A stretch of DNA of 64,000 nt from Phaeosaccion multiseriatum (GCA_965112735.1 OZ218953.1:2852001-2916000); one strand, 5' to 3'. Positions 1-64,000 are shown, counted from the stretch's first letter. Numbers and translations are program-made. The notes: generated by a model from the sequence alone, not told the origin.

Positions 1-460
1 CTCATGAGCAACGGGTTTGCCGCCGAACTCACTCCCATGACTCGGCTCTTTCTGTCGTTGGGCATGACCGACGAGCACGTCAAGACGATCCACTTTGTCT
101 CTCCAAGGTCTACTCTGCACCTCCTCAGTACCAGCGCCTCTGCTGCAGCGGCGGCGGCAGCGGGGGAAGGAGGGGTGGGGGGAGGGGGGGAAGACAACGT
201 GTTGCAGGCACCAAGGAGACCTATGACGGAGCAGGAGACGGCACTGCTGGAGTTGCAAGGGAGACAGGTGAGAGGGAGAGGGGCGAGAGAGAGGGCGAGT
301 CGGGGGAGGGGAAGGGCGGGGTGAGAGAGGGACGGGCGAGAGAGGGGTGAGGGTGAGGGAGGGGCGAGAGAGGGTGAGAGAGCCTCTCGGGTTCCGCTTC
401 CACATTGTACCTACGCATATGCACCCACGCATAAGCACCTCACGCACGCACGCACGCACC

Positions 461-492
<32 letters not shown>

Positions 493-3363
493 CCCACAGG
501 ACGTGAATGTAGGCGTGCTGAGCTTCAATCGGGCCCACGATTGGATCCTCGACGAAGAGCAGCGCCTGCCCGAGAGGCTCACGGTGTCTGCAGAGCCCGG
601 AGAGGAGGGCAAGCAGCTGCTGTTGGTACGTACGCGTGCTAGTTCGTGGCACCGGGTCTGTCTGTCTGTCTGTCTGTCTGTCTTTCTGTTGCCTCTCGAG
701 CTGTTTGTGAGTGGATCATGGCTGGGTCAGTGACTTTTGAGTTAGCCTGGCCGTACTACTACTTGGTGTCCAGCACCTTGTCATGCACAATGTCAATCAT
801 GATGTTTAAGTCAGAGACCCCGGGGTACAAGCCGTATTTTGCATTTGCATGACGATGAGACACTGAGTCAGCATGAACTGATCTGTTCTGTGATGTGACT
901 CGCCTCATCTCTCCGCAGCAGAAGGGGGGAGGGGGGGGGGTCGCGAGCGATTCTCTGGTGGCCGTGTCAGCCATGTCGGCAGAAGGGGGCTACTCTCAAG
1001 AGGAGCGTGTGTGCGTGCGCTACATGGGGGAGGCAGGCTCCGGGGCCGTTCAGCGCACTGATTGGTTTAAGAACAGGGTGAGTCAACGGTGTTTGCTCCC
1101 CCCCTCCTCCTCCCCTCCCCTCCTTTTTCTCGGTGATGAATCCTTCAAAACATCTCTGCCCCTCACGCATCTTCCCCTCCTCTTCCTCCCTCTTCGGTTT
1201 GGCAGGGTGACCTTGCTAGTCTGAAGCGGACCCTCCACAGCATGTGTCCCATCATCGACATCCCCGACTTCAATGGAGAGAGGACCCCTCGCCCTGTCAA
1301 GAATGTGCTGATTTACAACCGGGTGAGTGGGAGAGAGGGGAGGGGAGGGCGAGAGAGAGAACAGAGAATCATTCACCCCCACCCCAGGGAGGGTGCCCAT
1401 CATGCCCATCAAGTGATTTTTATCTTAGCCCTAGAGCCTCGAGAGCGTCGATCGATCGCGACCGCTGCACTTGACACCAGCGGCCATCTTTCTCCGCTCA
1501 TTTCTCTCTCAGTCCACTGCAATCCTCCCCCCCTTCCCCTCTCCTGTCCCGCCCTGCCCTTCTCTCTCCCTCTCTCTCTCTCCGTCTCCCTTCTCGCTCT
1601 GTCCTTTGCCTTCCCCTCCTCCTCCTCCTCCTCCTCCTCCTCCTCCTCCTCCTCCTCCTCCTCACAGGACAAGTCTCGGATGCTTCTCAACGCTGACGAG
1701 CTGAAAGCGGAGCTGCAGTACCGCCTCTCCCGGGGGGCAGGGGGCAGCTTCGACTGGGAAGTAGAAATCATGACGCACAGCAACGACAGGTGCAATACGA
1801 CTTTTCTGTCCTTCTCCCTTCCTCCCCACCTACTTACCTGCCTACCCACCTTCCTCCGTCTTCCTACCTACCTACTTACCTACTTGCCTGCCTACCCAGC
1901 TACCTTCCTGCCTACTTCCTCCCTACCCTACTTACCCGCCTACCTACCTACCTTCCTACCTACCTACCTACCTGCGTACCTACCTGCCTACCTACCCATG
2001 TTCTCACATCCATCCGTTGCCATCCCCCCCCATCCCCCCCCCGTCCCACAGACACCCGTGTGATTTGGTGCAGCGGCTCGATAAAGTCGACCTTCTCATC
2101 ACACCGCACGGTTTCCAGAGCATGCTCATCCTCTTCCTCAGGCCCAATACCATCCTCTTCGAGCTCTATCCTTACAAGTACTACAAGTTGGGGTACAAGG
2201 CCCTCGCCCCGGTCACCCAAGTGCACTATGAGTACGGCTTGTCGGCCCCGCAGGACGTGGGGCGGTCGGTGTTGCTGCGTTGGGTCTCCACGGAGACTTG
2301 CATGGAGTGGTATCTGTGTCGCTTCTACGCACGGGGGGACAATGTACGCATTGCACCGGACGATGTGGATAGAGTGGTGCAGCTCGCAAGCAGCAATGTG
2401 AGTGAAGATGGGTTGGGTTGGGTGTGGTTGGGTTGAGGTGGTTTGGTTAGGTTTGGTTGCGTTGTGTTGATTGAACGGTTCGTGGAAACAAGACTACTTA
2501 GATGGGTGCTCATGGGGAAGGAAGTGTATTTTTTGTTTACGCCCCTTGACCCCTCTTACCTATATCTATGTTCCTTCCTTCCTTCCTTCCTTCCTTTCTT
2601 CCTTCCTTCCTTCCTTCCTTCCATCCTTCCTTCCCCTTCTCCCCTTTTTATCGTCCACTCTCCTTCTTCCATCCCCTTCCTCACCCCCCCACCGCCATCT
2701 CTCTCTGTCGCTCCCCCGTCCCACTCCACTCCACCTCCTGCTACATCCATCCCCTGCTGCATCCATCCCCTGCTACATCCATCCCCTGCTGCATCCATCC
2801 CCTGCTGCATCCATCCCCTGCTACATCCATCCCCTGCTACATCCATCCCCTGCTACATCCATCCCCTGCTACATCCATCCCCTGCTGCATCCATCCCCTG
2901 CTACATCCATCCCCTGCTACATCCATCCCCTGCTACATCCATCCCCTGCTACATCCATCCCCTGCTACATCCATCCCCTGCTACATCCATCCCCTGCTGC
3001 ATCCATCCCCTGCTACATCCATCCCCTGCTACATCCATCCCCTGCTACATCCATCCCCTGCTACATCCATCCCCTGCTGCATCCATCCCCTGCTACATCC
3101 ATCCCCTGCTGCATCCATCCCCTGCTACATCCATCCCCTGCTACATCCATCCCCTGCTGCATCCATCCCCTGCTACATCCATCCCCTGCTACATCCACCT
3201 CCTGCTACATCCATCCCCTGCTACATCCATCCCCTGCTGCATCCATCCCCTGCTACATCCATCCCCTGCTGCATCCCACCTCAACCTACCTACGCTCTCC
3301 GCCTCATTTGGCACTGCTTTTTTATCACAGACGTTTGAACCCTCAGATCCGCCAGTCCCGTGA
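1..3363 (+). CDS. Glycosyltransferase family 61 (DUF563)-like protein, 5' end outside window; exons <1-267, 500-625, 919-1077, 1206-1322, 1668-1789, 2052-2397, 3331-3363
   Basis: Phase-consistent GT-AG splicing gives ...KNVLIYNR|DKSRMLLNADELKAEL...DLVQRLDKVDLLITPHGFQSMLILFLRPNTILFELYPY. This matches the GT61 C-terminal pattern (R-x-x-x-N...D-x-x-x-x-PHG...F...E-x-x-P). Confidence 0.75.
2738..3277. repeat. 17-bp minisatellite (CTGCTRCATCCATCCCC), about 32 copies, intronic
   Basis: Directly visible tandem array with an A/G variant position; lies inside intron 2398-3330. Confidence 0.95.
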
Positions 3364-4385
3364 AGAGAGGCAGAGTGATGTACTTGATCGATCTGACTCG
3401 GCGACCAACACGCGAGGAAGATGGATGGGGGCCGTCCAAACCGTGTGTTCAAGCAAGAAGAATAAGGAAGGAGGAGGCGCGTATATACCGGAACAAAGGA
3501 GAGCTGGCGAGAGGCTTAAGCGAAGTAGAGAAGGTGATGGAAGACTGGTCTGCGTCACACACCTGGGCAGGGGATGGGAGGGGATGGGAGGGGAGGGGAG
3601 GGGAGGACTGTGACGATAATATCAGCGCCTCGCCTCTGGCAGCTCCTTCCTCCCCTTCCTGCCTCTCGCTGGTCTGTGCCTATCCTATCCCCCTGACTCG
3701 GCTTGACTCGGCCATGTACGGCACGTATGGGAGGGCACGGTGGCGAGGACGAGAAAGTGAAGGGACAAAGGCGAAGCAGCAGTAGTGGCGCTGCCATGTT
3801 CGCCCCCCCCCCCCCCCCGGTGTTTTCTCTGGCCTCGTCAAAGCAAGAAGGCTCATGTCTCCACAGAGGCGACGTGCGGCAAGAAGCCAAAAAGAAGAAA
3901 GAAGCCACAGAAAGAAGAAGCCAGTTGGCCGGCCTTCCCCAGGGGCCAGAGCCAGAAAGCATTGGGAGGCGTTAGCGGAGAAGCCTGCAAGCGGGACGAC
4001 GAGGTGGATGGCTCGGTTGCTCCCTCCCAGTGGTGCCTTGTGCCGTCATGAGAAGTGCGGTGTAGCAGCCTTGCTGTCACACATTGACGGATCGATCGAT
4101 CGGACGTGGGGAAGAGGGAGGGAGGGAGAGAGGGAAGCCTGTGCGTCCGTGCGTGCGTGCGTGCGTCATAGAGTAACTGGCGACTCGGCAGGTCCCGACA
4201 CCAGCTATTCCCATCCCCAGGGGTGCTTTTGTGTGTTTGTACTCCCTTCCGACCCATCCCGGGTGTGGCAGAGAGCAAAGGTGACAACAGCTAAGATATA
4301 AACAACATACATCGATTTGAAGGGAGGGTAAACTATAAATCACTTCCCGAAGTTTCCTTCTTCGCTGCATGCCCAGCAGCTCCTC

Positions 4386-7300
4386 CTATTGGTGTGGTGG
4401 TGGTGTGGTTGTTCTTGCCGTTGGTGGTGGTGGTGGTGGTGGTGGTGATGCTCGATCCGGCCCTGGTGGTGGGGTCTCGCTTCTCACCGTCCCTACGCCC
4501 CCAGCTGTTGCTGTTGCTGTTGCTGTTGCTGCTACTGCTGCTGCTGCGGCCGCCCCCCCTCCGGAAACTACATCTGCGCTCCCACCGCTGCTACCACCGC
4601 TGCCATCAGCATCGCTGTCCTCCCCTGCCGCCGCCGCGAAGGGGTGTTGCACAACGTCCCGCATGAGGGCAGGAGGGATGTGCGGCAGCAGAGAGAAGGC
4701 AGCAGACACCAGCAGCTCGGCGTCTACCTCCGGCAGGTTGCGCACATTGAGGAAGCGGTGCGGCCGAGAGTCAGACAGAAGCTTATCGCGCAGGAGTATG
4801 AGCTGTGCCACAACGATGAGGAGCTGCAGGGAGGGAGGGAAGGGGGAAGAGGAAGGGAGGGGAGGGAAGAGGGAAGAGGGAAAAGGGACAAGAGCAGAGG
4901 AGGGGACGGGAGGAGAGAGAGGAGAGGAGAGGAGAGGAGAGGAGAGGAGAGGAGCAAGAGGAGAGAGGACAGAAAGACAAGAGACGACGGCAGCGAGCAG
5001 AGGGATGGGAGAGACCGGGGGTCTGTGGTCAGAGGGGTGGCAGAGTAGGGCCGAGATGCGTCACAATAGTCAAGTCGAGTGGTGGTGCTGGGGTAACTGG
5101 GGGAGGTACGGACCCAAGCAAATGAAACGCGTTCTTCCATCCCCCCACATGTACATGTACCTACCTCTAGGTGCACTCCGAAGGCGAAGAGAGCGTCCCA
5201 CAGCTTGAGCACCTCCCCGAGTGGAGGACAGCAGGCGTGCAGGCTGATGATGAGGGGCATGGCGTACATCTTGGAGCAGATGGGCCGCTGGCTGAACAGT
5301 TGGCGGTACAGCTGCGGGTCCAGCACCTGTTTGCAGAGCAGAAGGTTTAGGTTAGGTTAGGGTAGGGTAGGGTATGGTAAGTAGACAGGTCAGATGAAGG
5401 GAGAGGGAGAGGGAGAGAGGGCGGAGTAGTGGTGGTGGCGGGCGTAGAGGGAGGAGAGTTGGAGAAGGGTCTGAACAGGGGGGGAAAGCATCGGAAGATC
5501 TGATGGACACACACACACACACGCACACACACACACACGCACACACACACACACAATATACTCGTTGAGGACACAAGAGCCACAAGAGTCACACATGAAA
5601 TGAGCCTACCTGACTACCCCAAGCAAGTAACGAATGACAACGAGTGAGTGAGGAATATGGGAATACAACATGAGCCCTACCCCTACCCTACCCTACCCCT
5701 ACCCTACCCTACCCTACCCTACCCCTACCCCTACCCTACCCTACCCTACCTGAAGCAATCTATCGACGAGGTCGCAGCCGGCGTGGACTCCGTAGATGCT
5801 GGCATTGACGTATCTAGGGATGTGCCGGGTGAGGAAGGCGTTGAAGCAGAAGAAGGCGTCCACCTCTGGCATCACAAACAGGATGGGCCCACACAATATT
5901 GACATGGCTGGTAGGAAACAGGAGGATGGGGGACGGGAGGGAGGAGCAAATTGGGCGGGGGGGCGGCGTTGGAGAAGGTGCCAAGCGAAGAGGGCGGAAG
6001 GCACGACAGGTGAGTGGAGTGGTGAGTGCGGAGGGAGAAAGCACGTACGCTCATAGAGACACCACACACGCCCCCGCACACTCGCTGGAGAGTCTGCAGA
6101 GCTGCCTCGTTCGAAAGTCTCCAAACAAAGCTCGATCCCACACGCACGCACACGCACGCACACGCACGCACACACGCACTCACCTTGCACGTAGCCCTCC
6201 CAGTCACCCTCTTTGTCCTTGCCCCTTCCCTCGATCGTCTCGTGCCCCTCTTCCCTCCCCCCCCCCCCTCCTCCTCCTCCTTCTCCTCCAATCCCTGACA
6301 CCCCCAGCTTGAAGTTGCCTTCTTTCTCCCTCTTCCGCTCCTCCCTCCTCCCCGCCTTTATCGGTGATTGCGAGGATGCCTTCGTCCTGTCCGACCTTGA
6401 TAGCACTTCGCCGTCCCCTGCTGCTGGTGCACCCGTTTCAGCTACAGCTGCATGATCAGGCAAACGTAACGCCGCCGGCGGAGAAGCATAGCGGGTAGCA
6501 CCGCTCACTGCCTTCTCCGACGACGCGTCAGTCGCCTTCCGCCGAGTGTGGCCTCCTCCTACTCTCCTCCTTGCTCCTCCCCCTTCTTCCTGCCCCTCCC
6601 CCGGCCTCCCCTCTTCTCTACTACCACCTTCCAATCTGCTTTGCTGTACACTGTCCCCTGCCACGTCTCCTCCTCCTCCTCCTCCCCCTCCTCCTCTCCC
6701 CCCCCCCCCCCCTTTCAGGCCGGCGTCAGGAACTGGGAAGTTGAGCCTGACGAAAGCGTTATTGAGTCGTATCATCTCCTCCTCAGGCACCTTCTTCCGA
6801 AACGCCACAGCCCCCTACGGTTGTGTCGAGTAAGTCAAGGAATTGGTTGTGAGTCGAAGGGTGAGAGAGGATAAGTAGTGGCGTTCAGACAGCTGAAACG
6901 GGCTCTTTGCCCGCACACACACACGCACCCACACACACAGACACACATACACACACACACGCACACACATCCACCCACCTGGAAGGTTCGGAAGGTATCG
7001 TTCCTGATCTTGGGGTCGAGGATGCTCGCTCCTTGCTCCACCAGGCGCACGTACAACATAGCGTCGATGTGCATCACTCCGAGCAGGCGCTGGGCAAGAG
7101 GGAGGGCAGGAGGGGGAAGTATTAGGGGGGGGGGGGGGATGACCGCGTCAGGGAGTTGATTGTAATGGGACGGGTGAGAGAGAGGTGGAAAGGTTCGAGG
7201 AGCAAGAAGGCTTAAGCAAGGAAAAGAATAGGAGAGCGCCATCCCGCCCTTCAGCGAGATGTCGCTGAAAAGGACTTGGGTTCATGCCCCCATCTTGCTT

Positions 7301-8356
7301 TCGAAGCAGCTGAGGCACTTGTGCCTGCCCTGCCCATCAGCCTGCCCTCACCTTCCACACCAAGCCGCGGAGGGAGCACTCCTCCCCTTCTCCCCTTCCC
7401 CCCGCACCCTCTGCCTCCGTGGCCGTGGGTAGGCCCTTGACGAGCACCAGTCTTCGCAGGTCTTTCAAGCTCTGTCTCCAGTTCCCAGCCCCCCCAGCCG
7501 CCGCCCCGTTGCCCCTCATTGGTTTGTGGCCGACGCCTCCTCCTGTCTTCCTCCGGGGGCTTGAGCTACTGAAGGGAGCGCTAATCCCGCCCGCCCCCGC
7601 GCCCGCCCCGGCCCTTCTCTTCACTCCTGCGGAAGCGGCTCCCAAGGGGCTGCTGCTACCGCTGCTCCTGCCCCTCTGCGGACTGGTGCTGTTGCTGCCT
7701 CCACTACTCGCGCCATGCAGCAACGCCTGTGGGTACGTGTGGATTGAGGCAATGGAGCGAGGGTCATGGTGAATCGATACTCCAAGTGGCGAGGTGCTTA
7801 AGAGACGAAGCGACCAAGAAGATAGCAACAACCAACCATTTTTTTCCTCTTCCTCGTCCTCCCCCCTTACCTGGTACTCTGCCCGGAGAGCCTTGTTGGC
7901 CTCACTCCTCTGCTTTACAAGCCGCCTCAACTCCATGCGGTTGCCCTTCAGCTTTGCCATCTGCTCCTCTTCTCTCCGCCTCTTGGTCTGGCAGTATGGG
8001 GGAGCAAAGTAAAGCAGGAGGAGCATAGTGGTAGGGGCAGAGCGGGATGGGGGAAACGCGGAGAAGGGTGTCATTCGTAGAGAGGGAAGGATACTGTCCG
8101 CGCTTTCCCCCTCAATAAGCCTTTCCTGATTCCCCTCCTCTCTACAGCCGTCTCCAATGCCTGCTGCTCTCACCTGCAGCAGCTGATGCACCTTCGCTAC
8201 GTCCACGATGGCCTGTCCTGGCGCTGCTGTTGGTGGCGCTGCTGCTGCTCCCGCCGTCGCCACAGCCTCCGCTGGGGCGGGAGGGGGCGACAACGAAGAA
8301 GCGCCACGAGGAGGGGAGGCCAGGCCATTGGCAGAGGGGAGGACGGGGTCCATCAT
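4386..8356 (-). CDS. BUB2: Bub2/Cdc16-like TBC-domain GTPase-activating protein; exons 8356-8174, 7987-7871, 7726-7352, 7089-6979, 6814-6184, 5907-5750, 5326-5165, 4823-4386
   Basis: Spliced product has LRGLVWK, IRNDTFRTF (Arg finger), GYVQAMSILCGP (Gln finger), GVHAGCDLVD...DPQLY, ACCPPLGEVLKLWDALFAFGVHL and VAQLILLR, all Bub2/Cdc16 hallmarks. All junctions are phase-compatible. Confidence 0.88.
5675..5749. repeat. (ACCCT)n pentanucleotide microsatellite in a Bub2 intron
   Basis: Visible ccctaccctacc... array. Confidence 0.85.
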
Positions 8357-8664
8357 CCTAAGGAGGGCCCTCCCCCTCTCCAGCGGAGCTCGCAGAAATT
8401 AAGCCTGTTTTCTCTTCCGCTCGCTGTGGCGGCGTGATGAGAGTCAAAGAAGGAGCACAGGGGCGTAGGAGATCAGTCTCCCAGCTCCTCGTCCAAAGCC
8501 TCGGTAAATAAATATAACCAAACGACGACCGAAGGGGAAGAGGGAAGGAAGGGTGAGAGGAAAGATGGCAGCCGATGGATGGCCAATCACGCTGTTTGGG
8601 ATGGGCAGTTGAAAACAATTTTGGCCTTTCATGTCGGAGCTTCCTCTCTCCTACGGCGCTACTG

Positions 8665-11600
8665 ATGGCCGAACGTGGGATCTTCCTCTTGTGTCTGTCA
8701 GCGTTCGTCTGGCTCGGCTTGATCACGCTCAAGGACATGGATGGGAATGGGACGGACCAGAACACACATAAAATGGAGCTTCTGGCGAAGCCCCGCCTCG
8801 CCGTGCTTGACTGTAGCACCATCACGCAGGGGCCACGGAGAGCAGTGCCGGGGGGGGTCACGGAGCTGCGCAGCATCCGCAACATCGCCTACTGGCAAAT
8901 CAATCCCATCGATGATGCCAACTACCTGTACAACTCTCTGCCTCCCGTGGTAAGTGCCGGCCAAATTTTTGAAGTGGCTCTGCTCCGATGAGGGCGTTCC
9001 TGGACCCCGTTTCCCCCCCATCCTCTGGGGCCTCTGAGATCGAGAAGCAATGCCTCACCTGATCAGCTATGGAGTGCTAAACCCTCCTCCCCTGTGTGTC
9101 TACTCACATCACGTTTACTCAAACGTGAGCAGGGCGAAGGGGCCAAGTATGTTACCTTCCTCCCCGGAAGGGCGGGCTGGAATAACGTCAGGTGAGCATG
9201 AGGGGAGACCGCCGAGGGAGGGCAAAGGGTTCAGCGCATTTCCCCCTCGTCCCCTTCCCTCTGTAACGGCTTCAACATGTACTTACTTGCTTCCTCACCC
9301 CCCCCCGCTATCAGGATGGGCTTCGAAACGATCTTACTATTCGCCCTCATGACCAGGCGAAGCTTGGTCTTGCCCTCCACTGTCACACTCGCCCACCAGG
9401 AGGGAGAGAACAAAGGGAGAGGAGGACCCGTCTCCACACCCTTCGAGAGCCTCTTGACTGTGGCGAACATGGGCCGACACATCGAGCTACTTTCGGAACA
9501 ACAGTTACGGTCTCTCTTCTTCAACACATGAATGCCCCAAAAGCCTTTGTCGTGTCCTTTGCCTCGCGTGAGCCTGCGATGCCTATGCGCTCGTCCGTCC
9601 CTCGCAAGCCCTCTTGTACTTGTACTGATCATCGGAACGCTCTGCAACTTAGCACCACGAGCACTGCTCTCTTCTTCTCGTCTCACCTTCTTCTCTTCCA
9701 CCCACTTCTCCTCCTGCTGCTGCCGCTGCTGCTACTGCTGATGTGCGCGTATCGAATCAGGTTTGTGGCCAGTCTGTGGGGCGACGAGCGTGTCCGCGCC
9801 GCTCTCGGTGCCCACCTCCTCTCCCCTGCCCAGGTGTGGACCAAGCGCGGGCAGGTGAGAGGCAACGAGAGGCTCTATGGGAGCTTGCTTCGAAGCCAAT
9901 TTTGAGGCTTGGGGACTGCGCGTTTCCCCCCCGCCTGGCCTGACCCTACCCTGGCTGTGAGCCAGCGAGAGCTTCGAAGGAAGCGACTTGGGATACTGTG
10001 ACTGTGGCCGCACTCTCCTTTTCATCGCCCTGATCCGCCTTTTTCCGCATCCTCCACCACTGAGACTTCAGATGGAGCGTTGGGCTTCATGGAGTTTTGC
10101 TCACAGCGTTGGAGCCGCCTTCCCTCTACGTTACCCCCCTCCCCTCTACCTCACCTCCCTAACCTCCTCATCATCCACCTGCTCCTGCTCCTGCTCCTCC
10201 TCCTCCTCCTCCTCCTCCTCCTGCTCCTCCTGCTCCTCCTCCTCCTCCTCCTTCTCCTCCTCCTCCTCCTCCTCCTCCTCCTCCTCCTCCTCCTCCTCCT
10301 CCTCCTCCTCCTCCTCCTCCTCCTCCTCCTCCTCCTCCTCCTCCTCCTCCTCCTCCTCCTCCTCCTCCTCCTCCTCCTCCTCCTCCTTCTCCTTCGCCTG
10401 CTCCTCCTCCTCCACCTCGTCGTCGTCGTCACTCCTCCTGCTCGTCCTTCTCACATCATCTTCAGCGGCAACTGCCCGATCTGTACCGCAAGCTCGCGCA
10501 AAGTGTTGGCGGCGCCGATGGAAACGGCATACCCAATTTCTCCCCGTTCAAGTTCGCATTCGTCTTTCCTTCGCCGGAGGGCGGCAGTCAGCGAGAGGAG
10601 GAGGAGGGAGTGGAGGAGGGGAAGAAAGGGAGGGAGGAGGGAGTGGAGGAGGAGGAGCGATCTAGCGAACGGTAAGACGTATAGTATATAGTCATGACTG
10701 TGTCCTTCTACTGGGCCCCTCTACATCTCGCTCTCTCTCTTGGCTGCCCAACTCACAGCCTGTATACCTCTATACCCGTACGCCTGTATATGCACATGTA
10801 TCCACGACCCCCCTGCACTCTACCCTCTGTCTTTCAAGCTCCGACCTCTCTACCCTCTGACTTCCTAGCTCCAAGCTCTCTCTGTCTCCATCGACTTGTA
10901 CTTACATATAAACACCTGTCCCCCCCCCCCTCTTCGACTATGTGCCCACACATGTGTGGGGTGGCAGTATCCACTTATTTTTGGCGGGGCGCAAAGCGGC
11001 GGTGTACACCCCGTTGATGCAGCGGTCCTTCTCCATCCATTTTGAAAACTCGAACCTCGGGGCGCGGCTCTTCACCCACCCTTACACCTACATCACGAGC
11101 GAGAGCCAAGCGGTGACCAACTACTGGCACAGGAGGATGAGAGGTCCGACACCCTGACACCTTGTACCATCGTACGACGCTCTGCCTCATGCCCTTCTTG
11201 CTCTTCACCTGCCTAACGTACTCCCTCCACCCTCCCTCTTCCCCTCCTCTCTCTGCCTCAATGCCCTCCTCGCTCCTCAATCGGATCTGTACCGACACCC
11301 TTCAATACCTGGGCCGCACTTCCCGTGTTCGTGCGTGCGTGCGTGCGTACGTGTGTGTGTGCCTTTCGTGTGTGGGTGTGTGTGCGCGTTTTGTAGACTT
11401 ACTACACTTTCGCGACGAGGTGTTCTGCAAGGCCGCTCAGGTGAGATTGAGCAGCAGCGGTGGGGTCAGTGAGGAGGCCTGAGTGACCTTGATACCTCCT
11501 CTTGCTCTGTTGTCGCTCAGCTTGACATGTTTTCAAAATTTACTAAGCGTATGTCTGCCGGCCGGCCTGGCTGGCTGCCTGCCTGCCTGCCTGCCTGTCT

Positions 11601-11902
11601 GCCCCTCCTCCTGTCCCCTCTGGGACTTTACTCTTGCAGGTCATATCGCTGCTGGAAGAGGACTCGGGAGGCGGGAGGGACTCCTTCGCGGCGTTTCACA
11701 TCCGACGCGGGGACTTCGCACAGGCCTTCAGAGGCACCGTCAAACCCGCAGACGCCATGCTGCGAGTGCTGGAGGTGAGCAAGATGATGCGGTCATGGTC
11801 ATGGTCGTGATAGTGATAAGGATGATGATGCTCATGAGGATGCGGATGATGGTGATGATGATGGTGGTGATGATGGCGATGATGATGATGATGATGATGA
11901 TA

Positions 11903-11963
<61 letters not shown>

Positions 11964-12406
11964 CGCGTGTGGGACTGGCTCCCCTTATCCATACGATGTG
12001 CTTGCTATAGCACCCGCTTTCCTCTTTCTCTCTCCCCCTCTCCCCCCTCCCTCTTTTGCCGTCTCTCTTATCTATCGATCTTTCTTTTTTCTGTCTCTCT
12101 CTATCTGTCTCCCTGTCTCTCTGTCTATCTGTCAATCATGTCTCTTTGCCTCTCTCTCGCACCCTCCATCTCCTTCTTTGCACGCGTGTGGCCTCACCCC
12201 AGAGCATGCCCGTCGGCCTTGGACGCAATGAAACTGTCATGATCCTAACCAATGAAGGCGATTCCTCCTTCTTCGACCCTTTTCGCAGCCGCTTCAATGT
12301 GAGATCCTATGCCAGTATATCGAGACCAAAAACTCTTCGTTTCGCTACAATATTTTCCGCTGCGATGGGAGCCCGAGGGCCTCTCTCTCTCTCTCTCTCC
12401 CTCTCC

Positions 12407-12501
<95 letters not shown>

Positions 12502-13030
12502 ACCTGCTGTGTCCTTTCCACAACAGCACATGTACCCCATTCCGTCTTACCCTGTGATGACGCCTCCCCCGTCCTCATTGTCCACCTCCCTCCCTCCCCC
12601 TTCCCACCCTGACTGCGCTGCTGTGGGACTGTGGTGCTGTGACAGATCCGCTTCTTGTCGGACTACTTTGAAGCTGCAGGGGTGTCTGAGTTAGCCTCGC
12701 CTCTCTGGCCCCTTGTGGAGAGCGTCATCGCCGCCAATGCCAAGGTACGACAGGCCGTTATTCTCTGCCAGGGAGGGAGGGAGAGAGGGAGGAAGGAAGG
12801 AAGGAAGGAAGGAAGGAAGGAAGGAAGGAAGGAAGCGAGGAAGAAAGACCGCAAAGCAAAGTAAGTAAAATTCCGCCCTTGCTCCCGCTGGGCTGTTGCT
12901 GTTTCCCTGTCCGTCCCCAGACCTTCGTAGGCACGCCCTTCAGCACATTCACGTCATACATCAATCGCCTCCGAGGCTACTACAAAAAGCCTCGAGACTC
13001 CAGCTGGTGCGTGAGAATGGACTGACTCGG

Positions 13031-13112
<82 letters not shown>

Positions 13113-13460
13113 CCTTGCTTCTTGCGGTAGGGGTCTTCTGTCTCGGTGTTTGCACTCGATTGGGTTCTGCATTGGTGGGCCTTCTTTAGTCTATGAAACC
13201 CACTCATCCTGCCGTGCCTACTACCCTACCCGCCTGTGACACAAAAACATACATACACACACACAAACACACACACACGCACATACATACACACACATAC
13301 TCAAAATCGTAGGCTATTCGACGCCGAGCGCAGCCGCAAGCAGCAAAGCGACTTCTGGCCACGCAACCCCATGTGGGCTTCGGAGTTCCCCATGGCGTGG
13401 GAGGGCATCGACGTGGAGACTCCATTGCCAGCGGCACAAGACTTTGCCTTTGTCAAGTGA
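8665..13460 (+). CDS. GDP-fucose protein O-fucosyltransferase family (O-FucT, GT-B) type II membrane protein, multi-exon
   Basis: N-terminal TM ([16 protein letters not shown]), then AGWNNVR|[47 protein letters not shown]|[20 protein letters not shown] and [13 protein letters not shown]; stop at 13458-13460. Some middle exon borders (9.5-11 kb) are uncertain. Confidence 0.82.
10184..10412. repeat. (CCT)n microsatellite, intronic
   Basis: Long visible trinucleotide run. Confidence 0.9.
11820..11962. repeat. (GAT)n microsatellite, intronic
   Basis: Visible trinucleotide run after the donor at about 11774. Confidence 0.9.
12381..12498. repeat. (CT)n microsatellite, intronic
   Basis: Visible dinucleotide run. 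Confidence 0.9.
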
Positions 13461-14382
13461 AGAGACGGCTTCGCTTCGCTTTGCTTTGCATTGCTCTGCT
13501 TTGCTTTCGCGGCAGGCTGGCGGTCCTTGGTGGTGTGCGTGCGTGCGTGCGTGCATTCCCATGCGACGAAAGAGAGGACGGCGCTTTCCCTTCAGCGCAG
13601 CCTGTGCTGCTGCCGGACTTCAGCACTTGTTTGATTCGAGAGGAGTGGCCTCTTTTGGCCCTCCCCCACCCCATCACCCCACCCGGATCAAGGGCAAGCG
13701 AGGATTGGCGGCGCGAGATGTCAAGAGCTCACTGCTCGAAGGCCTCACTGCTCGAAGGCCTCTCGTCAGTTTGAGTTCATTCGTGCCTCGTCTCGTGGAC
13801 GATTCTGCTTCGCTGCTGCGGGACATGGAGTGACTTGCTGTGGAAATCGGAAACCTCTAGGCAGTGTCCACAGATGGCGGAGTGGACGAGGGCTCACATC
13901 CCACGCACACACGCCTCACACACACACGCACGCAGCATACACGGTAGCTCCGCGGCCCGGAGTCCGTTACAGCAGCAGCAGTCCCCACCCCTAGCATCCT
14001 GTTGAAACGGTCGGCTTAGAGGAGAGAGCTGCGTGGCTGAGCCAGGATGGACCCCAAGTACCCAAAGTGTCCATGTCCATTGATGTCCAAGGGGGTCCTA
14101 ACAGTCATAACAGGATGGCTGACGCACCCTGCTTCGGCGCTCACTTCAGCAGCAATAACAGCCTAAGGAGAAAAAAAAAGGGAAAAACAGGCGTCTGTCG
14201 TTAGCGCGGCGTGGGGGGGTTGTCGCCAGCCCAAGAATGTCGTACGACCACCTCACTCCCTCAAATTTCTTCTTTTACCCACCACTATAATACACCCACT
14301 TTTCCTCCCTCCAAGGATTTAATGATATCTCCCAATCAATGAGATAGTACCTAAGAGTGATGCTCTTGCTCGGTTCCGGTCG

Positions 14383-15553
14383 ATGCGCTGGTTTGGTGCT
14401 GCTGGTGCTGCCACAGCTCTTCTGCTCATCATGGTTCTGAGGATCCACAGAGTCAATGGCCTACTGCTCGCCGCCAGAGGCCCTTTCCTCCACCCCGCCG
14501 CTGCTGCCTGCAAGGCCTCGGGTCTAGGAGTGCGACGCGTTGGATGGGTGAGCGGAGGAGGAGCTTGGACTTCTGGCCGGACTGCGTGCAGGCTACACGG
14601 CGGTACCAGTAGGGAGGGGATGTACATCCAGTATGGCGGCAACAGCAGCTGCCGCCCAAGCCGCAGAAGCAGGAAAAGAAACCGAAAGACTGAACCGCCT
14701 CCCATACCCTCTCTAATGGCGTGCGAAGGGGGAGGCAGCAGATTCTGCCTGGGACAGGAGAGGCTTGTCCCTTCCCCGTCCTGCTGGCGCTGCGGTTCCC
14801 ACGCCGGCCACTACGCGACCGCAAGAGCAGGAGCAAGGATGCTCTCAACGACCGGAAGACCTGCTACTACCTCTGCTGCTGATGCTGCTGCTACAATTAC
14901 AGAGGACGAGGACTGCGATGAAACCTTAGACTGCGATGCGGCCTTGGCTTCTTCTGCTGCGGTCGCCGCCTCGGCTGGCTCACGCCCATCAGCACCACAA
15001 GACTCTCCCCTCTGCTCGCCCTCTCCATCGGCCGTCATCCCTCCATCCCTTCCGCATCATCCACTAACCACCAACGAGAAGAAAGAGCCCAATAAGCCCC
15101 CTCCCCTCTTTGGAGATTTGGACGCTTTCGTCCTCGAGACTTCGGTTCAACAGGCCTTCTCTGGGCCCTGCGGGGTCCGGCCTGGCGACTCCATCCTACT
15201 CCTTGTGAGTGGGGGTAGCGATTCAGTCGCCCTCCTTCTCCTTGCCCACGCGATTCAGAAGCGCTTCGAGCCTTCTGTGCAGCTGGAGGTGATGCATTTC
15301 AACCACGGACTGAGGGTGGCGGAGTCGGCGGAGGAGGAGGTGTTTGTGAGGGATTTGGCGACGTCTTTGGGACTGCCCTTCCATGTCCGGCGATGGGCTG
15401 AGAATGAGGCACTTCAGCCGAAGGGTATGCAGGCGAGAGCGAGGCTGTGGCGGCAGACCGAAGCTGTGGCTTTCGTACATCAGCAGCAACAGCAGCAGCA
15501 GCAGCAGTGTCAGCAGCAGAGTAGGGAAGTGGAGGGGCTGGAAGGTGAGTCCC

Positions 15554-15588
<35 letters not shown>

Positions 15589-16342
15589 AGTGGTGGGCAG
15601 TTCTTCATCGCTACTGCGCATCACGAGGACGACCAGGTGAGGGAGGAGGGGAAACACACTTTGGGGTAAAGAAGAGTAGAGCAGACAGAGCCTGCAAGAG
15701 AGCAAGGAAAAAGACGGGGAGTGCTTTCAATGAATTCCTTTGAATAGGAAAGGCTGGGCTATGCTGAGCCATGGTCTTCCCACCCCCCCCCAACCCCCTC
15801 TGTACCCATCCATCCATTCCCCACCCTCTGGAATCCGCGGGCTCTGTCAGGTGGAGACTCTGCTGCTGAAGCTGCTGCGGGGCGTGCATGTGAGCAAGCT
15901 GCTGGGCATGGCGTGGAGGTCTTCGCCTTGTGCCACACCGGGGGAAGAGACAGGGGCGAGAACGGTAGCAACAGGAGCAAGGGCAGGAGTAGAAGCAGGA
16001 ACAGGAGGACCAGGAAGAGCACAAGCAGACACAGTTCGTTCACCTTCTGATGTGGTTTTTATCCATCCCCTCCTAGGCACGCCCAAAGCCTCTCTGCAGG
16101 CCTACGCAAGGCTCAAGGGCAGTGGCTGGAGGGAGGATGCTTCCAATCAACAGCGCAAGGGCAAGCGGAACAAGCTCCGCCTGGACGTGATCCCCCTCCT
16201 ACAGGAGCTGGCGGGGGGGGAGGAGGCGCTGAGGAGTCGGGTCAGGGACGTGGGGCATCAGAGCTACTTGGTGAGGAGTATGGTGGAGAGGCAGGCCGAG
16301 GAGTGGGAGTGGGAGCAGGGCATACGAGGAGGGGTACCAGGC

Positions 16343-16376
<34 letters not shown>

Positions 16377-18204
16377 TGGTAGTACAGCAGCGTGGTTGGG
16401 GAGCTCAGATGCTGCTACCCCTGCGTCCCCTTGTTGGGGCATCCGCCGGTGTGGCCGATGCAGCACTGCGGGAGGAGATTGTCCATCGCTTTATCCAGAG
16501 GGCCACAGACGGCAAAGTAATCGTTTCGTACCGCATCTTACAAAGGATCGACGCGCTGCTTGCCCAGGGAGGCAGACAGTGGGAGTTCAGCATCGGCCGC
16601 AGGTGTGTGTGTGTGTGTGTATGTGTGTGTATGTATGTATGTATGTATGTATGTATGTATGTATGTATGTATGTATGTATGTATGTATGTATGTATGTAT
16701 GTGTGGTTATGAGTGTGTGTGCATGCACCCGTTTATGTATGTGTGTGCACCTGCCTGTGTGTGTATGCGGGCGCGTCTTCATTGACATTCGAGGGAAGCT
16801 CCGCGCCTTTAAGCGTAGCATGTCCTCTCTCGTTTCCCTGTGCTCGGTTTGGTTGGCCCTACACACCACGCCTAAACGACGATTTGCCTCGGACACGTGT
16901 GTTTCTCTCTCTCTCTCTGCATGTGCGTGTGTGTGCGTGCGTGCGTGTGTGCGTGGGTATGTGACACGACAGATACACGGCACAGCGCGAGGGCGACGTG
17001 CTGCGAGTGGTGGAGAAGGAGGGAGGAGGTAAGTCGCGGCGCTCAAAGCAGCAAGGGGAGATCCCCCGACCTCGCACACCTTCCAACACACTCGTACTGT
17101 GCGTCGACGAGGGAGGCAGCGGGGGCGGTGTTCAGCTTTGGGCCGACCCTACGCATTGGTCCGTGGTAGCCACCCGTGGAAGAGGGGAAGAGGAGCAGTT
17201 GGTACTACAGCAGCAGGAGGGAGAGGGCGGTCCCGACGATGCCAGAGGCGGTGGGGAGAAGGCAGGTCGGCCTTTGACAGAGAGCCGCACAGACGAAAGC
17301 TCCAATCTAGCCTTGCGGATTCGGCTGTACAATGTGCCGCTTGGGGTCAGGTTGGTGATTCGTCCTGCGTCGCCAGCGGACGATCTGTTCTGGCCCAGCT
17401 GGAGGCCGCACCCCATCAGGCTGAAGGACTTCCTCAGAGCTCAGAAGGTGAGAGGGGGAGGGGGGGGGGAGGAGAGAGAGGGGACAAGGAGAGGAAAAGG
17501 GAGACAGGAGAGAAGGAGGGGGGGGGGGGAGATGGAGAAGGAGGTTCTATCTCAGAGGGCCCACACAAGCTGCACACGCATACCCGCCCACCCACCCACC
17601 CAATCACACAAAACACGCACGCACACACACGCACACACACACGCGCGCAAACTCACACACACTCACATACTTACACACAACACACACACACACGCACGCA
17701 CACATACATATTCACTCTCTCTCTGACATACACACGCACACACTGCCACAGATACCCCTCCACTTGAGGACCCACGCCTTCACGCTTGTGCTCAAGGCCT
17801 CAGCGGCACCAACGACGGCGTCAGCAGGGACTAACGCCTCGACATCCACATCGGCATTAACATCGACATTGACATCGACTATGGAGACTAGTGCCGCAAC
17901 GCCCTTCCAACAAGGCAGGGAGGGCGTGGAAGACGACGGGGTGGCAGCAGACGGCGAGGGCGACACCGTACTGGCCGTGCTGCTGCCTTCCGTGATGACT
18001 GGCGGCAGGGGGGGAGAGGGAGGGGAAGGGGAAGGGGAAGGGGAAGCGAAAGGACGCCGCGTGGATGGCCTCAGCGCTTCGAGCCCGAGTGACCACTTGG
18101 TGTACCTGGAGTGCCACGTGGGCCACAACTGCTTCTCAGACACGACGGGCCTAGCGCCTCTGCATCTTGAGCTACGGAGAGGGCGCGCGCGTGAAGCTCT
18201 TTGA
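14383..18204 (+). CDS. tilS: tRNA(Ile)-lysidine synthase, nuclear-encoded and organelle-targeted; exons 14383-15636, 15851-16602, 16973-17447, 17752-18204
   Basis: PP-loop LLVSGGSDSVALL, HFNHGLR..ES..EE.FV, ATAHHEDDQ|VETLLLKLLRG, HPLL, WREDASN...RNKLR..VIPLL and C-terminal LKDFLRAQK|IPLHLR. Long N-terminal extension; the start codon is uncertain. Confidence 0.9.
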
Positions 18205-18650
18205 AGCAAGCTCAGCTCTGAAAGGGGCGGCGGAGGTTGGGGGCCAAAAAACCCAGGAGGATGAAGTACTCTACTCGTGGGGACAGCAAAAGCCGTTTTA
18301 TCTTCTTTAAGAAGCAAGCTCGTGGACACAGTCCACTCCCGCTTCCACTTGTTCCCACAATGGGGTTGTGAGCTGCCTCTACTTTACTTTGACCCATCAA
18401 GCGAGGAGGTTAGGGACGTGCGCTGAAGGCAAGTGACCTTGTGTCAGCAAAGCGCATCCTACGGCTGTACTACGCAGCAGCGCTTGACCTGAGCTCAGTG
18501 GGCCACGCAACCGCACTTGTGTTTTGAATGCGTTGTGTTTGCCTGGCCCACGCAGCCATGGCCGGGCTCTGTCACTTCACTTAGAAGGGTGCAGACATGG
18601 AGCATGTGCCTCCCACCAGCTGGGGCATGGCATGCATACATCGCCTATCT

Positions 18651-19137
18651 GTGCGCGCTCGATTCAGCCCACATCCTCTCCAGTCTTATGGGCCCCCAAC
18701 CCCAACTTCCTCTACTGCCAGGAAAATGCCTGCCTCTACTGCACAGCTCACACACACTAACTGTGGTGTAGAGGTGTTCACGGGTTCAAAAACTGGACTA
18801 GATGGGAGGCAAGTGTGTTATGAGTTAATAACTGCCTCTACTGTCAGTGTACTCAAGTCGTACGGGCACTAGAGGTAGTTAAAGGCCCACAAACTGGGGA
18901 AGATGTGAACGGAAGCAATGACACAAACGTGCTGCCTTCATGGTCAAAAGCAAAACAAGCCCTCTCCTGCTGCTACTGTGCGCTCGATTCAGCCCACATC
19001 CTCCTCAGGTTATGAGCCTTAACTGCCTCTACTGTCTGCGCACTCAAGTCGTACGGGCACTAGAGGTAGTTAACGGCCCACAAACTGGGGAAGATGTGAA
19101 CGGAAGCAATGACACAAACGTGCTGCCTTGTGGTCAA
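18651..19137. repeat. Three tandem diverged copies of a ~105-190 bp unit, each containing a long imperfect inverted repeat (hairpin)
   Basis: 18830-18945 and 19020-19137 are near-identical, and 18651-18806 is a more diverged copy. In the last copy, 18995-19036 is the imperfect reverse complement of 19056-19098. Confidence 0.85.
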
Positions 19138-19219
19138 CGGCAGAACAACCTTTCCTCCTGCTGGTGCTGCCCAAGCTGAGAGCGACATGCACACACATGC
19201 ACACACAGATGTGTCCATC

Positions 19220-19830
19220 ATAGTGTCGCCACATGCGCTGACTCAAACCCACCGCCTTCGTCTTCTCTTCTGAAGTCTGCTGCGAGCCAATCTGCGGAGA
19301 TGCAAGGCATTACTTCGTGCGTTGCGTCGTCTAGGAAGGCCCTTGAGCCCCTCGCTCAGCCACTGCAAGGAGTGAGGGAGCGTGACGTGACGTGACGACT
19401 TGCGTGGCGATTGCCCTTCACCCCTCGGGACACACGAAGCTTCTCGGCGTGGCTGCCGAACTGCTGCGGCCTTTGGGCCATGTGCCCGGCTTTCCCGACC
19501 ACTAGGTGCACCGCGAGCAAGTGTGCCGACCGGAAGTGGAGCTGGGTAAGGCCCTTCCCTCTAGTCAATCGGATCACGGGTCGGTGTTCTTGTTGCTGCC
19601 AGACCTTCCTCGCTCAATAACCTTTTGCAATGCGAAGGACAGAGCAAAGGGATGAAGGACAAGAGCGCATAGTGAGCGGGCAAGGCCAAGCAGTGGACTC
19701 ATCAATACCTTTTCCAACTCCCAATGCAAGGTCTCCTTGACAAGGAGGCCAGACACATGTGGTGTAAAGAAGGGAATGTCAAAACCTCAGCTCTTCCCCT
19801 CCTCCGGGTTGTCCGGGAAAAGTGTTGAGA
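19220..19830 (-). pseudogene. Possible decayed spliced gene or transposon remnant
   Basis: Coding-like fragments (FPDNPEEGKS*GFDIPFFTPHVSGLLVKETLHWELEK; VIRLTRGKGLTQLHFRSAHLLAVHLVVGKAGH; WLSEGLKG) separated by GT-AG-like gaps, with stops and frameshifts. No family recognised. Confidence 0.25.
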
Positions 19831-20765
19831 GGCAAGGAGAAGGAAGCAGCCCTACGCGGACTAACCCCCTCAAGTTGCTCTGGCACGCGAGAAAAAACTG
19901 CACCCGTAATCGCCGTGGCATCGGGGCGGAGAGTGTTGCGTGCAACAAAAAGGACATCGACCACAGTACAAAGGCATGCCCAACCCCTCTACCTTAAATG
20001 AGGCAAAGAAAAAGGATTGGAGCTGGAGACAGCTCTGTGGAAACCTACTGCTGCCTACAGCTCTGCCTACTTTGCGTGTTTGGTGATGTGTGGCTGTGGG
20101 GAATTGCTTTTCTCAGACAAATGCCTCGTTTGTAATCGTGGTTGGCGTCCAAGGGAAGCTTGTCGGAGAGGGCAAAACGCCCCGATTCCGACGCACATAC
20201 CCAAGCACTATCATACTCGTCATCTTATTGTATCTTCACAGAAAGCACCCAGCCACCACACAATCACACACGCCAACGCCTTGGTTTAGATTCCTGTCTC
20301 CCATTCCCTCTCTCTCTCCGTCCTCATCCCTCTCAGTCCCGACTCCCAGCCCTGACCAAAGCAACATGTACTGGTGCAGCATCCCCACTCCATCATCCAT
20401 CCCCCGCTCCTCGTTCACCCCCTCCACCCTCCAGATACCCCCTCCACGATCTTCCTTACCTCATTCATGCTTTGCTGGTGGTCCTTCGCCCCGCCCTCTT
20501 CCTTCCTTCCCGGGGCCCTGACCTTGATGCTCTCGGCGGGGATGGGGCGAGCCCCTCTCCCTGCACAGCCTGACTACATGACTTCCCTCGTCGACACGCT
20601 GCTAGAGGAGTGGGGAGGGAGGGATGAAGAAGTCTGCGCGTGCACCATCCCCTGCATACATTACTATTAGGTGCCCGTGCAATGTGCAGGGAGAAGTTAC
20701 GAAAGAGAGAAAAAGCAAACACCCTCAAGGTGGCTTGGCTACCCAGCAACCCGCCGGCTTGAGGT

Positions 20766-22613
20766 ATGGCTGGACAGGGAGGGGATGGGATCGAAAGCCA
20801 GCCCTTTCTCCGTCGCGTAAGAGCTTCGGGGGGAGGGGCCGAAGCGGGGGGAAAGGGAGAAGGGTCGGAAGGCACACCAATAGGAGCAGCAGCTAAAGCT
20901 AAAGGAGGAGGAGAAGAAGGTGAAGCAGTACCCCGCTGTCTACGCCTAAAAACAACAGGAGATGGACGAGAGTATGTGGTGAACTTGACGGAGGCGGAGG
21001 AGGGAGGAGGCCCCATGAACGTGGCGCAGCTCAAAAGAAGTGTGGCCAAGGTCATTGGGGCCGAGGGCAAGTACCTCAGGCTTATCGCAGCGGGGAAAAT
21101 GCTTGCGCCAGACGACAGATGCTTATCATCGTAAGTTGACTGAGTCCCGAGTGTGGACTAGAAAAATGGGCGCGAGGAGGGGTTTCGGGTCTTCAAAGGA
21201 AAGGGGGGCGGGAGACAAAGAGGCCGCCGTCCTCCTCCTCCTGTGTTATCTTACATTACATGGCCCTGATCATCGCCGTCCTCTCCCTTGTTCTTTCATT
21301 GGCTCTCCTCGCACAGTTTCAAGCTGGCCGAGAATGCCTTCGTGCACTGCGTAGTGTCGGCCACACCGCCCAGGCAGCAGCAGGCGCAGCACCGACCCTC
21401 CGTGCTGGCCAACGCACAAGAAGCAGAAGACGAAGATAGCGACGAAGAGGCGCCCGGAAGAAGGCGGGGCTTCGCTCGGTTGCGGGACCAAGGTAGGGCG
21501 GGGAGGAACGGGTGGGGGGTAGCGGGGGAGGGGAAAGAAGACTTTGAGAAGAGACTACGGAACGAACGAAATTCCGTGCGATTTACTCTTGGTTTTGTCC
21601 GTGACCTTCTGAGCTCACGTTGTGTCGCCCCTGTTTCGTGCCCCGAGTAGGCATGAGTCGGGGAGAGGTGATGGCTCTGCGGGCTTACTTCAGCGCGGCG
21701 GTGGCACTTTACATGGAGAGCGCGGCCTTCGAGGAGACGGAGGTGAGGGGGAGACGTGTGTGCGACGCTCTGCTGCTGGTGCTGCTGCTGCTGCTGTTGC
21801 TGCTGTTGCTGCTGCTGCTGCTGCCACAAGCGGTTGTGCTTTCACCAGACATTTGCATGGAAAGGTCTCTTCTCACGTGCACCAACTATCTTTGGAGAGC
21901 TCCCGCGCCTCCCCTCCCTCCCCGAAGCTTCCTCACCCTCGTGTGTACACGCAACGAGGGGAGATGCAACGCTCCTTCTATGTCTGTGTGTGCTGATGTA
22001 CCGCCGTCTGCGCACGTCCTCACTTTGCCTCCTCTCTTGTGTGCCCTCCCCGCCCCCTCTCCTCCAATTTCGTTTGCCCGGCGCCACACAGGGCGAGGAG
22101 GCCATGGAGCGGCTCTGGAGAGGGGAGGAGGAGTGGATGGACGGCCAGGGCGAGCTCAGCGAGTTTTACGTCAATACGCTGCGCACGCGAGGGGCGCAGG
22201 CCACCCGGCAGCAGCAGCAGCAGCAGGCCTCACGCTCTCGCCTGGCCGCAGCCGGGCTGCTGCCCTTTGTCATTACCCCCGGGGAGGAATCAGACGGTGT
22301 TGGGGCCTCGGTGGGCCCTCTGGCGGGCTTTGACGAGAGTGACGGAGGAGGCACGACGCGGGACTTTGTGGTGGGCTTCGTCATGGGCTTTCTTTTGGGA
22401 TTCATCATGCTCTTTTGGATTCTCGAGGGCACCATCCCACACAAGCAAAAGCTTGGCGTCTTGGCAGGGGTGACGTGCAAGATGAGTCTCTCGTTTCTGC
22501 AAACGCCGCTGGACGGAGGAGGAGGGGGCGTCGACGACGAAGGCGAGGACAGCGGTGCTGCTGCTGCCGATGATGCTGCAGGCGGCGAGGAGGACAAACT
22601 GATGCCGTCATGA
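20766..22613 (+). CDS. DSC3: Dsc3-like protein (N-terminal ubiquitin-like DUF2407 domain plus two C-terminal TM helices); exons 20766-21130, 21317-21492, 21651-21742, 22092-22613
   Basis: UBL domain (NVAQLKRSV...YLRLIAAGKML...FVHCVVS), RGFARLRDQGMSRGEVMALRAYF, EEEWMD and DFVVGFVMGFLLGFIMLFW...KQKLGVLAG match the fungal Dsc3 architecture. Confidence 0.78.
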
Positions 22614-23596
22614 GAGAGAGGGAGAGAGAGAGCGGAGAAAGGAGAGGGTCTGATGGGGGCCTTGAGAAGGTACCGTCGTGCGAAGGAAGGCATCGGTGGT
22701 TGGAGACGACTCTTTTATTTACGGGCGGAGGGCGCAGAGGGGCGCAGGGAGGGACCCCTCTATTGGTATCCGTCGCCTGCTCTCTCTCTCTCTCTGTGTG
22801 TAGCGGCGGTCATGCTCTCTCTCTTTGCGTGCGTATGTGTGTGTGTGTGGGACAGCCAGGCGGACCTCCTTGTCAGATGTACCTCCTCTTGTCTCTTCGC
22901 TCATCGCACATCGTGACCACCTCTTACCTCTGCCCCCCCGAACTGTAGACTTGACCATACGCCACCACCCGAACCCACACCCTGTACATTTGTCCGTGGG
23001 GCCGGCGGCCCTCTCACTGTATGTATCTGATTGAGGACGCCGAGATGGGGAGATTATAATCACAATAGACTACACTGAAAGTGCGCATCCTGTCGCCATG
23101 GCCTGCGTGAGAGGTGTGAGGTGTTTGTGTAAATGATAGTGAGGGAGGCACGACGCTGCATGACAGATAGAGAATCACTACCGTGGCTGTGGAATATGTA
23201 TTCAGGGGTGGGAAGGAGCCAGCAAGGAGGGCCGCGGAGGGAAGAGGGCCCCGAGTACACACATGGCTGTGGATCGGCGAGGGGAGGATCCCAGTCCATG
23301 GCGTCCATGGCGGTGGAGAGGACCGCAGAAGCCCAGCGCAGTAGGCAAGGCGTACCCAGCACAAGCACCACGCCACTAGTGCACCGATCCAAGGACCCGA
23401 GGCCATGAGAAGGAGGGATCATCGAGAGAGGAAGGGGGGAAATTACTATTAGAGGATGGTACTCTACGGACCGAAACGCCATATTCCCCCCCCCGCTCTA
23501 TGTTTTACTTATGCCCCGCCAAGAGCGGCATCCCATCCCCACAAAGAGGCAGCCTTGCTGGGTCAGACCCCTTTCACTTCATTCACTCTTGCTCAG

Positions 23597-23951
23597 TCAA
23601 AAGTACTCGGGGTGTTGGTGCAACGAGTCGCGGCTGTCGCCCCCCTGTGAGGGCACGGGTTGCACCCTGCTGGGCAGATCGAGTAGCCACTGCCCAACGC
23701 TCTGTCTCACGCTCTGGAGCCTCGCTCCACCTGCTTCGAGAAGCAGTCCCGCCGCCCCTCCTCCTCCTGCGCTTCCTTCCTCCACAAAGCCTGTGTGCGC
23801 TGCGGCCATGACCATGTGCTCTAGACCCGAGGCCGGCCTCTGCTGCAAAGGGGAGGACGAGGAGGAGGAAAGAAGGGGACGGAGGGAGGGGAGGAGGGAG
23901 TTTTGTGGAGAGGAGGAGGAGGAGGAGGAGGAGGAGGAGGAGGAGGAGGAG

Positions 23952-23983
<32 letters not shown>

Positions 23984-24192
23984 GAAGGAGGAGGAGGAGG
24001 AGGAGCAGGAGGAAGAGTAAGAAGCGTTTGTTCAGCATGTGTGTGGTGAAGCGAAGTGCATATTGTGTGGAAAGAGAGAGAGCCTTGCTCCTGACTGGCC
24101 TTCCCCACGTGAGCCAACCCACATACATGACACGTGCTCTCACACATGCTCGTACCGCGCAAGGAGGCAGCTGCTGCTTCTGTCCGAGCGCC

Positions 24193-24258
<66 letters not shown>

Positions 24259-27097
24259 CTCCCCCCCTTACTCACGCCCGCTCTTACCCTGGTGTTTGTT
24301 GTGTCCATGGTGCCCCTCCCCAACGCTCCGGCGGCGGGAGCACCCTCAGCAGCAGCAGGGTGGCGCGTCTGGGTCACCTTTGGAAGGGGCAAAGGGGAGG
24401 AGGAGGAGGAGGAGGAGGAGGAGGAGATGAAGCAAAGTCCACTCAGGGCCAGCGAACACACACACGCCTTACCTTGGGCCTCACTCTGACGCGAAGATCG
24501 TGCACCACCTCCCTTCTCTCGCGCAGGAAAGCTCTGACGTGTATGTCCCTCCTCCTTAGGAGCATGGGCAGCACGAGAGAGAGGAAGCCGTCGCGCACTT
24601 CCTCGCTCAAGTTGTTCACCTAAGGCAGTAGGTAGATGGGCATAGATAGACCGGCAGGAAGGTAGGCAGGCAGGCAGGCAGGCAGGCAGATAGGCAGGCA
24701 GGTAGGCAGGCAGGCAGGTAGGCACAACGCACGAGCAGACCAGAGCAGAGTAGAGCAGCACAGCCAACCACAGCACAGCACATCCATCCATCAATCAATC
24801 AATCGATCACTGAATCAATCAATCGATCAATGTATCAATCAATCAATCGATCAATCGCAGTCCGGCCCCAGACAGAGCGAGCAGGCGTGAGGTATGTGTG
24901 TCTTCTGCGTTGCTGTGTAGTTCATCCAAAGACACACACGCACCTGCACTCCCGGTACAAAGTCACCTCCTCCTGCTCTTCCTCCTCCTCCTCCTCCTCC
25001 TCCAGCTCCTCCTCCTCCTCCTCCTCCTCCTCCAGCTCCCCCTACTCCTTCTTCCTTTCCTGCTTCTGCTCCTCCTCCTGCTGCGGCTACTGCAGCTGCT
25101 GCTACTGCTGTTGCTGCCGCGACGGCTGTTGCTGCTGCTCCTCCTACAGGCTGACTACCTTGCGTGCCGATGTCCCCTCCCTCCAAAATGTACTTCAGCC
25201 ACTCCTCCATCATGCTCTTGCGGTGCAGGTCCACCCAGCTGACACACGGAACCAGAGCGAGAGTGAGGGTGAGGACGAGGGCGAGACGAGCCGAGCCACA
25301 AAGAGCGAGCGGGATTGGGTGAGTGGGTGAGTCTTGTGTGGATTGAGTGAGGCTTGGATTGCAGTAAGGAGGGGGGGGGGGGCAGGGGGGAGGCAGGTGA
25401 GAGCGAGCAAGAGATAAAGCAGCCAAACACAAACACACCGTTTCACCGTTTCATCACGTCATTAGCACCAGCACAGGAAGTCCGAGAAGAGTGAGAGAGA
25501 GGGAGAGAAGCATCCTCCGCTGATCGATTGATCCACCCATCGATCGATGAATCAAGAGTCCTACGCACCTCCCCAAGACGCTTTGCACCACCGGAGACTG
25601 CACGTTATGGGCAGGAGGCGGTGCCGCTTCGAAGCGCGATACCTCTCTCCAGTCTGCCTCCTCAGCCACATGCACCACGCGACCGGAGGGGAGGGGCGAT
25701 CGGCTCTCGTCGTCCATCTCTTCCTCATCCTCCTCCTTCTCCTGCTGCTCCTCTTCCTCCACATGCTCGCCAATGCTCCCCTCAAAGTGCGTAAGGTGCT
25801 CCCCGCTCCCAACGTCGCCCCTACCACCACCCTCATCACTCTCGCTACTCCACTCACTGTAATCCTCGTCGTCGTATTCATTCTTGACGCCTTTGCCCAG
25901 GCCTGCACCGCCCTCGTCATCGTCATCGTCCTCCGAGTATCCGCACGAGTCTCCCCCCTCATCCCTTTGCTCCCCACCTTTGCCGCCCCCCCCCTCATAA
26001 TTCGAGGTTCGCCCCTCTCCCTCCGCCTCACCGTCGCCTGCAGCGGTAGAAGCTGTGGCGGCGACAACAGCGCCATATGGGCCTGCAGCTGCATGGGAAG
26101 GGAAAGAAGGCGGCACCGGAGAGCCCGCGTCCACGGGAAAAGCGTATCCAGTCGGTCTGTCTCTGCCTCTACCTCTCTTTCCATCGCTCCTCCTCCTTCC
26201 TTCTGCCCCACTCGCCGCGGAGTGAGAATGAGGAGAGCCTCCTCCTGATCCACCCCTCCCTCCTTGCGAAGAGGCCGCCGAAGCATCCCTCCTCCCTCCT
26301 TCGACCTTCGGTGGCCGCCTCCTTCTCGTCGTTTCGGCCTGCTGCCCCTGCCCCTGTCCCATGCAATGCCCCTCTTGCACCGCCCGCCTACACCTCCGCC
26401 TCCGCCCTCTCAGCGCCCGTCTGAGGGCTTCCATCTCAGTCCCCACGGCCATTCTCTCGGCCTCTCTGGCCCGCACCACCTGCCCACAGAGCGCCTTCAT
26501 GCTGCTCAGCTCCTGGGCTTGCAAGACACTCAGCATCTGCAAGCGGTGCAGTGCTTCCGCTGCCTCCTCGCCGCCATCTCTGGCCGTTTCCCCTTCTGCA
26601 TGTGTCCCTCCTACCCCTCCCCCTTTCCCTCCTCCTCCTCCTCCTCCTCCTCCTCGTCCTCCTCCTTCTCCTTCTCCTTCTCCTTCTCCTCCTCCTCCTC
26701 CTCGTCCTCCTCGTCCTCCTCCTCCTCCTCCTCCTCCTCCTCCTCCTCCTCCTCCTCCTCCTTCTTCTTCTTCTTCTTCTTCTTCTTCTGTTGTTGCCGT
26801 GGCTGCCGCTGCTGCTGCTGCCACTGATGCCGGGGTGTGGCCCGCGTCCCGTGAGCAATCACTTGGCCCTTCCGCTGTACTGTCCCCTTCTCCGTCTCCT
26901 TCCTCCTCCTTCCCACACCACCCTCGAGACGTATCACCAACTGCTACCCCCGGCTCCGATACCGACACCACAGCCGAAGGGACCGAAGGGGGCTCTTGCC
27001 CCCCTCCTTGCTCTACATAGGAAGACGAAGAGCCTTCGGCAGATCGGTTCCTCTTCTCTTGCCGCTCCATCTCCTTCTCCTCCTCCTCCTCCTCCTC

Positions 27098-27130
<33 letters not shown>

Positions 27131-27841
27131 ATGCTGCTGCTGCACCACCGGTGCCTCGCTTGCCCGTTGCGATTGCCCTCCCCCTGACCTCAGCTTCTGC
27201 CCAGCAAGGCCCAGGCCGGTGTGTCGAGCAATGCCCACTGCCTCTGTCGCGCTGCTCTGCAGTGAGCGAAGCTGAGCCTCGGACCGTTCACATGCGAGTC
27301 GCCAATGCAGGGCATCTCGGCGGAGCTGCGCACACCAAAGAGGGAGAGCGAGAGAGATCGAGAGAGAAGGAGAGCGAGAGAGATATATAAAGAGTGTGCG
27401 AGAGAGAGACAGGGAGAGAGGGCGGATAGGCAGTACGCGCGAAGGTGAGACGAAAGAGTGTCAGAGAGAGAGAGGGAGAGAGAGGGAGACAAGGAAGTAT
27501 GTGCCAAGACAAGGCGAGAGAGTGTCAGAGAGAGTGGAGGTACAGCGAGATGGGGTTGCAAGTTTTGTGTATGCGTTACTGGTGGACGATGAAATGCATG
27601 TCGGAGAGGAGTAGACAATAGAGAGAGTGCTTGTGATGTGACGTACGTGCGAGAGGAGGTGCGAATCGCATATATCTCTCTCTGAAGATTCCTTACCCTT
27701 GCGCCTTGCTCTACCTCCTCCAAATGCTCTCTGAACCCCTGCACGCAGCGTAGCGGCATATGGTGCAAAAGGAATGTGAGTGGATGGGTAGGATGCAAGG
27801 GGAGAGAGGAGGGGGAAGGAAGGCGAGGAGCGACAGGCAAC

Positions 27842-27891
<50 letters not shown>

Positions 27892-28345
27892 GATGAGAAG
27901 AGGAGCAGGGCCGCTGCATGGGTCAGAGGAAAGCCCTCTACACGACTCCTCTGCTTCCCCTTCTACACACAGCCCCACTGCTCCTCCTCTGATGTGCGTC
28001 GGGCTTCCCTTCTACTCAACTCCTGCCCCGCCTGCCCCCCCCTTTGATGTGCGTCGACTTGTCGAGTTTCTCAATCTTTAACATCCACCCACCCAAGCTC
28101 ACTCCCCACACCCTTGTTCCAAGTACCAACCTCGGCTCCCTGCCGATACACAGCGCCATGGTCTGGCAACGAAGGCCGCGTGTGCAGGGACAGGGGCTGA
28201 CGCCGGGGAAGTACGTCCCTGTCCAACGCCTCCTCCAGAAGAGGAAGGCCAATCTTGTCCAACAAGGCTTGGATACGAGTCACGGCATGGAGCGCCTTTC
28301 GCACGCACCGGAAGGACCTGCTTACTTCCCCTGCTTCCTCTACTG

Positions 28346-28384
<39 letters not shown>

Positions 28385-28989
28385 ATTCCCCTTTGGAGGT
28401 ATCCAGTCCGTCAGGATGCCAGTCAGCAGTCCTGCCTTTACCTCCCTCGCCCCGCTGGAGCTCGCTGTGGAGGCTCTGATGTTTGAGCTGTGCCTCTGTC
28501 GACTCGGTCGGCTCTGTCGTCTGCCCTGTTGCCTCCTCGCCGGCGCTGAGCCGTAGAAGCCTGATCAAAGTGTCTTCCTCCAATTGGGCCAGGCACATGT
28601 GAGCTGCCGCAATATCATCAGGGTCACATGAAAACGCCTCATCGGAAATCTGCGAAGGGAGGGGGGGCAGAGCGGGGAGTGGGAGTACCAGAGGGCTGAG
28701 GCAGCTAGATAGAGGGACGCCCACGTAGTAGGAGTAGCAAGCGCTGGGTCGGAGATGTAGACTTCCGTGCGCAAGCTACACACTCTGCGTGACGTTGCTC
28801 TTGGTTCTGGTCAAGGCAGAGCTCTACCTACCCTTCCTCCTCCTCTCTCTCACCTGGAGAAAGAGCCGCTCCCTCTTGTCCCTTTCCTCCTCATGTCCCT
28901 TCACCGCCACATCCCGCTCCGCCTCCACGGCAGTCAAGGCTCGCCGCATGGCAAGACCCACTGCGAGAGGCCGAGTTTCAAGAGAAGTG

Positions 28990-29036
<47 letters not shown>

Positions 29037-29343
29037 AGGGAAGAGCTTGTTGAGAGGGAAGCGCTTGCATTGGAAAAAATTACAGCAGCGGTGAGTGAAG
29101 GAGAGGGGAAGAGAAGCCAGAGGGCGCAGTAAGACATGAGAAGAGGAAGAAACACAACCCAACAAGCAGCAACACCCCCCCCCTGCTCGGGTCACCTGCG
29201 TCCATCTCCTGCTCCTGCTGGAAGCGCTGTCGCGATACCGCCTCACCCACGGCATGACGCACCGCGGCGGCTTGAGAAGCTCCCACTCCCCGTTTCCCCC
29301 TCGCATCTTTCTTGCCTGGGGTGGTGCTTTTTGGTGCCATCAT
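23597..29343 (-). CDS. Large hypothetical multi-exon protein, low-complexity middle with a globular-looking C-terminal region
   Basis: Start MMAPKSTTPGKK; exons around 29343-29197, 29.1-28.85k, 28649-28170, 27738-27645, 27.3-25.57k, 25238-24943, 24619-24473, 24378-24287 and 23843-23597. The last four exons join in phase 0; upstream borders are approximate. Confidence 0.55.
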
Positions 29344-29581
29344 CCCTACAGCTCATTGAACCCCCTCAACTGCCGTTCACAGGTTGGGGCGGATGACCAA
29401 CACGCTTAGCAGGTGAGGGAAGGCGGGAAACGCCCGTGGTTAATGACCGTTCCTCGCGTCCTCTTTTTACAATTACGCTTGCTTTCCTCTACTTCTATTT
29501 ACCAAGCCTTCAAGTGCCAGCCCATAGCCCTCGGAGTGGTGTGGGGAGTGTCCAGCAGGATTGAAATCCCCTCCAGCCCCC

Positions 29582-32500
29582 TTAGGGAGCCCCCGTAGCA
29601 GGGGCACGAGCACCCGCCGCAGCATGGTGGCTCGGCTTTGCCTTTCCCGCCCCCTTTCCCTTCTTTCGCTCCTTTGCAGAATGTGCAGCAGGCGGTGCAG
29701 CAGACGGTGCAGGCAGTACACCAATCGCAGCCGCAAAAGGAGAAGCAGCAGCAGCCGCCGCTGTAGTAGTCGAAGCAGCAGTCAGCTCGTAGAGGCACCC
29801 GGTGAGAGCATCAACGCTACTCAAGAGGTCCAAGACCAACCTCTCCGCTCCTTCGCACCCGGGCAGGCTGCACATTTCGCCCTGACACATGTCCGTCCCA
29901 TCTCCTCCTCCTCCCCTCTCTCCTTGACCTGCCTTCGCCTCCGCCCCCCCCTCACCACCGCCATCTCGAGCAGCAGAACTACCCGTAGTACTACCACCAC
30001 CACCACCAGCACCACCACCAGCAGCAGCAGCAGCAGCCTGCTTCGAATGGTCATGGTCCCGGTAGTGGAAGCGTGCCACCCCGTTCCCAGCGCCAGCGCC
30101 CTCCGCCGCCAGCAGCTGCGCCATGGCCTGCGACTGGCGCTTCAGAGCCGGTGCAACATGCGCCATCCTCACGGCCCAAGACTCCTTCGACGATGTCGGC
30201 GACGAAGAGGGTTGCCGCCCGGGGCCCACCGCCGCAGCAATTATCTGTGTCAGGAAGGCGTCGGCAGCGGCAATCAGACCGCGTGCCTGCTGCTCGATCC
30301 GCCTCTTGGACGCGTCGACCCCTTGCAGGTCCAATCGCAGGCAGTGCATGTGCGTGCTGCGGGAGCGTGAGAGCATGCAGGTGCGAGGCGGGGGTGTGTG
30401 AGGGCATGAGGCCGGAGGGGGGGGGGGGAGGGCGAAAGGGCGAGTCGCGGGATGGGGTGCAGAATCGGAGCTGGGCAGCCCGACATTGGTAGTGACTCAG
30501 GCCAATCAAACTGAAACTGAAAGCTCAAGCCGAGAGGACAGCAGTAGGGGTGTTTTTTGCTTCAAGAATGCAGGGAAAGAAGAGAGGGTCGGACGTATAA
30601 CACGTGGGCTAAACACATGAACCGTACCCAGCTACCCACCCACCCACCACACACAGACAAATTCGCCTAGCACTGGAGAAGGCTTCTCTCCTCCCTCCTT
30701 CTCCCTCCTTCCCCTCCCACCCCCTTACCTACCCCTCCCTTTCTCCTCACTCTCTCCCATCCCCCTCACCCCCACTCCCCCACCCACCTCCTCTGTTGCA
30801 GAAGGTGAAGGGCCACGCTGTGCTCATGGAACAAAGTCCTTAACAGCGCTTGTACTTGTGCTGGGTCAGTCGTCGCCAATAGCGAGGAAGAGGAGGAGGA
30901 GGAGGGGGACGAAAAGGCGGAAGACTTCCCCCCCTTGTCCTCCTTGTCGTCCACCCTTTCCCCCTGCTGCACGGAAGCATTCCCCCCCTTCTTCAGCTCT
31001 GCCTTAAGCTTCTTTACCGTCGTCTTCATCGCCGAAAGCTCTGCTGTCGCTGCTTTGGCCTCGCTTTCAGACTTCTCCGCCCTGGCCAGAGCAGCAGCAG
31101 TAGCAGCAGCAGTAGCAGCAGCAGTAGCAGTTGGTAATACACCCGGCGGGGTCTCTTTACCCCCCTTGTGAGCAGCACCACTGCCCCCCGCCCCTTGTCC
31201 CAGCTGGAGCCGCTCCTTCTGTTGCCTCTCCTTGAGCTGCCATTGCTCCTGCTGCACCTTCTTCTTCTCCTGCGCTAGGGCCATCTCTCGCGCCCGCACG
31301 GAGCCCTCAATCTTCTCCCTCATTTCCTTCTCGAGGCGGAGTTTATCCTTGACGAGCTGCCGGTTTTGCTCCTTCAGCTGCTCCCTGTGTGCGGCGTCTT
31401 TCTTCTCCAAGCGGGCCCACAACTCTTTTTCCCTCTTTGTGGCGTCTGCAGCAGCCTTGACAGCCTTGTCTGTACTCTTGGCGTGTTCCTCACTCAACTC
31501 GGACAACTGTTGGAAAGTAGTGAGTGGCGAAGGCGGGCAGAGGAGGAGGAGGAGGTAGAGCGAACAACAAAGGGTACCAGCGGTATTAGTGGAGGCAGCG
31601 AGGCAAAGGGCGACATTGACGAGGAGGGGAAGCAAAAGATTGGCCCCCGCCCGCCTCGAAGGAGATACGAGACAAGGGGAGGGGGTGGGGTGGGAGCACG
31701 GCGTGTCTGTGATCCTCCACATGCCTAGTCCTTCCTGTCTATCCGTTGCAGACAGGGAGCACTTGGGGGTCAGGGGAGGCGTAGTTCCCTCACCCAACTA
31801 GGAGCACGAGCACCCCACCCCACCCCACCCCACTCCACCCCACCTTCAACCCACTCCACCCCACCTTCACCCCCTTTCACCCCACCTTCAACCCACTCCA
31901 CCCCACCTTCACCCCCTTTCACCCCACCTTCAACCCACTCCACCCCACCTTCAACCCACCCCACCCCACCTTCACCCCACCTCCACCAAGCGCGTCAGGC
32001 AGCAGCAAGTTACTCGCTGTTACGATACGCACCTCCTCTTTGAGGTTCTTTATGAGCTTTTCTTGCTTTGTTTCTAGCTTCGCTTCTTGCTTTGCTTCTT
32101 GCCTCGCATTCGAGCGCAACAGCGCCAAGTGCCTCAGCACCTTCCGCGGCTCGTCAAGCTTGAGCTCATTGACCTTCTGTGCCTCCAGCTGCACCACCTT
32201 CTGCATCACTTCTCGCAGCAGTCGGTCGTTGCCGTCCTTGTCGGTCTCGTCGGGGCCCTCCACTCCAGGCCTCTGGAACATTGCTTCCATCATCACCTTG
32301 AAGGCCAGCTTCCCCCTGCCAGAGGAGAAAGGAAGGGAAGAATGAAGGTAGACAGGGAAGGAAGAAGGATAAAAGAAAGAGACAAAACAAACCAGAGGAG
32401 AAAGGAAGGAAAGAACGAAGGTAGGCAGGGAGGGAAGAAGGATCAAAGAAAGAGACAAAACAAATCAGCAATCGTTCAAGAGGAGGTCGGTCGGCCCGTC

Positions 32501-32829
32501 AGTCAATCGGTCAGTCAGTCAGTCAGTCGACAAGAGCAAGAACAACAACACACAAAGAGGGGCGTTGATAAGAGGCGTGTGTGTGCGAGTGAGTATCAAT
32601 TGTGGGGGCAGCCTCTCTCGGGGCAAGCTCTCTCTCTGCCAGTCACCAAAGCAAGGAAGCGCGTTCCTGTTCCATACATACAATGCAGCACTCCTGTTGG
32701 CGTCTGTGGTCAGGAAGTTGCCCGTGTCCACAAAGACTTCGCGCACGGTCTGGCCGGCCATCCACTCGGGAGGCGACGTCTCCTGTCCGCCCTTGCCCTT
32801 GGTGAGCGATATGCCTTGTCCTCCTTTAC

Positions 32830-32874
<45 letters not shown>

Positions 32875-34482
32875 CCTGCCCCTGCTGCGTTGGGAAAACT
32901 ATATAGACCTCCCTCTGACGAGGCTTCTCGGTGCGCGTCTCCGTTATATCACTCTTGTCGATCTCTATCACTGTTTGGGGTAGGTAGGTAAGTAGGTAGG
33001 AAGGGAGGAAGGAAGGGAGATAGGAGGTAAGTAGGTAGGTGGGAGGGAGGGAGGGAGGGAGGTGGGTAGGTAGGTAGGTAGGTAGGTAGGTGAGTAAGGC
33101 AGGTAGGTAGATGGGTAGGTAGGAAGGAAGGGAGGAAGGTAGGTAGGTGGGTGCGGTAGTAGGTTGGTAAGGTAGGTATGTAGGAACAAGGAAAGGAGGG
33201 AGGAGGAAGGAGGGAAGGAAAAGAAGGGCAAAAACAGGAGCAACGAAGGAGGGAAGGAAGGAAGGAAGAGTTAAGACAAGTGCAGGGCGGTTTCATCGAC
33301 ATCCTCCCCTTCTTCTCAAACTCTCTCCCTCTCCCCCAACCTCACCATTCAAGTATCGGATGAAAGCCCCGTACCAGGGGTCTCGAGCTCCGGAGGAAGA
33401 GACAGACGAGGACGAAGAGCGCAGCTTCCCCGAAGGCTCTGCAGGAGCGCCAGTAGCAGCAGGTACAGCAGCAGCAGCAGCTACCGCGGCAGCAGCGGGA
33501 GGTACAGCGGTAGCAGCGGGAGGTACAGCGGCGGCAGCAGGTACAGCAGCAGCAGTAGCAGTAGGAGGAACAATACCCACCGCGAGCCACTCTATATTGT
33601 TCGCTGCCACTGCTGCCTGGGGGAACGGCGGTGCTTCTCCTGCCGCTGCTGGTATGCCTGCTGCATCACCAACTGCTGGTGCTACTGCTGCTGCTGTACC
33701 TGCTGGTGGTGATGCTTCTTTCCATGCCTTTGATGGTGGAAGCATCGCCGGTGCTGCTGGTGCTGGTGCGGTACCTGCCGTTGCTTCCTTAGTCTTTGGC
33801 TGTGAAAGCATCGCCTGTACAATCTTGTCCTCCTCCTCCGACTCGAGCTCCATGGACGAGGAGCTCGCGTTTCCCGCCTCAACATCTCCCCCCTCTGACC
33901 CTCCGGGCTTACTCACTGTGCCAGTGTCCACCCCAATCTTGTCGCACGGCTTTCCCGCGTCCTTTGCCGTGCTGCCATTGGTGCCTGCCTTTCCAGCATC
34001 ACCTCTTTTCCCAGCCTCACGATGACCCGTGCTGGTACTGCTGCTGGCAGTCCTGCTGCTACCCTCTGGGCTGCTTCTCCTTGCCGCCTTGTCCCCTTGT
34101 CCTTTATTATGGCCCTCCTCCTTCCCCTGTGTCTTCTCCCCCTTCTTCAGCCCCTTCGAGTTCGCATCTCCGGTACCCTGTCCTTTCTCACCACCACTAC
34201 CACCAACAGCACCACTCTCTGCCGCACTAGTCCCATTGGCGCTAACCTTGTCCTGTGACGCCTTTCCTGGTGGTGCTAGGGACGTATTAACCGTCGTGAC
34301 CTCCGCCTCTTTGGGACCTTCTTTAGGTCCCGCATCCCCAAAGTTTCCCGAGTCAAGGTCCCAGCTGAGATCACTCAGGGCCGGGGACGGGGGCCGCTCA
34401 CTCCCTCCCGGCTGCTTTTTCGTTCCAGCGTTGCTGCCGTTGCCACTCTGGCTTCCCTTGACTACTACTGCAGCCCCCTTTG

Positions 34483-34517
<35 letters not shown>

Positions 34518-36241
34518 CGCTGCTGCCGCTGTTGCCTCTGTATATCCCTCTGTCTGTCTCTGTCTCTGTCCCGGTCTCGATCTCTGTCTCTTTCATGGTC
34601 CATGGCGATTTCCCTCGCACGAGCTGATTTCGCTCTTTCCCTTGATGCGTCCCTATCCCGAGAGTCTCGATGTCGATCTCGAGAAGAGCCTCGACCTCGA
34701 TCTCTATCGCGATGATGGTCTCGACCTCGATCTCGATCTCCGTCTCGAGAAGAGTCTCGACCTCTATCTCGAGAAGAGTTTCGACCTCGATCTCTACCTC
34801 GATTTGAGTCTCGATCTCTAGAGTCTCGAGCATCTCGACTCTGGTCCCGAGAAGAGTCTCGATCTCTAGAGTCTCGACCTCTGTCTCGATCTCTAGAGTC
34901 TCGAGCATCTCGACTCTGGTCCCGAGAAGAGTCTCGACCTCTGTCTCGATCTCTAGAGTCTCGAGCATCTCGACTCTGGTCCCTACGATCGCTGCCTCTG
35001 TCTCGTGGTTGTCCCCGATCACCTCCGTTGCTCTGATCCCGATTATCATTCGGTCGCTGATCCGGGTTCGGCCTATCGCCGCCATTACTGCTGGTGCCAT
35101 GCACTCCACTGCCTCCACTGCCATCCTTTTTAAGCCTCTCTTTGCTTACGCTCGGACTGCTGCTGTTGACGCTAGGCTTGTCCTGGTGTCCACTAGCAGA
35201 ACCTCCAGCAGACGGTTCACTGGCAGTACGCTCACAATCTCTCTGCCACTGTTTCCCCCATTTGTGCAACGGACTCGAAGCATCGGACCCAAGGGCGGCT
35301 CCTCCTCTACCTCCTCCAGCAGTAATAGTAAACAACAGAGGGTGTTGCTCCCCGCCATCTCCTCCGCTCGCCCCGCTGCCCCCTACTGGTGGCCCTACTC
35401 TCGGACGCTTCGCCCTACGTGGGTCGCTCAGCAAGGAGGCGCCAGAACGATCATCCCCAGCTCCGTTCATGGTGCTACTGCTGCTGCTGCCGCTGCTGCC
35501 AACCCCAGCACCGCTGCCAGTCGTCGCCAGTCTGTCAGCCTTCAGCCCATTAGCAACATCAGTACTGTCGCTGAAACGATTTCCATCAATCATTGCCCCC
35601 TCTCCTCTTTCTCTCCGTGGGTACTGCGGCGATGCGCTCACGTCGCTTTTGGAGGTGGAGTGGACGCTGCCGTTGCCATTCCCAGCGCCACCACCCCCCC
35701 CAGAGACGAAGGGGAATGATTCGGGGGCTTGCTGCGTCCGGAGACCACCCCTCGGCCGCTCTCGACTGTCGCCCCTCCCATGGCCTCTCTCATCCCTCTC
35801 CTCTCTTGAGCTGGTGACCTCCTCCCGAATAACCTCTCGTGAACGTGCTGACTGCTGCTGCTGCTGCTGCTGCTGCTGGTGGTGGTGGGACTCGCCCTCT
35901 CTGTCTTGCGGCTGAAATTGCTGCTCCTGCGGCTGGTTGTGGGTCACAACGCTTCGCCTCTCGTTACGGAGCTGGCTATGGAGCGCCTCTGACAGAGCGG
36001 CGGTATCGTAGTCTTCTGGTGCATCGAACAAGACCGGGGGCTGCTGCTGGTGGTTGTGGAACTGCTGTTGCTGCTGGTGGAATGACTGCTGCTGCTGGCG
36101 ATGACGCGGCTGCTCCGATGCGACGACTTGCCTCCTAGTGTTGCTGATGGAGCCAGTGGAGACTATGCGGTTGTTGGTATTGGGACTGCCCAAGTTGCGA
36201 ACAAACCCCTCTCCATCTTGCCGAATCCTCTTGGCTGCCAT
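29582..36241 (-). CDS. Large hypothetical protein with Q-rich and RD/RS mixed-charge N-terminal half and a coiled-coil C-terminal half
   Basis: A ~965-codon first exon (36241-33346) splices in phase to exons at about 32970-32682, 32315-32033, 31.5-30.79k and 30.37k-29582. Long heptad-rich segment (KREKELWARLEKKDAAHREQLKEQNRQL...). Confidence 0.7.
31811..31985. repeat. C-rich ~21-bp minisatellite (CCCCACCTTCAACCCACTCCA-like), intronic
   Basis: Visible tandem units. Confidence 0.8.
34660..34990. repeat. Coding tandem repeat (~60-bp unit) encoding RDSSRDQSRDARDSRDRDRG
   Basis: Three near-identical units at about 34809, 34884 and 34944, plus degenerate copies. Confidence 0.85.
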
Positions 36242-36535
36242 AAAGCTATGGCTTCCCCTCTACCCCAAGCACTAGACTTCTGCTGCTGCTGCTGCTCCTT
36301 CTGCTGGTCCCTCGCCCCACAGAGCTTTCGATCCACGCCATCAAACACTCAAACCCCCCAGTCCCCCCCCCCTTGAGGAAAGAAGCCAATGCCCTCACTT
36401 CTCTACTGCTGGGGGGCTTGCAGGTTCCCTGAAAATAATAATGCCGCACGGGCGAAGGCGGCACTGAACGTGCTGGGAGAGGTAATTTGATCAAACGCGG
36501 GGAAGAAGGGGGGTGCGCATCAACTGCCATCCTCA

Positions 36536-36824
36536 TTTCGCGGTTGAGTGTCACTTTTGACGCCCCGTGAATTTTATTTGACGCCAAATGACGATTACTT
36601 TGACGACGTTTGACGACTTTTGAACCCCTTTGCCCTATTTGACGCAATTTGACGTTCTTTGACGTTCTTTGACTCCCTTTGTAGACGCTTTAGACGCACT
36701 TTGACGCCCTTTGACGCTCTTTGACGCCCTTTTTAGACGAAAATAAGCTAAACGTCGTCAAAGGAATCGTCATTGGCGTCAAAAAAAATTCACGGGGCGT
36801 CAAAAGTGCCACTCAACCGCGAAA
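36536..36824. mobile_element. MITE-like non-autonomous DNA transposon, 289 bp, ~75-bp TIRs, 3-bp TSD TCA
   Basis: Left end TTTCGCGGTTGAGTGTCACTTTTGACGCCCCGTGAATTTT... is the reverse complement of the right end ...AAAATTCACGGGGCGTCAAAAGTGCCACTCAACCGCGAAA. TCA flanks both sides (36533-36535, 36825-36827). The AT-richer interior is made of TTTGACG repeats. Confidence 0.88.
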
Positions 36825-37335
36825 TCACAGTACAATAGCGAGGGCCGTAGGCACTCGGCCTATTTATATGCCGCCGCCTAGGGCAGACGCCAACTAGGCG
36901 GATGGTGGTGGGAGTGCCCAGAGTGCAAAGAGTAAGAGTAGTAGCTGGGTGAATGGACAGCTAATCGGTTTTGCCGCTAACTCTGAAGGATACAGGTTGT
37001 TTGAGGTTCTGATGGCTTTATTGTGCCTCCCTTGCCTATGGCTACTCTGGACGCTGAGCAGAAAGTCACACGCACCTCTGGAAAGTGGAAAAAGGGGGGG
37101 GGGGGAGGCGAGGGGGGGGCATATCCCCAGCGGACAGACACCCAATTTCCTTACGTGACGTACTTACGTAAGGTATTAAAAGTAATATTTCCCCAAATTT
37201 CATCCTCTCCTGCACGGCCTGCTCATGGCCTCTGCTGCCGCTGCTGTTCCGGCTACAGCGTTGCCCCCATTGCAACGGCCGGACAAGATGATGGCTGCGA
37301 GTGGACGACGGGCCGAAACCTCTGGACAAGGTTAT

Positions 37336-37419
37336 CTGATTACTGATTACGGCCGGCACCGCCGTCCTGATTACTGATTATGGCGCCAGCCGGGCCTGAT
37401 TACTGATTATAGCCGGCGC
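37336..37419. repeat. Three copies of CTGATTACTGATTA separated by 15-17 bp GC-rich spacers
   Basis: Copies start at 37336, 37367 and 37396. Confidence 0.8.
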
Positions 37420-38457
37420 ACACTGTAACCAAGACAGTCGGTCGGCGCTGGAGGCGATGCAGTCGAATGCAGGAGGAGGAGGGAACAGGCGTTACCATTT
37501 TTTTTATTTTTTTTGAAACCCCCAACCTCGTACTCAGCCGACAGGGAAACATTCGGCCTTTTTTTTTTTTTTTTTTTTTTTTTTTCACTGCACACACACC
37601 TGGGCACCAGCAGAGAGAGAGGAAGGATAACAGCAGCAGGAGAGAGGAAGAAGAAAAAAGGTGGGTAAGAGAGAAAGGCGGCTTTCCGCTGAGTGAGTGT
37701 GCTGCAAGCAATCGAAAATCGGGGGAGACATCGTGGACACATGTAATGAGAAGAGCCGACCCCCCCCCTTTTCTAGGGCGAGGTGGGGGGAGCCGCCTGT
37801 GCTGAAAGTAAGAGCTGCCTCCTCACCCCTCCTCGTTCTACGATTCGTCCCCCTTGACCTTGTTGTTGGCTTGGCTGCCATGATCGCTAGCACTACTCCC
37901 CCGGCCGCATGTCCCCCGCTTTCTTCAAGGGGGAGCGAGGCCCGCCGCCCCACAGCGTTTTAGTTGTCCGCGGTCTCTGGCGTTGACCTGATCTAGCTAC
38001 CATCGTGACTCCCATGCTTGCTCACTTGCCCCTCCAGCGTTGGATCTGGCACCAGCCAGCATCGAAGCACGAACCCACCGAGAGCGAGGCAGCGGGGCCA
38101 GCCACGCAGCCAACACCAGACGCGGCTCAGGCCTGTTTTGCCAGGATGTCTCAGGTGCGTGATTTAGCACGGAGGAACCGAGGGGGAGGAGGTACATGCC
38201 TGGTGACTAGGTGGGGAGGGCGCGCATTCGGAGCGAGGGAGGCGCAGGGGGGCGCAATCCACCATGAATGGCAATCTCTGGATTTTGCTCACTACTCCTC
38301 CGGCCTTCTTCAGCTCCTGAAGATTCGTTTGCCTGGCGAGCCTACTACTGATCTTCTTGAATCCCTCTCCCTCCTTCCCCTGCTGTTCCTGACCTGCCCC
38401 GCCCACTCCCTTCGTTCTATCTACAACCACCTCTCCGACCCCTTGAACACTACATGC

Positions 38458-39313
38458 ATGAAGCCATCTTGGCGGGGGGGGCTGCTGCTGGCGCTGTTCT
38501 TGTTGGCGCTCATTGGAGATCAGTTTCTTCCGGTCCGAGGCCAAATAGGTTAGTAGCAGGTTTGCTGGGACAAGCAAGCTTCCTGCTCCTCAACTTGCCT
38601 ACCCCGGCCGCCCGCCTCACCCCCCTCCCCCGGCCTGCACCCTCATATGCTGTTGCCTGCGATTCGTTACGTGTCCGGCCTCAGCTCTCTCTCAGCCACC
38701 ACTGTTGGAAACTCCCCCCCGCACCCGCCACCACACACTCTCTTGCCCGGCCTGCTCGCGTCTCCCTCGTCCCTCCTTCCCCCTCCTTACCGCTTTGACT
38801 ATCTGCCCCTGCTGAATTTCGCATGTGCGCACCTCTGCTCGCGGGTTGATGAAACGCTCTTCCTCTGGCTGCACCTGCCCGGACCATCATGCGGGCTCTG
38901 CCCCTCTGTTGCCTGCTCGCTCGACCGGCCTGCTTGCACTGGACTTTTTGTTGGATGACATGCGGGTGTGTTTAGGTTACCCCTACGCATGCACCAACAG
39001 CTACATCCAGGAGGGAGATTCAGCCTCGGATACCCCCCCCCCCCCCCAGTGCCCCATCCCCGACAATGACTACTACCGCGAAGACTCACGATGGAACGGG
39101 ATGGAGGGGGGGCCGAGCTTTTCCGCCGCTCTCTTCGATGGCGGGGCGTTGACCTTCTGCCAGGTGCGGAGAGCGAGAGAGGCAGAGGGGAAGGGGAGTC
39201 ATGTTGGCTTTGGCCCTTTTCTAGCTACGGTCCAGGGTGCGGGTCGCAGCTTGGAGCGAACTCTGTCTGCCTGTGCCGTCTACATGCACATGCACCTGCA
39301 CCCATGTAAAGCG

Positions 39314-39345
<32 letters not shown>

Positions 39346-42300
39346 TCTCCTCCTCATTGGCTTGTTTTTTTTTCTCTTTTGTATGTATGTGTGTGTATAC
39401 TGCAGTACGGAAGGGCCGGAGACGTGCTGGAATTCAACCTAAAGGACGGCTCAGGTACTTGCGCAGCACTGAGTGCTACACAGGCCACTGTCCTCAATAA
39501 TGAAGAGGCTGTTCATCCTGCGATGGACTGCGCACCAGCTGGCGAGGCAGCATCCTGCATCCAGCCAGATCCAGCAAACGTAGGGAGCGAATGCGTCTGG
39601 ACCTACACCGTGCCTGACGTCGGTAAGAAGGACATGGCTCTCAGGTCGTGGTTCTAGTACGGTCGAGGCTCTGATCACTTTTACTGTATGGTGGCGCACG
39701 TAGCTTGAAATTGCCGTCACCACGTCAGCCACTCTTGCTGTGCGCCCCCCCTACAACTGGGATGCCTGGCTGGTGGTGTCTCCTCCGCGCACCGCCTCAA
39801 AGCACCTAATGACGCCAGAAATTCCGCCTACTGACGTCACGAGTTCCCCTCGCTCGTTGCATGTGTGATGGCTCAGGTTGCGGCACGGACGACGAAGTAG
39901 CACTTAGTACCTGCGAGCCTGGCTATGGGTTTGTAGCCCCGCCATCCACCGCCAGCCCAGTGCAGTGTACTGAATGCCCGGAAGGCATGTTCAGTACGGG
40001 AGGGACGGAAGGTGAGTGGGGCCTCCGAATTGGATTCCCTCGTTGGGTGGGAAGAGGGGAGCCAACTTAAAAGCTTACTTCGTCAATAGCAGCTGTAAAT
40101 AACGAGTGAGGGGTAAAGAGGAAGGGAGGTGGGACCGAAGAGAGGGGGTGGGCGAGGGAGGAAGGCAGGAAGAAAGGGTGGCTGGGAAGTAGGGCGGGAG
40201 GGAGGGGCAGTCTGGGGAGCAGGAAGGGAGGCAGGCAGGCAGGCAGGAAGGAAGGAAGGAAGGAAGGAAGGAAGGAAGGAAGGAAGGAAGAGATTGTGGC
40301 AGGGAGGGAAGCGTGGTTCAGGGTGCGATATCCGTCGATCTCCAACCAAGCCCTTGAAAGGTGTTGGGTACTCTCTCGTGGGAGGAGCGATGTAGGCAGG
40401 GGGTGTCGGGGTGCACAGAGCCTTTGTTATGTGGATGCGAGAAGCAACAAGAAAGGGGGCTGTGCAGCGCGGCCCCTTCCCTTCATTGTCCATCTGAAGC
40501 AGACCTTGCTTGGCATGGCCTCTTGCTTCGAGACAGCCAATGGTGTGGTATAACAGTGCGCACACTGCCGGATGCTGTATTGAATTGCCCTTGCTTCTCC
40601 TGCCTGGTTGGCTGGGCGATCTTCATCCTTCTCCCTCTTGCCTCGTTCACCCTTTTCTCCCTTGCTTCGTCACCCCACAGCCTGCCTGGCCTGCCCCCCC
40701 CTCCAAGCGAGTAGCCAGCAGTTTGATGTAGAGTGCATAGCCTGCAACCCCACGGACGGCAAGTGCTCTGAATGTTCGACGGGATATTTCCAAGAATCTG
40801 ATGGATCAGGTGAGCGTTCCTTTTCGTACCTGCTGGTGAGCCCTGCCTACTTCGGGCAAGCAGGCAAGGCAGGCAAGCAGGCACTCGTTTGACTTGCGTG
40901 AGCTCTCTGCCGCTCCAGACACGGCCCCGGTGATGGTTGGCTGTGGTTCAGGAGCTCAACCTCCTCTCTCCTCCTTGTTGCTTTGTCTACCTCTGCGATT
41001 CTCCTCCTCCCTCTCTGACGCACATTCGTGCATCCTGACCCTGCCATCATCAGCATGCCGAGCCTGTACCGAGCTTCAGTCCCAGGACGAGGACCGTTCA
41101 TGTGAGTGAGAGTGGGTACCTCTGGGTAGGGTAGGAGTGTCTGCACTGATGTGACTTACTTACTTGTGGGTGGTCATTGCCTTGCGTAGCAGTGCCGGTG
41201 TGGAAGTGACTCATGGGGTGGCAGACATCTCAGGCTGTGAATGCGCTGGCCTTTGGGACTTTGATCACTCTGGCACATTGACTTCCCTGAGTGATGGACA
41301 CTTAAAATTCGCTGGGCTCCTTGTGCTGGCGCGCCCTCTGTATACTGGCTTATTCGCCCCCCTGCCCTGCCGCAGCAGCTGACCGACCCCACCGCTTGTG
41401 CCTCCCCCCCCCCCTCTGCCCATCTTGTTGTACTTGTGCTGTTTTGGTAGGCTTTAGTGGGGGCATGGGTGACCCGATGATTATTGGATTTGGGTCCGAA
41501 ACCTACCTCTTTACCGGCCAGCACAACAAGTGGTACGCCGCCTTGGGTGAGGAGCATCTCCAGTCCAATTGGCGCCTGTCCGTATTCCCAACTTGCGAAG
41601 ACGGTGCCCAGCCGGTGAGGAGCTAGAAAGATGAGAGAGATGTGGGGATGGATGGCCAGGAGAAGAGAGAAGAGTCGTCTGGAGCGAACTTGCCCGCTGG
41701 GCTGGTGGTGATGGTGGAGGAGATAGGCCGTTTCGCCGGTCTTTGTCTTTGAAGCTTCGATTGTGTCTTGTGTCGTTTATTTTTAGTCTTGATTCACGAT
41801 GCATTTCCTCTCCCATGTCTTCCCCTGGACGAGCTTGTTGGCTCACTCATGAGCTCTCTCTCTTCGTGTGTGTGTGTACTCCCCCCTGGCTAGAAGCTGT
41901 GCGCCCCTAATATCTTGACTGACCTTACCACACCACACACACACGCACACACACACATATACACACACATACACACACGCCACACGCGCACACACACACG
42001 CACCCAGACATACATAACGGGGGCGTCCTTCACATTTATCCCCCCCAAGGAGGAGGAGGAGGCCGCAGCAAGGGACTCGTCCTCGAACAGCAAGACCGCT
42101 TTGAGAAAGGGTGGGGCCGGCGGGGCAGGCAGACAGGGCAGCAATAGCAAGAGCACCATCAACAAGCCGAAGAAGGTGTCGAAGGTGCTGGTAGAGGTGA
42201 TCGATGACAGCAAATACAACCCGGAGTACATTAAGGGCGAGGAGTTGGAGCTTCGTGCAGAGCAAATCCTGGGCTATGGCTCCCTCAGGGTCGGCATCGA

Positions 42301-42928
42301 AGGGAAGGGGTACGTCACACCAGGGCTCTATCGCATGGCCAATGGCGGTACAGTCATGGCGTTTAACGCGTACGGGCCGTGCCAGGCGAAGCGGGACATA
42401 CACATGATGGAGGTGCTTAACCATGAGGCGAAGCTCAAGGAAGCCTCTTTCCGTCGCCGCCTCTCGGAGATGGCAGAAAAGGACGACGAGCTTGTGGCTC
42501 TGCTGGCCGTGGAGTCACAACTGGGCAGGGCGGAGGACAGAGCTCTCTGTGAGGAGTGGATCGCGGACAAGAGGGTCACGAGAAATCTCTTCACCGAGCC
42601 GGGCTCGTGGGCCACCGTCTTTATCTTCACAGACACGTACTCCTTTGAAGTGGACTATCGACAAGAGACTGAGCGCTGCTTCGCCCATGTGCTCGACGTG
42701 GGATTCATGCACAAGCCGAACGATATTGGCGTGGAGCGTTGGAGCGGCATCATCGGAGAGACACAGGTGCCAAGGCTCGACGGCGAGGGCAAGCACGTCT
42801 TGAAAGATAGAGCTCTCATTCTGTCCTCCCCCAAGGACGAGGACTACGTCGTGGACGGGCCCTGGGGAACGGACTTCGTCGCAAGGCTGGACAGCGCATG
42901 GGAAGGGCCGAAGTCGCCGTCCAAATGA
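38458..42928 (+). CDS. Secreted Cys-rich protein with a C-terminal GDP(H)-type vWD/ITI-like domain; exons 38458-38548, 38976-39163, 39406-39622, 39877-40011, 40681-40809, 41054-41101, 41451-41614, 42008-42928
   Basis: Signal peptide MKPSWRGGLLLALFLLALIG; CxxC/TNFR- or furin-like repeats (CEPGYG, CTECPEGMFS, CSECSTGYF); then GDPMIIGFGSETYLFTGQHNKWY...TYITG...SGIIGET...EDYVVDG. All junctions are phase-consistent. Confidence 0.8.
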
Positions 42929-43207
42929 GAGCCGCCCTCCCTTCATTAGCTAGTAGTAACTGCTTATGTAAAAGAGTCCTGTTGCTCTCCACATAGGATA
43001 GGACTAGATGCATGGACAAGGTAATAGTACTTACTGGGGGGGGCTTAAGCTGGCCTAGCTAACTCCAGCTAACTCACTATCAAACTCAAGCTAACTCAAG
43101 ATAACTCAGCCTTGCCACCTTCAGATGAGGCCGTGGCAAAGCAAAGCGCAGGCTATCTCAGTTTTGACGCCAGAAGTGACGCCGACTAACTCAGATTTGT
43201 GATTTGC

Positions 43208-44380
43208 TTATCCATCTATTTCAATGCACTCTGTTTCGTCAAACAGGTTGCAGCATAGTTCGTATCTTTGGTAGTACTGACCATTGAAGCTGGTTATGTC
43301 CGTGGGGTCCGTGAGAAAAGGCACCCGAAGCAGCTCATCTTCAGTGCTGTAAGCCCAACTTCCAAGTGTAGTCCCGGAAGCGACTTTTGTTCCTTCAAGC
43401 TCGCACTCATCGGTCTTGTCGTACTTGTACTCGACATGAAGGAAACCCACAAAATTCTCGTAGATCTCATCCGTGCAGACAGTGGGATTACCGTACGTAG
43501 GGAATAGTTCGGTCAAGGGAATTTGTATGGTGGGGTTACTGCCGTCGAAGAAAGCAGGGGACCCTAGAAACAGTCCTGCTAAAGGGGTGTCCGTTTGAAC
43601 AGGAAAGTATTTCTCCGTGAATTTCTCCGGATCGGGCTCTCCATTTGTTTGCTTTACGAGGTTTTCGGATAACCCAACCCACAGGCTCAAGCTGAGAAAC
43701 TCGAAACACTCCGGGTAGAATTGGGTCATAGTGAGTCGAAGGGTATCCAGGGCGGGGGCCGTACCCACGTCGAAAGCAACGTTGAAGTTCACAATGTCAA
43801 ACAATTCTCCAACAAAGAAATTGGTGGGCGTAGCCGCAGCAAATTGAACTTGTAGGTCGAAGCCTCCGATCAAGTCTTCGGGGCAAAAAGCCGAAGTCCC
43901 CGTACACATCTCAACCACATCAGCACGACAGCAACTCTCCCTGCATACCTTCGTGCTCGGTTCAAAGATATCGGGGCAGTCAGGTGAAATCCCATCGCAG
44001 TAATCGGCAACATCGCAAGAGGCAGATGCAACTGCGGTGCGGCATAAAACACCACTCCCCTTTAACGAGCAGTCCTCATTACAGCACTCGTGAATTCCTG
44101 GTTCACAGTCTTCTCCTGACTCGACTCGACCATTGCCACAGACCGGAGGCTCTGGCGCTCTGCAGTCAGGGAAATCGTCCCCCTGAGCCCCGACGGTGAA
44201 GCACACCTGCATGAGGCATCCAGGGTCGTCTCCAGAATTGGCAGAGTTGCACTCGCCGGCTGGGACAATGCTGGTGTCGATTTTGACGCAGCCCGCTTGC
44301 TCATCGCAGCTTTCACGGAAGTCGTCTTCTTGTCCCCATACAAGGCCCGCGAGGAGCAGCAGACAAGCTGTGGTTCGCAT
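43208..44380 (-). CDS. Intronless secreted protein with a disintegrin-like Cys-rich domain and no metalloprotease domain
   Basis: 390-aa single ORF with signal peptide MRTTACLLLLAGLVWG; contains PVCGNGRVESGEDCE...CC...C....G.LCR...CDVADYCDGISPDCP and a second repeat CRES...DVVEMCTGTSAFCPED. Confidence 0.85.
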   Translation of the reverse strand: MRTTACLLLLAGLVWGQEDDFRESCDEQAGCVKIDTSIVPAGECNSANSGDDPGCLMQVCFTVGAQGDDFPDCRAPEPPVCGNGRVESGEDCEPGIHECCNEDCSLKGSGVLCRTAVASASCDVADYCDGISPDCPDIFEPSTKVCRESCCRADVVEMCTGTSAFCPEDLIGGFDLQVQFAAATPTNFFVGELFDIVNFNVAFDVGTAPALDTLRLTMTQFYPECFEFLSLSLWVGLSENLVKQTNGEPDPEKFTEKYFPVQTDTPLAGLFLGSPAFFDGSNPTIQIPLTELFPTYGNPTVCTDEIYENFVGFLHVEYKYDKTDECELEGTKVASGTTLGSWAYSTEDELLRVPFLTDPTDITSFNGQYYQRYELCCNLFDETECIEIDG

Positions 44381-45577
44381 CTCGAAGAGTTGTAGCTACA
44401 GCCACCACTGCGCGTGCGTATGGTGGTGCCAGGCAGGCGCCGCAGAACAGGCAGGGAACGAACAGGAGTGATTAGTCTAGTACTGCTCTGCCTGGTGCAC
44501 CTACTTCCCTGTACCCCAATCTCGCGTCATTCGCTCTTCGGGCGGACTCGGAGGGGCGGGGTCCCCATGGCATAGCAGCTAAGCGAGAAACATCCCTGTC
44601 TCTAGCTAGACTTGCTCCCTCTCGGCTGGCACCGCTTCTTCCCACCATCTTCTTTCCTACGTCACCCTCCTGGCTCTCCATCAACACGCACCTTGCCCCC
44701 TCCTCTCTCCCACCAGCCTGTGTGTCGCTGCTCGCTCCTCCTTCCCCCCCCCCCCCTCCTTAACGCCTCAGACACGCAGCCGGTCTCTCCAGGAGCACCC
44801 TTCTCCTCCTCCTCGAGACGTCTGGCGCCTGCCAGCGCTCTCCGCCACTCCTTCCTCTCCGTCTCTCTCTTAGGCCTACCTTTGCGGATCTGGTTGGCCT
44901 GCGTGTCTTCAACTCCCTCCCTCTAGATACATTGTATGCACCCCATCCGTTAACGTCACGTCCACCAAGAGTCCCTGGCCAGACAGACAGACGGAGACAG
45001 GAAAGAAATAGGGTGGTAGCGGTGCCCTCTGCTATAAAAAATTTGGTAGTAAAACGGGGGATATTGCTTAGGGTTGGGCCCTAACCGTCCTTTTCCTCTT
45101 TTTCTTTTCTTTTTTTCTTATCATAATACTGTAGCTACAAGCCTGGTCTACAGGCAACTTGCTGCTTCACCCCGGGCCATATCCTTGCTTTTCTTCTCAG
45201 CTTCACCGGCTGAGGAGGTATATTTACGCTGTCGGCAGGACGGGGTAGAGATTAGAGGAAAAAGAGGAGAGAGGGGGAAGGCGGCAATCGGATACCGCAA
45301 GAAAGCTGCAATAAGCGGCAGCAATAGCGGCAAGAAGGCGCGTCTTTGTGAGGAGTCGATCGGATACCACGCCATAGGGAGCTCCCTGCAAGAAGAGGTG
45401 AAGGTGGGGCCCGACAGAGGTCGCTTACTTTGTTCAGCGGCTTGATCACTTAACCTCTATTCCGAGGACGACAGCGAGACGTTTGGAGAAGACAGTATAG
45501 TACGGACCCGTCACTGCTGCTACTTATTCTTGCTCGCCTCGGCTTATTTGGTGCGCTCCCGTTCTGTCTCTTTAGTG

Positions 45578-46384
45578 ATGAACATGCTGGACTGCTGGTC
45601 GAGGAGCAGGAACCGAGGAGGGGGGAGGGAGAGGGAATACGGCGGCGTGGTGGAGGAAAGCATGCTGGATGCCCTGTCCCGGCGCATTCTCAAGATGTGT
45701 CGGCGTTTCTCGGAGAAGTGCGGGTTCCACGGGCCGGCCATGGAGGCCATCTTTAGCGGGTACATTTCAATCTTCGTGGGCGTGCTGGACACTGGCATCT
45801 CGCTCTCGACAGGCAAGTCGCCAGCCAACACAGCGTCCCTACGTCCCGTGTGTGCGCTTCTTCTCGGCTTTAACCCTTCTCGTCCCGTCCTTCGAGTGTT
45901 TAGAATGCACGCCTCCCACGAAGTTGGCCGTATTTCGTTGTTGCCCTCTTGTGGTTGATTATCTGTGGTTGGACGGCGTCCAAGAAGGGTGTGGGGGGGG
46001 GGGGGCTTCCTGTGCCCCCCACGTAATCCATTCCATTCCAAATCTAACTATGAGTACTATTCTATCCCCGTCACTTCTATGATCAATGCAGGAGAAGAGG
46101 AAGGCAGCAAGTCCCTCCTGAGCATCACCATCATGTCATTGGCGGAGCTCACGGGCAGCGCCCTCGTGCTGTACCGCTGGAAGTTCATGGACTCGGCCAG
46201 CAACACGAGCAGTAGCGAGGGCAGTAGTGGCACTCTGATAGGTGGCGATGATGAAAGTAGGGACAGCAGTAGCGGCAGCATGACCCATCGGTAGACAGAC
46301 ACTGTTATGCTCACTCTTCTGTGTACTTCGGCACTACCGCACCCTGGAGGGGTGGAGAGCCCTCTTGGTGACAAGGGACCAGAC

Positions 46385-46417
<33 letters not shown>

Positions 46418-47264
46418 TCAAGTGTGGGAGGAGGGCTGGCGGTGGCCACCCTCGGCGCATTCGCATCCTTCTTCTTGTACTTTTGGAAGAACGGCGTGGG
46501 CGAGCGTCTTCAGAGCATGGTGGTGATAATGGACGCCAAGTGCAGCCGCTGCGTGGGCCTCATTAGCGTCGTTGTCATCATGGCGCTGCTGTTCGAAGAG
46601 GTGGGGAAGGCGGGGGAAGGTTGGCAACACCAGGATCGCTTTCAGCCCTTCCTGCCATTCGTTTTTCAGCATGCTCGCTCACGATGGATGCATTCCCACT
46701 TGGCCTCTCCCTACACACCCCGCTGCGCCCCCTCCCTCCCTCTTCCTCCCACCTGTCCCTCCTGGCGTGTGCACATGTGCCCCTTCCTCCTGGATGTTGG
46801 ACACTGGACAGATTCTGTGGTGGGCAGATGGAGTCGTAGGGGTAGGGCTTTCCATCTTCATTCTGTGGGAAGCTTTCACGAGTCTACGTGCGGTGAGTTT
46901 GCACACGCAGGCGTAAGGGGTGGACAAGAAGGAAGTAGCCTGTTATTTTGTCTTCTCTGTTCCGAGCTGAGTCGAGCGACGCTTCGGCACTCGAATTTCG
47001 CCTCACTGCACACTTTTGCACCCCGAGGAGTCCTTCATTGTCCTCTCGCTAGGACGCTTCCACTTTCGCTGCTGCGACTGACTGCTCCTCCCACCTCACA
47101 CTCTTCTCGCCGGGTGTATCGACATCCGCACGACAGACGACTTGCCATGCTTGGGAGTGCAAGTCCTCTGCTCTCCCTCCCCCTCTCCACCTGTTCTCGC
47201 CTCATTTCTCTCCCCTCCTCCACCCCCTCTCCTCACTTCTTGTCCGCCTGTCTACCCACCGCCC

Positions 47265-47304
<40 letters not shown>

Positions 47305-47555
47305 TTGTGGCGACACATCAGGCCCAATTGGAGTGGGATGTTAAGCCCACCAACGATGAGGGGCTCAGGCTGGTGCCCTTCCTCAATGAGAAGCTACTGG
47401 CCGCGGAGGACAAGAGACGGAGGCCGGCGCCGGGAATGGGCAGCCACCCCAGTCTCAAACAAGAGGGAGAAGGAGCTCGCACCAGAGGGTTCGCGCGCAG
47501 AAGCTCCGACTCCCCAGCGGGACCGCACCCCTTCAACGAAGAGGAGACAATATGA
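45578..47555 (+). CDS. TMEM163-like cation-efflux (CDF-related) membrane protein; middle exon structure unresolved
   Basis: ELTGSALVLYRW, FWKNGVGERLQSMVVIMDAKCS and WWADGVVGVGLSIFILWEA parallel TMEM163 motifs (DVLSSAIVLWRY; K..LG..L.S....TD; WYLDG.IG..IG). Exons 45578-45812 (GC donor), 46092-~46290, ~46423-46600, 46812-46892 and 47322-47555. Confidence 0.65.
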
Positions 47556-47787
47556 AGAAGGGGGGGGGTTAGGGCGGCGTCACTGTTCCCTGAGCGCCGG
47601 GCGGTCTGGGCTTCGTCGTGTACTATAAACTATAAAAGGCGGTCCGCTTAGGTGTGGACTGCTCTTGAGAAGAGCAGGCGTGCAATGGTAGCAGGGAGAG
47701 CAAGCAGAGGAAACGAGGGGATACTTTGGAAACCTTTGGAAACCTCCTGCCTACAGTAATGAACAGAAGGCCCTCAACCGGAGTGAA

Positions 47788-48435
47788 TCAAAGGGTAGTG
47801 ACGGTCATGACCTCGTTTGTGAGCAGGGGCTTCATCATCGACACGGTACCAAGCTCCGCAGCAGCATAGTGTACAAGCAACCCCGGATCCTCCGGCCAAG
47901 TACAGCCTTCCTCCTTCAACCCCTCGATGATGTCGAGCCTAACGCCAGCCGTAGAGGCCACCGCCCTAGGGCACCTGTCTGCCCCCCATTTTGTAGAGAT
48001 CACGCGCTTTGGCAATCAGCAAGGTGCGCGGCGTGGGCCGCAGTATATTGTGGTGGAGCTGGGAAGGGCTCAATTACGTAGCTTTTTTACGTAACTACTT
48101 AGTATTATGTTATGCCATTGCAATTACGTAACTGTTGTGTAGGCGGTGTACACATCGCCGCCTAAGTACACAATAGTTACGTAATTGAGCCCTTCCCAGC
48201 TCCGCCAAAATGTTCTCTAGCGGGCCGCTGCTGACACAGGAGCTCCCATCGTCCAGCGCCTTCGCAGTCATAAAGAGCGATCGCTTGCAAAGCTCCTTCC
48301 AACGGGGGCGTGCTGCTCCTGACGCTCCCACCACTGCCCTAAGGCAGCTGCCACGGCGAACAAACCCGTGGTGGATGGATGCTGCGCGAGCTCAGCTCTC
48401 AAGTCGACGCTCTTCTCCGTCTACTTGCGGGGCAT
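47788..48435 (-). pseudogene. Degenerate ankyrin-like repeat gene remnant interrupted by a MITE
   Basis: Fragment ASTAGVRLDIIEGLKEEGCTWPED...YAAAELGTVSMMKPL resembles 'AA..G.L..L..L...GCPW' ankyrin-like repeats. Stops, frameshifts and an inserted inverted-repeat element break the frame. Confidence 0.45.
48042..48219. mobile_element. MITE-like element, ~180 bp, ~40-bp TIRs, possible 9-bp TSD
   Basis: GGTGGAGCTGGGAAGGGCTCAATTACGTAGCT pairs with AGTTACGTAATTGAGCCCTTCCCAGCTCCGCC, around an AT-rich core. Flanks are GTGGGCCGC (48033-48041) and GCGGGCCGC (48220-48228). Confidence 0.78.
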
Positions 48436-48733
48436 AGGGGCATTGTGCTACGCCGACTTCACTGAGTCAGCGCCCTCTGCCGGATTCCGCGACTTAAGGC
48501 AGCAGCGGTCCTTCGGCTGAGGTTGCACGCACATCGCTAGAGCACCAATTGGTGCCGCCGTCGCCAGACCAAAGAAAGCATCTGACGAACAGATGCTCTC
48601 GAGCCTCCTGTCGCAGCTGCTGTGGGGGGGCATGGTCGTGGTCCTTGTTAAGCGATGCCCACGCAACGAGTGGCTGGCGTAGCACGTGCTTCGAAGTACA
48701 TGTCTTTCCCCCCTACCTCTGCTATCGTTTCCG

Positions 48734-50260
48734 TCAAAGCGAGGCAAAGCTCTGCCCGTCCGGACTCCAAACCTCGACCTGCGAAGCAGAGCAGAGCAGC
48801 AGAGCAGAGCAGCAGAGCAGCTTGAGGAAGGAGCATAGAGCACAGAGGAGACAAAGGGCGGCCTTGGCTGGGCTCCCTTGCCTATTGACTCGTCTCACAT
48901 TTTGGCAGCGGAAGAACTCGTTGCTGCTCAGCCGCGAGTTGCCGTAGGTCTCGCTCGCATTGCTCTCTCCTCTGTCCAGCTCGTTGTCCAGCTGAAACGC
49001 GAAACCCGCACCTCCGCCGCCCATTGCGAGGCTGTCTTCGTGCGAGATGCAAAAGTAATCGTTCCTGCCCGTCCACTTGAAGGCCTGGAAGGTAGGGTTG
49101 AAGGCGAACACGAAACTCTCGCCCGTGCCGTAGTAGCTGCATGCACGTGGCGGGTGGGTGGGACAGGGGAGGGGGGATGGCAGTGGAGGGGGGCGGGAGA
49201 GCAGCGCGAGCGGTGCGCACAGAGCGAGGAGCGAGGGGGGTGGAGCAGCTCACTTCAGATGCAGAGGCAGGAGGGGAAAAAAAAGAACATTGCCTTCTGG
49301 CACTGATTCGAATGAACACTTCAGAGAAAGAGTATGAGGACGGATGTGTGGGTGTATGAGAGAGAGAGAGCGAGAGAGACCACAAAAAAGCCCTCTCTCG
49401 AGTCATCATTCGAATTGTTTTCCTTCTGTACCTCCGGCTGTCCTCGAGCTCGTTTGCAATAAAGCCCCCGAACTTTGTTGATTCGTCGCAGTAGTCGGGG
49501 CATGTGCGTTACCGAGTTGTCGTTGAGAAGCACACGGGGACGGGAGGACCGATAGAGAAGCCGCCACAGAGAAGGGACGGGGAGGAGAATAGGGTTGGGG
49601 GAGAACAAGAAGGGAGAGGGGGCAAAGGAGTACGAGAGTGTGATTACGGTGCCCCAGGAAAATGATGGCAGGCATACAGGCAGGTAAGCACATACCTTCC
49701 ACCCCCAGCTGTCCTCGATGACGATGAGCACTCTCTGCGACTTGTCCTTCATGGCGGACATCAGGAGCGTGTTCAGGCTCGCTCCGTCTCGTAGCAGGCT
49801 GAATGACACGGACGGACGGACGGACGGACGCGAGGCAAGGGAGGAGGGCAAGGAGGGGGGGGGGCAGACGTCAACGCAGAGGCAACACGCCTGGACTCGG
49901 AGTCCCGAGCATTCTGAGCCACAGTCCCATGAGCCCCAGAGAGAGATGCTGAGCGTGCCTCGTCCACTTTTCTTGAGACGAAGCAGCGCAGGTGCCGCTG
50001 TAGTTAGTGCCCTCCGTGCTACCCCCGTCCTACCGTTGTACCTGTAGACAAGCTTCCAGGACCCAGAGTTGTCGGCAGGAGACACCGTCGCGCCGAGCTT
50101 GCGGCAATGCATCTCTGGGCAGGGCAGGGTAGGGTAGAGGTATATGGGCAGGGCAGGGAAGGGTAGAGGTTTATGGGCAGGCTGGGGCAGGTGAGGTGGG
50201 GGGGAGGGGCTCTTCCTGCTGTCCTTCCACTACAAGCACAGGACAATACGTCCGAAGGAA

Positions 50261-50298
<38 letters not shown>

Positions 50299-50299
50299 T

Positions 50300-50351
<52 letters not shown>

Positions 50352-50807
50352 CTTGTGCCGCTCGTCGCTGTGGTACGACACTCCAGTCCGGTCACACCAC
50401 AGATAGGTTCCTTGCCCTGCGGCCTGTGCTCCTCCCTACTTCTACTTGTCCCTTCTCCGTATCCTCGTCCTCCTTCGACCGATACCTGTGAGGATCTTCG
50501 AAGGCTCCTCCAGGCACAGCTGTCTACCGCCCCCCCCGGAGAGCCCCCCCCCCTCTGGCCTGCCTCTCCGCTTGGCCCGCTTCTGTGGAGAGGAGAGGAG
50601 GAGGGTAACATCGGCCTCGTCTCCCACCTCTTCGTCCTCCCCGCCCTCCGCCCTCCCCCCCCCGCCACCGCCACCACCGCTCGGGGCAGAGCCCAGGAGG
50701 TCTCCGCTGCTGTCGTCGTCGCTGCTGCTGCTGCTGCCGCTGCTCGTGCCCAGGTCGGAGGAGGGCAACAAGTCGCTGTAGTTGCCCGCAGAGGAGGCGT
50801 CTTGGTG
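48734..50807 (-). CDS. TLDc (OXR1/TLD) domain exons, probably the 3' part of the GltS-like gene upstream
   Basis: Spliced sequence WKLVYS|LLRDGASLNTLL...LIVIEDSWGWK|FGGF...S|YYGTGESFVF...FKWTGRNDYF...SLAMGGG..FAFQLDNELDRGESNASETYGN..LS...F...N|VEVW is a canonical TLDc domain. Confidence 0.9.
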
Positions 50808-51158
50808 CTGTGAAAGTAGGCAAGATGTGTGGGATACGTATAGATACGTATGGATCATGTACGAGCAGCACGTGTTGAGGGAGTGGGTGTAAGATGAGAG
50901 CCTTTAGGGGGATGAGAGGGGGGCACCAACATCTGCACCAGTCACAGATTCGGCATGGGCGTCAATTGTGTACGTAAACTTCCGTGCGTGTGCGTGTGTG
51001 TGTGTGGGTGCGTGAGTGTGAGTGCTTGCGGGTGTGTCTGGGTGTGTGGGTGTGTGTGCGTATCGAATTCCCGCGAGAACTGAAGTCCTCCACGCAAACA
51101 ACACCCTCCAACCCCCTTCTCATACTTTTGTAGCAAAACACAATTTTGTGTCGTTGTC

Positions 51159-54100
51159 TCATCTTACCTGCGAGGGCACCCGGTGCTTGATGAAACGGTT
51201 ATACACCTGCATCCACAGCACGGCGGCGCACACGCAGAAAGCGAGCGTCCAGTGTAGACCGATGGTGTCGATGAGACCAATCACCAGGGAGTTCTTGCCC
51301 TCGCTGCCAGGGATGAAGAAGAGCATCTGCCGATACGCATAGGCGAGCGGGATGGGCGTACGCAGCTGTGGGGCGGGGGGAGAGGCGAGCAGGGGAGGGG
51401 AGGGGAGGGGAGGGGGGCAGGGGTGGGGAAGACACAGTAGCGGCGTGCAGGTTGTGTCAGGCTGTCCATTCCAACGAGGCTCGAGACACCCCACATACAA
51501 ACCAATTCACCCGAGCAAGGAGCTGCGTGCCATGCAAATCTTCCCCCAACTCCGCTCCCCCGGGCGGGCCCTCGTCCTGACACTTTGCACGTGACACCTG
51601 CCACCCAACACCTGCTGCCACCTGACACGTGTGATACCTGTGGGTCCATGGCCCTCACGAGCAGCAGCCCCACCCAATTGTCTCTGAGGCAGGCCACGGC
51701 TCCGCTCCACCAGTGGCTGGGGAACATGCGGGGGGCCAGGCACGTGAAGCAATACACATTCCAACAGATCACCGCCGCCACCATCGAGGCGAACGCTGCC
51801 CCGTAACGACCTGTGTCACATGCGTCATATGAACGGAGTGTAACCGTGACCATCATTCATGCCAATAGAGGAGAAGGTCATCAAACAATCAAGTGCCGGA
51901 GGGGGGTCAGAACCACACCATCTGGTGCACGGAGGAGTGGACGTGGCAGGGCCAGATAACGCTGATCTCATTTGACGAGCGCCCCCACCCGACCCTCCCT
52001 CTCGCTACACACCATCCACTACCATCTCGCCCTCTCGTCGCCCTTTCTCTTGCCCTCTTCGCCCACTCGCTCTCCTTCTCGTTCTTACCAGGAATAGTGT
52101 TTCTGAATCTCACATCAGATATGGCGGCGCAGGCCATGAGGTCGAGGCACAGGCCGCTTAGGCGGAAGAACCAGTCCGAGTGGTACGACACCGAAGTGGT
52201 GCGGCGGAGCAGGCAGATGATGAACATTGACGTGCACATGGAGATTTTGAATAACCGGAACCCGCTGGGAGAGCGGAGGGAGGGTGGGGACGGGGGTTCG
52301 GGGTGAGAAGGGAGGGGTGAAGGAAGGGAGCGAAAGAAAGCTACAAGAGGAGGGGTAGAAGGGAGGAAGAGAGAGGCGGAGGAGGGGCGTTCCACTATTC
52401 ATTTCCTGACACCAGTTACTTACCTAATAATGTGGTGCTTGGACGTGAACTTGACCTCCTCCTCCCCCCCCCGGATGCCCACGTCCACCAGCAACGCAAG
52501 GAGAATCGCCACCGCCATCAAGCTAGCACCATCAGTATCGTCATCCATCATCATCATCATCATCATCATCACCATAATCATCATCATCATGTCGAAGTAG
52601 CCCAGCCCGCACGTCCAACAGAGAGAGAGGAGCACGAGAGGAGAGTAAGAAGCCTACTTGTACAGGCAGCCTCGCAAAACTTCCAAAGCCAATGCCCTCT
52701 TCTAAGTCAACAAGCCGCACCTGATGTGAGAACCCATGCCCGCTACCGTCTTCTCGGGGACGGCAGTCATCCCTCCAATGCCTCCTCCCCCTCCTCCGGG
52801 CTGCTGGTCCGATTGTAACTGCCGCCCCGCCCCCGCCTCCCTTCCCTTTCCACCAAGCAGCTCGATCAGGTCGTCATCAGCACCCCCCCCCCCGCCAGTG
52901 GCGCTGCTGCCGCCCTCGCCCCTCTGCCCCGTTGCTGTGCCCCCCCCCGCCCCTGCCCCTTTGCCCTGCTGATGCAGCTGCTGCAGGCTCTGCCCCGCCT
53001 TGCCCTTCGCCTGCAAGTCCTGCATCTGGATGGCACTCTGTGGCTGGGCCCTCCGCCCCTGAAAGTGCTCCTCGCTGCCGGCCTTGCCCTTGCGCCCCCC
53101 GCCATGCCTACTGCTTATCCTCCCCCAGAGACCAGAGGACCTTTCCACTCTCGCCCCTGACATTGCCCCTACGTTGGCAGCGTCTCCACCACCCCCCCCT
53201 CCCCTCCCTTTCCCCTCGCCCTCCGACATGCTGCTCTTCCTGGCTACCGCAGCGCCCCCCTCCTTCCACCGCCTGTATGACATTAGGCCGATGCCTAACA
53301 AGTGAATGGACAGAAGTGGTATGTGAGTTTGTTGTTTTGGAAAGAGATGGGCGCAGTTGAGAGGGAGAGGGAGAGGCAATGAGCGGGAACTGTGGGTCTG
53401 TGCGTGCGCGCGTGTGAAGGGTCTTGATGGCAGAGGAGCGAGGCAGTGAGCAGTTTCGGCAGTTACGTGCGTGGGGGGGGGGGGTGGCGAAGGGGAGTCC
53501 CTGCAGACTGTATTCGAGTGAAATGCCAAGCGACAAGAGAGCAGCTGACTCTCCTCCTTCCCTCCTCTCGAGCCCTCCCTCTCCCCCTCTTCCCTCCCTC
53601 ACTCACTCACTGGTCCACCCGCCCACACACTCTTATCACTTACCCATTCACCCGCCCGTCCACCACTCACTCACCCACTCATTCACCCTTCCACCCACTC
53701 ACTCGCCCATTCGCCCATTCACTCTCCTTACGCACTCACTTACCCAACACCCAAGCCCCCACCCACCCACCCAAGTCCCTAACTCCCTCACCGGCGGCGA
53801 TGGAGACGATCGTCCCCACGGAGTCCGCAAGGCGAATGACGTCATGTGCCCACTCCCCCACACCGCGCGCGCTCGTATAGCTGCAAGAGACCCGAAGGGT
53901 AATGGGGGAGGGGGGAAGAGAGGACTGTTACAGAAAATTCCTCGACCCTCTCTTTCTGTGTGTGTGTATCTCAGCCACTCAGAGGGCCTACGGGGCGCAC
54001 CTCACGCGGTCCCTCCCCGTCTCGAGGCCCAGCGTGACGAGCGGGGCCAGCAGGGGGCTGACGTCGTCGTTCCAGTTGCGGAAGATAGAACCCACGAACA

Positions 54101-54367
54101 GCGCTGCTGCGGTTTGGCCCCACATGAGCACCTGCCGCAGCAGCAGCAGTTGGTGATACAGCGGAGCAGCAGCAAGCAGTGGTGAGGATTTGTTGCGATG
54201 ATGATTAACAGCGTGCCCACCCCTCCTTTACCCAAGAGCCAGTGGTCGCAGTACCTGCCGTGCTGGCCCCACTACTCTCACCTGGGAGTACACCAGCAGC
54301 GGAAGCGCCTCGTGGAAGATGCTGCAGAAGAAGCAGTGGGGAGGGGAGGCGCGAGGGGGCGCGGACA

Positions 54368-54424
<57 letters not shown>

Positions 54425-55082
54425 GAGAGGTGCGAGGCGGCAGGAGAAACAGTGTGTTAGCACGGGATCAGTCACAAAGAACGCATGGGATCATGGAAAA
54501 CATTATTCTCCTACGCAAAGCCGTTCTTACTTGTAACATATGGCTCGGGTGTGGGGGACGTTCTTTTCTGCAGCAGCAAAGCCTAGGATGAGCCCGGCGT
54601 AGGCAAAGCTGTGAGGAGGAGAAGAACAAGAAGAAGAAGACGACGAAGAAGAAGAGGCAGACAGATGATACATAGGGCATAATAGTTTTGTTGCATAGAG
54701 GGAGGTTTAGACGTTGATGAGTGAAAATTTTCCTTTGCTGTTAGATCTCCACCTCTCGCAGGCCTCACCTGATGAGGTTAGCCTTTATTTCGTAAATGCT
54801 GCCCTCTACTGCTTTATCCATCTCACGGCCTGGGAAAGCAGGAGGGACAGAGAGCGAGGAAGGCGATAATCAATCAATTGGGGTTGTTCTCACCCAACCC
54901 CCTGTGAGAATGACTGACTCTCAACACTCACTTAAGGCTGGAGTGACCACCGCAAGGATAAGAGCACCAAGGACGCCTGCGAGAACGGCAGGCGGCATGG
55001 TGATGTGCAGGCGGGAGGGGATGAAGGTCGCCAGGTGCTTGGACACGCCCAGCAGGAGACACAGAAAGCCGAGCAGGGCCAT
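51159..55082 (-). CDS. Sodium/glutamate symporter (GltS/ESS family)-like multi-pass membrane protein, divergent; probably continues by splicing into the TLDc exons
   Basis: Phase-consistent exons give LLLGVSKHLATFIP...MPPAVLAGVLG, NLISFAYAGLILG, YSQVLMWGQ, LSGLCLDLMACAAISD, LAPRMFPSHWW, GLLLVRAMDP and AYAYRQMLF, the motif order of bacterial-type GltS proteins. Confidence 0.72.
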
Positions 55083-55588
55083 CGAGTAGTAGTGCCTTCA
55101 TCAAAAAGAGGTAGAACCGAGGGGGGGAAAGTGGTGGGAAGTGAGATCAACGGCACCGAGAAGACGGAACGAAAAAAGCGACAAGAGCCGAGAGAGTACA
55201 AGAAACACCACCCATAGAAACACCACCTCTCTCGCTCAGCGACCCCTACTTACGATGCCCATTCTTCCAAGGTCTCTCTATCCTCGCTTCTCTCTATACC
55301 TGACCCCATTGAGTACACCTCTCCTCCCGAAAAGGAGGAAAATCAGACCCGCTCCCGTCGCCGTCTGGTGCCATCTTGCTGCCTCTTCACACAGCCACGT
55401 CAAGTGCAAGGGATGCAGTTGTGAAAGACTTGTAGGGATAAAGTGACTCGCGAGGGATATACGGTTCATGAGATGACAGGGCCGTACAAACCCCCGGGTA
55501 GGGAGAGAGAACTCTAATTATTTGAAGGGGGTACAACCCTGTATAAAGGGGTGGGAGCTTGAGGTGGGCGGCTCCCGCAGGGGAAGCC

Positions 55589-58500
55589 ATGGCTCGACGA
55601 CCTGATCTACGGATCGAGGTAGAAGGAGAGGGGGCGGGGTGGGGTGGGCCCCCGGTAGCAGCTCAGGATTACGAGGCGATAGCGGCGGAGAGCGCGGCTG
55701 GTATTTGGGATTCGGACCACAGTGCGGCGGCTGGGGGTGCCGCTCCTTTCGCCTCTGGCCCCTTTCCCGTGAGCTCGAGTCGCCCCTCTCCTGCAGGGAG
55801 TGTGGCTGGTGCAGGAGAGCGGGGTTCTGGTTGGGCTTTGAACCCGGACTGGGAGGTGGAGGACGACGGCCGGAATAGCAGGCATCAGAGCTGTGATGGC
55901 TACGTTGGGTCGGAGTATGCTTCAGTCGGTCATCACATCGACCAGAGCCTCAGAACTTTCAATAAGGGCCGCGGTTGGCTAGACCAGAGCAGTCCTATAG
56001 ACCCTGCGGTCCAGGACTTGCCCTTCCCCTTTCCGTATGAGTTGCAGCTGCAGCAGCAACACCAGGAACTGCAACTGCAGCAGCAGCAGCAGCAGCAGCA
56101 ACACCAGGCACCGCAGGCATGGATGCCGTCGGTAATTGAGGAGAACTACAACGGTACGAGCTTGCCAGCTTTTCTTGCATTTCCTTTCAAACGTCCTCAC
56201 ATCTTTCATGCCTCCCTCCCTCCTCCTTATACTGTGTGCCTCACTCCGAAGGTTGGAAAGCCACGACCTTGGCTTCCTTTCTGCCCGACTTTGTGCTCGA
56301 CTTGATGCTGCGCAGCGGCCACGAAGAGCCCCAACGTCACCACCACCACCACCACCACCATCACCATCATCATCACCACCACCACGGCCGCGGTCACGTC
56401 CCACAGAAGGAGGTGGGCTACCAGAAGCCGCAGATCAGCCACATCACCGGAGCAGTCGCCATGATTGACCTGTGCGGCTTTACCAGACTCACGGAGCGCC
56501 TCCCTCAGATGTTCTCCGCGACTCGAGGAGAAGGTGAAGGCGGCGGCGACGGTGGTGGAGGAGGAGAAGGAGGAGGAGGGGGAGGAGGGGAGGGGGGCGC
56601 GGGAGGGGAAGGGGGTGGTGTGGGCGTGTACTACAACGCGGATAATGATGTCTGTAGCATCGAGTCCATTGTCTCCACGTCCTTTGGTCACTTGGGACGG
56701 CATGGCTCGGGGGGCGCTGAAGGGGCAGCAGCCGCCGCCGCAATCCGCAGAGACAGTGTTACGAGTCCGGTGCCGGAGGAGCTGCCTCGGGAACAGACAG
56801 CAGCAGAAGCAGCAGCAGCAGCAGCAGCAGTAGAGGTGGCGAGGGAGGAAGATGCGGCAGATGCGGCATTTCGCACCGTAGATGCCGCGGAGGTGAAGAG
56901 GGGTTGGAGGGCGTGTTTGAGCTTCAGCATCGACCAGGAGCGTCAGAAGGAAGAAGGAGGAGCTCCTACGGAGCTGATGAGGCCTGAGGATGCGATGAAG
57001 CAGCACGCCCCTTCCAGTAGCACGCCCCTCGGGGGAATTGGCGCTCTCCTCGCAGCTCCGCAGGTAGTGACCCCTACGACCGACGACGGCGAAGACACCG
57101 GTGATGACGACGGTGTTGGTGCTGCTCCTGCAGCAGCTGTACCACCCACTGCGGTTGTGCCACCAACTTCTGCTGCTACCACCGCCGTTGCGCCGTTTTC
57201 CCTGCCCAAGGAGGTGCTGGAGGCCCGGCAGGCGGAGATGTGCGTGCGTGCAGGCACAGAGCTGCTCAGTGACATTGTGGCGGACCTGTTCGAGCAGCTC
57301 ATCGGCTTCATCGTCGAGGCAGGAGGGGACGTGGTGAGACTCGTAGGGGACGCCATCATCGTGCTCTTTCGGCCTCCGGGGCACACCCTGTCGGGGCGGA
57401 GTGTGTCGAGCCCCAACGGGACGCCCCGCAGCCGCCAGCAGCAGCAGCAACAGCAGCACCGGCCCACACATCTGAGCTATGAGTACAGCCTGGCCTACGG
57501 GCAGCACGGGGGCATGGCCTATCGCGGGGCGGGAGCTGGCGACACACCGGATTACAATGCTCCCATGCTCACTGAGGTAGTGATGTGGGAGGGGGGGGGC
57601 GATGGGGAGGATAGGGCAGAGGGCAGCGAGGTTGGGTCTTACGGCCTGCCGGTCGCGTCATGCCACTCATACAGCGTGCCTCTCTGTCCTCTCGTGTCTG
57701 GTGTCGCGTCTCGATGTCTTCTCCTTGTCAGTAAGGGTACTTGCTCCAGCTTGTCCAACAAATCCCCCCTTCCCTTGGCTTTCGTCTCTCGCTCACATTC
57801 TTTCCACAACCTCATCTTGCGGCCTCATCAGGGCGAAGAGGCAGTCACCACTACCACTGCCGCCGCCGCAGCAGCAGGAGCAGCAGCAGCAGCAGGAGGA
57901 GGAGGAGGAGGAGGAGGAACACCGCAAGGCGAGGAGGGGGCGGCGCGGGTACACAGGGACGACCTCGCAGCGGCCAAGCAAGAGAGAGAAGACCTCGCTG
58001 CAGCCACAACGCGGGCCTTGGTGGCGGCCTTCAACTGCATCTTCGCCCTCAACGGGGCCGTTCTGCACGGAGAGAAGGCGAGTGTATCGTGTATGTTGCT
58101 GGCTTGCCGTGTGCTGCCATCCATTGAAACGCCGGAACAAAGCTCTCCTCCTCTTGCTCACCTACTGCCCTTGTTGAACCTGCTGGCCTAGCTTTCTAAT
58201 ACGTTTGAGCGCCTACTTCCATTGCCACCCCCCCTCCCCCCCCAATCACGCCCATCCTCCTCCTCCACCTCCTCCACCCCAACGAACAGGTGATGCTCCG
58301 GGTCGGTATTGCGTCAGGGAAGCTGGATGCACTCGTCGTGGGCTCCGTAGCCACGGGATGGCAGCACGTGGTCACTGGTAAGCCCCTCTCGCAACTGTCC
58401 TACCTGATGGATGCGGGACAGGCGGGCGACGTGATGGTGACGGGAGAGTGCTGGGAAGCGGCAAGAAGGCATGCAGGGGCTTTGGGCATGCATGCGGCTC

Positions 58501-61500
58501 GGGAGGGCAGGGGGCAACAGCTGCTAGGGAGCCAGTTCTCGGGAGTGGGAATGTCACCAGCGGAGGCTTTTGACGCTGATGAGGAGGAGGAGGAGGAAGA
58601 GGAGGAGGAGGAGGAGGAGGAGGAGGAGGAGGAGGAGGAGGAGGAGGAGGAGGAGGAGGGGAGTAAGGAGGGGGATGGTGAGGATGGTGCTGCCGCGGTT
58701 TCTTCTTCTCCCTCCAAGACGAAGACGCGGGCGGCGAAGGACACGGTAGTGATGCACGTGAAGTGGAGCGAGTGTCCGAGGAAGAGGTCGCCGCAGAAGG
58801 GGCAGAAAGCAGCAGCAGAGGCTGGAGGAGGAGATGAGACGCAGGAGGAGCGGGAGGAGCGAACGAGAGAAGAGACGATTGTGGAGCAGGCGCATGGGAT
58901 GGTGGGAGCGGGGGGGACGAAGCGGCGAGAGGTGCGTGTGTGCGTGCGTGTGTGCGTGCGTGTGTGCGTGGGTGGGTGTGCGTGTGGGGGGGGGAGGGAG
59001 GGAGGGCGGGGAGAGGGGAGGGCAGTCCACGAAGTGACACGAGGGATGGTGCAGGCACGTATGTATCAGTGCAGAGAGCTTTTTTGCATGCTTCGATTAG
59101 GCGGATAGGGAAGGAAGGGCCCTGAAAGAAGAAGCCTTCTCACCGCCCCACCATGCCCTGCCCTGTCCTGCCCTGTCCTGTCCCTTCCCCCCCCACAACA
59201 CACTCATCGGGCACCGTCCCCACATACACTTAACACACCCACACCGACCATCCACACACCCGCACCGATACGCCCACACCCACATGCCCACACCCACTCC
59301 AACCACCAACCCCGACAGGATTTCCTGACCAAGTTGCGTAGCTTGGAGCAGCTGCGACCGCACGTGCCCACCTGTGTGTTGTACTCGTGCGAGGCGGAGG
59401 GCTGTGGCTGGTTCGCTTCCTTGCAGCGCCTCACCATGGTCTTCGCCAAGATCGGGGGGGAGGAGATCGGCCTCGGCCTGCAGGAGGTGCAGAAGGTCTT
59501 TCTCGCCCTCCAGAGGGCCTCAGATAGGTGAGAGAAGAGAGAGGCAGGGAGAGGCAGGGAGGGGCAGGGAGGGGCAGGGAGGGGCAGGGAGGGGCAGGGA
59601 GGGGCAGGGAGGGGCAGGGAGGGGCAGGGAAGGGCAGGGAGGGGCAGGGAGGGGCAGGGAGGGGCAGGGAGGGGCAGGGAGGGGCAGGGAAGGGCAGGGA
59701 GGGGCAGGGAGGGGAGAGCGAGGAGAGACGGGGGAGAGAGAGGCGGGTGCACGAGCTGTGCAGGGCTAGGGGCAGCTGGATGGTGGCAGTTCAGTTCAGG
59801 CTAATTTGCTCTTCATACACGCTTTCTCTCTCTCTCTTGTCATCCTATTCGCCCCTTGTGTGCTGCTGCTACACCTGTGTGCACCTGTGTGCAGGTACCA
59901 GGGGGTGGTGAAGGAGCTCACCGTGGACGACAAGGGGCTGGTGTTTGTCGCCGCCTTCGGCCTGCCTCCCAGCGTAGGGGAAGGCTGGCCAGAAAGGGTG
60001 AGTAAGTTTGTGCCTGCGTATGCGTGCGTGCGAGACAAGAGACCAGCAGAAGGGCCGGGTAGGGGGGAAGATTCCCCCCCCCCCCCGGAAATGCCCGGCG
60101 CTGCCGCGCTCTTATCCGGTCCTACCTTACCCTACCCTACTGTTCGCTATCCTACCCTCACGACCCTTTGCCTGGGTGTGTGCTTGCTGTCCCGTCAAAC
60201 CTGTGCCGTTACGCTGTAACTGTTACACTGTACACAGGCGTGCTTGGCAGCGATGGGCATGGAGGAGGCGATGCGTGCCGAGGGACTTCCTGTCAGCATT
60301 GGCGTGTGCACAGGGATGGTGTACACGGCCTCTGTGGGGGTGCTGCGCAGAGAGCTGGCGCTTCTGGGCGATGCTGTCAACACCGCGGCCCGGCTCATGG
60401 GGAGGAAGTGGGTATCGAGAAAATGGGTACCCGGTAGTCGCCAGGCCACCACCGTCAGCACTGGTGTCAAGGCAGGAGGTGCCAGTGGGAGTGATGGGAG
60501 TGGTGTAGCGGCAGCGGCCGCCTCCACAGGATCGGGCGGCTGGAGCTCTAGGCAGGTGGATATGCAGGCACCAGCCGTGCTCGTGGACCCACTGACGATG
60601 AAGCAGGCAGCAGATGGCATCGGGTTCGAGGTGTATGCCGAGGTGCTCCTCAAGGGAAAGACGAAGGCTCTGCAGGCGTACGGCTTGACGGGAAGGCTCC
60701 CCTTCAACATGAGGAGGAAGGGCAGCAGGTCTAGCCTAGGCTCGAGTGGTGGCTCTGGGCCAACGAGTAGCAGCGTCGCACCACTGGACGCCTCCTCGAA
60801 GACCACAGCAGAAGGGCTAAGGGTAGGGGCATTAAGGGCGGGAGGGGTAGCAGCCAGCAGGAAGGTGCCGCCGCTGCCCCGCCTCTCCGCCTCGGCCAAA
60901 GGAAGTAGTGGAGATGGGGATGGAGATGGACAAGGCAAGCCTGCCAAGCGGGCCAAGCCACGGGGACGGGCTGTGCTGGTCGCGTCGGAGGCAGGAACAG
61001 GCCTGTCCAGGTCCTCGTCAGAGCCCAGTTCGCTCAATATGAAGGCCGCGAGGAGCAAGCGGCAGTTACGGCAGCAGCAGGAGAAGCTTCGGAGGGCGGA
61101 GAGGGACTTTGGAGTGACTGTCGAGTACGACCAGGGGAATGGGCACGGGCATCGGCATGCGCGCCATCATTACAAGCATCGGGCATCGTCACGACAAGGA
61201 GGAGGGCGCCAACGGCGAGACACCGATGGCGACTACCAAGATGGCGCCGCGTTAAGTATGTTACGTAAGTTCGGGACGGGCGATGGCGGTGGGGACCTCA
61301 CTGGGAGCCGCGGTTACTCGAGCAGCAGCAGCAGTGAGAGCGACAGTTGGAGGAGGAGGAGGAGGAGGAGCAGCAGCAGCAGCAGTAGTAGTAGCAGCAG
61401 TAGTAGCAGTAGCAAAGGCAGCAACATGAAAGGCAGCAGGAGAGACAGGTGTAGCAGCGCGTCCAGCAGGAGTGCGAGCAGCAGTAGTGGTACACTAGCT

Positions 61501-64000
61501 GGGGTATTTGCATACTCGCAAGACGATGAGGACTCTACAGGGGACACGCCAGCTGCCGCCGTGAATGGTACAAGAGGGGCTAGGGGAGCAGCGCGGCAGC
61601 AGCTAGCACCAGATGGAGAACCAGAATTCTTCGAGGGCCAGCCTAGGGCAGAGGCACGGCTCGAGAGGCCGCCCACGGAAGAGAAGGGAGAAGGAGGCAC
61701 CACGGAGGAGGACAGGGAAGAGGAAGAGGGGGCAGAAGAGGCAAGTGGGGGTGACGATGAGGAGCGGCGGCGGGCAAGGATAAAGCCCCACGAATCCTTC
61801 GCGCCTATGGTGGTGGCAGTGGAGCTGGACATGAGCGGGGAGGAGGAGGAGGAGGAGAGGGAGATGGAGGGGGCCGTTGAGGCCGTGTACCTCAAGCGGC
61901 ACCACCACAGACGCCACAATGGACGGCATCAGCGGAGGGGAAATGGGCATCGGAAGAGGCATTGGAAGGGTAACGGTGAGGACGGTGATGCTGATGATGA
62001 TGATGATGATTATAATGACGACGATAGAGACCCAGGGCTCGGCCTGGACTACGACCAAGAGGACGAAGGCGAAGAGGGGAGAGGAATCGGCGGTGAGGAG
62101 ATGAGCGGTGGAGGGACGGACGCAGACGACTCGCCCTTGGAAGTCATTGGGCGCCGAGCGGAGATGGACGTCCTGACCAGGCATGCAGTGCACCTGGCCA
62201 CTGGCAAGGGCGGAGGGCTGATCGTGGTGCACTCTCTGCCCAGCTCCGGCAAGAGCACAATGATCCGGGCAGTGTCCCGCATCTGGGAGTCGCAGGTACC
62301 ATGCATCTCACTCATTTCGTGTCGTCTGGCTCAATTCTCATCTCATCTCCTCCTCCTATTCCTCCTCCTTCTTCCTCCCCCCTAACCCTCCTGCTCCTCC
62401 TCCTCCTCCCCCTCCCCCTCCCCCCCCTTGGTGTGGTTCGCAGCTTTCTGCATTAGTGCAACTCTACGGTGGTGACGACTTTGAGGAAGATGCCTCCGAG
62501 GGCTGCTGTTGGGCACTTCACAGTTGGCGGTCTATCCTCATTGGTGCTCTGTCCGCCACCAGGGAGCAGGTGCTGGGCTTTGCTGATTGGTGTAAGAAGG
62601 CCGTTGCGAACGGTGCCAATGGGGCGAACGGAGCGAACAGGTGGGTGCGGTGCGTGCGGGCAGGAGCTCTCAGCTCTCCACTGCAAGGCAGTAAGGCAGT
62701 GGGAGTCCAAAGTGTGGCAGTGAAGGCATTGTCTGACTGCTTTGTTTGGTGGTGCTGCCCTTCTGTTATTCGGCATCGGTCTCTTTTCCCTCTCCTCTCC
62801 CTCTCTTTCCCCGTTCCAGCTTTAACCCTCTCCCTCCCCTCCCCTTCTGCCCGTCTCTCGCCCATCTCGATAATGTCTCTCTCCTCTCTACCTCCACCTC
62901 TCTCTCTCTTGTGTGTATAACCTTTTCTCTTTCCTGTCTCTCCTCTCTCCTCTATAGCCCCATGGCTTGCTCGAGCATTGGAAGCACCTCGGGCGTGTTT
63001 CTCTCTACCGACGGTCTCACGGGCTCTCCGGCCCTCGTGGGGTCTTGGCTCAATGCCGCCCCTCGCCAATACAACGCCCCTAGTAAGCTGTCCGCTGGCC
63101 TGAATTTCGCGAGTCTGGAAAGAGAAGTCAGCAGCGCCACTGGTGAGTGAGGGCTTCCCGCCCGTCGTGCCGAGGAAGATCGCTGCTGCTCAAAAAGATG
63201 GGACTTTTTTTTATTCATGTACTTTACTGTCGTCCCCAGTCCTACTTTTCGCCGCTCAGACTCCTGCTCTCGCCTTCCCTTCGTCCCACCACGACCTCTC
63301 TCTTGCCGCCTCACCCCGGTGTCGCCCCCCCCCCGTCGCTTCGCCTTCGGTTGTTCCTGTGTGGCTCTGAACAGTTCTCGGCGAGGACCGCATGTGTGCG
63401 ATCCCCACTCCTCCTCCGCTCATGCTGGACGACATGACAGCCCCAAGCCCCTCAAGAGGCATTGTGAGTCGAGACTCCAGAGTTTAATCGGTCAAGTGCA
63501 TGGGAAGGTGGTAGAGTTCAATCGGTCAAGTGCATGGGAAAGTGGTGGAATACCCCATACGCACATCACCGGTCTTTCATTTTTGCTCTGGCTGACGGTC
63601 GGTTTGGCTTTCTTTTGTCGTTTTGCTTTTTGTATCTTTTTGACCCCGCAACCCTCTGTCTTTTATTAGGGCTTCTCTGTTCTTCAATCGTTGGAGCCAG
63701 CGCAATGGAGCTTAGACTCGGACGCAGCACAGGAGGAGCAGCAGCAGCAGGAGCAGCAGCAGGAGCAGCAGCAGGAGCAGCAGCAGGAGCAGCAGCAACA
63801 GCAGCACAGCTCCGCGCAGAGGAACGAGAGCGGGATCGGAGCGGTGAACGAGACGGCAGCGTTGTCTGCCATGTCCTCGACTGCGCAGCCAGGCACAGTT
63901 AGCCTCCCCGTGACGGGAAGCGATGGCGTTGGCTCCGGATCTGGATCTGTATCTATTCCCGTCCGCATTCCTCCCCCCCGCCCGGGCTATCAAGACGGAG
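55589..64000 (+). CDS. Soluble-type adenylyl cyclase (ADCY10/sAC-like; two class III cyclase domains plus STAND/AAA P-loop region), 3'-truncated by the window
   Basis: LASFLPD, AMIDLCGFTRLTE, GTELL...F..LI..I...GGDVVRLVGDA, LRVGIASG, KELTVDDKG...AAFGLPP, SIGVCTG, LLGDAVNTAARLM, LKGK, IGRRAEM and SGKST. Exons 55589-56153, 56252-57576, 57832-58077, 58290-58930, 59319-59526, 59895-59997, 60238-62295 and further. Confidence 0.9.
59540..59713. repeat. 10-bp minisatellite (GGGGCAGGGA)n, about 17 copies, intronic, G-quadruplex-prone
   Basis: Visible tandem array right after the donor at 59527. Confidence 0.9.
63480..63547. repeat. 34-bp tandem duplication, intronic
   Basis: GAGTTYAATCGGTCAAGTGCATGGGAARGTGGT occurs twice. 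Confidence 0.8.

Follow-up and report, generated by a model that had tools for sequence, protein, structure and literature searches.

TLDc proteins were first described as oxidation-resistance factors and have been linked to oxidative-stress protection. All five mammalian and both yeast members bind the V-ATPase (PMC8608904, PMC11066047), as do the isolated TLDc domains of Ncoa7, Oxr1 and Tldc2, and mutations at Ncoa7 G815, S817, G845, G896, L926 and E938 abolish or weaken this binding (PMC8608904). Yeast Rtc5p, which promotes V-ATPase disassembly, needs N-myristoylation for its location at the vacuole membrane (PMC11066047). The bacterial symporter GltS has long been held to share the topology of CitS (PMC12344293); going by two titles cited in PMC12344293, its central loop is cytoplasmic and GGXG motifs are functionally important in ESS/2HCT transporters (the latter Dobrowolski & Lolkema 2009).

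Here we analyse a 64,000-nt stretch of DNA from Phaeosaccion multiseriatum (hereafter the window; GCA_965112735.1 OZ218953.1:2852001-2916000), one gene of which very probably encodes a bacterial-type (GltS-like) transporter body and a TLDc domain as one membrane protein. A module that controls the V-ATPase in yeast and mammals would here be joined to a bacterial-type transporter body, and in brown and golden-brown relatives of this alga one transcript encodes the same fusion. The initial annotation did not recognise this architecture as described, and the literature that we searched indeed holds no description of a GltS-like/TLDc fusion; public proteomes nonetheless already contain members of the fusion family, without annotation (Ectocarpus CAB1103752.1 and others).

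The spliced model, built from the sequence, occupies 48734-55309 of the minus strand and comprises 18 exons coding for 886 aa (Table 1). All 17 introns are GT..AG, with lengths of 102-497 nt, and every one of the 18 exons has an intact frame, canonical splice sites and zero internal stops. The gene had initially been started at 55082; homologue N-termini and the reading frame move the true start one exon further 5', to the ATG at 55309. Searching with homologue N-termini (tblastn; match SEDRETLEEWA) identified this new 5' exon as the counterpart of their conserved N-terminus, and it joins in phase 2 to the acceptor at 55096/55095. At the other end of the membrane-protein exons, ...HRVPSQ is reached at 51168 and followed by a GTAAGA donor (GT at 51167-51166), past which the frame runs V-R-stop. 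The acceptor ctactttcacag lies directly before 50807, 360 nt from E11, with phase 0 kept. Splicing of this donor to this acceptor gives one open frame that runs from a polytopic membrane protein into a complete TLDc domain: linker exon E12 is connected to the TLDc end by five further GT..AG introns, and the frame closes at a TGA (48736-48734). The E11 end with its phase-0 donor, the acceptor, the in-intron stop at 51159 and the Ser/Gly-rich linker splicing into a complete TLDc domain had all been called beforehand, and each was found where it had been placed. Conservation of the E12 linker is low, and homologue linkers are likewise unconserved and charged in the alignment.

Table 1. Features of the membrane-domain/TLDc gene, in positions counted from the first letter of the window.
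Feature	Position	Strand	Description
E0 (new)	55254..55309	-	ATG 55309-55307; codes MGSGIERSEDRETLEEWA; donor GTAAGT at 55253; splice to 55095 in frame
E1	54932..55095	-	TM1, conserved ...LLLG.K...PPAV..G..G motif; contains the initially annotated ATG 55082
E2-E6	54829-54769, 54608-54531, 54321-54282, 54131-54001, 53880-53792	-	Remaining N-terminal half of membrane domain
Re-entrant hairpin 1, tip motif LGLETGRD	54032-54009	-	Within E2-E6; position from AF2 model of P0003
E7	52721..53294	-	TM5 end and Gly/Lys/Arg-rich low-complexity central loop, ~180 aa
E8-E11	52522-52424, 52264-52089, 51810-51638, 51365-51168	-	C-terminal membrane half: re-entrant hairpin 2, last TM helix; ends ...HRVPSQ
Hairpin 2 shortening, 4 residues	51677..51688	-	LRDN where relatives have GDAMGHS-type sequence; homologue alignments and P0003 model
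Intron 11 (contested interval)	50808..51167	-	360 nt, GTAAGA...CACAG, phase 0; TGA 51161-51159, imperfect CA-rich tract, ATG 50858
E12 linker	50486..50807	-	Ser/Gly/Asp/Glu-rich, ~100 aa; TLDc start at 3' end (EEPSKILT, 50510-50487)
E13-E17	50114-50042, 49798-49696, 49472-49432, 49136-48899, 48778-48734 (with stop)	-	Complete OXR1/NCOA7-type TLDc domain

With E11 as the sole query, 58 homologues were retrieved. Aligning the spliced model to them (blastp) places the N-terminal half, C-terminal half and TLDc domain in the same order in more than 20 proteins; Pfam TLD is found in 25 of the 35 longer homologues, collinear with the model, and every full-length one carries TLDc behind the same membrane domain. 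Gene models of the fusion exist in the brown algae Ectocarpus, Pylaiella, Undaria, Cladosiphon and Scytosiphon. The positions of the introns flanking E10 are common to the window gene and Ectocarpus, whose linker also has a phase-0 intron. Within this family one mRNA carries the whole fusion, and several full-length homologues are single uninterrupted ORFs on transcript-sized contigs: P0003, a Chattonella subsalsa MMETSP transcript present in two samples, is one ORF (159-2489 of a 2864-nt contig; the MMETSP0947 product has 776 aa), and P0005 is one ORF on 2.5-kb Logan contigs from two runs. Contigs of 3 kb and 26 kb carry P0188 (841 aa), which is a single ORF on the 26-kb one. By its predicted product, the window gene is a member of an ochrophyte ESS-TLDc fusion family that is conserved but has no name, and whose members come from brown algae and raphidophytes (the named sources) and from unnamed marine sequence sets. 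The window model has the three blocks in the family order on one polypeptide, fusion at the RNA level being assumed for this gene. The initial proposal of one integral-membrane protein is thereby supported: orthologues that were always separate genes had been named as grounds for abandoning it, and the full-length relatives are fused instead, several as single ORFs that include the Chattonella transcript.

The membrane domain (~610 aa) can be assigned with high confidence to remote homologues of the bacterial GltS/ESS elevator-type symporters. Direct tests against Pfam Glt_symporter (PF03616, gathering threshold 26 bits) fall short: the window exons, each scanned singly, give no match, one match only (E = 0.0045) occurs among the 35 homologues, Ectocarpus P0063 scores 16.1 bits, and neither pairwise nor profile-to-sequence comparison of the algal domain with E. 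coli GltS itself gives a significant match. The homology is bridged by P0197, a protein on a bacterial-looking contig that scores 44.4 bits against PF03616 and is matched over both halves by a membrane-domain profile of 21 algal sequences (A2; E = 3.2e-20 in a database of 5.8 billion). PF03616 is also carried by 29 of the 30 nearest named ESM-Atlas clusters. Fold was examined on an AF2 model of a relative, P0003 residues 1-560 (pLDDT 79, pTM 0.79), which has the two-domain ESS/2HCT elevator fold with two re-entrant hairpins (176-198 and 460-485). Its best Atlas match is a GltS-family cluster (TM 0.60/0.72 over 414 residues), and its best solved-structure matches are CitS chains. The GltS-like fold first proposed for the locus therefore stands on the P0197 profile match, the Atlas clusters and the AF2 model, while the HMMER check against PF03616, made here on single window exons and on homologues, misses its threshold.

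The second module is a complete OXR1/NCOA7-type TLDc domain, as judged from its predicted sequence. The initial suggestion of TLD was borne out by HMMER, in which E16 alone reaches 67.5 bits against Pfam TLD (PF07534, gathering threshold 24.5 bits; E = 1.7e-18, profile positions 81-162 of 170). Residues 689-861 of the spliced model (first numbering) are 54.6% identical over 174 aa to P0003, in an alignment that spans its entire TLD match (606-769, profile 3-169), and one exon suffices to match solved NCOA7 TLDc chains (E = 1.9e-18). The motifs RDGAS, FGGF, MGGGG and VEVW are present; in the aligned part, the GGGG block of NCOA7 is kept, as is most of the sequence around it.

Both hairpins depart from their bacterial counterparts. 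E. coli GltS has the hairpin motif SGGHGTG and P0197 has AGGHGT; in the algal family, hairpin 1 carries G-L-E-[AT]-G-x-D and hairpin 2 carries G-D-A-[LM]-G-H-S. Other sequence thus stands in place of the GltS GGXG motifs, in the family and in the window copy alike. In the window copy, hairpin 1 reads LGLETGRD and hairpin 2 is shortened to LRDN, where a 4-residue in-frame deletion at the tip (residues 472-474 in the P0003 model) removes the near-invariant Gly-His (G473-H474, P0003 numbering, as below); DNA contigs show no alternative letters at these positions. The invariant or near-invariant C-half set comprises N458, R463, G473, H474 and K500 plus 20 others. The window copy matches it incompletely, with N458 changed to Ser (FPSHW), R463 to Gly and K500 to Arg, and retains most of it (among others W397, L406, D407, W443, F456, G478, L479, R483, D486, P494, A496, P507, K512 and W539). 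Because the GGXG motifs are replaced throughout the family and the hairpin 2 tip is shortened here, classical Na+/glutamate symport by the predicted protein is unlikely. Its departures from otherwise invariant positions around hairpin 2 suggest that this membrane domain may work differently or be under relaxed constraint.

The likely explanation of the locus as a whole is a single gene of 18 exons whose product is an integral membrane protein of 886 aa in four parts: the membrane domain, in two halves that would each bear a re-entrant helical hairpin; a long, disordered central loop interrupting it; a charged ~100-aa linker; and the C-terminal TLDc domain. The predicted N-terminus is acidic, the central loop (disordered in the P0003 model) and the tail after the last TM helix are Lys/Arg-rich, and the segment that follows hairpin 2 closes with a full TM helix, by which the C-terminus should reach the cytosol. 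The positive-inside rule, together with an even count of membrane crossings in the C-terminal half, predicts a cytosolic loop and tail, and hence a cytosolic TLDc domain. The TLDc domain could then bind the V1 sector of the V-ATPase on the same membrane and shift its assembly or activity, as OXR1, NCOA7, mEAK7, Oxr1p and Rtc5p do. The transporter-derived domain would serve as its permanent membrane anchor and may in addition respond to a solute or ion, passing elevator movement to the TLDc domain. From TLDc roles elsewhere (PMC8608904, PMC11066047) we infer a membrane-built V-ATPase regulator, possibly a solute-responsive one, and put the V-ATPase link of this protein at roughly even chances.

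The interval 50808-51167 decides between one gene and two. We read it as intron 11, spliced in Phaeosaccion multiseriatum, and consider it very likely that the gene encodes one fused membrane transporter-like/TLDc protein; for this species the fusion rests on the fused proteins and transcripts of relatives, as the contigs holding the locus are DNA-like, come from one sample and contain no splice joints. Chance alignment of two neighbouring genes was rejected on the three-block collinear match to more than 20 fused homologues. A lineage-specific fission would instead end the transporter-like gene at the TGA, 3 codons past E11, and begin a soluble TLDc protein at ATG 50858. It is kept as a rival because the frame of E12 stays open through the 32 codons that precede the acceptor, and this ATG lies among them in frame, 51 nt before the acceptor; the initial statement that the TLDc exons lack a convincing start exon was, to that extent, too strong. 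Fission would, however, leave ~300 nt for a 3' UTR, terminator, promoter and 5' UTR in an interval that has a strong donor, a pyrimidine tract with CAG, and a typical intron size (360 nt, against 102-497 nt for all 17 introns and within the range of the other 16). AATAAA, ATTAAA and TGTAA signals are absent between 51170 and 50400, the putative N-terminus MIHTYLYVSHTSCLLSQ is simply a translated pyrimidine tract, and all full-length relatives are fused; we regard fission as very improbable. Somewhat less remote, but still improbable, is a fused gene with an internal promoter in or near intron 11 that yields an extra, short, soluble TLDc-only isoform, an arrangement compatible with the single-gene reading. 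Mammalian NCOA7 and OXR1 have short isoforms. In the PDB, the NCOA7 short form 'NCOA7-AS' (7obp) is essentially TLDc alone, and the window frame is open from ATG 50858 into E12; that ATG nevertheless sits in a typical 3' intron end, and a transcription start here is a candidate only.

For the single fused protein, two further readings concern the membrane domain. It might be a still-working secondary transporter (for an amino acid, organic anion or cation) that the TLDc domain regulates or protects independently of the V-ATPase, oxidative damage being one possible threat. In P0003 the whole elevator fold is present and modelled with confidence, the family strongly conserves polar hairpin residues (G-L-E-x-G-x-D and G-D-A-L-G-H-S), and TLDc proteins were first known as oxidation-resistance factors; but the GGXG motifs, as named for ESS/2HCT transporters in the cited title, are not kept, the window copy has lost the hairpin 2 tip, and all TLDc proteins tested so far bind the V-ATPase (PMC8608904), which makes this reading unlikely. 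Least probable of all is a decaying paralogue, still fused, whose membrane domain is no longer under selection. The Gly-His deletion and the three invariant-column substitutions all cluster around hairpin 2, and the low-complexity central loop has an unusual length, as decay would have it, yet the deletion keeps the frame, the 18 in-frame exons have canonical splice sites and no internal stop, the remaining invariant residues are kept, and the TLDc domain is intact throughout.

The closest counterparts of the window gene are its unannotated orthologues, entered in databases as 'unnamed protein product' or hypothetical. Ectocarpus sp. CCAP 1310/34 CAB1103752.1 (833 aa), Chattonella subsalsa and others have the same three blocks in the same order, and the set, which includes Pylaiella, Undaria, Cladosiphon, Scytosiphon and Heterosigma, shows 43-57% identity in the membrane halves and 46-55% in TLDc; these orthologues keep the G-D-A-[LM]-G-H-S tip that the window copy lacks and have shorter central loops. 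E. coli GltS (ESS, PF03616) shares the two-domain membrane arrangement, the pair of re-entrant hairpins and a central loop on the cytoplasmic side, and its N-terminal LLLG.K...IP..V.GG motif is recognisable in the algal family. The algal proteins differ by the extra stretch after hairpin 2, with its full TM helix, and the window gene is eukaryotic, with introns, and fused to TLDc. CitS (Na+/citrate symporter, 2HCT; PDB 5a1s, 5xat, 9lsh) is likewise elevator-type and matches the modelled domain well (TM by target 0.56-0.61, Foldseek probability 1.00), but at only 12-15% identity (E 6e-3 and weaker); it belongs to another family and has no TLDc. The TAXI-GltS fusions of Lachnospiraceae (PMC12344293) also pair a GltS-family membrane domain with a soluble partner, but they are bacterial and the partner is an N-terminal extracytoplasmic substrate-binding protein rather than a C-terminal, predicted cytosolic regulator. 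OXR1/NCOA7 proteins (PDB 7uzg, 7obp, 8ar6, 4acj) have the same type of TLDc, C-terminal after an acidic stretch as in the window protein; they are soluble, with LysM/GRAM-type N-terminal parts in place of a polytopic membrane domain. Yeast Rtc5p and mammalian mEAK7/TLDC1 are TLDc proteins that a lipid anchor keeps beside the V-ATPase on the vacuole or lysosome membrane, whereas in the window protein the anchor would be an integral, transporter-like and potentially ligand-responsive domain.

Exons on the minus strand of 48500–55300, assembled by hand and with a script, form a gene model of 18 exons and 886 aa that joins a transporter-like membrane domain, a linker and a TLDc domain; all introns are GT..AG (102–497 nt), and the spliced product is a single open frame. 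The junction on which the initial annotation had based a fusion proved exact. The last transporter exon (E11) ends ...HRVPSQ at 51168, followed by GTAAGA, and the acceptor 360 nt on (ctactttcacag immediately before 50807) keeps phase 0; without splicing, the E11 frame runs two codons further to TGA at 51161–51159. Downstream of 50807 lie a Ser/Gly/Asp-rich linker and five more exons, closing with TGA at 48736–48734. The start, previously set at ATG 55082, moves one exon upstream to ATG 55309: homologue N-termini match SEDRETLEEWA at 55288–55256 (tblastn), the new 5' exon is closed in phase 2 by GTAAGT at 55253, and splicing to the acceptor at 55096/55095 brings it back into frame with the exon formerly taken as first. 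The joined N-terminus (...LEEWASHYYSMALLGFLCLLLG) fits the family consensus ...LE.WA..YG....GFL..LL..GK in the alignment. Four sequencing runs from one sample contain 96–99% of sampled words, introns included, and their contigs over 50400–52300 (1,901 letters) are DNA, with zero joints and zero differing letters.

Further features of the locus are collected in the table. On the same strand, 65 nt before ATG 55309, lies another ATG (55374), out of frame, that opens a short frame running over the new start and stopping at 55298–55296. Retention of intron 16 would lengthen the protein by 40 residues and not cut it short. A divergent ORF begins ~250 nt upstream of ATG 55309. Pfam was uninformative on the large ORFs flanking the gene except for a disintegrin-like stretch, unusual in an alga, in a 390-aa ORF (PF00200, E = 1.9e-08, 35.4 bits, barely over the cut-off).

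Features in and around the fused gene
Feature	Coordinates	Strand	Remarks
Disintegrin-like ORF	43211–44380	-	flanking
Intron 16	48779–48898	-	120 nt, inside TLDc domain; in frame, stop-free (ORF 48734–49111)
(CTGT)n microsatellite	50263–50350	-	intron 12, long
CA-rich tract	~50978–51064		intron 11, imperfect; short-read contigs break there
(GAT)n microsatellite	52541–52590	-	intron 8, long
Central loop	52721–53266	-	~180 aa, one exon; Gly/Lys/Arg/Gln low-complexity
(GT)n microsatellite	54369–54419	-	intron 4, long
Upstream segment	55301–55374	-	possible uORF, or possible alternative first exon (donor CAG/GTATAG)

We checked the fusion in relatives of Phaeosaccion multiseriatum, searching 1.84 billion representative proteins with the last transporter exon only (66 aa). 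Fifty-eight proteins matched, many of them 740–860 aa long, with the match near residue 500–590 and 200–300 residues past it; Pfam TLD was present in 25 of the 35 longer matches (best E = 3e-42). Blastp of the spliced window model against the matches gave the N-half, C-half and TLDc as ordered blocks in more than 20 proteins, and the full alignment with relatives is collinear from first exon through last. A Chattonella subsalsa transcript (MMETSP0947; P0003) carries one ORF (159–2489) on 2.86-kb contigs from two samples, a second database protein (P0005) is likewise encoded by a single ORF, on contigs of 2.5 kb from two runs, and a third (P0188, 841 aa) is located on 3-kb and 26-kb contigs. 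Gene models are available from Ectocarpus (CAB1103752.1, 833 aa), Pylaiella, Undaria, Cladosiphon, Scytosiphon and Heterosigma. Matches apparently devoid of TLDc are fragments or prokaryote-style gene calls, such as P0006, which is followed by TLD pieces on the same strand after 142 nt. On a metagenome scaffold from an intron-poor relative (L006:875–3472), a gene caller of this kind cut the family member into a membrane 'protein' of 633 aa and, 142 nt further down, two TLD fragments. With a run of N and a change of frame in it, this scaffold serves for adjacency only. Such splitting inflates database counts of TLDc-less family members. For the family, fusion is directly shown, and its conservation extends from brown algae and raphidophytes to other marine protists.

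In Ectocarpus, the introns either side of the E10 homologue occupy positions identical to those of the window gene. Its linker also holds a phase-0 intron, 15 residues further on than in the window gene; given this offset and an unalignable linker, we do not claim it as the same as intron 11. A 2,155-aa Nemacystus decipiens protein (P0202), which shares a 90% cluster with the 811-aa Cladosiphon orthologue, is probably a merged gene model of that annotation.

The TLDc exons had been thought to have no convincing start exon of their own, but ahead of its acceptor the linker exon (E12) has 32 more codons of open frame, ATG 50858 among them, so that the sequence alone is compatible with a separate TLDc gene. 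A two-gene locus would draw on this open frame; against it stand the fused relatives and the 360-nt interval (50808–51167), intron-like in both size and signals. From these two bases, the window locus very probably encodes one fused protein. An internal start might also give rise to an extra short TLDc isoform.

Homology of the membrane domain had to be established through relatives, from which all fold and profile results come (all fold results from P0003). Pfam gave zero matches on single transporter exons of the window gene and NCBIfam only noise on 21 algal membrane domains. The spliced 590-aa membrane part showed similarity to E. coli GltS below significance (blastp, phmmer), as did an hhalign comparison of the family profile with that one E. 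coli sequence (probability 0.4%), in which the alignment was confined to the N-terminal LLLG.K...IP..V.GG motif. Used as query in a word-index search, E. coli GltS retrieved only near-identical enterobacterial sequences (82–99% identity), too alike for a diverse GltS profile; the link to GltS came from the reverse search. A profile of the 21 algal domains (A2), searched against 5.8 billion proteins, returned the fused family and one further protein, the 445-aa P0197 (E = 3.2e-20), which aligns over both halves with a striking common stretch round hairpin 2, the second of two re-entrant helical hairpins. P0197 scores 44.4 bits on PF03616 (cut-off 26) and sits in a neighbourhood of compact bacterial-type genes. 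Of the 30 named Atlas clusters nearest by language-model features, 29 are also PF03616 (scores 0.93–0.94, 201–206 shared features). An AF2 model of P0003 (residues 1–560; pLDDT 79, pTM 0.79) is confident except in the central loop; among predicted structures it fits a GltS-family cluster best, over 414 residues with TM 0.60 (by query) and 0.72 (by target), and among solved ones CitS chains come first, with TM reaching 0.61 by target. We found no GltS structure in the PDB; GltS has long been considered to have CitS topology and an elevator mechanism (PMC12344293). The GltS-like fold of the initial annotation is therefore backed by three independent lines (profile match to P0197, Atlas clusters and AF2 model), and the membrane domain is a remote ESS homologue, below Pfam-level membership. 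Eukaryotes have reused a bacterial-type ESS transporter fold, with changes to its hairpin motifs.

The hairpin tips are of GGHG type in E. coli GltS and P0197, whereas the algal family has G-L-E-[AT]-G-x-D in hairpin 1 and G-D-A-[LM]-G-H-S in hairpin 2; in the P0003 model, M-G-H (472–474) sits exactly at the hairpin 2 tip, between helices 460–471 and 475–485. The window copy retains hairpin 1 (LGLETGRD). At hairpin 2, LRDN replaces the GDAMGHS of relatives, an in-frame loss of four residues that removes the near-invariant Gly-His, with Ser, Gly and Arg at three more invariant columns close by; the DNA contigs confirm the sequence at this hairpin. Its central loop is about twice as long as that of homologues. 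In elevator transporters such as CitS and related structures, the hairpin tips form the substrate and ion site. Since these tips are altered in the family, and more so in the window copy, classical Na+/glutamate symport appears unlikely for the family and more unlikely still for the window copy. A transporter that is still active, with TLDc in another role, is the rival on which these tips bear; another is that the window copy, its frame open and its hairpin 2 shortened, is decaying.

The TLDc domain, classified from its sequence, is of OXR1/NCOA7 type: the TLDc exon E16 alone scores 67.5 bits on Pfam TLD (E = 1.7e-18) and matches solved NCOA7 and OXR-type TLDc chains (E = 1.9e-18), with Skywalker and yeast Oxr1p far weaker. 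The P0003 model has an acidic N-terminal segment and is rich in Lys/Arg in the loop behind TM1, in the central loop and in the tail beyond the last helix; six crossings separate central loop from C-terminal tail. A title cited in PMC12344293 places the central loop of GltS in the cytoplasm. Given this charge pattern, the six crossings and the GltS loop, the linker and TLDc domain should be cytosolic, on the side of the V1 sectors.

V-ATPase co-purifies with all five TLDc proteins of mammals, and for Ncoa7, Oxr1 and Tldc2 the isolated TLDc is enough (PMC8608904); in yeast, disassembly of V-ATPase is promoted by Oxr1p and by Rtc5p, the latter anchored at the vacuole through N-myristoylation (PMC11066047). 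By analogy, the reading we favour is that the fused protein would be a V-ATPase regulator permanently embedded in the membrane, its transporter-derived domain acting as anchor and plausibly also as a ligand- or ion-responsive input. We regard a V-ATPase link as an even prospect. Rather unlikely, on the same analogy, is a full 'transceptor', in which an elevator body without classical symport would sense a luminal or cytosolic solute or ion and the attached TLDc would switch V-ATPase assembly or activity in the same membrane; if true, it would link solute status directly to organelle acidification within one polypeptide in brown algae and relatives.

Full-text searches of open-access papers and bioRxiv for TLDc with symporter, algae, Ectocarpus, diatom or stramenopile returned nothing relevant, and transmembrane members go unmentioned in a 2026 review of TLDc proteins, where the word 'transmembrane' does not occur, in agreement with the earlier view that the architecture was undescribed. 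The family is already in public protein sets, though unnamed: automatic pipelines leave it so, and prokaryote-style gene callers cut its proteins in two. What appears new here is a putative TLDc regulator with an integral-membrane partner domain. Among V-ATPase regulators, TLDc proteins form the newest class, and for asking what triggers them the fusion family offers a natural system with an obvious and testable input module. The studied members are, to our knowledge, all soluble or lipid-anchored; here, TLDc is joined to a polytopic membrane domain of ligand-binding type.
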